Source: an uncultured Verrucomicrobiae bacterium (GTDB lineage: Bacteria > Verrucomicrobiota > Verrucomicrobiia > Chthoniobacterales > JAFAMB01). From it: a stretch of DNA of 64,000 nucleotides. The stretch lies in the NCBI GenBank assembly GCA_963813025.1, contig CAWEXO010000008.1:327030-391029 (forward strand). Reading direction: 5' to 3'. The notes below the pieces were generated by a model that searched no databases, was not told where the DNA came from, and was given only the letters and a program-made list of their open reading frames with translations. This document shows, in pieces, positions 1-64,000 of this stretch. Within the stretch, counting starts at the first letter, position 1; each line of letters starts with the position of its first letter. A program made the translations under genes and the position numbers.

Positions 1-1
1 G

Positions 2-544
2 GAAGGGCTTTATCAACATTATCGGGCAATCGCTGAAGCGATTACGACCCGGATCATGCTCTACAATGTGCCCAGTCGAACGGCTGGAGAGATCGGTATC
101 GAAACCTGCGCGCGACTAGCTCGGGATTGCCCGAATATCGTGTCGCTCAAGGAAGCCGGTGGCAGTACCGAAAGAGTGTCTGCGTTGCGCCGGATTTTGC
201 CGGAGGAATTTACGATCCTTTCCGGAGATGATGCTCAGACTCTTCCTTTCATGGCGGTCGGAGCAGTCGGAACGGTCAGCGTCGCCTCGAATGTCGTGCC
301 GCAGCTTGTCAGCGAGCTGGTCAATTCGTTTCGAAAAGGCCAGGCGGACAGGGCTCGGGAAATTCATCTTCGTCTGTTCCGGCTTTTCAAGGATTTGTTT
401 ATCGAATCCAACCCCATCCCGGTGAAAGCCGCGCTCCACCTCATGGGTAAGATCGAGGCAGAATACCGACTGCCGTTATGCGAGATCGGCAAGGCGAACC
501 TTGACGTTCTGCGGGCAACCCTCGCAGAGCTTAAGCTCGTATGA
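2..544 (+). CDS. dapA: 4-hydroxy-tetrahydrodipicolinate synthase (5'-partial)
   Basis: Frame is open from position 2 (EGLYQHYRAIAE..MLYNVPSRT); LKEAGG Schiff-base Lys, LSGDD and ESNPIPVK motifs; overlaps dapB. Confidence 0.95.
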   Translation, partial: EGLYQHYRAIAEAITTRIMLYNVPSRTAGEIGIETCARLARDCPNIVSLKEAGGSTERVSALRRILPEEFTILSGDDAQTLPFMAVGAVGTVSVASNVVPQLVSELVNSFRKGQADRAREIHLRLFRLFKDLFIESNPIPVKAALHLMGKIEAEYRLPLCEIGKANLDVLRATLAELKLV

Positions 545-1275
545 TCCGATTGCTGGTCCAAGGCGCCTCAGGACGGCTTGGGCAAGTGATTGTTCGGCTC
601 GCCAACAACACGAAAAAGTTTCAGATCAGCGAGATCCGGCGTGGAGAGTCGCTGGACCAACTGGAGCAAGCGGACGTTGCGCTCGACGTCAGCGAGGCCG
701 CCAGCTCTCTTTTGCTAGCGCGCCGCGCGGCTGCACTGCGCAAGCCGGTGGTAATTGGCAGCACCGGCCACGACCGACCCCAGATCGCTGAGATCGAGTC
801 GCTTGCTCGACGAGCAGCCATCGTCCTGGCGCCTAATTTCAGCGTCGGCGTCAATCTCCTGTTCTGGCTGTCCCAGAACGCCGCGCGCATATTGGGCGAC
901 AGTTTCGATCTGGAGATTCTGGAGCTGCACCATCGTCAGAAGAAAGATGCCCCAAGCGGCACCGCCCGGCGGTTGGCGGAAATTCTGGCCGCGACCCGGG
1001 ATATTGATCTGGAGGCAAACGGAAGACATGGACGGGTGGGTCAGACCGGGGAACGGCTCAAGAATGAGATTGGGTTCCACGCTATCCGCGGCGGCGACGT
1101 CGTCGGAGAGCATACCGTGTATTTTCTCGGTTCGGGTGAACGGCTGGAACTCACTCACAAAGCCTCCAGTCGTGAGACTTTCGCCCATGGAGCACTGCGA
1201 GCGACGGAATGGGTATTGTCCCAGCCGCCCGGCCTCTATACGATGCAGGACGTGCTGGGACTGAACACAGGTTAA
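541..1275 (+). CDS. dapB: 4-hydroxy-tetrahydrodipicolinate reductase
   Basis: GASGRLG, ELHHRQKKDAPSGTA and IRGGDVVGEH motifs. Confidence 0.96.
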   Translation: MIRLLVQGASGRLGQVIVRLANNTKKFQISEIRRGESLDQLEQADVALDVSEAASSLLLARRAAALRKPVVIGSTGHDRPQIAEIESLARRAAIVLAPNFSVGVNLLFWLSQNAARILGDSFDLEILELHHRQKKDAPSGTARRLAEILAATRDIDLEANGRHGRVGQTGERLKNEIGFHAIRGGDVVGEHTVYFLGSGERLELTHKASSRETFAHGALRATEWVLSQPPGLYTMQDVLGLNTG

Positions 1276-1295
1276 GCAGCTGGCCTAGCGCGGAA

Positions 1296-1661
1296 GAGAT
1301 ATTGTCAAAAGTTGTGTATCGGGGACGGGCGCATCCTTGTTAAAATAATCCGGTTAGGCGGCTTGTTGGGTTGCTTCTTCGCCATCGACGAATCGGACGC
1401 CAGTAACTACCTTTGGGATCAGTTCGAAGCCCTGGAGCCGGCGCCAATGCTTTTGGGCTTCCAGGCCGAGTTTAAAGACCATGGTCAGTGTCGCGATTCG
1501 TGAACCGGAACGATCACCTCATTCTCGATTGCCGCCTGTAACAGCTTCCTGGCTCCTTCTTGCAGCAACTGCTCCAGGAACGGCTTTTCTTGATCTTTTA
1601 CTCGCTCATCAAGCGAGACCACTTTATTCTCTGGCACTGGTGTATCCTGATACGGCTTCCA
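1296..1661 (-). mobile_element. IS256-family remnant with an internal deletion (transposase 5' and 3' ends fused)
   Basis: End sequence GAGATATTGTCAAAAGTTGTG also occurs at 10024; ~1408-1511 matches ~17629-17732 and ~1512-1661 matches ~18329-18479. Confidence 0.85.
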
Positions 1662-1774
1662 TAGTTATGCACCGGCGCCGGCAGAAGGACCATTGCAGGC
1701 CGCATTATTCATCGGAGCCGCCCAGATCGCTCCTTGTGGCAGACCTCGGAGACTCGTGGCTGGAATCGGTTCGC

Positions 1775-1998
1775 CGAGAAGCAGTGCTCATTATTCAAAC
1801 CATTGAGGTCTTCGTTCTGCCCTTCAACGAAGTCTCTGAGCAGTTCGCCTTTGACGAAGGAGAGGGTGACCGATCACTCGCGTATTGGCGAAAAGCTCAC
1901 GAGAATTATTTTCGCCGCAATGATCTTAAGGACCACGTGTTCGATGAGCGGTGCTGGTTGTTTGCGAACGGTTCAGGGTCGTTCACACAATCGGTTGA
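1775..1998 (+). pseudogene. ASCH-domain protein, C-terminal fragment
   Basis: PFNEVSEQFAFDEGEGDRSLAYWRKAHE, then VLVVCERFRVV in a shifted frame; N-terminus missing. Confidence 0.75.
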
Positions 1999-2045
1999 CG
2001 ATCCGACGCGTCTGAACTCCAAGGCTTCTGAAAATGCTGCATTGG

Positions 2046-2519
2046 TTATCTCAACCCAAACTCGTCTAAGATGAAGTCCTTGACGCCTTCAGGTCCTTTC
2101 AGATGAAGCCACACAGGTCCGTTCTGAATGTCCCAGCGGACTTCCAATTCGAGGAATGGGCAGCACTTTCGTTGAAGCTCGATCCACTCGAGCGCTTGAT
2201 CGTTAGTAAATTGGGCGGTGTCTAGGCGGAGCGCATAACCGTCCGGTAGCTCACGTTTTTCTTGAATCGCGTGACGGAGTGCCTCAAGAAGCTGCGTGTA
2301 GCGCGGCCTGTCCTGGGGAGGTATTCCATCGATGTTGCAGGCTAGTCCGTTCACCGTCTTTTCAGCGGCTTGCTGCCCTCCGGCTTCGTCGTTTATCAGC
2401 ACCAATCCTGTCATGAGTATCGCGATCAAAAGCCAGAGTATTCTTCGGTTCTTGCTTCCACGCAAACTTCGGCAGATCCAGGCTACAAGTGACTTTGCAG
2501 TGTCGTTAATGAGAGCCAT
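2046..2519 (-). CDS. Conserved hypothetical protein with IAC/LAC..ELPDGYALR..CCPF motifs and an N-terminal hydrophobic segment
   Basis: LACNIDGIP, RELPDGYALRL, RKCCPFLE, LKGPEGVKDFI. Confidence 0.7.
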   Translation of the reverse strand: MALINDTAKSLVAWICRSLRGSKNRRILWLLIAILMTGLVLINDEAGGQQAAEKTVNGLACNIDGIPPQDRPRYTQLLEALRHAIQEKRELPDGYALRLDTAQFTNDQALEWIELQRKCCPFLELEVRWDIQNGPVWLHLKGPEGVKDFILDEFGLR

Positions 2520-2591
2520 TGATCACGAATCTCTATATTGAACCCAACTTTAGCGGCAGGGACTTTCCAGGATTCCACTCCGGTACGCCCG

Positions 2592-2786
2592 CTAGAACTT
2601 ATGCGCGGCCTTTGCCCGCCACGGACGAAGCCGCCGATCCCAAGGTACGCCGGACGAGCAAGCCGGCCCGCGCCGCCACTCCTGTCGGACAGCCTCGGCC
2701 ATGACGAGATCATGCGCCTCCCGTGGGATACGCCATTTCCAATTGGCTCATCGCCCTGCTCCTGGTCGTTTTCCGCCGCGTGGCAT
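2592..2786 (-). pseudogene. Small putative DNA-binding protein interrupted by an in-frame TGA
   Basis: MPRGGKRPGAGR-TGA(2748-2750)-ANWKWRIPREAHDLVMAEAVRQE; starts 6 bp after the upstream gene. Confidence 0.45.
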
Positions 2787-2791
2787 AGCCC

Positions 2792-2992
2792 TTAGAAGCG
2801 CAGAAACCGTTGCGTGGCTTCCGGATCGGACAGAACACTTGTGATGATGGCGGCCGCAATCCGGGTCCGGTATTTCCCTGTTTGGTTCTCGAAGTTGCGC
2901 AGCTGGTCGGCCACGCGCTTCGGTAAAGTCACCTCGATCCGTTCATCACCAAGCCGCGGTCGTCCTGTCCGGGATCTCGTACCGTTTGACAT
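2792..2992 (-). CDS. Ribbon-helix-helix-like DNA-binding protein (66 aa)
   Basis: MSNGTRSRTGRPRLGDERIEVTLPKRVADQLRNFE..RTRIAAAII: GRPR motif plus beta-helix-helix pattern. Confidence 0.55.
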   Translation of the reverse strand: MSNGTRSRTGRPRLGDERIEVTLPKRVADQLRNFENQTGKYRTRIAAAIITSVLSDPEATQRFLRF

Positions 2993-3228
2993 GTTCCAGG
3001 ACGAACAAAACCTTGACTCGAAGCTCCTAGCAAAAACCCGAACAAATCTGCTACGGTGGACACATCCAATGCGAGCTGCCAAGCTTACTCGTCCCCCCTG
3101 GCTGACCGCCGGCTGACACGCAAGGCTGTTGCTGGCAAATTCCGCGAACGACAGCCGCACTGATCCGAGCTGAGGCTCAACGATTAGGCACTGGACCAGG
3201 CAACTTCGTTCATCGAGTCATCGAGTCG

Positions 3229-3708
3229 TTATGAGCCGTTATTTTGGAGCGAAGGAGAGACCGAAGGCGCCCTGACTCTGCTCTGCCGGAGGTTCGGGAA
3301 CTGAGCTTCGGCCGCCAGTCGAGCCTCGATGGCTTTGCCTCGGGCAACGCCAGGAGGATAAGCGCCTTCCGAGAAATGCCTTGTCGCCATGCGATTTCCC
3401 TCCGGCCAAGTCGCCAGCCAGTACCAGAACCAGCGCCCGCGAATCTTGCGCCGGACGCGGTAGACACCGTAGATCTTTTCTTTGAAGACCGGCTTGGGCT
3501 TCGTTGGGAACGGCCACTTTACCCCATAATGCTGCATCAGGGCGTCCCGTTCCGCAATCGCCCGTCCTTTGGCTTCTTCCAAGCTGATCCCGAGCTTTCT
3601 AGTGGAGAAGGTGCGATGAATGTTCCGCCCGCTGATCGGAACCCTGACCCGGTAACCTTCACAGTTGCCCCAATTGACGCGATCGATGTAGTGGAGAACT
3701 CGATCCAT
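3229..3708 (-). CDS. Protein with two AP2-like DNA-binding domains
   Basis: YRVRVP..HRTFSTRKLG..EAKGRAIAERD and GVYRVR..YWLATWPE..TRHFSEGAY..ARGKAIEARLAAE. Confidence 0.65.
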   Translation of the reverse strand: MDRVLHYIDRVNWGNCEGYRVRVPISGRNIHRTFSTRKLGISLEEAKGRAIAERDALMQHYGVKWPFPTKPKPVFKEKIYGVYRVRRKIRGRWFWYWLATWPEGNRMATRHFSEGAYPPGVARGKAIEARLAAEAQFPNLRQSRVRAPSVSPSLQNNGS

Positions 3709-3908
3709 CTCACATTCAAATGTTCGGTGGAAGGGGCAAATCTAGGCAATTGCTGGCTCGTCTCATCCGTGAGGACGCTTCATTCCTTGCCGCCTCCAGG
3801 GAATTTTACTCGGATACCGATCCCAGCGGGGGCGATCGTTGAGGATTGCGCCTGATCTGATGCCGCGGGTTGACCCATTTTCTTCAGGCCTTTCTAGAAG
3901 GTTGGATT

Positions 3909-4325
3909 TTAAGAACCATCGCTTAATTTCTCGATCTTGCCCCTTACCGGAACACTGAAGGAATCACCGGGTTTAGCCTTTTCGACCCGTTGCATAATGT
4001 CCGGGAACATATGGAAAAGCTTTGATGCCGATTCCCATCGGAGTAAGTGAAGCCAAGCGGGTTTTAAGAAAAAGACTGGATGGCCCGCCGCTTTCCAGGC
4101 TCGCACCTCGTGCGGATTTCGACTGATGGCCGAGTCGCCGGAAATAATAACCCAGTTCGACTGTTTACCTAGTTCTGACATCCAGAATTCGTCGGACGAA
4201 TTTGCAGGAAAATGGTCTTTCAGGTGATGTGCAGAATGTTCCGGAAAGAGAAGCTGATGAAGAGCGCGAGCTATTTTTGGAGAGAGTTGGTTGTCGAGAA
4301 AAAATCTCACGCGGCCGCGAGCCAT
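3909..4325 (-). CDS. PIN-domain toxin, VapC45-like
   Basis: FFLDNQLS, DEFWMSELG, WVIISGD, ISRNPHE; overlaps the DUF433 gene. Confidence 0.82.
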   Translation of the reverse strand: MARGRVRFFLDNQLSPKIARALHQLLFPEHSAHHLKDHFPANSSDEFWMSELGKQSNWVIISGDSAISRNPHEVRAWKAAGHPVFFLKPAWLHLLRWESASKLFHMFPDIMQRVEKAKPGDSFSVPVRGKIEKLSDGS

Positions 4326-5017
4326 TCCTCGAAGTCTATGGCGTCGCGCACAGCAGATTCCTTGACCTCGTACCAGTTGGCAACGTCCCGTATAGACTCA
4401 CCGGCCTTTACGGCCAAACAAAGTATTTCCGTCTGGACACCAGTGTCGAAAACAATTGGCTGTCCGAACTGCCTGCTAGGATCTAGGACGATGCTTCGGC
4501 TCTTGCTCAACGGCCACCACCGGAGCAGCTGTTCGCCTTCGGAAAATTCAAGATCTTTAATGAAGGGTTTTACGACTGAAGGAAAAACTGTCTGAGTTTT
4601 TTCGATTTCCTCGTACTCGATGCGCTCGGCAGAGTGCTTAAGCTCTTCAATAATATGCTTCCCATCAGTGGCAAAGGTGCGCGTGCCAAAAGGATGCTCG
4701 TTTTGATAGCGTTTTCTGGCTACCTCATGAGCTGCACGAAGCACTCTCCAGGAAACCCCCATGTCTAAAAATGCTTGGACGAATCGAACCTCCTGCAGAT
4801 CTAGGAATCCCAGCACGATTCTGCTATCGATCGGCTGATGCTCTCCGTTCCAGAGTCGGTGATCACGGACATCCTCTGAACCGAGGCGTTTAAGCCAATA
4901 ACGAATTCTCCTCTGGGAGACCTTGCTCAAGCGGGCGGCCAAAGGAATGGGATAGATTCCCTTCCCGAGAAGCGTCTGCGGCGTTGCGCCGGTTGCTGTT
5001 TGGGTCTGGCTTCTCAT
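4307..5017 (-). CDS. DUF433/HTH antitoxin, VapB45-like
   Basis: N-terminal HTH (AARLSKVSQRRIRYW), FLDLQEVRFV, C-terminal IVLDPSRQFGQP..VRDAIDFE. Confidence 0.85.
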   Translation of the reverse strand: MRSQTQTATGATPQTLLGKGIYPIPLAARLSKVSQRRIRYWLKRLGSEDVRDHRLWNGEHQPIDSRIVLGFLDLQEVRFVQAFLDMGVSWRVLRAAHEVARKRYQNEHPFGTRTFATDGKHIIEELKHSAERIEYEEIEKTQTVFPSVVKPFIKDLEFSEGEQLLRWWPLSKSRSIVLDPSRQFGQPIVFDTGVQTEILCLAVKAGESIRDVANWYEVKESAVRDAIDFEEWLAAA

Positions 5018-5152
5018 AATGATTCATTGGCTGGGCAGGGCATTAGTCATCCACAGACACCAAGTGTCGCTTACATCGAGCGCCCTGCCATGTCCATACA
5101 GTGTGGCAAAGGATCGGTCTAGACAGTGCGTTTTCGAGCTTTATTTTGGAAA

Positions 5153-5174
5153 TTAGGGCAGTATTAGGGCAGTA
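5153..5174. repeat. Tandem 11-bp direct repeat, putative integrase arm-type site
   Basis: TTAGGGCAGTA x2, ~65 bp from the tRNA fragment. Confidence 0.6.
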
Positions 5175-5239
5175 ACGAGTTCTGAAACGTCTCCAATTCG
5201 CCGGGAAAGCCGAACGTAAGTCTTTCTGCTGTAATTGTT

Positions 5240-5287
5240 TGCACCCGGCAGGGCTCGAACCTGCAACCCTATGATCCGAAGTCATAT
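5240..5287 (-). other. 3' half of tRNA-Arg(TCG); att core of an integrative element
   Basis: Minus strand reads TATGA-CTTCGGA-TCATA anticodon arm, GCAGGTTCGAGCCCTGC T-arm and CGGGTGCA acceptor 3' strand; D-arm and 5' acceptor strand are absent. Confidence 0.85.
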
Positions 5288-5376
5288 ATTGGGAACGCAA
5301 AGAGGCTGCTTGAGAGAGAGGAGAATCTGCGAGCCGAAAACGAGCGCGTTGAGTGCGAAACAAAATAAAATACGTA

Positions 5377-6342
5377 TCAACGGCGTGTTTGGCAGGGATA
5401 CGCCCATCTTTGCGCCACAGCGTCTAACAGCAAGTAAAAGGATTGGCCTTCCGCCGCGACGCCGGGTTTGTCAAAACGCGGCGATCCGCAAACGCCCTGC
5501 ACGAGCCCGAATCGGTCCACCTTGCCAGAAACGGCCTGCCTGAGTGATCGCGCGGATTTTTCATATTCGCCGGGAAGCCATCCCGCAACGAGCCCACGAT
5601 AAATCGCGTACGCCAACATTTGCGATAAATTCACTTCCACAAAGCTTCCGGGGTCATCAATAATATTGTGAAACAGCCAGTCAGACCGCTTATATTTTAA
5701 TAAACAGTCAACGAGCGCCCGCGCGATCTGTACTAGCTCTTGTTTTTGCGAAGACATCGTTTCGGGCAGCAGGTCAATTGTTCTTGCAAGCCCGGCGACA
5801 GCCCAACCGTTTCCGACCCCCCAAAAGTCTTTTCGCACGAACGCCTGCTTTTCGTCGTCCCATTTATGACTGAACAGCCCTGTTTGCCGGTCAAACAACG
5901 CGGTCCGATAGCCATAGATTTGACGGAGCGCTTCTTTTGGATGGCCCGCCGCTGCGAGATACGGCGGCAGCATATACATGGAGTCAATCCAAAATTCCGG
6001 ACGATTCGGAACGTGATAGACGATTCCATTATGATTTCGGGGCGCTGATTTGAGCGCCCAGTTCAACAGCGAGTCACACGCATCTCCCAGATCCTTATCG
6101 TCCGTTTCCCGAAACGAAAAAATCAATGCTTCTCCGACGCTGCACGGATCGGTTATTCCTTCGTCCGGACGGATCATTGCGGGGCGGCCGTCGGGTATTC
6201 TGCGGTAAGCGGCTTCTTTTGCGAGCGCGATTACCACATCGCGGTCGCCCTGCTCGAAAAAAGCATCCATCGCGACGCCTTGTTCCCATGAATTCCGCTG
6301 CATGGACAGCAGGGCAAGCTTTACCAGATCAAGCGTTTTCAA
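5377..6342 (-). CDS. Glycoside hydrolase family 88/105 (unsaturated glucuronyl/rhamnogalacturonyl hydrolase)
   Basis: WEQG, FWIDSMYM, FWGVGNGW, LFHNIIDD motifs; TTG start. Confidence 0.85.
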   Translation of the reverse strand: MKTLDLVKLALLSMQRNSWEQGVAMDAFFEQGDRDVVIALAKEAAYRRIPDGRPAMIRPDEGITDPCSVGEALIFSFRETDDKDLGDACDSLLNWALKSAPRNHNGIVYHVPNRPEFWIDSMYMLPPYLAAAGHPKEALRQIYGYRTALFDRQTGLFSHKWDDEKQAFVRKDFWGVGNGWAVAGLARTIDLLPETMSSQKQELVQIARALVDCLLKYKRSDWLFHNIIDDPGSFVEVNLSQMLAYAIYRGLVAGWLPGEYEKSARSLRQAVSGKVDRFGLVQGVCGSPRFDKPGVAAEGQSFYLLLDAVAQRWAYPCQTRR

Positions 6343-6678
6343 AAGAGGATCCTTTCAAAATGTCGGTTTATCCACGTAATCAACGAATTTCCAATAAAAC
6401 CAACTGCTGCACCTGTTATCCCGGCTGTTGCTCCAAATCTGTGGTGGGGCGGCAGGTTCCAATTGCCTGCCGGCGGCATCGGGCAAAGTCCGGTGACGTC
6501 TTGGCTAGTCCTCGGTTACAATTTGTAGACAATCTATGAATGAGAGTGTCGGCCAAACTAAAAGTGTAACCCCCCACCGGCGGCAACCGGCACTGCGACG
6601 CCGTCCCCAACGACAACCCCGAGTAACCAATAGTATCCTGATCTGTGCGGTGACAGATTAGAACCCGTGGCTTCACCG

Positions 6679-7843
6679 CTAGTCTAGTGTCCTCGAAATA
6701 ATATTGCATATAATGCCAAAAAATGTTTTAACTTGGCCGCACGTCGAGAGTCGCTTCGCGGATCGAACTAACTGAGCCAGAAAGAATGGAGTTGGAGCGG
6801 CGCGAGCGTGCGCATAGTGGGCCTTATCGGGATCGGCAGCGAGCCAAAATGATTTTGTTGGCGAGCGAAGGCTTAGAGAATCAACAGATCGCTCACCGAT
6901 TAAAGATGAGCCGGCTGGCCGTGGGCAAGTGGCGTGAGCGCTTTAGCCTGGAGCGGATAGCCGGACTGGATGATGCGCCTGGACGAGGGCGCGCGAGCAC
7001 CTTGGCGCCAGAACAGGTTCAGGCCGTCTTGAGCCGAGTAGTGCAACCCCCGGCTCATCTGCGGCGTTGGAGTTGCCGCACGATGGCGCGCGAATCGGGC
7101 CTGAGTAAGTCGACGGTGCACAAGCTGTGGGCGAGCAACGATCTCAAGCCTCATCTGAGCCGGACTTTCAAGCTCTCCAGCGATCCGGAATTCGAGACCA
7201 AATTCTGGGACATCGTGGGACTCTATCTCAATCCACCCGAACAGGCGCTGGTGCTGTGCTGCGATGAGAAGAGTCAGATTCAGGCCCTGAGCCGTTCTCA
7301 GCCTGGTCTGCCGCTGGGAGCCGGTCACATCCAGACTCGGACCCATGACTATTACCGCCACGGTACCGTCACGCTGTTTGCAGCTCTCGATTATCTCCAA
7401 GGCAAGATCATCGCGCGCACCGATCGGCGTCACACTCATCGAGAGTGGTTGCGCTTTCTTAAACACATCGATGAGCAGACTCCGCCCCAGGTTGGGTTAC
7501 ATCTCCTTGTCGATAACTACTCCGCCCACAAGCATCCCAAGGTGAAAGCCTGGCTGGCACGCCATCGACGCTTTCACCTGCATTTTACTCCAACCAGAGC
7601 TTCTTGGCTTAACTTGGTCGAGCGTTTTTTCCGGGACCTTACGCAGCAAGCTATTGTAGGAGGAAGCTTTGAGAACGTTCGGGTCCTGATCGAGGCGATC
7701 GACGCTTACCTCGCCCAACATAATCTAAGGGCCAAACGCTACGTGTGGCGAGCGGACGGCGCAGAAGTGCTCCGTAAGATCAATAAAGCCTGGGCAGTCG
7801 CGACTGACGGATAATATATGTTATTTAACGGACAGGTGACTAG
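6679..7843 (+). mobile_element. IS630-family insertion sequence, apparently intact
   Basis: CTAG at both ends; imperfect terminal inverted repeats CTAGTC-N3-TGTCC-N3-AAATAA; transposase inside. Confidence 0.9.
6786..7814 (+). CDS. IS630 transposase
   Basis: HTH plus DDE: CCDEKSQIQAL, VDNYSAHK, WLNLVERFF. Confidence 0.93.
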   Translation: MELERRERAHSGPYRDRQRAKMILLASEGLENQQIAHRLKMSRLAVGKWRERFSLERIAGLDDAPGRGRASTLAPEQVQAVLSRVVQPPAHLRRWSCRTMARESGLSKSTVHKLWASNDLKPHLSRTFKLSSDPEFETKFWDIVGLYLNPPEQALVLCCDEKSQIQALSRSQPGLPLGAGHIQTRTHDYYRHGTVTLFAALDYLQGKIIARTDRRHTHREWLRFLKHIDEQTPPQVGLHLLVDNYSAHKHPKVKAWLARHRRFHLHFTPTRASWLNLVERFFRDLTQQAIVGGSFENVRVLIEAIDAYLAQHNLRAKRYVWRADGAEVLRKINKAWAVATDG

Positions 7844-8489
7844 CATCCCAACTCTTACTAGAGCTGGCGCAATCCCTTTTGGAAAAGCGCACATTGTTGT
7901 ACGCGCCTCGCGAACACCGGGTAGCCTGACTCATCGCGCCGGCCGCTTTTGACCTGGCCTCTGGTTGGCGACGGCCAAGCACGCCGAAGGCCGAGAATAT
8001 ACGACGGTTGAGGTGTGGTATGATCATTTCAGTGACGGCACCTTCCGCCACGGATGTACCCTTCTCAGGATACGGTCAAATAAACTACCGAAGGATTGTC
8101 TATTGGAGCAGGTTTTTGAACAAGCTCCGAAGGCTTTTTTAACTCGAATGCTCGCTTCTCCTGGTCACCTCGCCCGACTCCAAATCTATCCCGATTGAAA
8201 CGGTTTTAGCGTGAAAGCCCCTGCCCGGGACGCGTTTTCGGAAAGGAGACGTTCAATCCCTCCAGGACCGGTTTCGGCCCGGTGGGCAAACAGCAAAAAT
8301 CGGGACTTGGGTTAAACTTAGTCATCACCGGATTTCTCGTCGAGACCGAGCAGCTCCACGGTCGTATGGCCGGCTCCCAGCTCGGTGACTGCGGGCGTGT
8401 TCGATCCATGAAGCATCCAGCGCCTCAAGAAAAAGGTCCCGCGCACTACGAGGTGCTATGATTCCAGCATTACGTTAAAACGAGTACCG

Positions 8490-9278
8490 ATGGAGCATCG
8501 AGGTCAATGCCGATTATGCTTTCGCGAGGATGTCCTCAAGAAAAGCCACCTACTTCCCGCATCTGTCTACAAGTTGTTGCGAACTGGACGCTCTGCAAAT
8601 CCTCACCCGTTCGCTCTTACGCCAGGGACAGGAGTGCGAACTTCGAAGCAGGTTTGGCGGCATTTCCTCTGCGGCGAGTGCGAGCAACGTTTCAGTCAAC
8701 GGGGCGAAGCTTGGGTCATGGCTAACTGCTGGCGTGGCATGAATAACTTTCCGATCCAGGAGCACCTTTTGAAGTCGGAACCCCTCTTGGCAAGCGACGA
8801 GTTAAAGGTATTTGCCGGTGCGTCCATTCCTGAGATAAAAATGGCGAAACTCATTTATTTTGGGGCCAGTGTTTTTTGGAGGGCATCGGCGTGTCATTGG
8901 ATAATATTGGGATCGCCAATTCACATTGATCTTGGCCCTTATGCCGAGGCGCTACGCCTTTTCCTTAATGATGCGGTTCCATTTCCTCGGGAGATGGTTT
9001 TAAACATCGGAGTGTCAGGGCTGACAAATCAAACCCTCGATGCAGGCCTGTTTCCCAAGAGTTCTCGCACGAAAATCGGCATCCGCCGCCATCGCTTCAT
9101 CATCCCGGGAATCTATTTCACCCTTCTAGTTGGGAAACAGATTACCGATGCCGAGCGTCTGATTTGTGCAGCGCATACCTCCGAAGGCCGGATCAATATC
9201 TGGAAACAAACAGACGAGGAATTGATCTCCGGCTCTCTGAAAAAACTCTTAGCACTCGGTAGCCGGATGCGATGGTGA
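8490..9278 (+). CDS. Hypothetical protein with an N-terminal HNH-like Zn-binding domain
   Basis: CRLC..KSHLLP..LCGECEQRFS pattern. Confidence 0.6.
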   Translation: MEHRGQCRLCFREDVLKKSHLLPASVYKLLRTGRSANPHPFALTPGTGVRTSKQVWRHFLCGECEQRFSQRGEAWVMANCWRGMNNFPIQEHLLKSEPLLASDELKVFAGASIPEIKMAKLIYFGASVFWRASACHWIILGSPIHIDLGPYAEALRLFLNDAVPFPREMVLNIGVSGLTNQTLDAGLFPKSSRTKIGIRRHRFIIPGIYFTLLVGKQITDAERLICAAHTSEGRINIWKQTDEELISGSLKKLLALGSRMRW

Positions 9279-9406
9279 ACCCTCCGCGGTCACAACTCCG
9301 TTTCACCATAACCCGACTGGAGCCGTTTTCGTCCCCTTACGTCAATACCGACGCCTTGAGCTAGCCTAACCCCTTTTCCTAGGGCTTCAGTCAGATGGTT
9401 ACCTTG

Positions 9407-9859
9407 TCAAGGTGTGGCCGTGTCTGCCGAAGCTCCCGATCGCGGATACTTCTCAAATTTTGGCAACCCAGGATCCATACGGTCCCACGGGTGCGCGTCG
9501 GATGTCCAGACATCCACTTGCGGGTTGAACCAGCTCGGATCATCCAAGCTGGCGGTCCTGATCGCGACAAGGTGAGGGACGGAATCTGACTTGGCCAGAA
9601 TCGGCGAGCCGCAGTCAGGGCAAAAGCCTCGATGGGTCTGGCCACCATTCTGGCTGAGTGAGGCATGGAACCGGAGCGAGCCTTGCAAGAGCTTGAAAGC
9701 TTCCCTCGGCACGATGACAAAAGACGAAAACGGGCCTCCACTGGATTGCTGGCAATCTCGACAGTGACAGTGAAGCATGATAGCCGGTTCTGATGTGGAT
9801 TCGTAGCGAATCGCGCCGCAAGCGCATCCGCCTGAGAAAGGTGTGGTAATGGTGGTCAT
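9407..9859 (-). CDS. GFA/CENP-V family protein
   Basis: GGCACGAIRY, CHCRDCQ, FCPDCGSP. Confidence 0.92.
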   Translation of the reverse strand: MTTITTPFSGGCACGAIRYESTSEPAIMLHCHCRDCQQSSGGPFSSFVIVPREAFKLLQGSLRFHASLSQNGGQTHRGFCPDCGSPILAKSDSVPHLVAIRTASLDDPSWFNPQVDVWTSDAHPWDRMDPGLPKFEKYPRSGASADTATP

Positions 9860-10023
9860 GCTGATTTTTGGTGATCAGATAGATTAGTATCGGGCATTAA
9901 ACGGTGGGAGTGACAAGTGTGGCGGGATTCAGACGACCTCGCCAATCACGGCCGCGGCGCGTCAGCTTGAATTTGGCGTTGTCTTAAGATTTGTCTGAAG
10001 TTACCGCTTCGCCTCAGAAACTC

Positions 10024-10785
10024 GAGATATTGTCAAAAGTTGTGCATCGGAGAGAGGGCGCATCCTTTGAAATGACTAGAAATGATAAGTTAAGCGGCTT
10101 GTTGGGTTGGTTCGTCACCATCGACGAATAAGACGCCGGCGATGAGCTTCGGGATCAGCTCGAAGCCTTGGAGCCGGCGCCAATGTTTTTGGGCCTTCAG
10201 GGCGAGTTTAAAGACCATGGTCAAGGTTGCGATTCGTGAACCGGAGCCTTTGGTACGATGGGTTCGTAGCCGGACGGTAGCGAAGGTCGCTTCGATGGGG
10301 TTGGTGGTCCGCAGATGCGGCCAATGTTGCGCGGGAAAAGCGTAAAAGGTAAACAGAACCTTTTGTCTTTCTCCAGGCACTCGCAGGCCTTCGGAAATTT
10401 GATTTGGTAACTGTCGATGAACTGCGCGTAAGCTGCCAGAGCCGCTTTGCGGGTCGGGGCCAGGTACATTTCATGGATTAATTGCTTCGTTTTCCCTGCA
10501 AGCTCTTGGGCATTTTATCCAGGACGTTGGCTGTCTTATGCACCCAGCAGCGTTGCTGGGCAGCGGCGCCATATTCTTCCTGCAAGGCAATCCAAAAACC
10601 GAGCGAACCGTCGCCGATCGCCAGTTTCGGCGCGGTAGAAAGTCCCAGACATTTGAGTTGCCCAAGCAGTTCACGCCACGATTGGGCGCTTTCGCGGTAA
10701 CCGTCGACAACCGCTATAAGTTCCTTGGTGCCATCCTCAGTGGCTCCGATCAAGACCAGCACACAGGTTCGCTCTTCGTCGAGAC
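10024..10785 (-). mobile_element. IS256-family remnant (3' part, frameshifted)
   Basis: LVLIGATEDGTKEL, QQRCWVHK and LRTTNPIE spread over several frames; terminal sequence shared with 1296. Confidence 0.88.
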
Positions 10786-10799
10786 GGACAGGTTTGCAT

Positions 10800-11250
10800 G
10801 ATTACATGGGACTGCGGTCCGTAGTCCGGCCGCATATCATTGCCTGGCGCAAGGACATGGAAAGACGGGGTTTGGTACCGGCCACGATCCGGCGCAAGCT
10901 CTCTGCATTGTCCTCGCTTTTCGCGAACGCAATGCTGTCACCGGCAACCCGGTGGACGGGGTGAAACGGCCCATGGCCAACGGCAACGAAGGCAGCACGC
11001 CGGCGCTGGGCGACGCGCAGGCGCGCAAACTGCTGGAAGCCCCGACCGCCGACACACTCAAGGGCGTACGCGACCAGCCATCCCGGCGACATTATTGTAT
11101 CACGGGATTCGGCGTGAAGAACTCTGTGACTTAAGAGTGAAAGACCTGGTTCAGGAGTAGCTTGGGCATGCTAACGTATCGACAACGCGGCTCTATGACC
11201 CGCGCAAGAGTAAGCCGGAAGACAGTCCGAGCTTTCCGGTGAAATATTAA
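10800..11250 (+). pseudogene. Tyrosine recombinase remnant with an internal deletion and a stop
   Basis: ATIRRKLSALSSLF, NPVDGVKRP, LLYHGIRREEL..RVKDL fused to VQE*LGHANVSTTRLYD. Confidence 0.82.
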
Positions 11251-11326
11251 GGAGGAGCCCCCCACCCTGTAGGCTTACGACTGTCTGTCGGCTGAGAGTG
11301 GCCGTAACCCGCGTGCCGGAGTCGAT

Positions 11327-11592
11327 AACTACTATCGGCTCGGGCACCCCAGAGTCAGCTATGCAAGGTCAATCACTATGTCCGGCGTCGCTTCCATCGT
11401 GATCTGCGCCGCCGGAGTCAACGCCCATGGAAAGCTCCCGACGACTTTACCGTCTATCAGTACTTCCACCAATTAGGACTGATCTACTTGTGAATGCTCC
11501 GTGCAATAGGCTCTCGCGAAAGCTGTATGCGGGAAATCCGCACGTACGGTTTGATGAGAAAGAGAACTCCTCACGGACCCTCTCTACTCTAC
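11327..11592 (+). mobile_element. Group II intron 3' remnant (maturase C-terminus plus domains V and VI)
   Basis: NYYRLGHPR..VNHYVRRR..LRRRSQRPWK..LGLIYL*, then AAGCTGTATGCGGGAAATCCGCACGTACGGTTTGATG (domain V) and a ..CTCTCTACTCTAC end. Confidence 0.85.
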
Positions 11593-11648
11593 TGAGAGAT
11601 TCTTTGATTTTCCTGGAGCCGAGGGCGCCATCGATCGCCCAATCTGAA

Positions 11649-12284
11649 CTAGAACAACGTCTCCGTCGCACTATGGGCGCGCTCCCTAATTTCATCGTCT
11701 GTCGGCGGTTCGCGCAGGCGCATCAATAGCCGGATTAGTAAATCGTCCCAGAGGATAGCAAAGTAACGTGTTGCCAAGTGAGCGGGCTTCCCGGCGACGA
11801 TTAGATTCTTCGCTTGAGCCTTGGTCAACAACTTGGTTAGAGCCTTGCGGGCAGCTTCGCGGCCGTTACGGTCAAGGAGACGGGCAATTTCGGGAGCGCG
11901 GTCAGATTCGGCAATGGTGAGCCGGTAAACGGTCAAGACTTCGGGCTGGCATACGCCTTTCAAGATAGAGACTCCTATTTCGACCAGCGTCGCCGCCAAT
12001 GCCTCGCGGTTCTTTGGCGCCTGGTCGGCCTCATCCAGTGGGCCGCGCAACCGCTGAGCGCGTTCTTTGATGCAGCCGGCCAACACCGCTTGCTTGTTCC
12101 TGAACAAGGCATAGAGATCGCGCTTCGATACTTGGGCCCGGGTGGCGATCTCCAGCATACTAACGCCCGAAAAGCCGTGTTCGCAGAACAAAGTAAAGGC
12201 TGCTTCGAGCACGCGTTCACGAGTTGATTCGTTCTGGCGTTTGGGGTGGCTGGAATCCGATTTTTCCGCGGTCTTAGGCTTCAT
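11649..12284 (-). CDS. TetR/AcrR family transcriptional regulator
   Basis: RERVLEAAFTLFCEHGFSGVSMLEIATRAQVSKRDLYALFRNK. Confidence 0.93.
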   Translation of the reverse strand: MKPKTAEKSDSSHPKRQNESTRERVLEAAFTLFCEHGFSGVSMLEIATRAQVSKRDLYALFRNKQAVLAGCIKERAQRLRGPLDEADQAPKNREALAATLVEIGVSILKGVCQPEVLTVYRLTIAESDRAPEIARLLDRNGREAARKALTKLLTKAQAKNLIVAGKPAHLATRYFAILWDDLLIRLLMRLREPPTDDEIRERAHSATETLF

Positions 12285-12305
12285 AACAAAAAACTGCTTG
12301 CATTA

Positions 12306-12354
12306 GGTACGATATCGTACCATGTAATGGCTAGTAAAGGTACTGTGTCGTACC
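12306..12354. promoter_or_regulatory. Two putative TetR operator palindromes
   Basis: Perfect GGTACGATATCGTACC (12306-12321) and near-copy GGTACTGTGTCGTACC (12339-12354) in the divergent spacer. Confidence 0.7.
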
Positions 12355-12430
12355 AATGTCACTATAAATCATACCTGCCAACTATGCTAACTAAGAACTT
12401 GTCTATTTGGCTCTCGAAAGGAGCTATCCC

Positions 12431-14216
12431 ATGACTCTCATCGTCTTCCAGGTAATCACTCAAACCATCTCTTCTACCTTGCACTGGTTAGGGCTCTGTT
12501 TCGGCATCAGGACCTGGGCCGGCCCGAACCCGCGCCGATGGCCATGGCTCGTCGGTACCACCATCGTGTCGGCGGCTTGGCTCCTCGCGATCATGTTGCT
12601 CGCTGCCAACAATTTTTTCGGTAATGACGGCCTACCGCCCCGGATTCCCATGGCCATGATATTAACGCTGGCTTTTGGGTACCTTCTTCTGCTTTCGACC
12701 TCATTTCGCGGCATCATCGCAGCCATTCCCCAGCATTGGTTGATCGGGATCCAGACCTTCCGCGTTCTCGGCGGCGTATTCATCGTGCGGTATCTTCAGG
12801 GCGAAATGCCAGGGTTCTTTGCGATACCGGCCGGGGTTGGTGACGTCTTGACCGGAATCTTTGCACCTCTCGTCGCTTACTGGTTGTATTCCGGAAAAAG
12901 TTACGCACGCGGCGCTGCCATCGCCTGGAACCTGTTCGGTATGGCCGATCTAGTGCATTTAGCATTGACTTCTGATATGATGATCTGATAGCAAAAAGGA
13001 GTGTTAAAACGATTGGTTCTTTCTCCGCCAGAACGTCGACGACTTAGGCAGCGGGTCTGATCTCGTAGCGGGCGAGCAGAGGAGGTGCAGCGAGCCAAGA
13101 TTGTCCTCTTGATTGCTAGCGGCAGATCGCAATGGGCGGTAAGTCGGCAACTGGGATGCAGCATCAACACCGTGCGACTTTGGCTGAAGCGCTTTATGGA
13201 GGAACGTTTGGCAGGTCTTTTCAGTCGTCATCGTGGCAAGGTAGCCAGCCAACAGAGCGCCAAGCTCGAAGCTCAGATTTTGGCCGCGGCCCGACATAAA
13301 CCCACGGATGGCTCGACGCACTGGAGTACTCGGAAGTTGGCGGCCGAACTTGGCACCAACCATACCCGAGTCGCCCGTGTTCTGGCCAAAGCCGGACTGC
13401 AGCCGCACCGCCTGCGCCGCTACATGGCCAGCGACGACCCGGATTTTGAAACCAAGGCTGCTGATATCATTGGTTTGTATCTGAAGCCTCCGGTCAATGC
13501 CGCAGTTTTCTGCGTCGACGAAAAGAGCGCCATCCAAGCGCTGGACCGGCTCGATCCAGTGTTGCCGCTCTCGCCCGGAAGAGCCGAGCGGCACGGTTTT
13601 GAGTACTACCGTCACGGCACGCTTTCGCTCTACGCAGCGCTCAACACCAAAACCGGCCAGGTGCTGGGCCAAACTGTGCCTCGTCACACCAGTGCCGAGT
13701 TTGTTGCTTTTCTTGAACAGATCGTCTCCAGCTTTCCCGAGGGCCAGCAGATCCACATTATCGCAGATAATCTCTCGGCACATCGCACCTCCAGAGTCTG
13801 GCATTTTATCGATCGTCATCGCCACGTGCGGATCCATTTTACACCGACCTATTCTTCATGGCTTAACCAAGTCGAGATCTGGTTTTCCAAGATCCAACGC
13901 GACGTCATCGCCCGCGGAATTTCCGTTCGGTAAAGATTGGTAAAAAATATGACTATATCGAGCTATAAATGAAGGAAATTTAAGTGGATACATAGCAAGG
14001 TGTATAATGTATAGGTTAAAGACGCTAGTTGATGCAGTGACGATCGGCGTGACTACTGGAGGACCCGGCCTCATATTCCCCTTGGTGTTAATACCGATCT
14101 ACGCAGTGCCACGCGCGTTTCTTATCCACTCCTATTCGCTCATTGGGCTTCTCCGGAAAACGTCTCGACAGCCGCAGCCGCGAGAAGCACTCCATTACGG
14201 TGCCGACGTAGCCTAG
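12431..14216 (+). pseudogene. Integral membrane protein split by IS630
   Basis: LIGIQTFRVLG, FAIPAGVGDVLTG; removing the IS restores in-frame WNLFGMADL-VDAVTIG. Confidence 0.85.
12950..14028 (+). mobile_element. IS630-family element with a defective transposase
   Basis: CTAG at 12950 and 14025; VDEKSAIQAL, IADNLSAH, WLNQVEIWF; in-frame TGA at 13058 and a degraded 3' end. Confidence 0.88.
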
Positions 14217-14239
14217 CCAAAATAGAAACAAACATCCCA

Positions 14240-14323
14240 ATGAGCGTAATTGACACCCTTACCCAGCGTGACGAAGCCTTCGCCAGCAGTCGCTTCTCCG
14301 CAGACTTGAAGATCATGCCGTCG
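14240..14323 (+). pseudogene. N-terminal stub resembling a beta-carbonic anhydrase
   Basis: MSVIDTLTQRDEAFASSRFSADLKIMPS, truncated before the Zn-binding CxD motif. Confidence 0.4.
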
Positions 14324-14479
14324 ACCGCCCGCGCATGTTTCCGAGTTTCGCCGGGTCGCTTTTTTTGTCAGGCTGACCATTACCAATAGCATATCATAAA
14401 AGGGGTTATGTGGGGCAATCCTTAGGTTAGACTAAATCTATTTGTGAATTTGGAATTTATCTTGCGTGACTTTTTGCAT

Positions 14480-14765
14480 CGCGCAGCAGCTTGCCCACAT
14501 TCTTGGCTGCCACGACGTGGGTCGAGTTCCGTGACTCGCTCGAGGATTCAGATGCCTTCCACCACTGGTGTGCGGTATTCGCGGTATTGAGCCGGGAGCA
14601 GGTCCAGGCCAAGCCATTTACGAAGGCCACTGCCCTTATCGAGGTTTGCGCGTTTTTGATGTGGACAATGCTCCCTTTTTCTTCGGCCGCGAAGCTCTGG
14701 TTGAATGGCTTTTGGACGAAGTGCGCCCTGCCACAGAAAGTCAACCGGTCAATCATTTTTTGGCA
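14480..14765 (+). pseudogene. Fragment of a TIR-like plus STAND NTPase gene
   Basis: LPTFLAATTWVEFR..CGIRGIEPG..CPYRGLRVFDVDNAPFFFGREALVEWLL; ends before the P-loop. Confidence 0.65.
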
Positions 14766-14807
14766 TCCGAACTCCTGCACCGCCGCCGTTTTTATCAAGA
14801 GCCGGCC

Positions 14808-17017
14808 CTACTTCGTGAGCGGCTTATTCATCGACGCTTCGATCGACTGGCCTGGAGCGTAGGGGAACTGCAACGACTCGTAATACGCAAGATCGTGCGG
14901 CGGCTCGGCATGGCCGGCCGGCAACGGCTGTTTCGACAGGCTCTGGAAATAGGAAATGGAGGCGTCACGCCACCACTGGGCCTCGCGGTGCTGAACGGCC
15001 AGAAACGCCGCCACCTGACCAAAGCGCTCGGCGTCGACATAGGGCTTCATGCGCTCCCATGTCTGTTGCATCCCGGCCACCTGGGCAACGCCGAGATCAT
15101 AGTGCTCGACCAGCGAATCCCAGAGCGTTTCGCCGGAGGAAACAGGATAATCCCAGGGCTCATGATGGAACCAGAGCAGGTACTTCTCGTCGAGCGCGTG
15201 CGGATCGCCGAACTGGGCCTGCACCTCCGGGGCGTATTGGGCAATCGCGTCGGTTCCAGTGGCGGTGCGGTCGAAGCCAATGCCGTTTGCATCGGCCTTG
15301 CTGTAATACACGGGGTTCCATTCCGGCCGCTTGAGATTGGCGACCCACGGACCTGGTCCGTAATGGTGACCGGTTGCCATCTGATGATGCAGCCCGAGCG
15401 GCGTCATGTAGTTCACCACCGCCTCGCGCGAGATCATCATCATGTCTACCACCGGCTTCACAAAAGCCGGGTCAGGCGTGAAGGTCTGCGCTGCCCATTC
15501 CGCGGCGATCGCGCGCTCATCCGCCTGGGGGTCCCAGGCGAGCCGGCCCATGGCGTACCAGTTGGCCTGGTTAAAGATACCATTGGTCCAGTCACGATCC
15601 GCGCCAATGTTAGAAACGCCGGCCATGCCGGTGAGCTTTTGCGGCCAGACCTTGCCTTCGATCACGCGGGCGACGGTTGATCCCTTGCCGCGAGCATAGG
15701 TGTCCGCGTCGAGCACCTCCTGCCAGAGCGCACCGAGATAGACGAGGTGCGTCGCCTGACCAAGGTATTCCTTGGTAATTTGCACCTCGAGCGTCAGCGG
15801 GGTCTTTTGCATCGCGCCGAACAATGGCGAGAACGCCTCGCGAGGCTGGAAATCGATCGGCCCGTTCTTTACCCAGATGGTAACGTTGTCGTGGAACTGT
15901 CCGTCGAGCGGCTTGAATTCATTGAGCGCCTGGGCGGCGCGATCGACCTTGCTCTGGTCCGAATAGACGAACGCACGCCACATCACGATGCCGCCATGCG
16001 GGGCCAATGCATCCGCCAGCATGTTGGCGCCGTCGGCGTGGCTGCGGCCGTAGTCACCCGGCCCCGGCTGTCCCTCGGCACTCGCCTTAACGAGGAAACC
16101 GCCGAAGTCGGGGATGAGCGCGTAGATCTCGTCCGCCTTGTCCTTCCACCACTGCTGCACCTGCGGATCAAGCGGATCCGCGGTCTTCAGGCCGCTCAGC
16201 ACGATCGGCGTGGCGAAGTTGACGGACAGATAGACTTTAATGCCATAGGGCCGAAACACCTCCGCCAGCTTGGCCGCCTTCACCAGAAACTCATGACGGA
16301 GAATGTTCGGAGTCGCGTTGACGTTATTGAGGACCGTTCCGTTGATCCCGATCGAGGCATTGGCGCGCGCATAGTCGCGGTAGAGCGGCTTGACGTAGTC
16401 GGGCAGCGTCCACCAGTCCCAGATCGACGATCCCGCATAACCGCGCTCCACAGAGTCTGTGAGATTGTCCCAATGATCGAGAATCCGCAGGCCGAGCTTC
16501 GGGAGGAACTCACGTCGAGATCGCTCAGGCTCTCGCCAGTTTGGATGCGTCGCAGGAATGCATAGGTTCCGTAGAGTACGCCGAGGTCGTTCTGGGCGGC
16601 AATCACGGTTGCACGGTGGCCGTTCACCTGCACACTGCGAATGAGATAGCCATCCGTGCCAAGAGTGTCGAGCGGCAGGCCCAAGGTCGCAATCAGCGGC
16701 AGCGACGTCGGCGTGCCGACGATGATGGCGCCGTCGCGGTCGACGGCAGAAGCGTTCGATGGGGCCGCCCCAAGCAGGCCGGAAAGACCGCGCATGAGTT
16801 CATCCTGCGCCGCATCGAGCGTCGGGCTATGGCTTCCCGTGGCGAGCGCTCCGGCTTCCCCCGCGAGCGCCGTTCTCGCCGATTCGGCGAGCGGCCTGTA
16901 GCGCAGCCAGAGATCATAGCCGTCTTCCGCGCGGGCCGGCTCCGCGGCGCAAATCGCAATGGCTGCCAACACCCCAGCTAGTCCAGCAAATCGCCACTTA
17001 TGCGTACACGTATTCAT
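14808..17017 (-). CDS. aguA: Alpha-glucuronidase GH67 with signal peptide and one frameshift near 16500
   Basis: AEDGYDLWLRY, ERGYAGSSIW, YARANASIGINGTVLNNVNA, KNGPIDFQPRE, EVQITKEYLGQ. Confidence 0.9.
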
Positions 17018-17275
17018 AGTGATATATATATCCATCTTATTTTTGGTTTGTCTGAAACAGAAAATCCCGATGTAATAAATGCTGATCGCCACGCGACACA
17101 GTATGCGCGCAGCTGGGCCTCTATGCCGGAGGTTGCATTTGTAGCAGCGAGCGACGTCAATGCTGCTTCACGACGACCGCAATTCGAAGGGCACCACTCA
17201 TGGGCGAGAAAAGTTGGCTTTGATCAGGGTTTTTATACATAATATTTGATAGTCAAGCCAGGGCGGACGACCAGC

Positions 17276-17626
17276 CTAGCGATGAATCGGTACCTTCCGA
17301 TGCCAGTTGCTCAAGATGCGCCCATCGGTGTGGGGCTGCTTTGCCCATCGGATAGCGTTGGCAATGACGCGATGGACATGGGCGTGGTGGTAGATCGGAA
17401 AGGTTTCGTGTCCAGGTCCAAAGAAGAAAATGCGGCCACGACCACGCTGGAACGTGCAGCCGCTACGGAATACCTCTCCTCCTTTGAACCATGACAAAAA
17501 AATCAGCTCCTCGGACGCGGGGAATATCAAAAGGTTCCCCGTACATTTCCGATTGCGGCACTTCGAAATAGGGAGGCAAGCCTTCTGCAATCGGGTGAGA
17601 TGGGGTGGATCACCCAGACTCGCTCC
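17276..17626 (-). pseudogene. ThuA-like protein, C-terminal fragment truncated by IS256
   Basis: ERVWVI..HPIAEGLP..EMYGEPFDI..SWFKGGEVFRSG..GPGHETFPIYH. Confidence 0.82.
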
Positions 17627-17627
17627 A

Positions 17628-18480
17628 ATACCTTTGGGATCAGTTCGAAGCCCTGGAGCCGGCGCCAATGCTTTTGGGCTTCCAGGCCGAGTTTAAAGAC
17701 CATGGTCAGTGTCGCGATTCGTGAACCGGAACCCTTGGTTCGATGAGTTCGCAGCCGAACGGTAGCGAAGGTGGATTCGATGGGGTTGGTGGTCCGTAAA
17801 TGCGGCCAATGTTGGGCCGGGAAGTCGTAAAAGGTAAACAGGACTTCTTGATCTTTCTGCAGGCACTCGCAGGCTTGAGGGAATTTAGCCCGGTAACTGG
17901 AGATGAACTGATCATAGGCGGCCAGAGCTGCTTTGCGGGTCGGCGCCAGGTACATTTCATGGATCAGTTGCTTGGCCTTGCCCTGAACGCTCCTGGGCAT
18001 TTTATCCAGGATATTAGCCGTCTTATGTACCCAGCAGCGCCTCGGTAGCTCCGATCAAAACCAGCACGCAGGTTTCGCTGAAATCTCCAGTCGAGATCCC
18101 TTTCAGGTAAAGGGCTGGAATCAGTGCATCAACGCTCTCGAGCCCGACGCATGTACTTGGGCAGAATCGCACTGGAAAATCGACCCCTGTCACGATGCCG
18201 GACCCGCGGCTGACGAACCCGGATCGGACCGACTCACTAACCACTTCCCGCTCCGGCAGGTGTCCATTGCGTACCACCAACCGCTGTCCATTCTCATCCC
18301 GTCGATCCTTGTGGAATTGGATATAGTCGATCACCTCATTCTCGATTGCCGCCTGTAACAGCTTCCTGGCTCCTTCTTGCAGCAACTGCTCCAGGAACGG
18401 CTTTTCTTGATCTTTTACTCGCTCATCAAGCGAGACCACTTTATTCTCTGGCACTGGTGTATCCTGATACGGCTTCCATG
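17628..18480 (-). mobile_element. IS256-family remnant with deletions and frameshifts
   Basis: EGARKLLQAAIENEV, RNGHLPER, LYLKGISTGDF, LRTTNPIESTF. Confidence 0.88.
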
Positions 18481-18572
18481 CTGAGAATGGATTGTTCCAG
18501 GGGTTCAGAAACCCCGGTGACCTCCCTTCGGAACAAAAGCAAAAGGCGTCCGCGATACGCGACACATGCGGG

Positions 18573-19394
18573 CTACCGGATTGTCACTAAGGTACCGATC
18601 GGAGTTTCGAAAAACAGGTTTCGGGCCACTTCTTCCTTGCCGACTCGAATGCAACCATGACTAGCCGGCCGGCCGGGATTGAACCCCTGATGAATGCCGT
18701 ATTCACTAAAAGAAAGTCTCAAGAAATAGGGCATAGCGACCTTGTAGAGAGAAGACATCCTTTTGCGTTCTTTGTCAGTGACTAAGTAATTTCCCGGAGG
18801 CGTATCGAAGCCTTTCCGTCCCGTCGATATTCGACCCTGCACGACGGGGGAACCATCCTTTAAGAGAACAACTTTTTGTCGGGCAAGTTCGACCTCAATC
18901 GCAAAGTGCTCTGCCCGAGGGTCGCTGTTAAAAAGTTTTTGGGCGAGCTCAGGATAACCGAGCCGGGCGGCGTATTGGGCGGCTACCCACCCCCAGCTCG
19001 AAGGTGCGAAACGGGCCGCTCCGTGCTGAAGCAACAATTCACAAGCACTTTGATGTCCTAAGCTGGCCGAGAGAATGAGGGGTGTTGCTCTGGTTTCTTC
19101 CGCGAAAAAGTGAGCCAGTACCGGCTTGAGTTCGTGCAGCACCTCGAGTCGGGCGGCGGACATTTCGATGAGCCCATCCGGATTGGCCCCGCTATTCAAA
19201 CTATAGCGAAGCTGATCCAGATCATTGGTTAAAACCGCTTGAGCCAGCTCGTCTTGTCGCAGATCAACCGCTTTCCCGGCAACCTGCTGACAGATGCTGT
19301 TTAGTAGATAGAGAACGAGGATGAAGGCTGACCCCACAGTCTTCTGACTACAGTCTAACTCTGCGAGCTTAACGGTGAAGCAACCGACCTCCAA
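18573..19394 (-). CDS. Ankyrin-repeat L,D-transpeptidase (YkuD) family protein
   Basis: TPLILSASLGH..ELLLQHGA ankyrin; ISTGRKGFDTPPG, IHQG..ASHGCIRV catalytic motif; start uncertain. Confidence 0.85.
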   Translation of the reverse strand: MEVGCFTVKLAELDCSQKTVGSAFILVLYLLNSICQQVAGKAVDLRQDELAQAVLTNDLDQLRYSLNSGANPDGLIEMSAARLEVLHELKPVLAHFFAEETRATPLILSASLGHQSACELLLQHGAARFAPSSWGWVAAQYAARLGYPELAQKLFNSDPRAEHFAIEVELARQKVVLLKDGSPVVQGRISTGRKGFDTPPGNYLVTDKERKRMSSLYKVAMPYFLRLSFSEYGIHQGFNPGRPASHGCIRVGKEEVARNLFFETPIGTLVTIR

Positions 19395-19490
19395 GTGTTT
19401 TTTCCAGAGGCCTCAACCTAAATACTAAGATGTCGCTTGGTGAGAAGCTCACCGGTCGCAAAGCGTGGCGGTCCTGAGAAGGAACGAAAA

Positions 19491-19821
19491 TCAGCCGGCG
19501 CGCTGCTGCTTGCGGTTACGCTCTAGTTGAATGTTCAAGCGAACTTGCTCCTCTTGCAGACGCCGCTTCAACTCAGTTTGGCGGCTCGCTTCGGTAGACT
19601 CGGCTATTTGCGCCGTTAAGCGACCGATGCCGTTCAGTAGTTCGATTTTCTTCAGGCACGAAACCGGCGTTTTTGAGCATGCTTTGGCCCACTCGCCGGT
19701 CCGGCGGAGCGCGAAAATAATCATCCAGATCTAAGGGCTTGCCTTTTCCTGGCAGAATTTCCTTCCCGGCTTCGGGCCGAGCGACCCAATCACCGATTAT
19801 TTTCTCGATCCATAACGACAT
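19491..19821 (-). CDS. DUF1992 (YhdN-like) protein, frameshift near 19650
   Basis: LPGKGKPLDLDDYF..MLKNAGFVPE continuing as IELLNGI in another frame. Confidence 0.75.
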
Positions 19822-19905
19822 GCTTTGACAGAGAGACTCAGATGAGTTCGGGAAAGATCAAGGACGTTCGACCCACTTTCTCTTTTTCAAATCCTGGCGT
19901 ACCGA

Positions 19906-20838
19906 GTGGAAATGCTTCGCCAGAACGATTGGCAACTTGACCGCGCGGCGGATCTCCGCACCGACGACGCCTGGTTGCATGCCCAAATGGACAATCACTC
20001 GCTTGTCGCGCCTGTTTGGCGTGGACTCAACCTATTCTCCGCACTTGCTCCACCGGAGCCGGTTCTGATCCCGGTTTCTCAAAGGCTATCGAATCCGTTG
20101 TTTCTGGGCGTTCGGGCGGATCAAGTCGCACTATTCGCCGCGAACATTGTGGCGGAGACAGAGGAACTCGCCTTGGCCGCCGTGGGTCTTGATCGCTCTG
20201 TCGCCCGCTTTATCCATTTGCGGAGCTATTCCGGGCGGCTTTTGCCAATTGAGCGCAGCACGCTTTTCTATGCACGTTCGCTCGCGCTTTGGCACGAAGA
20301 AACGAAATATTGCGCTCGGTGCGGCACCCGGCTTCAGTCCGAAAGCGGGGGACACGTTCTTGGCTGTCCGAACCCCGCCTGTGGAGCCAAACACTTTCCG
20401 AGAAGCGATCCGGCGACAATCATGCTGGTTCATCAGCACGATCGTTGTCTTTTGGGTAGACAATCGGAGTGGCCGGAGGGCATGTACTCCACTTTGGCCG
20501 GTTTTGCGGAGATTGGCGAAACCTTGGAGGAGGCCGTTCGCCGTGAAGTCAGGGAAGAGAGCGGCATTATCGTCGAAAACATCTGCTACTTCGGTTCACA
20601 GCCCTGGCCATTCCCGCGATCATTGATGCTGGGCTTTTTCGCGGAGGCGATCACAAACGAGATTGTATGCGGCGCCGAACTGGAAGACGCGCGCTGGTTT
20701 AGTCGGGGCGAAGCAGAAAGCATCCTAGAGCGTCTAGGACAGCGGTTCCCGCACTTGGACACGATTGCCCGCCGTCTCATCCGTCACTGGGTCGCTGAGC
20801 AAGGCGTTTCGCGTGAGACACCAAACGTCAAAACATGA
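19906..20838 (+). CDS. nudC: NAD(+) diphosphatase
   Basis: Zn ribbon CARCG..CPNPAC, Nudix box GETLEEAVRREVREESG, SQPWPFPRSLM. Confidence 0.93.
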   Translation: MEMLRQNDWQLDRAADLRTDDAWLHAQMDNHSLVAPVWRGLNLFSALAPPEPVLIPVSQRLSNPLFLGVRADQVALFAANIVAETEELALAAVGLDRSVARFIHLRSYSGRLLPIERSTLFYARSLALWHEETKYCARCGTRLQSESGGHVLGCPNPACGAKHFPRSDPATIMLVHQHDRCLLGRQSEWPEGMYSTLAGFAEIGETLEEAVRREVREESGIIVENICYFGSQPWPFPRSLMLGFFAEAITNEIVCGAELEDARWFSRGEAESILERLGQRFPHLDTIARRLIRHWVAEQGVSRETPNVKT

Positions 20839-20850
20839 AACGCAAAACGA

Positions 20851-22095
20851 ATGAAGAAAGATCGCGCCGCCGGCTTGCCATTTATTCTCTTGACCGTTTT
20901 TCTCGACATGCTGGGCATTGGTCTGGTCATTCCGATTTTGCCGGCCCTGGTCGGCGAATTCACCCGGAACCGGGAAGCACAATCCCTTTGGTACGGTATC
21001 CTGTTGGCGAGTTACGGACTCACTCAGTTTGTTTGCGCGCCTTTGATCGGCGCGCTCAGCGACCGGTTCGGGCGTCGTCCCGTCTTGCTCGCATCGATTT
21101 TTGGTCTCGGCTTCAATTTCCTCGTCACTGCGTTGGCGCCTTCGTTATGGCTGTTACTCGCGGCCCGGCTGATTGGGGGCGCCACCGGGGCCAGTTTTAC
21201 CGTCGCCGGAGCATATATTGCCGATATCACAGCACCCGATGTTCGGAGCAAGAGCTTTGGGATTCTGGGTTCAGTCTTCGGTCTCGGTTTTATCTGCGGC
21301 CCGATGTTGGGCGGTTTGTTGGGCCACACCAGTCTCCGGTTGCCGTATTTTGTTGCGGCCTGTCTCTCTCTCACAAACTGGATTTACGGTTTTTTTGTTT
21401 TACCGGAATCGCTCCCAAAGGAACGTCGCGCTGCGGTGGTCACGAACAAGGCCGACCCGTTTTCCGCGATTCTCGCCTTGTCGCGCTTGCGCGGAATCGG
21501 CGGCTTGGTCTGGGTGTATTCGCTGACGGTGTTCGGACAGTTCATCATTCAAACGACTTGGGTGTTGTACACTAACTTTCGCTTCGGCTGGGGACCACGC
21601 GAAACCGGCTTTTCCCTTTTCGTCGTTGGCGCGGCGGCGACGTTTGCCCAAGCCTGGCTACTGGGAATTCTGCTTAAACGTTTCGGCGAAGTGCGGACCG
21701 CGGTCTTCGGCATGGTCTCGGCCGCGATCGCCTGTTTGTTCTACGGGCTGGCTACTCAGGGTTGGATGATGTACGCGATCATCGCCGCCAATCTGCTCGG
21801 ATTTACCGTCGGTCCAGCGCTGCAGGGCATCGTTTCAAAAGCCGCCGGTCCAAGCAAACAAGGGGTTACCTTGGGGTCTCTCAATTCGATTAGCAGCCTG
21901 ATGGGTGTTGTCGCGCCGCTGGCGGGCAATTTCCTGCTCGCCCTGGTCGGACACTTGCCTCCGCGCGATTGGCGGGTCGGCCTGCCCTTTTTCCTGAGCG
22001 CCGTCGTGCAAGTGGCCGCCCTCGCTCAAGCCGCCCGGCACTTCGGCCGGCTACGCCCGGCTACTCCTGCGACCGTCCCCGAACCCTCACGATGA
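20851..22095 (+). CDS. MFS transporter, TCR/Tet family
   Basis: LDMLGIGLVIPILP, GALSDRFGRRPVLL, GPMLGG. Confidence 0.92.
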   Translation: MKKDRAAGLPFILLTVFLDMLGIGLVIPILPALVGEFTRNREAQSLWYGILLASYGLTQFVCAPLIGALSDRFGRRPVLLASIFGLGFNFLVTALAPSLWLLLAARLIGGATGASFTVAGAYIADITAPDVRSKSFGILGSVFGLGFICGPMLGGLLGHTSLRLPYFVAACLSLTNWIYGFFVLPESLPKERRAAVVTNKADPFSAILALSRLRGIGGLVWVYSLTVFGQFIIQTTWVLYTNFRFGWGPRETGFSLFVVGAAATFAQAWLLGILLKRFGEVRTAVFGMVSAAIACLFYGLATQGWMMYAIIAANLLGFTVGPALQGIVSKAAGPSKQGVTLGSLNSISSLMGVVAPLAGNFLLALVGHLPPRDWRVGLPFFLSAVVQVAALAQAARHFGRLRPATPATVPEPSR

Positions 22096-22813
22096 TGTCG
22101 TTATTGGCGACCCGCACCGAGAGCAGATGCGCCAGGACAGCATCGCCTGCGGGAAGCCGCTCGGCGATTCCGCGTCGCACCGCTTCTGACGCGATGCTGC
22201 GATAGCTCTGGGTACTAAAGAGCCAGGGAAGCCTTTTACCATTTGCTTCAACATCGAAGTTCTGCACCTCGAGCTGACCGCGGTTGACTTTAAATCGAGC
22301 CGCCATCCGTCCATTAAAAAATCTGTGGCGCAGGGACGGAAAGAAAGGCACGTCGGAGACAAAGGTGAGCGGAAAAGTTACTTCGGCTACAACCCAGTCA
22401 GCTTCGGTGCGGAACCGCATGTGCTGAGCAAGGTCGCGGTTACGCCCATCGCCAAAGAACCACGCGTTGAGATCGTTTGCCGTGAAATGAATCTCTGCTT
22501 CCCGGCCACTCACCATGGCTTCTTGCAGCGCGGCGAGCTTGAGCCGGAAAGACCGTTCGTCAGCCGCGGAGGGCGGCGGCTCCAGTCGGCGCGGCTCAGC
22601 TGAGGTCATTCGATATGCGCCTTGATAGGTGGAGATAGCTCCCCACAACACGGCCGCAACGAGCAGAAAACCAACGATTGCCAGAACGAGGCAGCCGCCA
22701 AAACACGCGCCGCTGTCTCTCCGGAACAGAACTCGAAAAGCTGGCTGTCGGTCGAGCATCGGGTGACCAGCCGAGACACGCCGCGTCGGTTCTTCGCTGC
22801 TGGCGTGTCCCAT
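22061..22813 (-). CDS. Hypothetical membrane-anchored protein
   Basis: GACFGGCLVLAIVGFLLVAAVLW transmembrane segment followed by a soluble domain; start uncertain. Confidence 0.65.
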   Translation of the reverse strand: MGHASSEEPTRRVSAGHPMLDRQPAFRVLFRRDSGACFGGCLVLAIVGFLLVAAVLWGAISTYQGAYRMTSAEPRRLEPPPSAADERSFRLKLAALQEAMVSGREAEIHFTANDLNAWFFGDGRNRDLAQHMRFRTEADWVVAEVTFPLTFVSDVPFFPSLRHRFFNGRMAARFKVNRGQLEVQNFDVEANGKRLPWLFSTQSYRSIASEAVRRGIAERLPAGDAVLAHLLSVRVANNDIIVRVRGRSQE

Positions 22814-22816
22814 GTT

Positions 22817-23830
22817 TCAGCGAGGCCGCGCCTCAGACCGAGGAGGAGCTCCAGATGGCAAGCCCGGCGCCGGACCCTGGTTCTCCCTAGTCCAACGGCC
22901 TTGCCGTACCGTCTCTTCCAACGCCTGGTCGAACTCGCGGAGCGGATGCCAACCGGTTTCACTCCGGAGCTTGGATGGATCGATCGCGCGTCGTCGGTCG
23001 TCTCCCGGCCGGTCATCGGAGTATTCGATCAAATCCGCTGCCTTTCCGAGATAGCGCAGAATCTGTTCAACAACAGAAAGGCTCGTCCGCTCCGAGCCCG
23101 TCCCGATATTGTAGATCTGTCCGCTGTGTCCCTCCATAAAGACGGTAAACAGGGCGGCACAATGGTCGCTCACGTGCATCCAGTCGCGAATAGTACGGCC
23201 CTCGCTGGAAAGAGGAACCGGTTTGTCCGACACGGCTCGGGCGATCACCGCCGGAATAAATTCCTTGGGAGATTGTCCGGGACCAAAACTGTTTGAGCAG
23301 CGCGCCACCAGAACATCTTGACGGTAGGTCCGGTGACTTGCCAGGGCGAACAGATCGGCGGCCGCCTTGCTCGCCGCAAAAGGAGAGCTCGGCTGCAGCC
23401 GGCTTTCTTCCGAAAAACGCCCGTGATCAATTGATCCATAGACTTCATCTGTTGATACCTGCAGAAAGCGCTTCACGCCGTGGCGTCGAGCGGTCTCGAG
23501 CAACGCCGCGGCGCCGGCCACATTGGTATGAATCAACGATTGCCAACCGGTGACACTTTGATCAAGACCATGCTCGGACGCGAAATTGATGATTCCAAAA
23601 TAGCTGTGCCGGGAGAGTAACTCGTCGATTTTCTTCGGTTCGCCGATATCGGCATGCACGAATTCGTATCGCTCCCGGTAAAGATCCGGGAGATCAGCCG
23701 TGGTAGGGAGCGCCGCGGGATCAGTCAGGGCGTCGACATTGGTAATCGACTCCGGCTGATAATGTTCCAGAACGTATCGAATAAAATTGCTGCCGGTAAA
23801 TCCGCAGCCGCCGGCGACCAGCAGGCGCAT
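22817..23830 (-). CDS. dTDP-glucose 4,6-dehydratase-like SDR with a divergent active site
   Basis: MRLLVAGGCGFTG, QVSTDEVYG, RDWMHVSDHC, DRPGDDRR; PFAASK replaces PYSASK. Confidence 0.82.
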   Translation of the reverse strand: MRLLVAGGCGFTGSNFIRYVLEHYQPESITNVDALTDPAALPTTADLPDLYRERYEFVHADIGEPKKIDELLSRHSYFGIINFASEHGLDQSVTGWQSLIHTNVAGAAALLETARRHGVKRFLQVSTDEVYGSIDHGRFSEESRLQPSSPFAASKAAADLFALASHRTYRQDVLVARCSNSFGPGQSPKEFIPAVIARAVSDKPVPLSSEGRTIRDWMHVSDHCAALFTVFMEGHSGQIYNIGTGSERTSLSVVEQILRYLGKAADLIEYSDDRPGDDRRRAIDPSKLRSETGWHPLREFDQALEETVRQGRWTRENQGPAPGLPSGAPPRSEARPR

Positions 23831-23972
23831 GGGCAGTAATAGTTGACAACCAGAAGCAAATAGCAATCGGAATCGACGGCGGGAAGCGAGAGGCCTTATG
23901 CGTCAGGCTTCCAGATACGAACGAGGCCGTCCGCCTTCGTGCCCGCGGCATTACGGCGCGACAAGTTCCGCG

Positions 23973-24310
23973 CTATGGAGCCGGCGTTTTCCCATGCAGA
24001 TAAAGGGCTCGATGCCCAAGATCGATTATCGCAAAGTACGTCCAAAGAACTTCGGTTCCGATGATTCCACCGAACGGGCGGCTGAACTCAACGGTCGGCA
24101 CATTTAACGGTGCAAAACCAATAGATACGTGACTCAGATCAAAGCTCCCGAGACGAAAAGTTTGCGAGATGCCGAATGAAAGTCTGGCTTTCTTGAAATC
24201 ATGAATGCCTTCCAACTGGACGTTCGTTTGCATAAACGCCACTTTCTCCCGGCTTTTGATTTCGTCAGTAAGCAGTGTCCAGGGCGAACCGGTATCGACG
24301 GTGGATCGCC
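23973..24310 (-). pseudogene. Retropepsin-like aspartic protease fragment
   Basis: VDTGSPWT upstream in frame with GGIIGTEVL..IIDLGHRALYL; no clear start. Confidence 0.55.
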
Positions 24311-24654
24311 AATAAGAAATAACAAAAAATCGAGGTCGGTTAGCTCGATCGTCAGAAATCGTCGCCAGGGACTGCCGCTGTTGCCTGTGAAATCGGTAAT
24401 TCGCTGAGCCATCGCGGATTTCTTACTCGAAATTAATTTCCGCAGTGCGACGCATTGCAGAATAGGGTTCGCCCTAGACCAAAGACATCAACTATAATTG
24501 AACAAACCTATGAGAAAACCATATTCGTCATATTACCCGCTATCAGCCTTTTGACGTGGGCACAGCGAACGCAGAACTCGGTGCGCCTGCTAAAAGTAAA
24601 TGAATTCTAAAAAAGCAGCAGAACTGTTCCGGTGTAGCCGGAAAATTCTGCAGG

Positions 24655-25158
24655 CTACAGCTGGGCGACGCTGCTGTGGCCGCTGATGATTTTCCAGCCC
24701 GAATCCGTCTTTTGCAGGTACCAAGTGGCGAGTCCGTAAACTTCTTCCCGACGAAGAGGAAATCTTTGAGTCCAAGTGGTCAACGCAAAAGCCAAATCCG
24801 GCCGGATCAATCGTATCTGAATTCTGTCCGGAGTCATAAAACCCATTTCCTCAGGATTTTCATAACCCTTGGCGTAACTGTCGTGGAGAGCTTTCCACCC
24901 ACTTATCACCTGCTGATCAGAAACGATCAAAAGCTCAGGTGTGTTTGAGAAGAAAGTAAGATACTTCACAATGTCATGCGCGTTCCAGCTGGCCAGCATA
25001 TCCTGCAATGCCGCGTAAACCCCCTGGCCGGCGGTGCTTCCCTGATTAGACGCTGGTCTGATCGAGTCAAAATCCCAAGTCGCATCCTCCCCTGAAGTCG
25101 ACCCAGCCAAGCAGGGCATCGCAAAGAAAACGGTCACCGCGAGCGTTCGAACATCCAT
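24655..25158 (-). CDS. Secreted NTF2-like (SnoaL/DUF4440) protein
   Basis: Signal peptide; ASWNAHDIVKYL, GWKIISGHSS. Confidence 0.8.
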   Translation of the reverse strand: MDVRTLAVTVFFAMPCLAGSTSGEDATWDFDSIRPASNQGSTAGQGVYAALQDMLASWNAHDIVKYLTFFSNTPELLIVSDQQVISGWKALHDSYAKGYENPEEMGFMTPDRIQIRLIRPDLAFALTTWTQRFPLRREEVYGLATWYLQKTDSGWKIISGHSSVAQL

Positions 25159-25407
25159 CCTGTAGCCGCTTCTCTTATCGATCCTTAAGGGCTCTTGCAA
25201 ACTCTGTTTAGTGCCTTTTTCGTCACCGAGATATCAAAAAGCCCTGGTCGAAACGGAACAAGCAAATAACTCAGTTCCATAAAAATGCCAGCGCTTAGTG
25301 CAGGACAACAGGGCCCAAGTCCCGGTTTTGATACCTTACAGGCTGCTCTGATAGTTTCTTCAGAGACAAGACTTCGCTGTTCCGCCGTTTTCGTCTATTC
25401 TTTTCGA

Positions 25408-25626
25408 ATGATTCCGCAGAGTATCCGATGGCTGCCGCTTGCCGGCTTGATGCTGGCTGCCGCGGCCTGTGCCCACGAGGAGGTCGTCACCACCCCTCCT
25501 CCGTCGACGTCCACCACGACAACTGTAGTGCGACGTACGAATCCTCCTCCTGGCGTGCCTCACACCACTACCACCACGACCACAACTACCGCGCCGCCGG
25601 CTCCCGTAGTGCCTGGTCCACAGTAA
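25408..25626 (+). CDS. Small Thr/Pro-rich lipoprotein
   Basis: Lipobox LAAAAC followed by TTPPPSTSTTTT..TTTTTTTTT; terminator downstream. Confidence 0.7.
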   Translation: MIPQSIRWLPLAGLMLAAAACAHEEVVTTPPPSTSTTTTVVRRTNPPPGVPHTTTTTTTTTAPPAPVVPGPQ

Positions 25627-25648
25627 TTCACCGGCTGTTTCACGGGAC

Positions 25649-25683
25649 AAAAAGGTCGCCCATTTTGCGGGCGACCTTTTTTT
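25649..25683. terminator. Bidirectional intrinsic terminator
   Basis: AAAAAGGTCGCCC-loop-GGGCGACCTTTTTTT between convergent genes. Confidence 0.88.
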
Positions 25684-25739
25684 AAAAGCTACCGACCTTC
25701 AAGTTCCAGCAAACTAACCAGGATTCTCGCCGGTTTTCG

Positions 25740-26216
25740 TTAGCTCGCCGATTGATTCAGATGATCAATCCTTTCCTGGAGACGACTGCTCCGTTTTTGA
25801 TTAATCTGCACCAGCTGCTGTTGTTGGTCGGGCGTGAGGATCTTGAGGATCTGCGCACGTAAGCGGGCGCGCTGCACACTCTGTTCCGTGCGCGCACTCT
25901 CTAAGGTCGTGGAGAGCGAGCGAATCGTCGCCTCGTCATTTGGGTTTTTGGCGATCGCTTCGTCGACTGCCTTCTGCGCGTTGAGCACCGCTAGCATGGA
26001 AGCTTTGAATTGCGGCCGATTGCTCTGCATGATCTCTCGGACCTGCTGCTTTTGAGCGTCGGTCAGATTGAGTTTTCTCCAGAGCCAGCCTCGATGACGC
26101 CATTCCTGATGGGCGGTTGGCGCTTCGTTCGTTGAGCCGTTCTCGGGTGCTTGTGTTTGGGCCAGCAAGGGGCTGGCCAACAGTGTCATCCCGAAAACCA
26201 GAAAATGTAGTTTCAT
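25740..26216 (-). CDS. Spy/CpxP family periplasmic protein
   Basis: Signal peptide; two LTxxQ motifs (LNLTDAQKQQ, ILTPDQQQQ). Confidence 0.88.
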   Translation of the reverse strand: MKLHFLVFGMTLLASPLLAQTQAPENGSTNEAPTAHQEWRHRGWLWRKLNLTDAQKQQVREIMQSNRPQFKASMLAVLNAQKAVDEAIAKNPNDEATIRSLSTTLESARTEQSVQRARLRAQILKILTPDQQQQLVQINQKRSSRLQERIDHLNQSAS

Positions 26217-26294
26217 ACGGTTCTCATGACGCGCACTCCTTTTTGGGGGTTACACCTCTTCGTAAAACGAAGGACTCGTGCGGCAGCGCCGGTT

Positions 26295-27764
26295 TCAATT
26301 CTTAGCCTTGGATGTGGCTGGTCCGGCAAGGAAGAAACTACCCAGATCCAGATCCAGGTGCAACGCTCCAGTCGTAACCCGCTCCTGCAAAATCGCCGCA
26401 GCCGTAGCAAGATTGCGGGCGAAACGTGCTAATTGCGCCTCGCTGAAGGTGCATTCCTGATGAAAAAATCCAGAAAGCACCGGGCTCTCCTTCCATTCTT
26501 GAGCGAAGGCAACGAGCCGACGGTACGTTTCCGGATGCAAATGGCAAATCTGATTAAGATAGCCTTTCGCTTGAAATGTATTCTGATTCAACAGGCCAGC
26601 ATCGTTATCAACCAAAATCAAACGTCTAATCACCACGCCCTGTGGTTCGGTCGTGTCGTTTTTCGCCGGCCGGGTAGTGATATGGCCCCCGTTCATCTCG
26701 TAAATATATTTATAGTCGGAGATGTTTCCGCCGCTGAGCCGATCGGACTGCGCCATCAAATAGTCCAGCACGATCATTTCACTCATATCGCGCATCGCAA
26801 CCAAGCGCTGGACATTGGCTTGATTGAATTCGGTCGAGGCCAGTATTGCGTGCACCGGTCGAGGATCTGCCATGTCCCGAAAACCACGCACGCTGCCCAG
26901 ATTTGGGCCGGCTCGAAGCCACTCGTCGTAGTGCTCCTCTCCCCGGGTATTCACCAGGAGTGCACCGTAAATCTGCGTGAAATCATTTGTGAATAGCGTG
27001 GTCGCGACCGACGAACCGCGCGGATTTTGATAGTAACCGTTAAACAGGTTCCAGCTCTTCCCGACCAGACCATGGATACCCATTTCCGCGGCCAGGCGGA
27101 CGACCTTTTTATGCTGCTCAATATCCATGGTCCTGAGCTCAGCCGGCTGGACCAGACAGATATCACCCAATGCTCTGGAAACGTGGTAATAGCCCAGGAT
27201 TGAGGCGGTTGAAGTGGAGGTGAAATGGTTATCAGTCTGTTTAAATTTGGCTAAATCTTTCCCGGTTTTCTCCACTTGCGAACAATAGGCGGCCGTCTCC
27301 GTCGCAGGTTTTGCGCCGCCCGCCGGAATTTCAAATAATTCGACGGCTGCGCTGGTGCTCTTCTGCTTTGGACAGACTGCGACCGCCGCGTTGTCCGGCG
27401 TATTACCTCCTTTGTAAAAATCATAGTGTGCCAGCAACTGTTCCGTCGCTCGATCATCTGCGCCATTGGCTCCGCGATATGCACCGGAAGAGAGGTGCTT
27501 GGGAATAACCGCGATCTCGTCCGGACGCCCATCCGGCACGGCGTGTCTTATCGTTTCGAACCCCCGCGCAGCGGACCGATCGAGTGACCCCTCGTAAGGG
27601 TCGTTTGCTCCCGCCGCGTTAGTCATTGGCCATCCGAGCCAGCAGAGGCTAACCAACACTAAATTACTTGCGGCAATCAACGAACGACCTGCTGGAGATT
27701 GCGAGGTGGTCCGCCCGGCGAGCCTTGTTTTTTTGGACAGAATTACCCAAATCATGACAACCAC
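26295..27764 (-). CDS. Exported protein with Fam20/Four-jointed-like kinase motifs
   Basis: N-terminal hydrophobic segment; AKFKQ, YYHVSRALG, EMIVLDYLMAQSDR, LILVDNDAGL, ICHLHPETYRRL. Confidence 0.6.
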   Translation of the reverse strand: MVVMIWVILSKKTRLAGRTTSQSPAGRSLIAASNLVLVSLCWLGWPMTNAAGANDPYEGSLDRSAARGFETIRHAVPDGRPDEIAVIPKHLSSGAYRGANGADDRATEQLLAHYDFYKGGNTPDNAAVAVCPKQKSTSAAVELFEIPAGGAKPATETAAYCSQVEKTGKDLAKFKQTDNHFTSTSTASILGYYHVSRALGDICLVQPAELRTMDIEQHKKVVRLAAEMGIHGLVGKSWNLFNGYYQNPRGSSVATTLFTNDFTQIYGALLVNTRGEEHYDEWLRAGPNLGSVRGFRDMADPRPVHAILASTEFNQANVQRLVAMRDMSEMIVLDYLMAQSDRLSGGNISDYKYIYEMNGGHITTRPAKNDTTEPQGVVIRRLILVDNDAGLLNQNTFQAKGYLNQICHLHPETYRRLVAFAQEWKESPVLSGFFHQECTFSEAQLARFARNLATAAAILQERVTTGALHLDLDLGSFFLAGPATSKAKN

Positions 27765-27854
27765 CCTATCACGGCAAATCGTTCGTCGCGATAACCCGAA
27801 GGGATTAGCAGACCGTCCTTGATATTACGCTCCCTGCTATGCTTTTCTTCCAGT

Positions 27855-28811
27855 GTGACTTTTTGGTACGTCAGCTTTCACGGAGGCAGCGCCAACACTG
27901 ACTGCAACAATATCCACGTTTATACGATTGACGGACGAGAACGAGGTAAGGCGCTCAATCGCCAAAGTCTGCCGGCGCCCTTGTCGCTTCGAGAATTGCG
28001 CGGCTTTACCTTCGGGCCGGATGGCGACCTTTACGTGTTAAACGCGTATTATCCGTTCAGCCAGGTTCTGCGATTCAACGGGCTAGCTAATCAAAATGGG
28101 CAACATAACTTTAAAGAAGTTTTTGTTGCTCCGGACAATGAAACGAATCCAGGGCTCAGCCACCCTTTTAATCTTCTCTTCAATCCGGAAGGTCATTTAC
28201 TGGTTTCAAGCCAGAACACGAACGTGGTCACCCGCTATTTCGGTTCAAACAATCCGGCTGGAGCAGCGGGAACGCCGATGCCTCCGTCGGGAGCTTCCGG
28301 TCCGCCGGCTATCCCGGGATGTCTTGTTTTATCATCGAAGCAGACACCTGAGGGCATCCGCTCCGTTCGGGACATTGTCTTTAATACCGATGGAAGCTTG
28401 TATGTCGCGGATCGAGATGACCGTTCTGTGAAACAATATGATGGAAATACGGGAACCTACATGGGAAAGATTGATCTCATTAATGCCGGCAAACCCGTTC
28501 ACCTGCTCCTGCATGCTGGACGACATCTGCTTTTAATTGGAGACGAGACGAACGAGTGCGTTTGGGAGCACAATTTTACGAGCGGCTCGACTCGTGTACT
28601 GATTGAATCCGGAGCCGGTGGGTTAAAGAACCCGAGTGGCCTTGCCTTCGGCAACGACGACCTGTTGTATGTAGCGAGCCGAACGGAACGGAAGATCCTG
28701 CGATTTGACCGGCAAGGCCAACCTGCCGATCCGGATGCATTTATTGCTAATCTACCGGACGAGCCGGAATTTCTTCAGTTGGTGACCCTGGCGGATAGCA
28801 ATAGTCAATAG
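27855..28811 (+). CDS. NHL/Vgb-type beta-propeller protein
   Basis: Repeated blades: RGFTFGPDGDLYV, PFNLLFNPEGHLLV, DIVFNTDGSLYV, PSGLAFGNDDLLYV; start uncertain (27819 or 27855). Confidence 0.8.
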   Translation: MTFWYVSFHGGSANTDCNNIHVYTIDGRERGKALNRQSLPAPLSLRELRGFTFGPDGDLYVLNAYYPFSQVLRFNGLANQNGQHNFKEVFVAPDNETNPGLSHPFNLLFNPEGHLLVSSQNTNVVTRYFGSNNPAGAAGTPMPPSGASGPPAIPGCLVLSSKQTPEGIRSVRDIVFNTDGSLYVADRDDRSVKQYDGNTGTYMGKIDLINAGKPVHLLLHAGRHLLLIGDETNECVWEHNFTSGSTRVLIESGAGGLKNPSGLAFGNDDLLYVASRTERKILRFDRQGQPADPDAFIANLPDEPEFLQLVTLADSNSQ

Positions 28812-28960
28812 CCTATTGCCAATAGCCAATGATGACCGATAAACCAATAGTCAGGGCAAAAACCAGACTTCAATGAGTTTTTCACACGCCCCCAGAACTA
28901 CCCCTGTCCTAAATCGCGGCGACCGTCGGGTATTGACCATCGGCTATCGGCTATCAGCCA
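28799..28960. repeat. Inverted arrays of degenerate heptamers (CAATAGC / GCTATCG)
   Basis: caatagt-caatagc-ctattgc-caatagc near 28800 and ctatcgg-ctatcag near 28945, between convergent genes. Confidence 0.55.
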
Positions 28961-30096
28961 TGCAGCGACTTCCAATGTTTCCGCCATGCCTTAAAATCGG
29001 CCAGCGTGCCTTCGACCATTTTTTTCGCTGCGCTCTCCAACTCCGACGCCGATAGCTCGGCGACCGCTTTCCGCAATCCGTCGGGCTGACTGTATAAGAG
29101 GTGCACGCTGGCAGTTTCGAAACCCATCGCGCGGAAAAGGCGCCGTTGATCGATTGCCTCCAAGTTCTCCGGCGCGAGCTCCTGCAATTCGGAAATCTCG
29201 ATTCGGCCTGTCTCGGACAAAATTGGTCGAATTAACCAGTCGCCAGTCAGCTGGACATGCGGACTTGTCGGCCGCGCTGGGGAACCAAGGAAATCCATGA
29301 TGTGCAGCGGACCCGGAGCCTTGCCCTTTGCCCAAAGAAGCGCGGAAGCCGCGCAGGACTTGGCCTCCCGGGCGATTGGCCCGCCTTGCCACTCGGCGAA
29401 GGCAAAGATTCTCCGATGACCAAGACTGCCGAGACCCTTCGGTCTTGCTCCAGTTTTGGTGACTCGCAGCTGAACCTGCGCCCCTTTCGGAAAATGAGAG
29501 CGAAGTCTTGCGGCTGCTTCGGCCGGTAAATCAGTTTCCGACGAAGCAGGCTCGGTTCTATCCTGAAGCCAGTGGTCCCAGAAAACCTTTGGCTCTTTCA
29601 AGGCAGCGCGAGTAAGGCGGAGAAGCCAGGCATTTGTTTTTTCGAGAACAAATGGCTGGCCGCTGGTAGTCGACGCGCCCTTCCGATAGCCTCTCCAGAT
29701 CTCCCGGACTGCTTGAGAAAATGAAAGTCCTAGACCGGGAGCCCCTTTGCTCGCCAGTCTCACGCTTACGGCGATGCGAACAAGATCATTCGGAAAGGCG
29801 CAGATACCGGCTTCATCGAAATCATTGACTCCCCAAACCAGCCGTCCTTCTCGATCTCGCCAGGTGCCGAAGTTTTGGACGTGAAGATCACCAACTCCTT
29901 CGACTCGATGAAGTTTAGCCAGGTCGGCGCAATGCAGATTCCAGAGCTCGGCCCAGCGATAGAACGTGGCCCGAAAGAAAGCAAAAGGGTTGCTTGCCAT
30001 TTCCTGATGCTTAGCATCCAGGTCTGGCTGATAAAGCGCGATCTGTTGACTGACCCACGCTTCATAGGAAGCAGTGGCACTCACTATATCTTGCAT
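28954..30096 (-). CDS. DUF2252 family kinase-like protein
   Basis: MASNPFAFFRATFYRW, GDLHVQNFGTW, WGVNDFDEA, GLGSLGHRR. Confidence 0.85.
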   Translation of the reverse strand: MQDIVSATASYEAWVSQQIALYQPDLDAKHQEMASNPFAFFRATFYRWAELWNLHCADLAKLHRVEGVGDLHVQNFGTWRDREGRLVWGVNDFDEAGICAFPNDLVRIAVSVRLASKGAPGLGLSFSQAVREIWRGYRKGASTTSGQPFVLEKTNAWLLRLTRAALKEPKVFWDHWLQDRTEPASSETDLPAEAAARLRSHFPKGAQVQLRVTKTGARPKGLGSLGHRRIFAFAEWQGGPIAREAKSCAASALLWAKGKAPGPLHIMDFLGSPARPTSPHVQLTGDWLIRPILSETGRIEISELQELAPENLEAIDQRRLFRAMGFETASVHLLYSQPDGLRKAVAELSASELESAAKKMVEGTLADFKAWRKHWKSLHG

Positions 30097-30120
30097 TCCT
30101 TATTGTTGATAGAGACGGAA

Positions 30121-30684
30121 TCAGGGAATAGCTCGAGCAATCTGATCAGCCATGGTTCGCACAGCCTGCGACAGAAGCGCGGCCAAGCCGCCTTCATCGC
30201 CCAACGTCCAGCCGTTCAGCGAGATATTTGATACTCGGCTCACCAGGGGAACATCGCTCCCGGCGGGAAGAATCTGCCAGGTCGCGGACAATACGACTTG
30301 GCCATCGGCGTTTCCCTCGAACTGGATCAGGCGGATGTTCACGTCATACCGGTGCTCAGAGACCTGCGCGGAAGGTTGAAATCCGGTCGCCCCGATGCCC
30401 CGCGCGCGGAGTTCATCGGCTACCGCTCGAGCGATCCCCTGATCCAGAGGCTCAGCCCAACGTCCGGTGGTGGAGTAGTGTACCTGGTTGCCCTTTCCCA
30501 TGCTGGCGAGATTTGCTCGCGCAAGATAGGCCGGCACTTGAACACGACGAACAAAAACCGTATTCCGAGCAGAACGAACAACGGGAGCGTCGCCTGCCGG
30601 TGTCAGAACATAGAATTTCGCCAGGGGTTCTGTGGTCGCGCAGCCGATCAGCAACAAAGGTAGAAGGCACAGGCGTTTGCGCAT
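30121..30684 (-). CDS. PqiC-like ABC auxiliary lipoprotein
   Basis: Lipobox LIGC, FYVL, VPAYLAR, RWAEPLD. Confidence 0.88.
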   Translation of the reverse strand: MRKRLCLLPLLLIGCATTEPLAKFYVLTPAGDAPVVRSARNTVFVRRVQVPAYLARANLASMGKGNQVHYSTTGRWAEPLDQGIARAVADELRARGIGATGFQPSAQVSEHRYDVNIRLIQFEGNADGQVVLSATWQILPAGSDVPLVSRVSNISLNGWTLGDEGGLAALLSQAVRTMADQIARAIP

Positions 30685-30707
30685 GAATCGGGTCCGGCGA
30701 AGAGGTG

Positions 30708-31724
30708 CTACTGTTGGTTCTTCGCGGGCTTGCGACCAAAAAGGATTGAGTTGGGATTGCGTTCCAGGAATTCCGACAACCGCTGCAGCGCATCGGCCGC
30801 CGCGGCAATCTGGGAGAGCGTGCTGTCCAGTTGATAACGGAAACCGGAGGAAGGCTTCAGGAGCCGATTCAGCTCGGCGGTCGATGACTGAAGCGATTCC
30901 ATGCTCTTTTTCGCAGCCGCTAGAGTTGGATTGAGATTCTCGGAGATCGGATTAAGCTCGGTGTCCAATTTCTTCAGGGTCGCGGTGAGTTGATCGAACG
31001 ACTGACGAACACTCGTCAGAGTACCTTTGAGGTCCGGACCATTTACGAAGTTATTGAGACCTTCCGACGTTTTGGCCAGCGAGGCGCCAAGTTGATCCAA
31101 CTTCATTGCGTCGATCCCCTCCCGGGCGCTCACGATCAAACTCTCCAGGTCCTTTGAGAGAGCGAGAAAATCGACATTACCAATGTTGCCAATGGCTTTT
31201 GTCAGATTTCCGAGGATGGCCTCGATATCTGATGGCTGAACGGGAATTTCGAAATAGTTTTTCCCGGCAAGCAATTCCGGGTGCAAAATCGCCGGAGCCG
31301 GGTTCTTGTAGTAGTCTAATCCGAGATAAAGCTGACCGCTGATCAAACTCTCAAAGTCCAAACGAGCACGCAGCCCTGCCGCGATGCGCTTCTTATGCAA
31401 CTCCGGACTAAAGAGATCCACCTGCGCACCAAGACCTTTCACGACGAGCGTACTGTCGATCTGGTAAATCACTTGCACAAAGGATGGCTGACCTTCGCCG
31501 CGAAAACCCAGGAGAACTCGCGTAACTTTGCCGACGTTGACACCCTTGAATTTCACGTTTGACCCGACTTGTAAACCGCTCACGGACTGTTCGAAGAACG
31601 AAACATAATCCTGTTTTTTGGCGAACAAGTTAGTTGAGCCAAAAAAAACAATTGCGCCGATTGCGATGAGGATTGCCCCAAAGACAAATGCGCCGATCAA
31701 AGTAGGATTTGCCTTTTGACTCAT
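30708..31724 (-). CDS. MlaD/MCE family protein
   Basis: SVSGLQVGSNVKFKGVNVGKV, LERNPNSILFG. Confidence 0.9.
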   Translation of the reverse strand: MSQKANPTLIGAFVFGAILIAIGAIVFFGSTNLFAKKQDYVSFFEQSVSGLQVGSNVKFKGVNVGKVTRVLLGFRGEGQPSFVQVIYQIDSTLVVKGLGAQVDLFSPELHKKRIAAGLRARLDFESLISGQLYLGLDYYKNPAPAILHPELLAGKNYFEIPVQPSDIEAILGNLTKAIGNIGNVDFLALSKDLESLIVSAREGIDAMKLDQLGASLAKTSEGLNNFVNGPDLKGTLTSVRQSFDQLTATLKKLDTELNPISENLNPTLAAAKKSMESLQSSTAELNRLLKPSSGFRYQLDSTLSQIAAAADALQRLSEFLERNPNSILFGRKPAKNQQ

Positions 31725-32578
31725 CGCGAAATCGCCGTCTCCTCATCCTGTCTGCTTTGATCAGGGTGAGCAGCGTTCCGGTTCGTCGCCTCAGCCGAGT
31801 CATTGCCTTCTCCGCGCAGCAAGAATTCGCGGACTTTTGGATCACTCTGGCCTTCTTTCACCAGCTCGTGGGGATTACCCTGGGCAATCATTCGTTTGGT
31901 TTCGGCGTCAAGGAAGATGGAAGTATCGGCAATGGTAAAAATGGAAGCCAGTTCGTGAGTAACGACCACAATGGTTGTACCCAAACTATCGCGCAAACGA
32001 AGAATCAACTCATCCAATCTCCGGGAGTTAATCGGGTCAAGCCCAGCGGAAGGCTCATCAAAGAAAAGATAGGCTGGATCCAGGGCCATTGCCCGCGCCA
32101 GTCCCGCGCGTTTGCGCATTCCTCCGCTAATCTCCGATGGGTAAAAGTCTTCGAACCCTTTGAGTCCAACCAAAGCTAACTTCAAAGAAACGATCTCCCG
32201 GATCTCCGCGGCGTCCAACTTCGTGTACTGCTCGAGAGGCAAAGCGACATTTTCGGCCAGGGTTCGATCACTCCATAAGGCACCCCCCTGGTAAAGAACC
32301 CCAAAAGTCCGCTGAATCCGCTCGCGCTCCTCTTCGGAAGCCTTCGAGAAGCTCTCATCGTGATAGAGCACGTCTCCTTTTTCTACCTCTTTGAGTCCGA
32401 TCAAATACTTCAGGAGAGTGCTTTTACCACAGCCGCTCCCGCCCATAATAACCATCACCTGACCCGTCTTTACCTGAAAGCTGATATCGCGCATCAGGAT
32501 GAACGATCCATAGCCCATCTCGAGGTTTCGGACCTCAATCGCAGGACTTTCCTTACTATCCGTTTCCGGGTCTGGCAT
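31721..32578 (-). CDS. MlaF-like ABC ATP-binding protein
   Basis: GGSGCGKST, ISGGMRKRAGLARA, FFDEPSAGLDP. Confidence 0.92.
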   Translation of the reverse strand: MPDPETDSKESPAIEVRNLEMGYGSFILMRDISFQVKTGQVMVIMGGSGCGKSTLLKYLIGLKEVEKGDVLYHDESFSKASEEERERIQRTFGVLYQGGALWSDRTLAENVALPLEQYTKLDAAEIREIVSLKLALVGLKGFEDFYPSEISGGMRKRAGLARAMALDPAYLFFDEPSAGLDPINSRRLDELILRLRDSLGTTIVVVTHELASIFTIADTSIFLDAETKRMIAQGNPHELVKEGQSDPKVREFLLRGEGNDSAEATNRNAAHPDQSRQDEETAISR

Positions 32579-32613
32579 GAGCTTGCTGGGCAAAAAAACA
32601 ACGGTAGCACATT

Positions 32614-33774
32614 TTACAAATTACCCATTTGTTGGATCACATCGATCGCTGCGTCAGACGCAACGATCCAGGTGATCGCGAGAACCACCGCCGAGGTCGC
32701 CGCATTGCCCACGGCTGAGGCGTTGTTCCCACAGCTGATCCCGCGCTGACAGCCGGTCAACGCAACGATCACGCCGAAGACAGCGCTCTTAAATACTCCC
32801 GTTCCGATATCGACCAAGCCCATCGCGTCGAGGGTCTGATTCCAGTATTGAATCCAAGTCAAATTAAGTATTGAGGTACCGACCACCGCACCACCGATGA
32901 TGCCGATAAAAATCGAGTAAAGACAGAGGAGCGGCATCATGAAGAGAAGGGCAATCACTCGAGGCGCCACCAGGAAATCCAGCGGAGAGATGGCCAAGGT
33001 CCGCAAGGCATCGATCTCCTCCGAGACCTTCATACTGCCAATCTGCGCCGCAAAAGCGGCTCCGGTTCTGCCCGCCATGATCACCCCGGTCATGATCGCT
33101 CCCATTTCCCGCGCCATCGCCACCGCGACCAGATTGGCGACATAAATCCCGGCGCCGAACTGACGCAACTGCACCGCTCCAACAAAGGCGAGAATCAAAC
33201 CCGTCAGGAAACTGATCAGGCCAACGATGGGCAAGGCCTGAGCGCTGCATTCCTCCATGGTCAGCCAGAGAAGCCGCCAATCGAAAGCCGCACGACCCCG
33301 GAGAATCCGGCCGAAGCTCAGGATGCATTCACCCACGAACGATAGCGTAACTTGAATGCCGCCGGCCAACCCCAGCGTCGCGGCGCCTAGACGATAAAAA
33401 AGGGAGCGATTTCCCGGTGTTTTCTTTCCTGTCTGCTTCTCGGGGACGGCCTCCGAAAGCGCCATTAAACTCGTTATTTCGCGGGGCACGCCGGACTCGT
33501 TGAATTCCAAGTGATTCTGTTGGCACCAGTCCTTTAGTTTCGAAAGAACGATGAGCAGGCTGGTATCCCATTGACCAAGCTCAGAAAAATCAAGCCGGAG
33601 GGTCCGGGCGCCGTCCCGTTTATGCGCCACTTCCTTGAGCAGCTCGTTATCTCCAGTTCTTTGCTCGGTCTTTAAGATCCATTCTCCTTTGAAAGCGATA
33701 ATCAGATCGTTATTCTCCTGGCGAATCTCCGATTGCCGAGAGGAAGCCGATATTGCCGGAGAAGGAGCGCTCAT
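32614..33774 (-). CDS. MlaE-like ABC permease with an N-terminal STAS-like domain
   Basis: REMGAIMTGVIMAGRTGAAFAAQIGSMKVSEEIDAL. Confidence 0.92.
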   Translation of the reverse strand: MSAPSPAISASSRQSEIRQENNDLIIAFKGEWILKTEQRTGDNELLKEVAHKRDGARTLRLDFSELGQWDTSLLIVLSKLKDWCQQNHLEFNESGVPREITSLMALSEAVPEKQTGKKTPGNRSLFYRLGAATLGLAGGIQVTLSFVGECILSFGRILRGRAAFDWRLLWLTMEECSAQALPIVGLISFLTGLILAFVGAVQLRQFGAGIYVANLVAVAMAREMGAIMTGVIMAGRTGAAFAAQIGSMKVSEEIDALRTLAISPLDFLVAPRVIALLFMMPLLCLYSIFIGIIGGAVVGTSILNLTWIQYWNQTLDAMGLVDIGTGVFKSAVFGVIVALTGCQRGISCGNNASAVGNAATSAVVLAITWIVASDAAIDVIQQMGNL

Positions 33775-33899
33775 GTGGATTTGCTCATCGAACGGCTCAA
33801 GGACAAGAGCTTCCTGTAAGACCGAAATCAAGCAAGAGCTTACCATTCCGCACAGCCTGCATCGCTCGCAAATGGCGTAAACATTGCGAGCGATGCAGG

Positions 33900-35273
33900 C
33901 TAGCCCACTGCTTCTTTCTCTTCTTCTTCCTCTTTTTCCTCTTCCGGAAGTGTTACCATTCCCGTACTCGCGTTGAAATCCATCAGACCAGCATAGCGGC
34001 CCCAGGCAATCATCGTTTGCAGGATTTTTTCGGCATTCTCGTAAGGCAAGGCGTTCGCGATGTCTTTGAGAACGGTCTCGGCCTCGACTTCCTCCTGAAC
34101 CTCGAGATAAGCGAGAATAATGTGGAAGAGTCGAAGCTTTCGCACTTGTTCGGCAAAGATCGTTTTACGAGTTTGGCGGTCGGCATCGTAAAATTTCCGA
34201 CCGAGTTCGGTGAACTCCACCTCATCTTTTGGCGTGTTCACAAGCTCGAGAATCTCGGCCGCTTTCACAATGGCAATGGTCTCGCCGAAGTCTTTGCCGA
34301 TCTCATTAGAGATATCGTAAACGTTATTCTCGTCGGGTGAGTCATGGAGAATGCTGAGAAGACCGAGGATCTGGTTCACTCCCACCACGGGGATCGATTC
34401 CATCCGGGGACGGGCCCGGGAGATCGGACGGCCAGCAACGGCGACCTCGACCGGAATGTCAGGCAACGACGTCATCGTGATGGTCTCATGGATAATTTTC
34501 ATCAGCCGTTGGAAACCCGGATCATTCGGATGGCGTGGATAAGGCAAATCGTTCTTGAGGACTAAGCCAAGCCTGCCGGGATGAGGAAAGAGGATGCAGA
34601 TACGGGTCGCCATCTCCACGGCTTCTTCAATGTTGTGGGTGACCATGAAGATGCTTTTCAGCGGCGTACTTTCTTTTTGCCAGATGCTCAGCACTTCATG
34701 GCGCAAGCTTTCGGCCGTGAGGACGTCGAGTGCACTAAACGCCTCGTCCAGGCAAAGAATTTTCGGATCGGAAACAAGTGCCCGCGCCATGCCTACCCGC
34801 TGGCGCATCCCGCCCGAGATTTCTCGCGGATACGCCGTGTGGTAATTGTTGAGGCCAATCAGGTCGATTGCCTTTTCGACCGCTTCCGCCTTCTCGGCAC
34901 GCGTCATCCGGTTTGCCATGAGACCGACCGCAACATTTTGTTCTACGGTTAGCCAAGGATAGAGAGCAAAGGTTTGAAAGACGATGGAAGCATCTGGATT
35001 TATGCCGGTAAGCGGTTTGCCATAGCTCAACACCCGACCGCTCGTGGGTTTGGTCAGCCCGGTCAGACAACGCAACAGGGTCGACTTGCCTGACCCAGAC
35101 TGTCCAAGCAGCGCGAGCAACTCACCTTCGTGAATAGCCAGGTCAATCTGATCGAGCACCTTGAGTTCGCGACCGCCACCAACCGTAAATGATTTTGTTA
35201 CGTTACACAGCTCGGCGATGACTGGAGCGGCTATAACGTCAGGCCCAGCGCTGGGAGCAAGCTCAGTTTTCAC
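33900..35273 (-). CDS. NitT/TauT ABC ATP-binding protein with an AAA-associated C-terminal domain
   Basis: GQSGSGKST, ISGGMRQR, DEAFSALDVLTAE, WGRYAGL. Confidence 0.9.
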   Translation of the reverse strand: MKTELAPSAGPDVIAAPVIAELCNVTKSFTVGGGRELKVLDQIDLAIHEGELLALLGQSGSGKSTLLRCLTGLTKPTSGRVLSYGKPLTGINPDASIVFQTFALYPWLTVEQNVAVGLMANRMTRAEKAEAVEKAIDLIGLNNYHTAYPREISGGMRQRVGMARALVSDPKILCLDEAFSALDVLTAESLRHEVLSIWQKESTPLKSIFMVTHNIEEAVEMATRICILFPHPGRLGLVLKNDLPYPRHPNDPGFQRLMKIIHETITMTSLPDIPVEVAVAGRPISRARPRMESIPVVGVNQILGLLSILHDSPDENNVYDISNEIGKDFGETIAIVKAAEILELVNTPKDEVEFTELGRKFYDADRQTRKTIFAEQVRKLRLFHIILAYLEVQEEVEAETVLKDIANALPYENAEKILQTMIAWGRYAGLMDFNASTGMVTLPEEEKEEEEEKEAVG

Positions 35274-35278
35274 GTAGT

Positions 35279-37039
35279 TTAATCCAGGTGGAACCGTCTT
35301 TCGGCGTACGCATAGAGCGGCCGCCAAACTAGTTTGTTAATAATGACGACAAAAAGAGCCATAATTGCAGTTCCGCAGATCAAAGCCGGTATCCCAGTAC
35401 CACCCTCCTGGGCGCTCACTTCCGAGATGAAGGCTCCCAGCCCCGTCGCTCTCAGTGTCTTATCACCCCAAGTAGCGACTTCGGCCAGGATAGTCGCGTT
35501 CCAGGCGCCGCCTGCCGCCGTGCAAGCTCCGGTAATCCAAAATGGGAAGATCGCCGGTAGAATCAAAGTTTTCCACAGCGGCCAGCCCCTGAGCCCATAG
35601 GTTTTCGCGGCTTCCTTTAGGTCGTTCGGAATCGCCATCGCTCCGGCGATCACATTAAACAAGATGTACCACTGAGCTCCCATAGCAATCAGCAGAATGC
35701 AGCCCCAATTCATGTCGACGTTGTAGCGAATAAACAACCCAACGACTAGCGGGAAGGTCATATTTACCGGGAACGAGGCGAACATTTGAACCAGTGGTTG
35801 AGCGAACTGCGCCACGCGCTGCTTCGAACCAATCCAAACCCCGATCGGCGTCCAAATCAGGGTCGCAAAAACCGTCACTGCCAAGACTCTCAGCAGGGTC
35901 ACGAATCCGAGTCCCACAATCATTAAAATTTCCGCCACGGAGATGCGGCGGTAAACAGCATCGAACCCAGCCATGACCCCGAGAACACCTTCATAGAGAA
36001 GCCCTAGTAGCAGCACAACCCCAATTGTCTGCCGGACATAATTGCCAAGCTTGCTCGGCTTCCGCACTGTGTCTCGCCGCGCTGTAAGTTTCGCCTGAAG
36101 ATCAGCGTAGACTTCGCTGAGTGGGATCCATACGTGCTCCCCGATCCACTCAAAAACGTAAGCCCGTCGCAGTAAATTATAAAACCAAGAGGTGGGTGGG
36201 TGAGCTGATTCGGTCAACTCCATCTTAAATTTGTCAGCCCATACCAGTAGCGGACGCCATACGAGTTGATCGGTCGCCAAGATCACGGCAAGCATCGAAA
36301 TGATCGCCCAAAACGCGGCCCAGTTATCGCCCTTACTCACCGCGGTCGCCATGAAGGAACCCAAGCCAGGCAGCTCAATATTCTTGCCTAGGACGGTGAT
36401 CGCCTCGCTGGCGCTAACCGCAAACCACCCGGCGCCGAACGACATCATGCAATTCCAGATGAGGCTGTGCATCGAGGCCGGTACTTCGAGCTTTTGAAAA
36501 CGCTGGATAGCAGTGAGGCGGTAATTCGTGGCAGCTTCGTGCAAGTCTTGGGGAATCGTCACCATTGAATGATAGAATCCGAACGTCATGTTCCAGACCT
36601 GCGCAGTAAAAACCGTCACAATGCTCGCGCATTCCACTCCGAGCAGGCTTCCGGGAAAAAGCGATACAAAAAATGTCACGAAAATCGTGAGAAAACTGAG
36701 TACCGGAACGGACTGCATGATGTCCAGGAACGGGAGAATGATCGCGCGGGCAACTTTGTTCTTCGCTGCAGCGTATCCTACCGCAAAAGTGAAAATCAGT
36801 GAGAATCCAAACGCAATCCACATTCGGAATAAGGTCCGGCCAATGTAATAAGGGATATGCCGGATATGGGTGGATATTGAGAGTGTTTGTGATGTGGCAT
36901 CGAAATGCGCCATTGTCCCGGCTCCAAACTCGAGAATGCTCCAGAACAGACCCAAGACGCCGGCAAAAATCAGCAAATCGACCCAGTTAAACGAGCGTTT
37001 GCTATCGGCAGCACCAAGTTGGGTGGCAGTCGACTTCAT
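35279..37039 (-). CDS. NitT/TauT ABC permease (two membrane domains)
   Basis: LDIMQSVPVLSF, QVWNMTF, GAQWYILFNVIAGA, GGAWNA. Confidence 0.9.
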   Translation of the reverse strand: MKSTATQLGAADSKRSFNWVDLLIFAGVLGLFWSILEFGAGTMAHFDATSQTLSISTHIRHIPYYIGRTLFRMWIAFGFSLIFTFAVGYAAAKNKVARAIILPFLDIMQSVPVLSFLTIFVTFFVSLFPGSLLGVECASIVTVFTAQVWNMTFGFYHSMVTIPQDLHEAATNYRLTAIQRFQKLEVPASMHSLIWNCMMSFGAGWFAVSASEAITVLGKNIELPGLGSFMATAVSKGDNWAAFWAIISMLAVILATDQLVWRPLLVWADKFKMELTESAHPPTSWFYNLLRRAYVFEWIGEHVWIPLSEVYADLQAKLTARRDTVRKPSKLGNYVRQTIGVVLLLGLLYEGVLGVMAGFDAVYRRISVAEILMIVGLGFVTLLRVLAVTVFATLIWTPIGVWIGSKQRVAQFAQPLVQMFASFPVNMTFPLVVGLFIRYNVDMNWGCILLIAMGAQWYILFNVIAGAMAIPNDLKEAAKTYGLRGWPLWKTLILPAIFPFWITGACTAAGGAWNATILAEVATWGDKTLRATGLGAFISEVSAQEGGTGIPALICGTAIMALFVVIINKLVWRPLYAYAERRFHLD

Positions 37040-37190
37040 TTCTTGTCTTCTCCAATGGCGCCTCAAAAAAGGCAATGAGAAACCTCAGAGTTTCCGGAGC
37101 TCGTAGGTCCTACGAGTCCTCTGGGCTGCAACTAGCACTGGCACTGGTGCCGTCGGCCGTCGCACGCGCTTCCACCGCGCGCCTGTCCGA

Positions 37191-37961
37191 TTACTGCCCG
37201 AGCAAAACGATCTGCCCGCGAGGTGTTTCCGACCCACCGGCCGCTTCAACGCTTACCGCGAATTTGGCAGCAGAGCTGACTTGCTTCGCCGGTTGAAGAT
37301 TTACCCGCACATTGCCCTGATCAGAAACTGGGACAAGCCCGGCACTGACCGGCTGCGGCTGCGTTGGATCGATAATCCAGAGTTGATAGGTCTTACCCGG
37401 CTGCGCTGCCGGAAGACCACTGAACTGGATGATTCCCGAATGTTGTGCCGAGTTCCACACCGCGACGGCTCCCGTGTGGGCATACTGAGCCACCTGCGCT
37501 CGGAGCGTGGCGATGGTCAATTCCGAAAGCAAGTTGCGTTTCTTCAGCCGGTCGATCTCGTCCCGGGCGAGTGACTCTCGGGTTTGCCAGCTACCTAGTT
37601 CGTGTTTCAGCTTCGCGTTCTGGTCGGAAAGACTGGCCAAATCGGTTTTCATCCGGGCCCGATCCAGGAAAAGGATGATCGCTGCGAAAGCCAGACAAGC
37701 AGCTAAAGCCCACGGAAGAAACGAGACGAAAGAGCGTGCTGATCTCTTCGGGGGCGCGGTAATCCGCTCGGGCAAATAGCTCGGCGGTATAGCGGGAGGG
37801 ACGGCCAGAGAAAACGAGGCATAAGTCTCCTCCAGTTCACGAAGAAAGCTCTGCAAATCAGCGTCGCGGGCCAAATCGGCCTCGAAGCGGGCGGAGTCCT
37901 CGCCGGTGAGTTCTCCGAGAACATACCGTACCGCCAGTTCTTCTTGGGCTTCGTCTCTCAT
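37191..37961 (-). CDS. Anti-sigma factor, RskA family
   Basis: YVLGEL, one TM segment, YQLWII..PVSAG, FAVSVEAAGGS..P. Confidence 0.9.
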   Translation of the reverse strand: MRDEAQEELAVRYVLGELTGEDSARFEADLARDADLQSFLRELEETYASFSLAVPPAIPPSYLPERITAPPKRSARSFVSFLPWALAACLAFAAIILFLDRARMKTDLASLSDQNAKLKHELGSWQTRESLARDEIDRLKKRNLLSELTIATLRAQVAQYAHTGAVAVWNSAQHSGIIQFSGLPAAQPGKTYQLWIIDPTQPQPVSAGLVPVSDQGNVRVNLQPAKQVSSAAKFAVSVEAAGGSETPRGQIVLLGQ

Positions 37962-38524
37962 CGCGTGTCGTAAACAAATTCCCGCATCTTCAACAAGCCT
38001 CGGCGGATTCTCGCTTTCACGGTGCCGAGCGGTGTTTGCAAACGCTCGGCAACTTGCTCATGGGTTAACCCGCTAAAGAAAGCCAGCTCGAGTGCTTGCC
38101 TCTGTTCGGGAGCGATCTTCCCGAGAGCTTCGCGAATCTCTGCGCTCTGTTCGCGAAAAGCAGGTTCGTGTTCTGAGCGGTCGTCCAGTATCGTGAAGAA
38201 ACTCGTCTCGGTAACAACCTTCTCCCGCAGCTTTTCAATGCGAGCACGGCTGCGCAGCTTGTCGATCGCCTTGTTCCGGAGAATCATGACCGACCAGGCG
38301 AAAGCGCTGCTCCTATTCGGATCAAATCGAGAAGCACGCCGCCAAATATAGGTGAAGCCCTCTTGCAAGACGTCCTCGGCCTCTTTGGCATCATTCATCA
38401 TGCGCAGAGCCAAGCCGTAAAGAGCCGGGGCGAGCCGCGCATAATAGGTGGCAAACGCTCTTTCATCGCCGGCGGCAATTTGCCGCAGCAACTCGATCTG
38501 GTACTGGCTCTCTGCTTCTTCCAC
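37958..38524 (-). CDS. ECF sigma factor (SigK-like)
   Basis: AEDVLQEGF, RNKAID, GLTHEQVAERLQTPLGTVKARIRRG. Confidence 0.93.
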   Translation of the reverse strand: MEEAESQYQIELLRQIAAGDERAFATYYARLAPALYGLALRMMNDAKEAEDVLQEGFTYIWRRASRFDPNRSSAFAWSVMILRNKAIDKLRSRARIEKLREKVVTETSFFTILDDRSEHEPAFREQSAEIREALGKIAPEQRQALELAFFSGLTHEQVAERLQTPLGTVKARIRRGLLKMREFVYDTR

Positions 38525-38783
38525 CGCAGCGATGTTAATGATCTACCCCCCCGCATATCTTAAGTCCTGGCCGAGCGCTAGCCTATTTCTGTAAAAGTCA
38601 CGGGAAGGAGCGCGACTGCCGACAAAACAGAGAGGCAAGCAGCAAAACAGAACAAATCCTCGTTTGGTTAATTTCTTTGCAACGGTTCGGTAGAAGGGGC
38701 GCATGGCGCTGCTTCATTCCGAGTCAGCTGTAGATGCGCTCGTTGCGCTCCAACAGATGCGGCGACGCAGGCAAGGGCCGCCT

Positions 38784-39203
38784 CTACGGCAAAGCGAGAA
38801 CCACCGCTCCGGTCACGATCAATCCAGCGCCCAGAAGTTCCCGGGAACTCATCCTTTCGCCAAGAAAGACAAAAGCCAAGGCCATCGCGATAACCACGCT
38901 GAGCTTATCGATCGGAGCGACTTGGGACACCTCACCAAGTTGCAATGCACGAAAATAACAGAGCCATGACAAGCCGGTGGCAAGGCCTGACAAGATTAAG
39001 AACAACCAACTGCGCATCGAAATTGAGCTGACCTCCCCGGATCGCAGGCTTGCAAGAGCCACCAGCCAGGCAAAGACGAAGATTACCGTTGTACGGATCG
39101 CCGTCGCCAAGTTTGAGTTGATGCCGGCCACACCGACCTTGGCGAGAACCGCTGTCGCCCCAGCGAAGATAGCCGACAGAAAAGCCCACAAGAGCCATTG
39201 CAT
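38784..39203 (-). CDS. EamA family transporter
   Basis: LAKVGV..NSNLATAIRT, SWLCYFRAL, VAPIDKLS. Confidence 0.92.
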   Translation of the reverse strand: MQWLLWAFLSAIFAGATAVLAKVGVAGINSNLATAIRTTVIFVFAWLVALASLRSGEVSSISMRSWLFLILSGLATGLSWLCYFRALQLGEVSQVAPIDKLSVVIAMALAFVFLGERMSSRELLGAGLIVTGAVVLALP

Positions 39204-39252
39204 GTCGTACGCTTAGCCAAAGAATCTCGGCTGCCAAACGAGAAGAGCCCGG

Positions 39253-40028
39253 TTAGAACGCTGCTGCTTCGTCGACTAGCGCTCGGTAATATTGAAAAAC
39301 TGCTTTTAGACTGAAGCCGACCGCCGCCACCTGATCAGCAAAGGCGCTGCGCTGGGGTGTATGGACGGATAGAAAAAGGGGCGCGGCCGGCAGCCTTCCA
39401 GATTCTGAAAGGCTCCCGCGGTCCCGGTGGAGCTGGCGAGCACCCGGACCGGTTCCGCCGCCAACGGGACGCATCGCTGCGCGATTTCCAGAGTGGGCCA
39501 CAACACCTCGGCGGCAAGCACGCGGCTGGAAGTGCGAAACTGGAGGCCGGCCAGTGGTTCTCCGCCGTGGATCGTCACTACGCCATCAAGCTCGTTCGTG
39601 GCGAGTTCGCGCTCGAAGAAACGAACTACCGGGTCCGGCGAACCGCGCCAAAAGTCCCGCTCAAAATTTGGTTCCGGCTCGTTTAGCCGGGGCGGATTGG
39701 CGACTGGGTAAGTAAAAACCGCGTAATCTCTGGCAAGAAGAGATGCGAGATCCAATTCGACCACGAATTTTGCAACTGCGGTGCTGCTGATTCCGTCCGA
39801 GGACCGGAGTCCTCCAATTAGCGCCAAGCGCAGCGGAACACGTCCGGAACGCGGTCCAATCAAGACAAAGCTGGGGATAGGACAATCGCCGAGCTGAAGG
39901 GTTCGCCAGCGCGCCAGGCTGCCGGGCGCGGTCGAGAGGATCTCAAGCGAATCGAAAAGATCGCTGGATGAAACCCCCGGGGCGGCAAGACGACGCGGAT
40001 CTACGGGCAAGATGGTTGAGCTGGACAT
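39253..40028 (-). CDS. M14 peptidase-like protein with a degenerate Zn motif; frameshift near 39375
   Basis: RLALIGGL, YPVANP, NFERDFWRGS, GVVTIH; C-terminus continues in the 39253-39501 frame. Confidence 0.55.
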
Positions 40029-40565
40029 GACAAACGTTCCGTTGACCGATTCAGGTGAAAAATAGAACGTCGGCGCGTAAAGTCTACTAAAATAGTAATG
40101 TTAACGACCACGGTATGATTTCGATCCGCGCTGTACGCTCTGCTTCTAGAAATTACAGCGCGTTCATCTTCCCGAAACCCTCCAGTTCAGGTGATCCACC
40201 ACCCCTTGCCGCCTGAACGAAACCAATCGGAAAAAATCTGGCTATACGAGAAAAGCGCATTCGGATTTTTCGCAGAACGCCTGGTTGGACTCGTGCCGCT
40301 GTGCCGCGCAAATCCCTCGGGACGAGCTGCTTGTAAAACTCTCTCTTTCGGACTGGCCCAAGTATCCCGGACCGGGTTTCCTGAGAGACGCCGCGCACGC
40401 TCGATCGATTTCGCGACCAAAAGTCACTGCGGTTTAAGGTTGTGCCGGGCCCAGTTCCGTTCCAGGGTTGCCCAGCGTTCGAGAAATTCTTTACTACCTT
40501 AACCATTAACCCTCTGCTTGAATCCAGAAAGAGCGCTGGTACTATGCGGCGCTTAAATTCCTATT

Positions 40566-41852
40566 ATGCGTTTTCCTTTGGCGCTTACTTTGAAAATCGC
40601 CGGGCACATTGTGCGGCACAAGATTCGCGGGACGAAAAAGTTCGCCGCCGTCCTTCAGCTTGAGCCGCTGCACACCTGCAATCTCACGTGCACCGGATGC
40701 GGAAGAATTCGCGAGTATTCGACGTCTTTGAAAAACGTCATGTCTCTGCAGGATTGCCTGGATGCAGCGAATGACTGCGATGCGCCGATGGTTTCGATCT
40801 GCGGGGGAGAACCATTGATTTATCCCCAGATCGAGGCGCTCGTCACTGGTCTCCGCCAGCAAAAGCGCATCGTTTACATCTGCACCAACGGGATGTTTAT
40901 GCGAAAAAAAATGCGGGAATACCTTGCCTGGCAATATAGCCGGCATCCGGCGAAAACGGAGCAGGTCCTCGCTAAGCTGGAATCGCAGAAGTTGCTTTCT
41001 CCAACCGAGACCGGACAGATCCGGCAAGGACCAAAAGATCCCAAAAAGCCGGTGATTGCGCCCAGCAAGTGGCTTTACTGGAACGTCCATCTGGACGGCT
41101 TGGAGAAAATTCATGATATCATCGTCGAACGCGAAGGCGTGTTCCGGGAATGCATTACAGCTATACGCATGGCCAAAGTCCTCGGTTACCAAGTGGCGAC
41201 GAACACTACCGTTTATCGGGAAACCGAGATGGACGAGATCGAAGATCTGTTCGCGTTTTTGGGCACGTTGGGAGTTGATGGCCACACAATCTCGCCAGGG
41301 TACGACTACGATGCGGCCAAGAAAGACATGGCAAGCCGTCTCGGGATCGATCCGGCCAATTTCTTTCTTACCCGCCGGCTGACGGTCGAGAAGTTCGCCA
41401 GGATAGAGAGCTGGGGCGAGCGGTTTCCGATTCTGGGTACACCGATCTATTTGGAGTTCCTGGCCGGCCAAAGGGATCTTACTTGCTCTGCCTGGGCGAT
41501 CCCGACACGCAATATCATGGGCTGGAAAGCGCCGTGCTATTTCATGACGGACCTGGTAAAGACCGAAGGGCATTATAAGACCTATTCGGAACTGCTCGAA
41601 AAAGTGAACTGGGATCTCTATGGAGTAGTAGATGGAGTCGCGCGAGATCCGCGCTGCGAAAACTGCATGGTCCAGTGTGGATACGAACCGACTGCTTCGC
41701 TCGGTCTTCAGTCGAGGCCGGGCGACACCTGGAAAAATGTGGCCTATAACTTTGGGGCACGCCCAAAACCGCCCTCCAATGCGATCGATTATAGGAAGAT
41801 ATTTAACGGCGTTTCGGCGAAAGAGCCGGTAGCCCCGGTCAGCAGTCGCTAA
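40566..41852 (+). CDS. hpnH: Hopanoid biosynthesis radical SAM protein
   Basis: LEPLHTCNLTCTGCGRI, SICGGEPL, VHLDG, DPRCENCM; upstream of shc. Confidence 0.9.
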   Translation: MRFPLALTLKIAGHIVRHKIRGTKKFAAVLQLEPLHTCNLTCTGCGRIREYSTSLKNVMSLQDCLDAANDCDAPMVSICGGEPLIYPQIEALVTGLRQQKRIVYICTNGMFMRKKMREYLAWQYSRHPAKTEQVLAKLESQKLLSPTETGQIRQGPKDPKKPVIAPSKWLYWNVHLDGLEKIHDIIVEREGVFRECITAIRMAKVLGYQVATNTTVYRETEMDEIEDLFAFLGTLGVDGHTISPGYDYDAAKKDMASRLGIDPANFFLTRRLTVEKFARIESWGERFPILGTPIYLEFLAGQRDLTCSAWAIPTRNIMGWKAPCYFMTDLVKTEGHYKTYSELLEKVNWDLYGVVDGVARDPRCENCMVQCGYEPTASLGLQSRPGDTWKNVAYNFGARPKPPSNAIDYRKIFNGVSAKEPVAPVSSR

Positions 41853-41877
41853 TCCGCCGTCGTATCCAGGAAGGTCT

Positions 41878-43916
41878 ATGCGATTGCCGTCCGCTTCTTC
41901 AGCATCGATTCAAGAAGCGATCAGCCGAGCGCAACAGCATCTGATCCGGCTTCAATCAGAAGACGGTTACTGGCTGGGCGAGCTGGTCGTCGATGCGACG
42001 CTTTGCGCGGACTATGTGCTGTTCATGCACTGGCTTGGGAGAAGTGGAACCCGAGCTCGAGCGCAAGTGCGTTGAGCATATCTTCCGTCGGCAGCTGCCC
42101 GATGGCGGCTGGAACATTTATCCGGAAGGTCCGTCCGAAATTAATGCGACGGTAAAAGCTTATCTGTGCGCTTAAGCTGGCCGGAATCGCTTTCGACGAT
42201 GAGCCGAATGGTCATCGCCCGTGAGCGAGCCCGAGCGCTCGGCGGAATCGAAAAAACCAACACGTATGCACGTCTGTATCTGGCGCTGATCGGCCAGGTT
42301 CCTGGGACGCGGTGCCGACGATTCCAGTCGAATTCCTGCTGCTTGCCCCAGATGGCTGCCGATCAATTTGTATGCGGTCTCGTCGTGGACCCGATCGATG
42401 GTCGTGCCCTGGCGATCATCAATCATTACAAGCCGACTCGCACGTTCCTGAAGAACGGGGGATTCGTGAACTTTATCTCGGACCCGACAAAGGTTCCCAA
42501 GCTGCATGCCAAGGGGCTGAAGCGGTTTTTTATTCTGTTCGATCGGATTCTTAAATCTTGCTGAGCGATCGGAGAATCGCCTTTGCGCGAGGTCGCTCTC
42601 GCAAGGCCGAAAACTGGATGATCGAACGCATCGGCGACGGTTGCAGCGGATTGGCCGCAATTTTTCCCGCGATGCTGAATTCGCTGATGGCGCTGCGCTG
42701 TCTGGGATATGACACGATCATCCGGTCTACGCGAAAGCCGACGCGGATTTCCGGGAACTGTTTGTTGAGGACGAGAACGGTTTCCGCATCCAGCCTTGCT
42801 TTTCTCCGGTCTGGGACACGGCGATCACCATGTTGTCGCTGGTGCGATCGGGTCTCACGCTGGAGGACGAGTCGATCCAAAGAGCGGCCGGCTGGCTGGT
42901 CGGACAGGAAGTGCGCATCGCCGGCGACTGGGTGGTCCGGAATCCGCAAGCCGGAACCGTCCGGATGGGCGTTCGAGTTCAATAATCCTTTCAACCCGGA
43001 TACCGACGATACCGCAATGGTGCTGCTCGCCTTGCGCACTGCCGGATATGGGGACAATCCCGAGCTGTACCAACGCAGCGTGCGCTGGTTGCTCAGCTTT
43101 CAGTGCAAAGATGGTGGTTGGGCGGCATTCGACAAGGACGTGACTAATCGCCTGCTGGAGCATGTGCCTTTTGCCGATCACAACGCGATTCTCGATCCGA
43201 GCTGTTCAAACATCACCGCGCGAGTTCTGGAGGTGCTGGCAACGTTCGGGTATTCGACCGAACACCCGGTGGTTGAGCAGGCGGTGGCGTTCCTGCGGCG
43301 GAGCCAGGAACCCGACGGCTCCTGGTATGGACGTTGGGGCGTCAACTATATTTACGGCACGTGGCAGGTTCTGCGCGGCCTGAATGCGATTGGCGCCGAC
43401 ATGAGCAGCCCCTGGATCCAAAGCGGCCGCGAATGGCTGGAAAAACATCAGAATCCCGATGGCGGTTGGGGTGAAAGCTGCGCGTCCTATGACGACCCGT
43501 CGTTGCGTGGCTGCGGACGAAGCACTCCTTCGCAGACCGCCTGGGCGTTAATGGGCCTTTGTTCTTTTCCGGAACTGGATCGGGAGAGCGTGAAAAGAGG
43601 TATTAACTTTCTGGTACAGAGCCAGAATGGTGATGGTTCGTGGAGCGAGTCACTGATCACGGGCACTGGATTTCCCCGGGTATTTTACCTCAAATACGAC
43701 ATGTACCGGAATAATTGGCCCCTGCAGGCCCTGGCTATTTACGAGCGGGCAATTGCAAAGAAGATTTCGGATCAGGAAAAACAAGCAGAGTTCAGCACCA
43801 ACCTGCGGAGCGACGCGGAGGCGATACCGGCATCCACTTCGCTGCTGGCCGGGTTATCGGTACTTCCGGGGTTCGACCTGATTCGCGACTTTCTGTCAAA
43901 GCTTAGTCACGGCTAG
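41878..43916 (+). CDS. shc: Squalene-hopene cyclase with multiple frameshifts in ~42040-42960
   Basis: QSEDGYW, QLPDGGW, PDTDDTA catalytic motif, QW repeats, TGTGFPRVFYLKY. Confidence 0.88.
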
Positions 43917-44015
43917 CCCGAAAAACAGCATTGCGCGCAAATCTCTAAGGATTGCAAGCGACGCAGGCTAAGGTACGTCTTAAACATGGGATCTCCTCGG
44001 GCAGAGCACACCACA

Positions 44016-45599
44016 ATGAGGGTTCTTGTTACCGACGCGATTTCGCCGCGAGGCATCGACCAACTTCGTGGCACCGGCGACCTTGATGTACAGGTGGCCA
44101 TTGGACTGGATGAGGAAAATTTGGTGGCAGCCATCGCGGATTACCAGGCGCTCATCGTTCGCTCGCAAACAAAAGTAACGCGGCGGGTGATCGAAGCGGC
44201 AAAATCGCTACGAGCTATCGGGCGAGCCGGTGTGGGAGTGGATAACGTGGATGTGGAGACGGCAACTCGCCGCGGAATCATTGTGATGAATACGCCAGGG
44301 GGCAACACCGTCTCGACCGCGGAGCACGCGTTTTCTCTGCTGGTCTCGATTGCCCGGAGTATTCCTCAGGCTGACGCGAGTGTGAAGGCTGGCCGATGGG
44401 ATCGCAAATCGTACGAGGGTGTGGAACTGAACGGCAAAACAATCGGCATCCTTGGCATGGGCCGGATCGGCACGGAGATAGCGCGCCGGGCCATCGCCTT
44501 TGGCATGCGCCCGGTCGCTTACGATCCATACCTGGCGCCGAGCCGGGCGCGAGCACTCCAGGTAGAGCTTTACGATGATCTCACCGACGTTCTGGTCCGC
44601 GCTGATTTCCTGACGCTGCACATGCCATTATCGAACGAGACTCGCCACCTTCTGGACGAAACTCGGTTGGCAAAGTGCAAACGCGGGGTTCGCATTGTGA
44701 ACTGTGCCCGAGGAGGTCTTATTGACGAGTCCGCGCTTTATGACGGACTGGTCTCCGGCCAGGTGGCCGCCGCTGCGCTTGATGTATTTGAGGTCGAACC
44801 TCCACCAGCTGATTTTCGGCTTCGAACGCTTTCTAATGTGGTTTTTACCCCTCACCTTGGCGCCTCCACAACGGAAGCACAGGAAAGCGTGGGAATCGAG
44901 ATCGCGGATGCTATCCGGTCTCTCTTGATCGATGGTGTCATTCGCAATGCGGTCAATGTACCCAATATCGATGCCAAGACCCTGGCTCTGATCGGTCCCT
45001 ACCTGGATTTCGGTGAGCGGCTTGGACGGTTTCTTCGCCAGATCGCGCCGAAGCGGAGCGAGAACCTGCGAATCAATTACAGTGGCAAAGTGAACGAAGG
45101 CGACACCACTCCGATTTCGCGCTACGTCCTCAAAGGTTTCCTGGAGGAAGCTGGCGGGAGCGATGTGAACCACGTGAACGCGACGGCTCTGGCTGAAACC
45201 CTCGGGTTGAAACTCCAGGAAACACGCGAAAGTGTAACCGGAGAGTTTACCGACCTGGTCGAGGTTAGGGTGAGTGCCGGATCGGACGAAGTCAGCGTAG
45301 CCGGCACGTTTATCGGCGCATCGCCGCGAATCGTCCGGATAAACGGCCGACACGTTGAAGCGCGGTGCAAAGGCGTCCTTCTCGTGATGGAAAACAAGGA
45401 TGTTCCCGGCATCGTAGGTCAGATCGGCACCCTTCTGGGAAACCGCCAAGTAAACATTGCCAACATGTCTCTGAGCCGGGATCATGTCGGAGGCGAGGCA
45501 CTGACTGTGCTGAACCTCGATTCCGCTCCTTCCGCGGAATTGCTGAAGGAAATTCTCCAGAACCCGAACATCACCGCCGCTCGGGTAATCGAGCTCTAG
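44016..45599 (+). CDS. serA: D-3-phosphoglycerate dehydrogenase
   Basis: RAGVGVDNVD, GMGRIG, NCARGG, TPHLGAST, C-terminal ACT domain. Confidence 0.96.
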   Translation: MRVLVTDAISPRGIDQLRGTGDLDVQVAIGLDEENLVAAIADYQALIVRSQTKVTRRVIEAAKSLRAIGRAGVGVDNVDVETATRRGIIVMNTPGGNTVSTAEHAFSLLVSIARSIPQADASVKAGRWDRKSYEGVELNGKTIGILGMGRIGTEIARRAIAFGMRPVAYDPYLAPSRARALQVELYDDLTDVLVRADFLTLHMPLSNETRHLLDETRLAKCKRGVRIVNCARGGLIDESALYDGLVSGQVAAAALDVFEVEPPPADFRLRTLSNVVFTPHLGASTTEAQESVGIEIADAIRSLLIDGVIRNAVNVPNIDAKTLALIGPYLDFGERLGRFLRQIAPKRSENLRINYSGKVNEGDTTPISRYVLKGFLEEAGGSDVNHVNATALAETLGLKLQETRESVTGEFTDLVEVRVSAGSDEVSVAGTFIGASPRIVRINGRHVEARCKGVLLVMENKDVPGIVGQIGTLLGNRQVNIANMSLSRDHVGGEALTVLNLDSAPSAELLKEILQNPNITAARVIEL

Positions 45600-45601
45600 T
45601 T

Positions 45602-46033
45602 TCAATAGATTCGCCAATTCCCCGGAGTCATCAGTTCAAGAAGATGATTGTCTGGATCACGGAAGTAAACGCTTTCACCTCCTCGCAACCATCGCATGCG
45701 ACCTTCGATCGCTACTCCGTGGTCGCGCAGTCGCGTTTCCCATTCGTTTAATTCGTCGAACTCGATCGCGAAACACATGTGCAGGGGTCCGTAGCCATCA
45801 TGCGGCGGAATCTCGCCTCGGATCGATCCCGCTTCTCCGGAAAACACCTGTGTCCTCAATGATGCGCCGCGTTTGAAGATCAGCAGTACGCTCTGACCGC
45901 CTACGTCATATGCGGACAAAGTGTCCGTCTCCGAGATCGGCCTCAGTTCAAGGACGTCGCGGTAAAATTGCCGCGCGCGATCAAGGTCATCCACATAAAG
46001 CGCGGTCTCGATAATGCGACTGATTTTGGGCAT
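45602..46033 (-). CDS. VOC/glyoxalase family protein
   Basis: ETALYVDDL, PPHDG.GPLHMCF, SVYFRDPDNHLLEL. Confidence 0.92.
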   Translation of the reverse strand: MPKISRIIETALYVDDLDRARQFYRDVLELRPISETDTLSAYDVGGQSVLLIFKRGASLRTQVFSGEAGSIRGEIPPHDGYGPLHMCFAIEFDELNEWETRLRDHGVAIEGRMRWLRGGESVYFRDPDNHLLELMTPGNWRIY

Positions 46034-46164
46034 GCCTGAACAAGTTAGGGGGCGAACAGCGGCGAATGCTGCCTAGAATTATCTTCGTTTGCCGCCAATA
46101 ATCCGAGTGGACCTGTCCCTTATTTCATCCCTCTCCAAAGCTTAACCCTCGGACTAATCGAGCT

Positions 46165-46665
46165 TTACTCGAGCATCTTCTGCAGGATATGTACGTCGAG
46201 CCGACGCCCGAACTTGCAACCAACCTCCTTCATCGTACCGATCAGCACGAACCCGGCGCGCTGATTAAGTCTGAGACTAGCCTCGCTGCCTTCTGCGACG
46301 CGTGCGACCAGGGTATGGAAGCCAAGCCGTCGGGCCTCTGTGATCAGAGCTTGTTTCAGGGACCAACCGATACCTTGTCCGCGATACTTACCGTCGACAT
46401 AAGAGGATGTCTCGGCCGTACCGTCGTAGGCGATCCGGTCCGACCAGCGAGTTAGCGCGCCCCATCCGACAATTTGACCGTTAATGTCCGCAACGAGGAT
46501 CGGGTAACGCGTATCATGGGCGGCAAACCACTTTTGTTGACTATCCATGTCCTTGGGTTCGGTATCGAAGGTGGCGGTCGTGTTAAGGATAGCCTCGTTA
46601 TAAATCTCCGTAATCGCCTCCAGGTCCCGAAGCTCCGCCCGGCGAATTTTAAACTCGTTCTCCAT
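46165..46665 (-). CDS. GNAT N-acetyltransferase (Pat/YncA-like)
   Basis: IYNEAILNTTATFD, RGQGIG, EVGCKFGRRLDV. Confidence 0.9.
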   Translation of the reverse strand: MENEFKIRRAELRDLEAITEIYNEAILNTTATFDTEPKDMDSQQKWFAAHDTRYPILVADINGQIVGWGALTRWSDRIAYDGTAETSSYVDGKYRGQGIGWSLKQALITEARRLGFHTLVARVAEGSEASLRLNQRAGFVLIGTMKEVGCKFGRRLDVHILQKMLE

Positions 46666-46686
46666 TTGTCTGCGATGCGAAGTTTC

Positions 46687-47422
46687 CGTCAAAGGTGACC
46701 TGTCCCCACTTTCCTTCCCCACTTTCCTTTAATGCGACATGTCACTTCGTTTCATACCGCAAGGCGCCCGATAGGTCAGGCCACATCATCAAATTTATAA
46801 ACCAAAACAGGCAACTCGCGCCGCCGTCCCTCGATCTCTGTGATGCTCGCCCCGACGCGAAGCGCGCCCAAGCGCTGGTAAAAGCCTTCAGCATTCGGAC
46901 CAGATTCTATCTGCAGCGATGTAAACCCTAACGCTCGCGCCCGCGCAAGAGCGTGAGAGAATAATGAGCGTCCCGCCCCTCGCCCCATCGCATCGGGCAA
47001 GACCCACAAATGCTCTAGATGTAGTTTGCCGTTGACGCTGCTTAATGCATAGAACCCCACCTGCTGGCCCTCCACCACGGCTACATAGGTGTGGTAGCCC
47101 GCAACGAACTCTGGTCGAATGGTCAGCCGCTCACGCCAATGCTCTATCCACCGTTCTGGGTAGGCCAGTGATTCTTCGCAGTGACCGCGATATGGGTCAA
47201 CGTCGCGGCGCCTTCTGGTTTGGCTCTCACGATGTGCATTCGCAACGCTTCAGCCAGAAGACGGAAGGAGTCCCCGAGTTTGATCACGCCCGGGGTGTTT
47301 GGCAGCGCTCCGCGCAGTCTTAAAGCGGCGACGAGGCCTGCTGCCGCGCCATAGGCGAGCACAGCGAAGGCCGGTCCCGCGCACTCCAAATTCAGAAAGT
47401 TCGTCAAAGGTGACCTGTCCCC
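46687..47422. repeat. 21-bp direct repeat pair flanking a GNAT gene
   Basis: CGTCAAAGGTGACCTGTCCCC at 46687-46707 and 47402-47422; core GACCTGTCCC also at 46110. Confidence 0.75.
46776..47239 (-). CDS. GNAT N-acetyltransferase, frameshift near 47163
   Basis: MHIVRAKPE..AKNHW / YPERWIEHW..LEHLWVLPDAMGRGAGR..PNAEGFY. Confidence 0.8.
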
Positions 47423-47576
47423 TATGTCGGGTCTTCTGTTGCCCACCGGAGCCGCAAGACTTCAGGTAAGGCGTCTTGGGATGCGCGCGAGAATACGGAC
47501 GCGGCCGTCCGCGCCACATAACATGAACAGCCCTTTAAACGCCGAGACGACGTTCATGCTCGTCTCTATTCCGCTT

Positions 47577-48170
47577 TCAAACGGCGCGAAGTGGGGCATT
47601 CGCAAGCACGGCCTGGATATCATCAATCAACGCGTCCAGCATCCTGATCATCCGGCCCAATTCGGGATCCGACTTCGCTCCCTCGCTCCGGAGTCGCCGC
47701 GTCAAAGAATGCGCCTCAAACGCAATCAGTAAAATCTGCTGACTGATAAAGTCGTGGAACTGTTGCCTGATCCGGTCGTTCTCTTCGCGCTTCCCAAGGG
47801 CCACTCCTCGGAGGAATTCATTGGTAGCCGCAATCCGAGAATCGGTATCCAGGATAAACAGGACAAAATCATCGCTCCGGCGGAAGGCACGCCCCGTCCA
47901 GACATCCTGAGCGAGAGGACGCTTAATCGCGCATGTGGCGAAGCTCACCGGTTTTTCATTTGAATCATTTTGCTGAGGCGGCGCCCAAACCAGGGTAGCA
48001 ATCGCCGAGACTTTCAGGAACGCGGCGTCCCCGGTGACAGATCCCAGAGCGTCTGCGAAGCTGGGGTTCCAGCAAATAAACCGATCGCTCTTAAGATCGA
48101 CCAAAGCGGCCGGTAAACTAAAGTAGTCAAGTGCTGCCAATGTAGCATCCGGATTGTACTCATTTTCCAT
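47577..48170 (-). CDS. PAS-like plus HisKA_3-like protein lacking an ATPase domain
   Basis: LPAALVD..WNPSFADALG; EENDRIRQQFHDFISQQI H-box-like segment. Confidence 0.55.
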   Translation of the reverse strand: MENEYNPDATLAALDYFSLPAALVDLKSDRFICWNPSFADALGSVTGDAAFLKVSAIATLVWAPPQQNDSNEKPVSFATCAIKRPLAQDVWTGRAFRRSDDFVLFILDTDSRIAATNEFLRGVALGKREENDRIRQQFHDFISQQILLIAFEAHSLTRRLRSEGAKSDPELGRMIRMLDALIDDIQAVLANAPLRAV

Positions 48171-48302
48171 TTTTCTTAACCTCCGCGCGTGTCTTGAGTT
48201 ATCAGTTTTCTGAACGGCATCCGCAAATTGCCCTGGCCACCTTGAATGTCTTTCTGACGGGACTATGACTTAAAACGGAATTTCCGCGAGACCTTTAACG
48301 CT

Positions 48303-49403
48303 TCAGAAAGGGAGTGGTGCATACGGCAAATTGTTTGCTTCTGCCACGGCGCGGTTGTGGATCTTGCCGTTCATGACGTTAATACCGCAACGTAAAGCAT
48401 CCTGGCGTTTGATCGCGCCTTCTACTCCGCCTTCAGCGAGGAATTCGACGAAACGCGCCGTCACATTGGTCAGAGCCTGGGTGGCAGTCCGGGCATAGGC
48501 CGCCGGCATATTGGCCACACAATAGTGGGTGACGCCTTCTTCAACGTAAATCGGATCATGGTGGGTGGTGGGACGCGATGTTTCACAGCAACCGCCCTGA
48601 TCGATCGCGATATCCACCAGCACGCTCCCCGGCCGCATCATGCGCAATATTTCCCGGGTGATCAGTCGGGGAGCCCGGGCACCTGGGAGGAGAACAGCCC
48701 CGATCAACAGATCCGTCCGTGGCAACATCTGCAGGAGATGCGCTTCGCTCGAATACAGCGTATGCGCCGTGTGCATGGTGATATCGAGAAAACGCATCCG
48801 CTCGACATCAACCTCGAGTATGGTTACCTCGGCGCCGAGTCCGGTCGCCATTCGAGCGGCGTTTACCCCGGATGTTCCTCCGCCGACCACCACGACGTTT
48901 CCCGGTAGCACTCCAGGCACCCCGCCAAGCAGCACGCCTTTGCCACCGCTGTGCTTCGCCAGAAAGTACGCGCCGACCACGATCGACATGCGACCCGCGA
49001 TCTCGCTCATTGGTTCGAGCAGAGGCAACCGGCGATTCACCTCGATGGTCTCGTAGGCGACGGCCGTAACCCCCGAGCGCTGGAGCGCTTCGGTCAGCGG
49101 CTTGTTGGCCGCCAGATGAAGGTAGGTAAAAAGAATCTGGTCCGGCCGCAGGAGGGCATATTCGCTTGGCAACGGTTCCTTGACTTTTACGATCAGTTCA
49201 GCCTCGCCAAAAACATCTTCGTGACGTTTGCACAGCACTCCTCCCGCCTGTGCATATTCCTCGTCGGGAAATCCCGAACCAATGCCGGCTCCAGTCTCAA
49301 CAAAGACCGTATGCCCCAGCCTGGTCAGTTGATAGACAACTGAAGGCAATACGCCAACGCGATGTTCTTGTTCCTTGATCTCTTTCGGAACGCCGACCTT
49401 CAT
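48303..49403 (-). CDS. ald: Alanine dehydrogenase
   Basis: MKVGVPKEIK, KVKEP, PMSEIAGR, DIAIDQGG, HYCVANMP. Confidence 0.96.
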   Translation of the reverse strand: MKVGVPKEIKEQEHRVGVLPSVVYQLTRLGHTVFVETGAGIGSGFPDEEYAQAGGVLCKRHEDVFGEAELIVKVKEPLPSEYALLRPDQILFTYLHLAANKPLTEALQRSGVTAVAYETIEVNRRLPLLEPMSEIAGRMSIVVGAYFLAKHSGGKGVLLGGVPGVLPGNVVVVGGGTSGVNAARMATGLGAEVTILEVDVERMRFLDITMHTAHTLYSSEAHLLQMLPRTDLLIGAVLLPGARAPRLITREILRMMRPGSVLVDIAIDQGGCCETSRPTTHHDPIYVEEGVTHYCVANMPAAYARTATQALTNVTARFVEFLAEGGVEGAIKRQDALRCGINVMNGKIHNRAVAEANNLPYAPLPF

Positions 49404-49476
49404 CTTTGAAGGTCGGCGAAGAAAGGGATCATTCAAATAGACAACCGCTTGGCACCGTTATATGAGAGACGGTGCA

Positions 49477-50031
49477 CTAGTTCATCGATGGGTCGTCGGG
49501 AGTTTGCGCCAGCAACCGGTACGTCGGTCCCAGGCTCGACACCATTTTATACCATAAACTCTCGATCTCCGGTGCGAAGAGAATCTCGCGCGTGAATGGA
49601 AAGATCAGCCAAGCCTGCTGACTGATCTCCATCTCAAGCTGTCCGGCACTCCAACCCGCGTAACCGCGAAAGGCCCGAAGCAGTCCTTGCTCTTGTCCAA
49701 AAGCGCCAAATTCCTCGATGGAGAGATGCGACTGCACGGTCAGCTGGCCTTCTTCGGCAAAATCAAAAGAAACCAGGATTAATTCTTCCGATCCGACCGG
49801 ACCGCCCGAATAAACCGCGATGTCGTCCGCGGCCAACCCGCCCGGAGCCGGAAGGTAATCGGCCAGCTTTTTGTCCGTTGGACGATTCAAGATGAGGCCG
49901 AAAGCGCCATCATCCCGGTCATGCATCGAGAGAAACAGAATCGCACGCCGAAAGTTTGGATCGCGCAGGTTGGGATGCGCCAGCAGTAAACTTCCGCGCA
50001 GATTTGGCACATTTTTATCGAAGTCTCTCAT
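49477..50031 (-). CDS. YqgE/AlgH family protein
   Basis: LRDPNF, GLILNRP, GGPV, GYAGWSAGQLE. Confidence 0.92.
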   Translation of the reverse strand: MRDFDKNVPNLRGSLLLAHPNLRDPNFRRAILFLSMHDRDDGAFGLILNRPTDKKLADYLPAPGGLAADDIAVYSGGPVGSEELILVSFDFAEEGQLTVQSHLSIEEFGAFGQEQGLLRAFRGYAGWSAGQLEMEISQQAWLIFPFTREILFAPEIESLWYKMVSSLGPTYRLLAQTPDDPSMN

Positions 50032-50161
50032 TACTTTGAAAATCGCGAACTTGCCGACACAGATTCGCGTATAGTGTAACAATGCAGCGTACCGCTTTAG
50101 CCGGAACAAGGAAATTTGATTTCGCTCGCCGGACCGAAGTTCGCGGAGCGGGCATACCTCG

Positions 50162-50965
50162 ATGTTTATGCAGTCATTTTCTTCAACATTTCAGATAGCT
50201 GGTCGGGAATTTCATTCCAGGCTGTTGATCGGGACGGGCAAATTTTCGAGCAACCAGGAAATGGCGGCCGCCTTGGAGGCGAGTGGAACCGAGCTGGTCA
50301 CGGTTGCTCTGCGTCGAGCCGATCTATCGGGCAAACACGACCCGTACGCGAATATCCTGGATTTCATCGATCCGAAGAAATACCTGCTGCTGCCAAATAC
50401 GAGCGGCGCAATGAACGCCGATGAAGCCGTGCGGCTGGCAAGGTTGGCTGCATCCGCCGGCCTGCCCAAGTGGGTCAAGTTGGAGATTCACCCCGATCCT
50501 CATTATCTCTTGCCCGATCCGATCGAGACATTGGCGGCAGCGGAACGCCTGGTGAAAGAAGGGTTTACGGTCTTGCCGTACATTAACGCCGATCCCGTGC
50601 TGGCTAAGCGCCTGCAAGAGGTTGGCACCGCCAGCGTGATGCCACTGGGATCCCCGATCGGCAGCAATCAAGGGATCCGGACAAAGGACCAGATTCGGAT
50701 CATCATCGATCAGGCGACAGTTCCGGTGATAGTCGACGCCGGCCTGGGCGCGCCGAGCCATGCGGCGGAAGCCATGGAACTCGGGGCGGACGGGGTTCTG
50801 GTGAATACCGCTATTGCGATCGCCGCAGACCCGGCTGGAATGGGTCGAGCGTTTCGGAAAGCCGTAGAAGCAGGCCGCGAGGCCTTCGAGATCGGCATCG
50901 GTACGCGCAGCGAGGAAGCGCAGCCGACCAGTCCGCTCGGTATTTTCCTTGAGCGGACTAGATGA
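50162..50965 (+). CDS. thiG: Thiazole synthase
   Basis: [35 protein letters not shown]. Confidence 0.96.
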
Positions 50966-51750
50966 GCCTGCTCGAGGTAGTCGATCTGCGCGTCTGGTTT
51001 CCGGTTAAGTCTTCTGTTCTGGGGCGAACGACGGACTATGTCAAAGCCGTAACCGATGTCTCGTTTTCGGTGCCAGCAGGCAAAACAGTCGGTTTGGTCG
51101 GCGAAAGCGGGAGCGGGAAGACAACGATTGGCAAGGCCATCCTGCACCTGATTCCGATCACGGCGGGCGAGGTCCGTTTTGCCGGTCAACCGGTCAGTGG
51201 TCTACCGGAACACCTCTTTCGACCGCTCCGCCGGGAGATCCAGATGATTTTTCAAGATCCTTTCGGATCGCTGAATCCGCGGTGGACGATTGGGCGGGCG
51301 ATCGCTGAGGCGCTGCAAATCCATTTTCCCGCGATGCGTCCAAATCAGCGCCGTTCAAGGGTCGCCGAGTTGCTCGAGATGGTCGGCCTGAAGCCTGAAC
51401 AGATGAATCGATTTCCACACGAGTTCAGTGGAGGACAGCGACAACGGATTGGTATCGCCCGCGCGCTGGCTGTCGAACCTCAGCTCATCGTCTGCGACGA
51501 ACCGGTCAGCGCGCTGGATGTGAGCGTGCAAGCACAGATTGTCAACCTGCTCCAGGATCTGCAGGAAAGCCTCGGACTTTCCTATCTCTTTATTGCGCAC
51601 GATCTTGCCGTGGTGGAGCACATCAGCGATGAAGTCGTCGTTTTATTTGGGGGTCAAGTCATGGAACACGCACCAGCCTCTCGCATTTATGGGTCTCCGC
51701 AGCATCCTTACACTCGAAAGTTGCTCGCCAGCGTGCCGACTCTAAACTAA
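50962..51750 (+). CDS. Peptide ABC ATP-binding protein (OppF-like)
   Basis: [34 protein letters not shown]. Confidence 0.92.
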
Positions 51751-51959
51751 GAATCAGCCGCTCTGAGCGAGGCCGCGCCTCAGACCGACAAAACTACTGA
51801 AACAAAGGCGGCCTGGAGATCCGCCGTTGTTTAGCGGCCTGGCTGTACAGCGTCCTTGAAAGGCGAAGAATAGAATATGTGGAAAAAAGTCCGTTTAAAA
51901 AAACTTGAGACATCTACATCGAACTTCGGTGTTCAAGGACTCTGGATCCTGTTCTTGGC

Positions 51960-53114
51960 ATGACCTTGATTCTCCGAAAGCTGCTGCGGTTGAATTGGAT
52001 TCTGCTCCTGCTGACTTTGGGCCTTGCTATCTTTGGAGTGGTCGCAATCTACAGTGCCACCTTTATGCGCCAGGAAGCCTATCTCTCCGAGATGTGGCGC
52101 AGACAGATTATCTGGTTAGTGATAGGCATTCTGGTCTTCTTTGTCGCAGCATTGATCGACTATCGATCCTGGCTCACCAACGTGATGCTCCCTCTCCTGT
52201 TCTATTTGGCAGGGCTGGGCCTGCTCGTCCTCGTGAAATTCAAGGGACGCAAGACCTACGGCGCGCAGAGCTGGCTGGACTTCGGGCCGCTGAGCTTGCA
52301 ACCGGCGCAGCTGGCGGTGATCGCCACCATTTTGCTTTTGGCCTGGTTTCTGGCGAACACGGAGAATTGGCATGGCTTCTGGCCAACCATCGGAAGGATT
52401 CTGAGTTGCGGGGCGATCATCGCGCCTCCGTGGCTCCTGATCCTGCTCCAGCCGGACCTCGGCGAGTGCCTGGTCTGGATTCCGACTTTGCTGGGCTTGC
52501 TCTTTGTGGGTCGAATCCCGAAACGCTATCTCCTCGTCATGATCATCGCCGGTTTTGCGTTGATCCCCGTGGTGGCGAATTTCGGTTTAAAGCCTTTTCA
52601 GCGCGAGCGGCTCTTGACGTTTGTAAACCCTGATTACGATCCTCAAGGAGCAGGCTGGAACATCAACCAATCCTTAATTGCCATCGGCTCGGGAGGGTTC
52701 AACGGCAAAGGATTGACCGCTCCCAACACTCAGGTCGCTCTGGGTTTCGTGCCTCAGACGGTGGTTCACAACGATTTCATTTTCGTGGCCATCGCCGAGC
52801 AACTGGGTTTTGTCGGCGGGATCACTCTGATCGCGGCCTTCGCTGCGCTGCTTCTTACTGGGCTGCTGATAGCCGCATCCGCACAGGACGCGCTGGGGCG
52901 CCTGGTCACCGTTGGGGTGGTCACCCTGATTTTCACTCATATCTACATGAACATCGGGATGACTATCTCGATTACGCCGATAACCGGAGTTCCGCTGCCC
53001 CTGATCAGTTACGGTGGTTCATTCCTCGTGTTGGTGCTCTTCGCCTTGGGGGTTCTCGAGAGCATCTGGATACACCGGAAGCCGTTCGGAGGACGTCCCC
53101 GCCTGGCGCGGTGA
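51960..53114 (+). CDS. rodA: Rod shape-determining SEDS protein
   Basis: GAQSW, QPDLG, QSLIAIGSGG, HNDFIF, PITGVPLPLISYGGS. Confidence 0.9.
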   Translation: MTLILRKLLRLNWILLLLTLGLAIFGVVAIYSATFMRQEAYLSEMWRRQIIWLVIGILVFFVAALIDYRSWLTNVMLPLLFYLAGLGLLVLVKFKGRKTYGAQSWLDFGPLSLQPAQLAVIATILLLAWFLANTENWHGFWPTIGRILSCGAIIAPPWLLILLQPDLGECLVWIPTLLGLLFVGRIPKRYLLVMIIAGFALIPVVANFGLKPFQRERLLTFVNPDYDPQGAGWNINQSLIAIGSGGFNGKGLTAPNTQVALGFVPQTVVHNDFIFVAIAEQLGFVGGITLIAAFAALLLTGLLIAASAQDALGRLVTVGVVTLIFTHIYMNIGMTISITPITGVPLPLISYGGSFLVLVLFALGVLESIWIHRKPFGGRPRLAR

Positions 53115-53433
53115 GCCGAGGAGCGGTAGGGATTAGTTCTGGATGAGCTCCCGACTACGGACAAGCCTTCGTCGCGGCCGGATGTGGAATGGCACAAACG
53201 CCTGACCAAGGGCGCGCGGTAGCGCTGCGGAGGCGGCCTGCTCGCCCAGATCGAGAGGTGATCCAACACTAAGGAGGTCAAGCAGGAGCTTGCCCCTCCT
53301 AACGTCGCTGTTGCGAGACAGTCTCTAAATTTTCACGCCACCGGCACAGGGCCAGAATCGCGCTGCGAAACTTCTCTGTTTTCTCGAGCCAAATCGTGCC
53401 TGGTGACCCGTCGACCCGCGCTCCAGAAGATCG

Positions 53434-54414
53434 CTAATAGATCTTTATATACGCCTTCTCGCGAAGGCCATCGATCCAGCGTTGGGTGGCCTTCTGACGC
53501 TCGGTTTGTTCGAGCTTCTTTTTGATGCCGTCCTTCACCTCCTGGAGAGGGATCACGGTCGAATTCTTCTTTTCGTCGCAGTAAAGCAAGTAATACGCGT
53601 TTCCCACCTGCGTTACCGGGCTGACCTGGCCGGGAGATAAGGCAAAAGCGACGCCAGTCAACTCTTTGTTCAACGTCTTCTCGTCAACCCAACCCCAATC
53701 TCCGCCGTTCTCCGCTGTACCATCCATCGAATACGTCTTTGCCAGCGTGGCAAAGTCGGTGCCGCTCACTGCCTTCTGGCGAATCTCTTCCGCCATCTTT
53801 CGCGTCGAATCTGCTGATTCGACGTCCAGCGGATCCGCATTTAACACGATCATCCGAAGTTTTATCTGTGCCGGCGTAGCGAATTGTTTTCGGTTTGCGT
53901 CGTAATACGCCTGGATCTCTTGCGGTGACGCCGAAAAATCCCCCTTGACGTTATTCTGACGCATCACCTGCACGATAATTTTGTCTCGTTCGGAATCGCG
54001 GAATTTGTTCAGCGTGTAGCCCTGAGCGTCGAGCGTACGGACGAAAGCCTGCCGATCACCCGCGAAATTGTCTTTGATGATCTCCCTGACTTGTTCTTCC
54101 ACCGCGTAATCGGGAATCTTGTACTCTTTTTTCTTGAATTCCTGCAGGACCAGCTGCCGATCGATCAAATCGGCGAGAGCAGCCAGCCGGGTTTCCTTGA
54201 TTTTGTCGATCAGCTCCTGGCCGGTGTATTGCTGGCGCAAGGATTGTTCCTGTGGCGCAGACACTTCCTGGACCTGCGAGAACGTGATGACATCGTTATT
54301 TACGACTGCCGCGATACCATCGATTACCTGGGGTTCTGCGGCCCGGCCGCAGGGAACCAAAGCGACAGATAAAAAGAAGAGACACGGGAGCAACAGCTTC
54401 GAAGACATGGCCAT
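53434..54414 (-). CDS. surA: SurA-like peptidyl-prolyl isomerase
   Basis: DGIAAVVNNDVIT, parvulin FATLAKTYS..GGDWGW, LREKAYIKI. Confidence 0.85.
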   Translation of the reverse strand: MAMSSKLLLPCLFFLSVALVPCGRAAEPQVIDGIAAVVNNDVITFSQVQEVSAPQEQSLRQQYTGQELIDKIKETRLAALADLIDRQLVLQEFKKKEYKIPDYAVEEQVREIIKDNFAGDRQAFVRTLDAQGYTLNKFRDSERDKIIVQVMRQNNVKGDFSASPQEIQAYYDANRKQFATPAQIKLRMIVLNADPLDVESADSTRKMAEEIRQKAVSGTDFATLAKTYSMDGTAENGGDWGWVDEKTLNKELTGVAFALSPGQVSPVTQVGNAYYLLYCDEKKNSTVIPLQEVKDGIKKKLEQTERQKATQRWIDGLREKAYIKIY

Positions 54415-54415
54415 T

Positions 54416-57400
54416 TCAGGTAAGACTACTTATCAGAGTGAATAGCTCGGAGAGATTATTTTCCGGTGATTCAGAAGTCAAGCGGGGAAACCGGCTCCCG
54501 ATGAGCAGGTAGTCGCCGCCCCGACGCAGCATGACTTTGCGGCCTTTCACCTCGATTTCCGTGATCTTCTTGCCACCGGCGGCGAGTTTGATTTGGGTCA
54601 ACAGAAGCAAATTCCGGACGGCCGCGGGCAGCGGTCCAAAGCGGTCCCGCCATTGCCTCCCGACCTCCTCCAGTTGCTCGTTTGTGGCTGCCTCAGCAAT
54701 TTTCTTGTAGGCCTGGATCCGGAGTGCCGGTTGCGAGATATACTCGGAAGGAATAAAACTCGGAGCGGTCGCCTTCTCCTCTCCGAACGCCTCAGCTTCA
54801 TTGGTTCTGACAAAATCCAGCCGGACCAGCACATCCGTGCGGCTTCGGGACGGCCGGCCTCGCAGCGTTTCCACCGCCCGCTGCAGGAGCTGACAATAGA
54901 GATCGAAGCCGATATTCACGATATGTCCGCTCTGTGCCGTACCCAGCAGGTTGCCAGCGCCCCGGATCTCGAGGTCACGCATGGCGATTTTAAAGCCGGC
55001 GCCGAGTCCCGAATACTGTTTGATGGCGTTGATCCGGCGACGCGCCGCGCCGACGGTCATGAGATCCCGGGGCAAAAACAGATAAGCATAGGCCTTGTGC
55101 TGCGCTCGCCCGACGCGCCCGCGAAGCTGATAAAGATCGGCCAATCCAAACCGGTCGGCTCGATCGATGATGATGGTATTCGCATTGGGTATGTCGAGAC
55201 CGCTCTCGACAATGGTGGTCGAAATGAGAATGTCGCACTCGCCGGACACGAAGCGCTTCATGACTTCCTCCAGCTCGTTTTCGTCCATTTTTCCGTGACC
55301 AACCTCGATCCGCGCCCCGGGACAAAGCTGGCGGATCCGATCTCGCACCCGATCGATTGATTCGATGCGATTGTGCAGAAAATAGACCTGGCCCCGCCGG
55401 CGCAGCTCCCGCTGGACGGCGTCCCGGATCAGTCGTTCGTCGTAGCCACAGATCATCGTCTCCACCGGCAACCGATTGGGCGGCGGCGTCTCGATAATCG
55501 ACATGTCGCGCGCTCCTACTAGCGAAAGGTAAAGAGTCCGGGGAATCGGTGTCGCCGAAAGAGTCAAGACATCGATCAGTTTAAATTGCTCTTTGAATCG
55601 TTCTTTGTGCCGGACGCCAAAGCGTTGTTCCTCGTCAATTACGACCAGCCCAAGATCTTTGAAAACAACGTCACCAGAGATCAGGCGGTGGGTCCCAATG
55701 ACAATGTCGACCGAGCCTGTTCTGAGCCCATCGAGCGTCTTCCGTTCCTCGCCGGGGGAAAGAAAACGGCTGAGCATCGCTACCTTCAAGGGATAATCGG
55801 ACATCCTTTCGCGAAAGGTATTGAAGTGCTGCTGGGCCAGTACCGTGGTGGGCACAAGCATCGCTACCTGCTTGCCGCTTGTCGCGGCCTTGAATGCCGC
55901 CCGGATCGCCACTTCGGTTTTCCCAAAACCGACATCACCGCAGATCAACCGGTCCATCGGTTGCTCTGATTCCATATCACGTTTGGTATCCTCGATCGCT
56001 TTGAGCTGGTCCGGCGTTTCCTTGAACAAGAATGAGCCTTCGAACTCGATCTGCCACTTGGAGTCCGGCGGGAATGAGAAGCCGGTCAACGTGTTGCGTT
56101 CGGCTTGTAGACTCAAAAGACGGGCGGCGTAGTCATAGACTGCGTTTTCCGCGGCTTTTTTTGCTTTAGTCCAGCGGCTGTCGCCCAGGCTGCTCAGGGG
56201 CGGAAATCTTTTACCGATGCCGACGTACCGCGAAATGAGAAACGCTTGCTCGAAGGGCACGTAGAGCCGCGCGTCGTTCGCGAACTCGAGCAGCACGACT
56301 TCTTGCGACGCACCGTTGCTCGCGACTTGCTGAATCCCTAGATATCTTCCGATTCCATGCTCCAGGTGAACGACCAGGTCGCCTTCGGCCAATTCGCTGA
56401 AGTCAATTGGCGCGCGATTTGCCTGGAGACGCGATCGGCGCAGCGCGAGTCTTTGTGCACTGGGACTTCGGTAACGGCCAAAGATTTCCGCATCGCACAG
56501 GAGGGCCAGCCGGCCCGACGGATAGATGAACCCGTTGTTCAACACGCCGACCGCGAACTGAATCTTTTCGACGTTGACCTCATTGTCGCTCAAAACGTCG
56601 CGCAGCCGTTCAATCTCCCCCTCGTTATGGCAGACGGCGAGCAGCTCCCAGCCTTCGCCGATCCAATCGCGCAGCTGTTTCAGAGCAACCTCGCGTTTGC
56701 CCTCCTCAACCAAAAAATCGCCTGCCTCAAAATCCTGAAAACCAGATTCAAAAAAGGCGGTACTGAAATCCTCGGGACCGCGACCCGCGGCTGCGCCCGA
56801 GGAGATCTGGACGCCGGCTGTTTCCAATCCGGCGTCCATGTCGAACAAGAGATCGTCCGGTCCGAAATAGTCGCGAAGCAACTGGAGATTGCCCGTGGGT
56901 GAACCGAGAAGAACCTCGCATCGATCGACTGTCTGGACGGATGTTTGCTCATCAAGATCGAATTCCCGAATCGAGTCCAACTCATCTCCGAAGAACTCAA
57001 GACGCACCGGTTGAGAATGCTGCGGCGCGAACACGTCCACAATTCCTCCGCGAACGGCAAATTGCGGTCGGCCACTGACCTGGTCAACGCGTTCAAAGCC
57101 GGCATCAATCAGTTCCCGAAGGAATTGATCACGGTCCAGGCGCTCACCGCGCCGTAGGATTTTTGAGTTTTGCCGCAGACTGTCGGGCGATGGCACTCGG
57201 TCGCCCAACGAAGCCTTGCTCACCACGACCACGTGCCTCTCTTGGCTGGCAATCTGCCGGAGCAAGTCGAGGCGCTCCGCCATAATTTCCGGATCGGGAA
57301 GCGCGCCTTCAATTGCCGGGATCTCCAATTCTGGAAAGAAGAAGGCGCTGACCTTCCAGTTGAGCAGACCGTTATAGATCTCCTCCTGCCGGCGAACGTC

Positions 57401-57577
57401 GGGGCAAACTAACCAACAGGAATGGGAAGCGAAATGACTCGTGACACATGCTGCGGCAAAGGCCTGCGCCTGAGGGCAGACGTGAGCAAGAATGACTTCT
57501 CGTTTCGCCGAAAGCTTTCGCCGGAACGCCTCGGAATTTTTGGCCTTTGCAATCGTGGTCAAAAAGAGATCTGTCAT
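54416..57577 (-). CDS. mfd: Transcription-repair coupling factor
   Basis: MDRLICGDVGFGKTEVA, DEEQRFG, SATPIPR, QLRGRVGR; SD-like AGGGGGG before the ATG. Confidence 0.97.
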   Translation of the reverse strand: MTDLFLTTIAKAKNSEAFRRKLSAKREVILAHVCPQAQAFAAACVTSHFASHSCWLVCPDVRRQEEIYNGLLNWKVSAFFFPELEIPAIEGALPDPEIMAERLDLLRQIASQERHVVVVSKASLGDRVPSPDSLRQNSKILRRGERLDRDQFLRELIDAGFERVDQVSGRPQFAVRGGIVDVFAPQHSQPVRLEFFGDELDSIREFDLDEQTSVQTVDRCEVLLGSPTGNLQLLRDYFGPDDLLFDMDAGLETAGVQISSGAAAGRGPEDFSTAFFESGFQDFEAGDFLVEEGKREVALKQLRDWIGEGWELLAVCHNEGEIERLRDVLSDNEVNVEKIQFAVGVLNNGFIYPSGRLALLCDAEIFGRYRSPSAQRLALRRSRLQANRAPIDFSELAEGDLVVHLEHGIGRYLGIQQVASNGASQEVVLLEFANDARLYVPFEQAFLISRYVGIGKRFPPLSSLGDSRWTKAKKAAENAVYDYAARLLSLQAERNTLTGFSFPPDSKWQIEFEGSFLFKETPDQLKAIEDTKRDMESEQPMDRLICGDVGFGKTEVAIRAAFKAATSGKQVAMLVPTTVLAQQHFNTFRERMSDYPLKVAMLSRFLSPGEERKTLDGLRTGSVDIVIGTHRLISGDVVFKDLGLVVIDEEQRFGVRHKERFKEQFKLIDVLTLSATPIPRTLYLSLVGARDMSIIETPPPNRLPVETMICGYDERLIRDAVQRELRRRGQVYFLHNRIESIDRVRDRIRQLCPGARIEVGHGKMDENELEEVMKRFVSGECDILISTTIVESGLDIPNANTIIIDRADRFGLADLYQLRGRVGRAQHKAYAYLFLPRDLMTVGAARRRINAIKQYSGLGAGFKIAMRDLEIRGAGNLLGTAQSGHIVNIGFDLYCQLLQRAVETLRGRPSRSRTDVLVRLDFVRTNEAEAFGEEKATAPSFIPSEYISQPALRIQAYKKIAEAATNEQLEEVGRQWRDRFGPLPAAVRNLLLLTQIKLAAGGKKITEIEVKGRKVMLRRGGDYLLIGSRFPRLTSESPENNLSELFTLISSLT

Positions 57578-57667
57578 GTCCCCCCTGTACGTTATCACGA
57601 GAGCTATCGGAGGGTAAAACGAGTCGCCTCACCGCACGGAGTCCATGTTGGTCCTATGAGCCGCAAC

Positions 57668-57890
57668 TGGTGCACCGTCTCTCATATAATGGTGCTTACG
57701 CCCGCAGGTCAGTTGGCTGTTTTTCAAGGCGCGGTCCGAGCCGGACCGGCACTAGAAGCGCCCATACCTGAATTCATACGGGCCGTGGTCCGAGCCGGAC
57801 TGGCGTTAGTAACGCCGAAAAACAGCCGACTGGCCGGCGGCTCCATTTTGAACTCAACGATGGCACCATAATACGAGAGACGGTGCACCA
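57668..57890. repeat. 223-bp MITE/REP-like element with 28-bp terminal inverted repeats
   Basis: TGGTGCACCGTCTCTCATATAATGGTGC and its inverse (26/28); solo copy at 49452-49477. Confidence 0.75.
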
Positions 57891-57893
57891 GCC

Positions 57894-59336
57894 CTATTGA
57901 AAACTCAGCTCTTTAGTAATCCCGTATCGCTCGATCCGCTTGCGCAAAGTTGCCCGGGTTACCCCGAGCAGTTTGGCCGCTTTTACCTGGTTGCCTTTGG
58001 TCCGTTTCATCGCCACCAGGGTGAACTCCCGCTCGAGCCATGGGAGGAGCTGGAGGCTTGAGTCTTGCGCGGCAGCATCGAGCAATGTCTCGACCGCCTG
58101 ATCCAGGCTGGGTTTGGGTTGTGCGGAAACCTGAACAGGCAGATCGTTGAGGCTGTCGCTGTCATCGCGGCCGCTGACACCAAGCGGGATGTCTTTGGGC
58201 AAGAGCACGTCACTGGTTGCCAGCACGCATGCCCTTTGAATCGTATTCTCCAATTCCCGCACATTCCCCGGCCATGGATGCTCCTCCATCAGCTTGAGAG
58301 CCTCCGCCGAAAGCGTCAGCTCCGGAAGGTGTTTCTGGGTAGCAATCCTTTTGAGAAAGTATTCGGCGAGAAGCCTGATGTCCTCCCGGCGCTGGCGCAG
58401 CGGCGGCAGATGCACTCGCACCACATTCAAACGATAGAAGAGATCTTCGCGAAATCGTTTTTTTGCGACTTCTTGCTCCAGGGTCTTATTCGTCGCCGCG
58501 ATCATCCGGACATCCGCCTTTACAACGGCGTTACCGCCGACCCGGGAGAATTCACCTTCCTGTAAAACTCGGAGAATCTTACTCTGGACCGGGAGCGGCA
58601 TTTCGCCGATCTCGTCCAGGAACAAGGTCCCGCCATGGCTTTGCTCAAAACGCCCGATCCGTTGATTGCTCGCCCCGGTGAATGCTCCTTTTTCGTGCCC
58701 GAACAGCTCGCTTTCCAACAAATTTTCCGGGATTGCGGCGCAATTAATCGCGATGAAAGGCTGTTTGCTTCGATTCCCATAATGGTGAATCGCCCGCGCC
58801 ACCAGTTCTTTGCCGGAGCCGCTCTCACCGGTGATCATGACCGGCGCGTCGCTGTGGGAAACGCGACCGATCATTTTGAAAACCTGCTGCATTGGCCCTG
58901 ATTGCCCGACCAGGCTATCTTGATACTGCTCAACAGTGAGTTGGGGTTTGAAGGCGGTCGCCGAACGCATCTCGGCCTGTACTGTCAGCGCCGCGTCGAC
59001 AACCGGTTTTAAATTAAACGGCAACGACTCTTTGCGGAGGTAATCGAAGGCGCCCAGTTTCATTGATTCGATCACCGACTGGGTCGTGCCGAACGCGCTC
59101 ATCAAGATCACCAAGGCGTTTGGATCACGTTGCCGGACGCGCGCCAGCAATTCCAGCCCGCTGAAAGGCATCAGGTGCGTCTCGGAAATAAGCAGATCCG
59201 GACTGTCCGCCAAATAAATCTTATACCCTTCGTCGGCTGTCGTCGCGGTCAGGACCCGGGTTGTCGGCGTTTGCAGCTGGTGCTGCGCCCATTCGAGGAA
59301 ATCAGTTTCTGGATCTACGAGTAAAATACTCTGCAT
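57894..59336 (-). CDS. Sigma54-dependent activator, NtrC family, with an atypical receiver
   Basis: GESGSGKE, ESELFGHEKGAFTGA, WPGNVRELEN, Fis-type HTH. Confidence 0.93.
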   Translation of the reverse strand: MQSILLVDPETDFLEWAQHQLQTPTTRVLTATTADEGYKIYLADSPDLLISETHLMPFSGLELLARVRQRDPNALVILMSAFGTTQSVIESMKLGAFDYLRKESLPFNLKPVVDAALTVQAEMRSATAFKPQLTVEQYQDSLVGQSGPMQQVFKMIGRVSHSDAPVMITGESGSGKELVARAIHHYGNRSKQPFIAINCAAIPENLLESELFGHEKGAFTGASNQRIGRFEQSHGGTLFLDEIGEMPLPVQSKILRVLQEGEFSRVGGNAVVKADVRMIAATNKTLEQEVAKKRFREDLFYRLNVVRVHLPPLRQRREDIRLLAEYFLKRIATQKHLPELTLSAEALKLMEEHPWPGNVRELENTIQRACVLATSDVLLPKDIPLGVSGRDDSDSLNDLPVQVSAQPKPSLDQAVETLLDAAAQDSSLQLLPWLEREFTLVAMKRTKGNQVKAAKLLGVTRATLRKRIERYGITKELSFQ

Positions 59337-59462
59337 CGATGGTCTACTCAGTGAGGAGCGGAGGCCCTGAAGGTGGGGCGATTCATCCCCGCCAGCTGTC
59401 TGTGCCTGTAATCAGGCTGTTACTTTTTGCGCATCTCGCGCAAACCGCAAGGATTAAAGAAA

Positions 59463-59647
59463 GCGGCGGGAGCGGAGGGAGCGGCTTCAGCGGCGGGATG
59501 TAGCACCGGGGCGGCGGGAGCTGAACAACTGATGCTCGTTTGATTGCGTCGCGTGGTACTTCGCCGCCCAGCGAAAAAATCAGCTTCGCCCTTCAACCGT
59601 CCTGCGCTACATCCCGCCGCTGAAACCGCTCCCTCCGCTCCCGCCGC
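59463..59647. repeat. 42-bp inverted repeat pair
   Basis: 59463-59504 versus the reverse complement of 59606-59647, one mismatch. Confidence 0.8.
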
Positions 59648-59652
59648 GTTCT

Positions 59653-60357
59653 TCACACTCCACCATAACGGCGCCGACGTTTACCAAACTCTTCAACGGC
59701 TTGGCGAAGATCGGCCTTTCCAAAATCGGGCCAGAACTTTTCCGAGACATAGATCTCCGTATAGCTCAATTGCCACAGGAGGAAATTGGAGATCCGGAGT
59801 TCTCCCGACGTACGAATCAACAGGTCCGGGTCGGGCCAGGATGAGGTGTAGAGATACTGTTGAAACAATTCAGGGTTCAACGTCTCGGGATCGAGCCGGC
59901 CGGCTTGCACGTCTCGCAGAAGATTTCTAATCGCGTCAACGATTTCGATACGACTGCTGTAATTCACTGCGAGAATCGTCGTGAGACGGTCGTTCAACCG
60001 GGTAGTCTCAATTGCCTCGTACAGCTGCTCCTGGCAACTGGTGGGGAGTTCGGACAACCGGCCGATGGCCTCGAGCTTGACTCCCCGGCCCTTCATCTCG
60101 CGGGTGTAGTCCTTCAAAAATCGGCGGAGCAAGCTCATGAGCGTGTCGACCTCGGCTTTTGGTCGGCGCCAGTTATCGCTGGAAAACGCGTAGAGTGTCA
60201 GAAACATAATGCCCATCTCCAGACACGCTTCTACGCACTCCCGAACCGCCTTGGCCCCTTCCAGATGCCCTCTGCTGCGCGGCCAGCCGCGTTGGCGCGC
60301 CCAGCGGCCGTTGCCATCCATGATCACGGCTACATGTTTAGGAATGGCGATCGACAT
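59653..60357 (-). CDS. uppS: Undecaprenyl diphosphate synthase
   Basis: HVAVIMDGNGRW, LYAFSSDNW, IRTSGELRISNFLLWQ; start may be further upstream. Confidence 0.94.
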   Translation of the reverse strand: MSIAIPKHVAVIMDGNGRWARQRGWPRSRGHLEGAKAVRECVEACLEMGIMFLTLYAFSSDNWRRPKAEVDTLMSLLRRFLKDYTREMKGRGVKLEAIGRLSELPTSCQEQLYEAIETTRLNDRLTTILAVNYSSRIEIVDAIRNLLRDVQAGRLDPETLNPELFQQYLYTSSWPDPDLLIRTSGELRISNFLLWQLSYTEIYVSEKFWPDFGKADLRQAVEEFGKRRRRYGGV

Positions 60358-60488
60358 CGAATGCTTGGACACGCCACTGGCGCCCGGCCAGACTACACCG
60401 CTACCCCTGAACTCTGAGGAAGGTGGCTCCGCAACTCGCCTTGACCTGGACTCGAGTGCTTTCCATTCTTTTTCCTTCCGTGGTGACA

Positions 60489-61778
<1,290 letters not shown>

Positions 61779-62002
61779 TCAAATGAACGATTTGGCGGAA
61801 CAGAGTGCGAACCTAGGCCCCGCTCTAATGTCGTGCAAGCAACATCGGTGAAGCCACCCCGGCACGACGAGAATTCAGAGATTGTCTCGGAACATTGCAA
61901 TCCAGATCTGGCAGGAAGCGCTGTTAGCTCACCGCGTGTCGTACTCTTGCTCCGTGCTGTGTCTGCCGACGCTTAACGAAGGAAGGAGCGGAACGAAAAT
62001 AA

Positions 62003-62150
62003 GCTGGGATGCCGGTATGGATACGTCCACACGGTCCCCACCCCGTGAGGGCGGAATGAAGGGTCGGCCGCATTCGATCTTCTACATCCTAGCGTCCGGA
62101 GGACGTTGTCCACCGCACGGCGCCGGGACACCATGCCCGGTCGCGAAACC
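62003..62150. ncRNA. Candidate structured RNA, family unassigned
   Basis: 5' GGGATGCCGGTATGGATACGTCC can pair with 3' GGACGTTGTCCACCGCACGGCGCC; internal GTGA-loop hairpin. Confidence 0.35.
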
Positions 62151-62168
62151 GATTAATCGGCGTCAACC

Positions 62169-62543
62169 TTACGGCTGCTGCCCGGGAGCAGGCGCTTCTG
62201 CCGGCTGTTGGGGGGGCTGGACTGCTGGTTGAGCGGGCGGCACGGCAGCGGCGGGCGCGGCTGGTTGCGCAGCAGCCGGCGCGACCGGCGGAACCGGCGT
62301 AGACGCCGCTGGTACCTGTTGAGCCGGAACTTGATAGGGCTGCGCCGCTGGCGGCTTCAGATCTTTTCCGGCTGCCTGCAGCTCCCGATCAAAATCCTCC
62401 CGAGCTTTGCGAAACTCGTTCATGCTCTGTCCCAGACTGCGAGCCAACTCCGGCAGCTTCTTGGCGCCAAAGAGCACCAGAACAATAATCAGGATAAACA
62501 TCCATTCCGATGGTCCTGGTGTCGTGAAGGCGAGAATACTCAT
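62169..62543 (-). CDS. tatA: Twin-arginine translocase TatA/E subunit
   Basis: LVLFGAKKLPELARSLGQSMNEFRKA. Confidence 0.93.
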   Translation of the reverse strand: MSILAFTTPGPSEWMFILIIVLVLFGAKKLPELARSLGQSMNEFRKAREDFDRELQAAGKDLKPPAAQPYQVPAQQVPAASTPVPPVAPAAAQPAAPAAAVPPAQPAVQPPQQPAEAPAPGQQP

Positions 62544-62593
62544 GGCTTTATTCTACTCCCATCCTGACGCGTTGCACGCCGATTCTGATGAGT

Positions 62594-62923
62594 TTATTTG
62601 AGCGCTTCCAGCCGGGATATCAGATCCGTTTTGCTGGTTAGGCCAACTACCTGATCCCGGACTTCTCCACCCTTGAAAAAAAGCAGGGTCGGAATATTGC
62701 GGATACCGAAACGGTGGGAGAGCGTCGGGTTGTTGTCGACGTCAACCTTGACAATCCGCACTTGCTCGCCCTTCTCGCCGGCGATCTCATCCAGTACCGG
62801 GGCGATCATGCGGCAGGGGCCGCACCAACTCGCCCAGAAATCAACGAGAACCGGAACCGTCGATTCGCTAATGGTCTGATCGAAGTTGGTCTCGTCTAAG
62901 TGAATGGGGGCTGTCGTTGTCAT
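62594..62923 (-). CDS. trxA: Thioredoxin
   Basis: VDFWASWCGPCR, IPTLLFFKGG. Confidence 0.95.
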   Translation of the reverse strand: MTTTAPIHLDETNFDQTISESTVPVLVDFWASWCGPCRMIAPVLDEIAGEKGEQVRIVKVDVDNNPTLSHRFGIRNIPTLLFFKGGEVRDQVVGLTSKTDLISRLEALK

Positions 62924-62976
62924 AAGAGAAATCCTGGATTCTTTTGCAAGCACTCGCCGGCCGGTTACTCGCCGGA

Positions 62977-63216
62977 TCAGCTAAAGGCTATCAATAGCTG
63001 AACAATAAGCGAGATGACCGAAAAAGCGAGAACCAACCCGACCAGCGGAACAACCCAGGGATCGCGCTGTTCCGCAGGCAGGCGTGACATTAAAATGCGG
63101 CTGGTAACCCCTTCATCAGGTTCGTCGGGCCCGGCTTGGCGCCCGGTCGAAGATGGCAATTCGGTGGGTCGCGCTGGAAGCTCCACCCGCGCAGGTCCTT
63201 TCTTCACTTCGGCCAT
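62977..63216 (-). CDS. Small hypothetical protein with a C-terminal TM helix
   Basis: 79-aa ORF ending WVVPLVGLVLAFSVISLIVQLLIAFS, co-directional with trxA. Confidence 0.6.
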   Translation of the reverse strand: MAEVKKGPARVELPARPTELPSSTGRQAGPDEPDEGVTSRILMSRLPAEQRDPWVVPLVGLVLAFSVISLIVQLLIAFS

Positions 63217-63322
63217 AAGCTTATACCGGCTGTTCCGCTCTATCTGTCAACCCCCGGATGCAGTGTGGTGTCAACGAAACCCCTTGCGCGGATTTCCCTT
63301 TAAATCCAGCTTCGAACCTTTC

Positions 63323-64000
63323 ATGAGAATTCTCGTCACGGGTGGCGCTGGTTTTATCGGATCTCACTTGCTCGACGCTTTGCTGGTACAAGGAGATTCG
63401 GTCGCAGCCGTTGACAGCTTTAACGATTCTTACGACCCGTCCGTGAAACGACAAAACATCCATCCGATTTTGAAGCACATCCGACTTTACCAGGCGGACA
63501 TTGAGGACGAAGCAGCGATCCGCAAAATTCTCGGAACGGAAAAACCGGACGCCGTCGTGCATCTCGCCGCTCGCGCCGGGGTTCGTCCGTCCGTCCATTA
63601 CCCGGAACTGTACCTGCGAACAAATGTGTTGGGAACCTTTAATTTGTTGGAGGCAGCGCGCCACGCCGGCGTAGAACGTTTTTTGTTTGCTTCGAGTTCT
63701 TCCGTGTATGGTGCTTACCAGGAGCACCCGTCGAAAGAGAGCCAAGCCATCTTGCGGACTCTCAGTCCTTACGCAGCCACGAAATTGGCAGGAGAACAGC
63801 TCTGTTCCAATTACGCACATCTCTATGGCGTCGGCGTGGTTTGCCTCCGTTTTTTTACAGTGTACGGTCCCCGACAACGGCCGGACCTGTCGATTCACCG
63901 ATTTACCCACCTTATTTCGCTTGGGCAGCCGATCGAGGTTTTCGGGGACGGCACCGTTCGGCGGGACTTCACCTACATCGACGATTCCCGTTGGGGGTAC
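63323..64000 (+). CDS. NAD-dependent epimerase (UDP-glucuronate 4-epimerase-like), 3'-partial
   Basis: MRILVTGGAGFIGSH, HLAARAGVRPS, ASSSSVYG, YAATK, RFFTVYGPRQRPD; not in the ORF track because no stop lies in the window. Confidence 0.92.
   Translation, partial: MRILVTGGAGFIGSHLLDALLVQGDSVAAVDSFNDSYDPSVKRQNIHPILKHIRLYQADIEDEAAIRKILGTEKPDAVVHLAARAGVRPSVHYPELYLRTNVLGTFNLLEAARHAGVERFLFASSSSVYGAYQEHPSKESQAILRTLSPYAATKLAGEQLCSNYAHLYGVGVVCLRFFTVYGPRQRPDLSIHRFTHLISLGQPIEVFGDGTVRRDFTYIDDSRWGY

Follow-up and report, generated by a model that had tools for sequence, protein, structure and literature searches.

A predicted Fam20-fold kinase-like protein family encoded in Chthoniobacterales and Bdellovibrio genomes

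The locus and its kinase-like gene

The window, that is, the whole 64,000-nucleotide stretch of contig CAWEXO010000008.1 analysed here, carries on its minus strand a kinase-like gene with a predicted Fam20 fold (26295..27764), which runs for 489 codons from the GTG at 27764, the reading frame being as the earlier note on this DNA had given it. Residue numbering throughout follows this open reading frame and is counted from GTG 27764; the likely start is the ATG at 27755, which yields a protein of 486 aa, is preceded by a purine-rich stretch resembling a ribosome-binding site and is the position at which the database protein P0002 begins. The GC content of the gene (0.54) equals that of the window, and a promoter scan at the locus returned 0 sites, with terminators at chance level. 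A head-to-head gene on the plus strand (27855..28811), whose start lies about 100 bp from that of the kinase gene, encodes an NHL beta-propeller without a signal peptide, and a divergent DUF2252 kinase-like gene (28954..30096, minus strand; Pfam E 4.3e-24) is located two genes away.

The translation contains an N-terminal hydrophobic segment (residues 29-45) followed by the five motifs in which the earlier note had recognised the series of the animal kinases Fam20C and FJX1, all present and in the order listed there: AKFKQ (residues 172-176; 27237-27251, minus strand), YYHVSRALG (residues 192-200), EMIVLDYLMAQSDRL (residues 329-343), LILVDNDAGL (residues 382-391) and QICHLHPETYRRL (residues 405-417). 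The series goes beyond chance, since the window kinase has 248 homologs at E<=1e-3 and several of its residues are invariant in 75/75 representatives of the family.

Sequence family and distribution

The best 120 homologs are 57-100% identical to the window protein, and a profile of 110 sequences extended the family to 620 clusters at 50% identity, 307 of them with E<=1e-30. Residue counts refer to two sets: 75 representatives, comprising sequences below 62% identity, and 128 diverse members, comprising those of at least 410 aa among 142 new identifiers from the best 150 of the 620 clusters. No Pfam family was found for the window protein at E<=1 and no match in NCBIfam, and PDB sequence searches with the protein and three profiles gave nothing significant, the cytochrome c peroxidase rows (E>=0.12) being rejected as noise. 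The gene product is unannotated and belongs to a large family unseen by Pfam and NCBIfam.

The close branch was located at 38 GTDB loci, mostly in Chthoniobacterales/Verrucomicrobiota, with those outside Verrucomicrobiota in single Nitrospirota, Actinomycetota and Pyrinomonadaceae MAGs; the distribution is patchy, the gene occurring in 7/41 related genomes. The distant branches, reached through a paralog of 25% identity at locus L009, are rich in Bdellovibrio, with two copies in some, and were sampled at 80 loci forming 20 clusters at 60% identity, 54 of the loci belonging to a single cluster. The branch of the query is sister to one cluster paralog (FastTree, support 100). No kinase homologs were found in the plasmids, phages or viral contigs searched. 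At one locus (L042:5992-7620) the kinase gene is divided among three ORFs, by frameshifts or assembly errors. Bdt_0782 is a member of the family, and the membership of Bd0822 of B. bacteriovorus HD100 rests on the ortholog table of PMC3539863, in the available part of which the two genes are paired with an omega of 0.08; by this value Bd0822 is under strong purifying selection.

Predicted fold

The mature protein was modelled with AlphaFold from 120 close sequences (pLDDT 90.9, pTM 0.92). Foldseek returned 27 matches to the model at E<=0.001, among which chains of Fam20C and Fam20A rank first (E 6e-6, TM about 0.41-0.44), and VIA-align, run against a comparison set of 48,161 chains, placed hydra Fam20 first (Z 18.5, rmsd 3.9, 279 aligned), zebrafish Fam20C second (Z 17.6, rmsd 4.1, 282 aligned) and worm Fam20 third (Z 16.4, rmsd 4.3, 287 aligned). 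Other members of the same atypical-kinase group all scored below Fam20, namely PI4KIIalpha (Z 15.9 and 14.0, the best 2.6 Z below the top match), CtkA (11.0), actin-fragmin kinase (10.8), HipA/HipT (8.4-10.6, HipT 10.6) and CotH (9.6), and the top 50 VIA rows are kinase-fold chains throughout, LicM2 excepted. For CotH, HipA, PI3/4-kinase and actin-fragmin kinase no match was obtained at the level of Pfam or sequence, the likeness being structural. CotH is itself a bacterial kinase known to act outside the cytoplasm and, to our knowledge, has hardly any counterparts there.

A Bdellovibrio homolog, 30% identical and modelled from a separate 75-sequence alignment (pLDDT 94.2), again gave Fam20C first in Foldseek (E 4.5e-7). 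The structural comparison that the earlier note had recommended upholds its proposal of an atypical kinase of Fam20 type, by two methods and, in Foldseek, with a second homolog; the other candidates it had named (CotH, HipA and the PI3/4-kinases, here PI4KIIalpha) are lower-scoring matches in VIA-align. On these models a bilobed kinase fold of the PKL superfamily, within the group of Fam20, PI4K2, HipA and CotH, is predicted with near certainty. FJX1 gave no row in the fold searches and no match in the local Pfam copy, and a search of viral folds gave no match at E<=0.001. Atlas feature scores, which serve as leads only, pointed to a bacterial PF06702 cluster (0.91) and, for the Bdellovibrio member, to Four-jointed/FJX1 (0.87) and FAM198 (0.86), these last two lying under 0.9.

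The PI4KIIalpha scores bear on the alternative of a PI4K2-like lipid or inositol-phosphate kinase, acting on the envelope lipids of its own cell or on the membranes of a eukaryotic neighbour. Three conserved lysines and several Arg/His residues suggest an anionic substrate, and the available part of PMC9758233 proposes a lipid-kinase role for Legionella families that lie close to the FAM20/CotH group. Nevertheless, Fam20 scores higher by both methods, the domains fused to members of the family are wall-binding rather than membrane-binding, and the carriers that have names, Chthoniobacterales MAGs and Bdellovibrionota, include no recognised host pathogens; we give this alternative a small chance.

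Active site

Residue roles were set by motif order in combination with the DSSP secondary structure of the model. K133, kept in 126/128 diverse members, and the loop rich in Ser/Thr that lies between the first strands of the N-lobe (27351..27368, minus strand) would be the equivalent of the Gly-loop. The beta3 motif (27237..27251, minus strand) holds the putative ATP lysine, K175, present in 75/75 representatives and 126/128 diverse members, and an extra lysine, K173, present in 72/75 and 121/128, at a position two residues before the ATP Lys that is as a rule small or hydrophobic. In one paralog clade K173 is replaced by Ser/Thr while K175 is retained, which argues for K175 as the ATP lysine. 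The alphaC-like helix (27165..27200, minus strand) has Ile189 at the presumptive position of the ion-pair Glu. The end of alphaE and the catalytic loop (26715..26780, minus strand) contain D334, Q339, D341, R342 and N347, of which D341 would be the catalytic base and N347 the second metal ligand; Q339, D341, R342 and N347 each occur in 128/128 diverse members. The DFG-equivalent DND (26592..26621, minus strand), found as DND/DTD in 73/75 representatives, includes D386, a putative metal ligand (127/128), and D388, which by analogy may be an ion-pair substitute of the kind seen in POMK (126 Asp and 2 Glu of 128). The C-lobe motif (26514..26552, minus strand) contains the near-invariant H408, and D334, Q339, D341, R342, G346, D386, K175 and H408 are all found in 75/75 representatives. 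The C....T..R motif that had been likened to the C-lobe of the animal kinases is present in the ORF, but its cysteine, C407, is not conserved, being present in 5/21 close homologs and not ranking among the five most frequent residues in 89 distant ones; it is the neighbouring H408 that does not vary.

The absence of Glu from the expected alphaC position, which had been remarked on for this one protein, proved to be family-wide: between the beta3 Lys and alphaC, Glu occurs in 0/75 representatives and Asp in 6/75, the branch of the query among them, and in the diverse set the same loop has no acid in 105/128 members, Asp in 17 and Glu in 7. In the query's branch, D178 might act as the acid in the alphaC Glu role. 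On account of the missing Glu the earlier note had left room for a pseudokinase, which is defined in the available part of PMC13519141 by the loss of the VAIK Lys, the HRD Asp or the DFG Asp. Such a reading is unlikely, since none of the three defining residues is lost and the lysine, catalytic Asp and metal Asp are all near-invariant among homologs, a conservation in keeping with the kinase claim. Loss of the alphaC Glu may be covered by N347 at the second-metal position together with D388, and the residue pattern makes an active transferase probable.

Relation to known kinases

Among the animal enzymes covered by PF06702, Fam20C is a casein kinase, Fam20B a xylose kinase and Fam20A a pseudokinase. 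The window family is like them in that they are its best structural matches, in its predicted export and disulfides and in the shared order of Lys, catalytic Asp and metal Asp; it differs in its catalytic-loop Asn and DND, its other Cys pattern, its wall-binding fusions and its bacterial origin, and structural alignments give only 14-17% identity. The PF06702 profile had no match in the window protein, 59 close homologs, 8 distant homologs or 30 long members, and none across 301 genomes of the phylum, though this last search carries no information, its control having matched nowhere either. In the available text of PMC4421793, E306, an Mn ligand particular to Fam20, is indispensable in Fam20C, and K285 and E311 form an ion pair, whereas E311 and E306 are without counterpart in most members of the window family; likewise, the four conserved disulfides of Fam20 (PMC5865150, available part) have no parallel in its Cys pattern. 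As the profile, E306/E311 and disulfide comparisons all failed, the family is new within a superfamily already known and does not belong to Fam20C. The kind itself is already known, since bacterial Fam20-like folds have been recognised: a bacterial PF06702-positive Atlas cluster has 258 members, mostly Myxococcota and about 333 aa long, from which the window family, at 440-500 aa and Pfam-negative, is set apart by description, and the Legionella families are a further case (PMC9758233, available part).

In POMK, a secretory glycan kinase that is active, Gly takes the place of the alphaC Glu and the Lys pairs with an Asp that occupies the DFG-Gly site, a pair that is dispensable (PMC5142810, in the available part). 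The window family likewise lacks the alphaC Glu and appears to carry a further Asp where DFG has its Gly, but the folds are distant (Z 5.3) and the Lys of POMK has moved to beta2, whereas the window family keeps the beta3 Lys; the resemblance is convergence, not kinship.

These comparisons also bear on a repurposed fold, either a pseudokinase scaffold or another chemistry, such as a flipped nucleotide (as in SelO and Fam20A), AMP transfer, hydrolysis or the use of a non-ATP donor such as polyphosphate. It would account for the missing alphaC Glu and E306 equivalent and for the extra Lys before the ATP Lys, and VTC genes flank 4/80 distant loci, though three of these four loci fall in a single cluster. 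Conservation of the catalytic Asp, metal Asn and metal Asp in 127-128/128 diverse members would, however, be needless for a pure scaffold, and the dispensable ion pair of POMK takes weight from the missing Glu; we regard a repurposed fold as distinctly unlikely.

No description of the window family was found in the literature searched, which included few subscription papers. It is not named in the available parts of the KINtaro table (PMC10870513), whose HMMs may include it unnamed, or of bioRxiv 10.64898/2026.09.18.752743, whose supplement families may overlap with it.

Export and domain architecture

A hydropathy heuristic predicts a Sec signal peptide (27606..27755, minus strand) with a basic N-region, a hydrophobic stretch at residues 29-45 (27630-27680) and an Ala-rich cleavage region containing the presumed cleavage site, and the same heuristic finds a signal-like leader in 113/121 distant homologs and 119/128 diverse members. 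Cysteines 203 and 438 (C203-C438) are present in 21/21 close members and 0/89 distant ones, four other Cys being lost along with them; the mature query has 5 Cys, the conserved pairs differ by branch, and the columns that co-vary in this way are probably disulfides. The leader and the co-varying Cys pairs agree with the exported protein proposed in the earlier note, and the protein is very probably exported.

The 120 close homologs divide into 53 with a leader but no C-terminal PG-binding-like domain, 53 with the domain but no leader, 1 that combines the two and 13 that have neither, of which some are shortened or mis-parsed; the domain was called with a custom profile, and Pfam PF01471 matches 16/59. 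The forms with the PG-binding-like domain are accordingly without a signal-like leader in 53/54 cases, and in a separate clade (P0128) an N-terminal PF01471 stands in place of the leader. SH3b is fused in 3/30 long members scanned, and in one protein (P0291) the kinase is fused to DUF2252. The window protein itself is without a wall-binding domain. The sole protein among the 120 to combine a signal with the PG-binding domain (P0066) has a core that groups with the signal-bearing forms, and may have arisen by recombination or be a chimera of assembly.

Export of the signal-less forms by an injection system was considered and is unsupported: T6SS Hcp was found in 0/5 genomes tested, and tube genes, present in 3/5 against a family background of 10/24, stand at background level, as they do in the comparison of kinase-bearing genomes with others (4/7 vs 6/18, p=0.38).

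Gene neighbourhood

Counts over the 38 close loci are not independent, since at 80% identity these loci fall into 11 clusters. The propeller gene adjoins the kinase gene in 14/38 of them (6/11 clusters) and occurs in 6/7 kinase-bearing vs 0/34 other genomes, a contrast inflated by kinship and adjacency. Its invariant columns are H9, R46, E47, R49, H103, R172, H216, R276 and E305, and this set of His, Arg and Glu suggests an enzyme or a phosphate-binding pocket. A YkuD L,D-transpeptidase is encoded within 6 kb in 14/38 close loci (4/11 clusters), an M23 peptidase in 2/38, and small PG-binding proteins in 4/38 close and 7/80 distant loci. The YkuD proteins (L037:4097-4882, minus strand, and 13 other close loci) are without a signal and have a long Lys/Ala-rich N-terminal tail, and the L,D-transpeptidase of locus L024 bears the PG-binding-like domain of the kinase. 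No match to this L,D-transpeptidase family was found in the genome of the window, which is 80% complete; the window does contain an ankyrin-YkuD fusion (18573-19394, minus strand; by Pfam), which gave no match and was rejected as a member.

At the distant loci both the propeller and the L,D-transpeptidase are absent (0/80). A gene for a secreted protein of PTP/DSP fold adjoins 36/80 (6/20 clusters at 60% identity; for example L105:4316-4924, plus strand, and L049:4931-5788, minus strand), and none lies near the 38 close loci. In this family Ala or Ser replaces the Arg of CX5R in 27/27 full motifs parsed, for which reason its members may not be ordinary phosphatases, and its matches to Pfam and PDB phosphatases are weak. 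A divergent DUF2252-like kinase adjoins 28/80 distant loci (3/20 clusters; for example L105:3172-4257, plus strand), and a second paralog of the kinase is found at 28/80. The DUF2252 gene of the window had no BLAST match among the DUF2252-like genes found in related clusters, and its place in the module is uncertain. A sister kinase-like family of about 345 aa occurs at 7-8 of the 80 loci (for example L085:2737-3774, plus strand, and L030:1416-2465, minus strand) and aligns to the main family with an hhalign E of 6.7e-5; its sequences combine, in 8/8, DNGG with an acid where alphaC begins, the reverse of the main family, and they lack a beta3 Lys in the place of K175, having instead an invariant Lys one strand earlier, as in WNK. 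Genes for VTC-domain, HlyD-like and DUF4956 proteins lie downstream of the kinase gene and convergent to it at four Bdellovibrio-like loci (L046, L048, L049 and L051). A DAO-family oxidase (for example L063:3643-4725, minus strand) and a histidine-phosphatase-like gene (for example L062:4337-4900, plus strand) were each observed at 5/80 distant loci.

The distant neighbours could be read as those of an exported Ser/Thr protein kinase, Fam20C/CotH-like, with periplasmic or surface proteins as substrates; the wall-binding domains would then merely position the enzyme, and the secreted PTP-like neighbour would be an eraser or reader. Consistent with this are the frequencies of the PTP-like, DUF2252-like and second-paralog genes given above, the fusion to DUF2252 in P0291, the paired divergent paralogs, which recall Fam20A/Fam20C, and the top rank of Fam20C chains in Foldseek for both models. 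Against it stand the missing Arg in all 27 PTP-like motifs, the lack of any PTP-like gene at the close loci and the failure to find a recurring substrate-like repeat protein among the neighbours, and we hold a protein kinase to be somewhat unlikely.

The propeller, together with the patchy distribution (7/41), would also fit an antibacterial or predation effector phosphorylating a target in another cell, with the cytoplasmic propeller as its immunity protein; the signal-less forms with PG-binding-like domains and the frequency of the family in Bdellovibrio, at times in two copies, point the same way. The literature search on Bd0822 found no description, its matches concerning other organisms. 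In the available part of PMC2797640, expression of Bd0822 relative to attack phase is 0.98 and 0.96 fold at 30 min into predation and 0.40 and 0.29 in host-independent growth, and its flatness on prey entry argues against a prey-invasion effector. Given, in addition, the counts for Hcp and tube genes, the confinement of the propeller to close loci (14/38 vs 0/80) and the enzymatic look of its invariant columns, an effector seems very improbable.

Proposed function

Our tentative preference, which from sequence and model falls a little short of an even chance, is for an exported active metal-nucleotide phosphotransferase that phosphorylates a cell-envelope glycan, likeliest peptidoglycan or a polymer tied to it. 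After Sec export, K175 would hold the phosphates of the donor with the assistance of K133 and K173, two metals would be bound by D386 and N347, D388 would stand in for the missing Glu as in POMK, and the hydroxyl of the substrate would be activated by D341. The least secure steps concern the class of substrate and the extracytoplasmic phosphate donor; for the former, we put a cell-wall or envelope glycan at roughly an even chance.

A wall glycan is favoured by the wall-binding fusions, the wall-enzyme neighbours, the POMK-like site and the top VIA match, hydra Fam20, a glycan kinase whose score is level with that of Fam20C to within 1 Z. The periplasm contains little free ATP, which counts against this reading, as do the lack of a wall-binding domain in the window protein, of the neighbouring L,D-transpeptidase family in its genome and of wall enzymes at the distant loci, the absence of a leader from 53/54 PG-domain forms and the absence of an E306 counterpart from most members. 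A Fam20B-type glycan kinase has been proposed as the older Fam20 activity (PMC5865150, available part).

More speculatively, and in our view doubtfully, the protein might be the core enzyme of an undescribed extracytoplasmic system, in which Glu-free Fam20-fold kinases would act on peptidoglycan or wall glycan with DUF2252 kinases, an Arg-less PTP-fold partner and possibly a non-ATP donor, as a bacterial counterpart, perhaps a sister lineage, of the glycan kinases of the animal Golgi. Because the family is closest in predicted structure to the Fam20 Golgi kinases, Fam20B and Fam20C among them, it bears on the origin of the Fam20 enzymes; wall phosphorylation, if true, would be a new peptidoglycan modification, and Bd0822 gives laboratory access to the family in B. 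bacteriovorus HD100.

Other features of the window

Transposase-like fragments, which we take to resemble IS256, were observed at 17276-18565 on the minus strand, and a glycoside-hydrolase-like gene at 14808-17092, which we take to resemble alpha-glucuronidase, is seemingly split, with two overlapping frames near 16280-16451. A Mla/Mce-type ABC operon lies at 30121-33846 on the minus strand, its auxiliary lipoprotein being identified by Pfam and the remainder read from the sequence.
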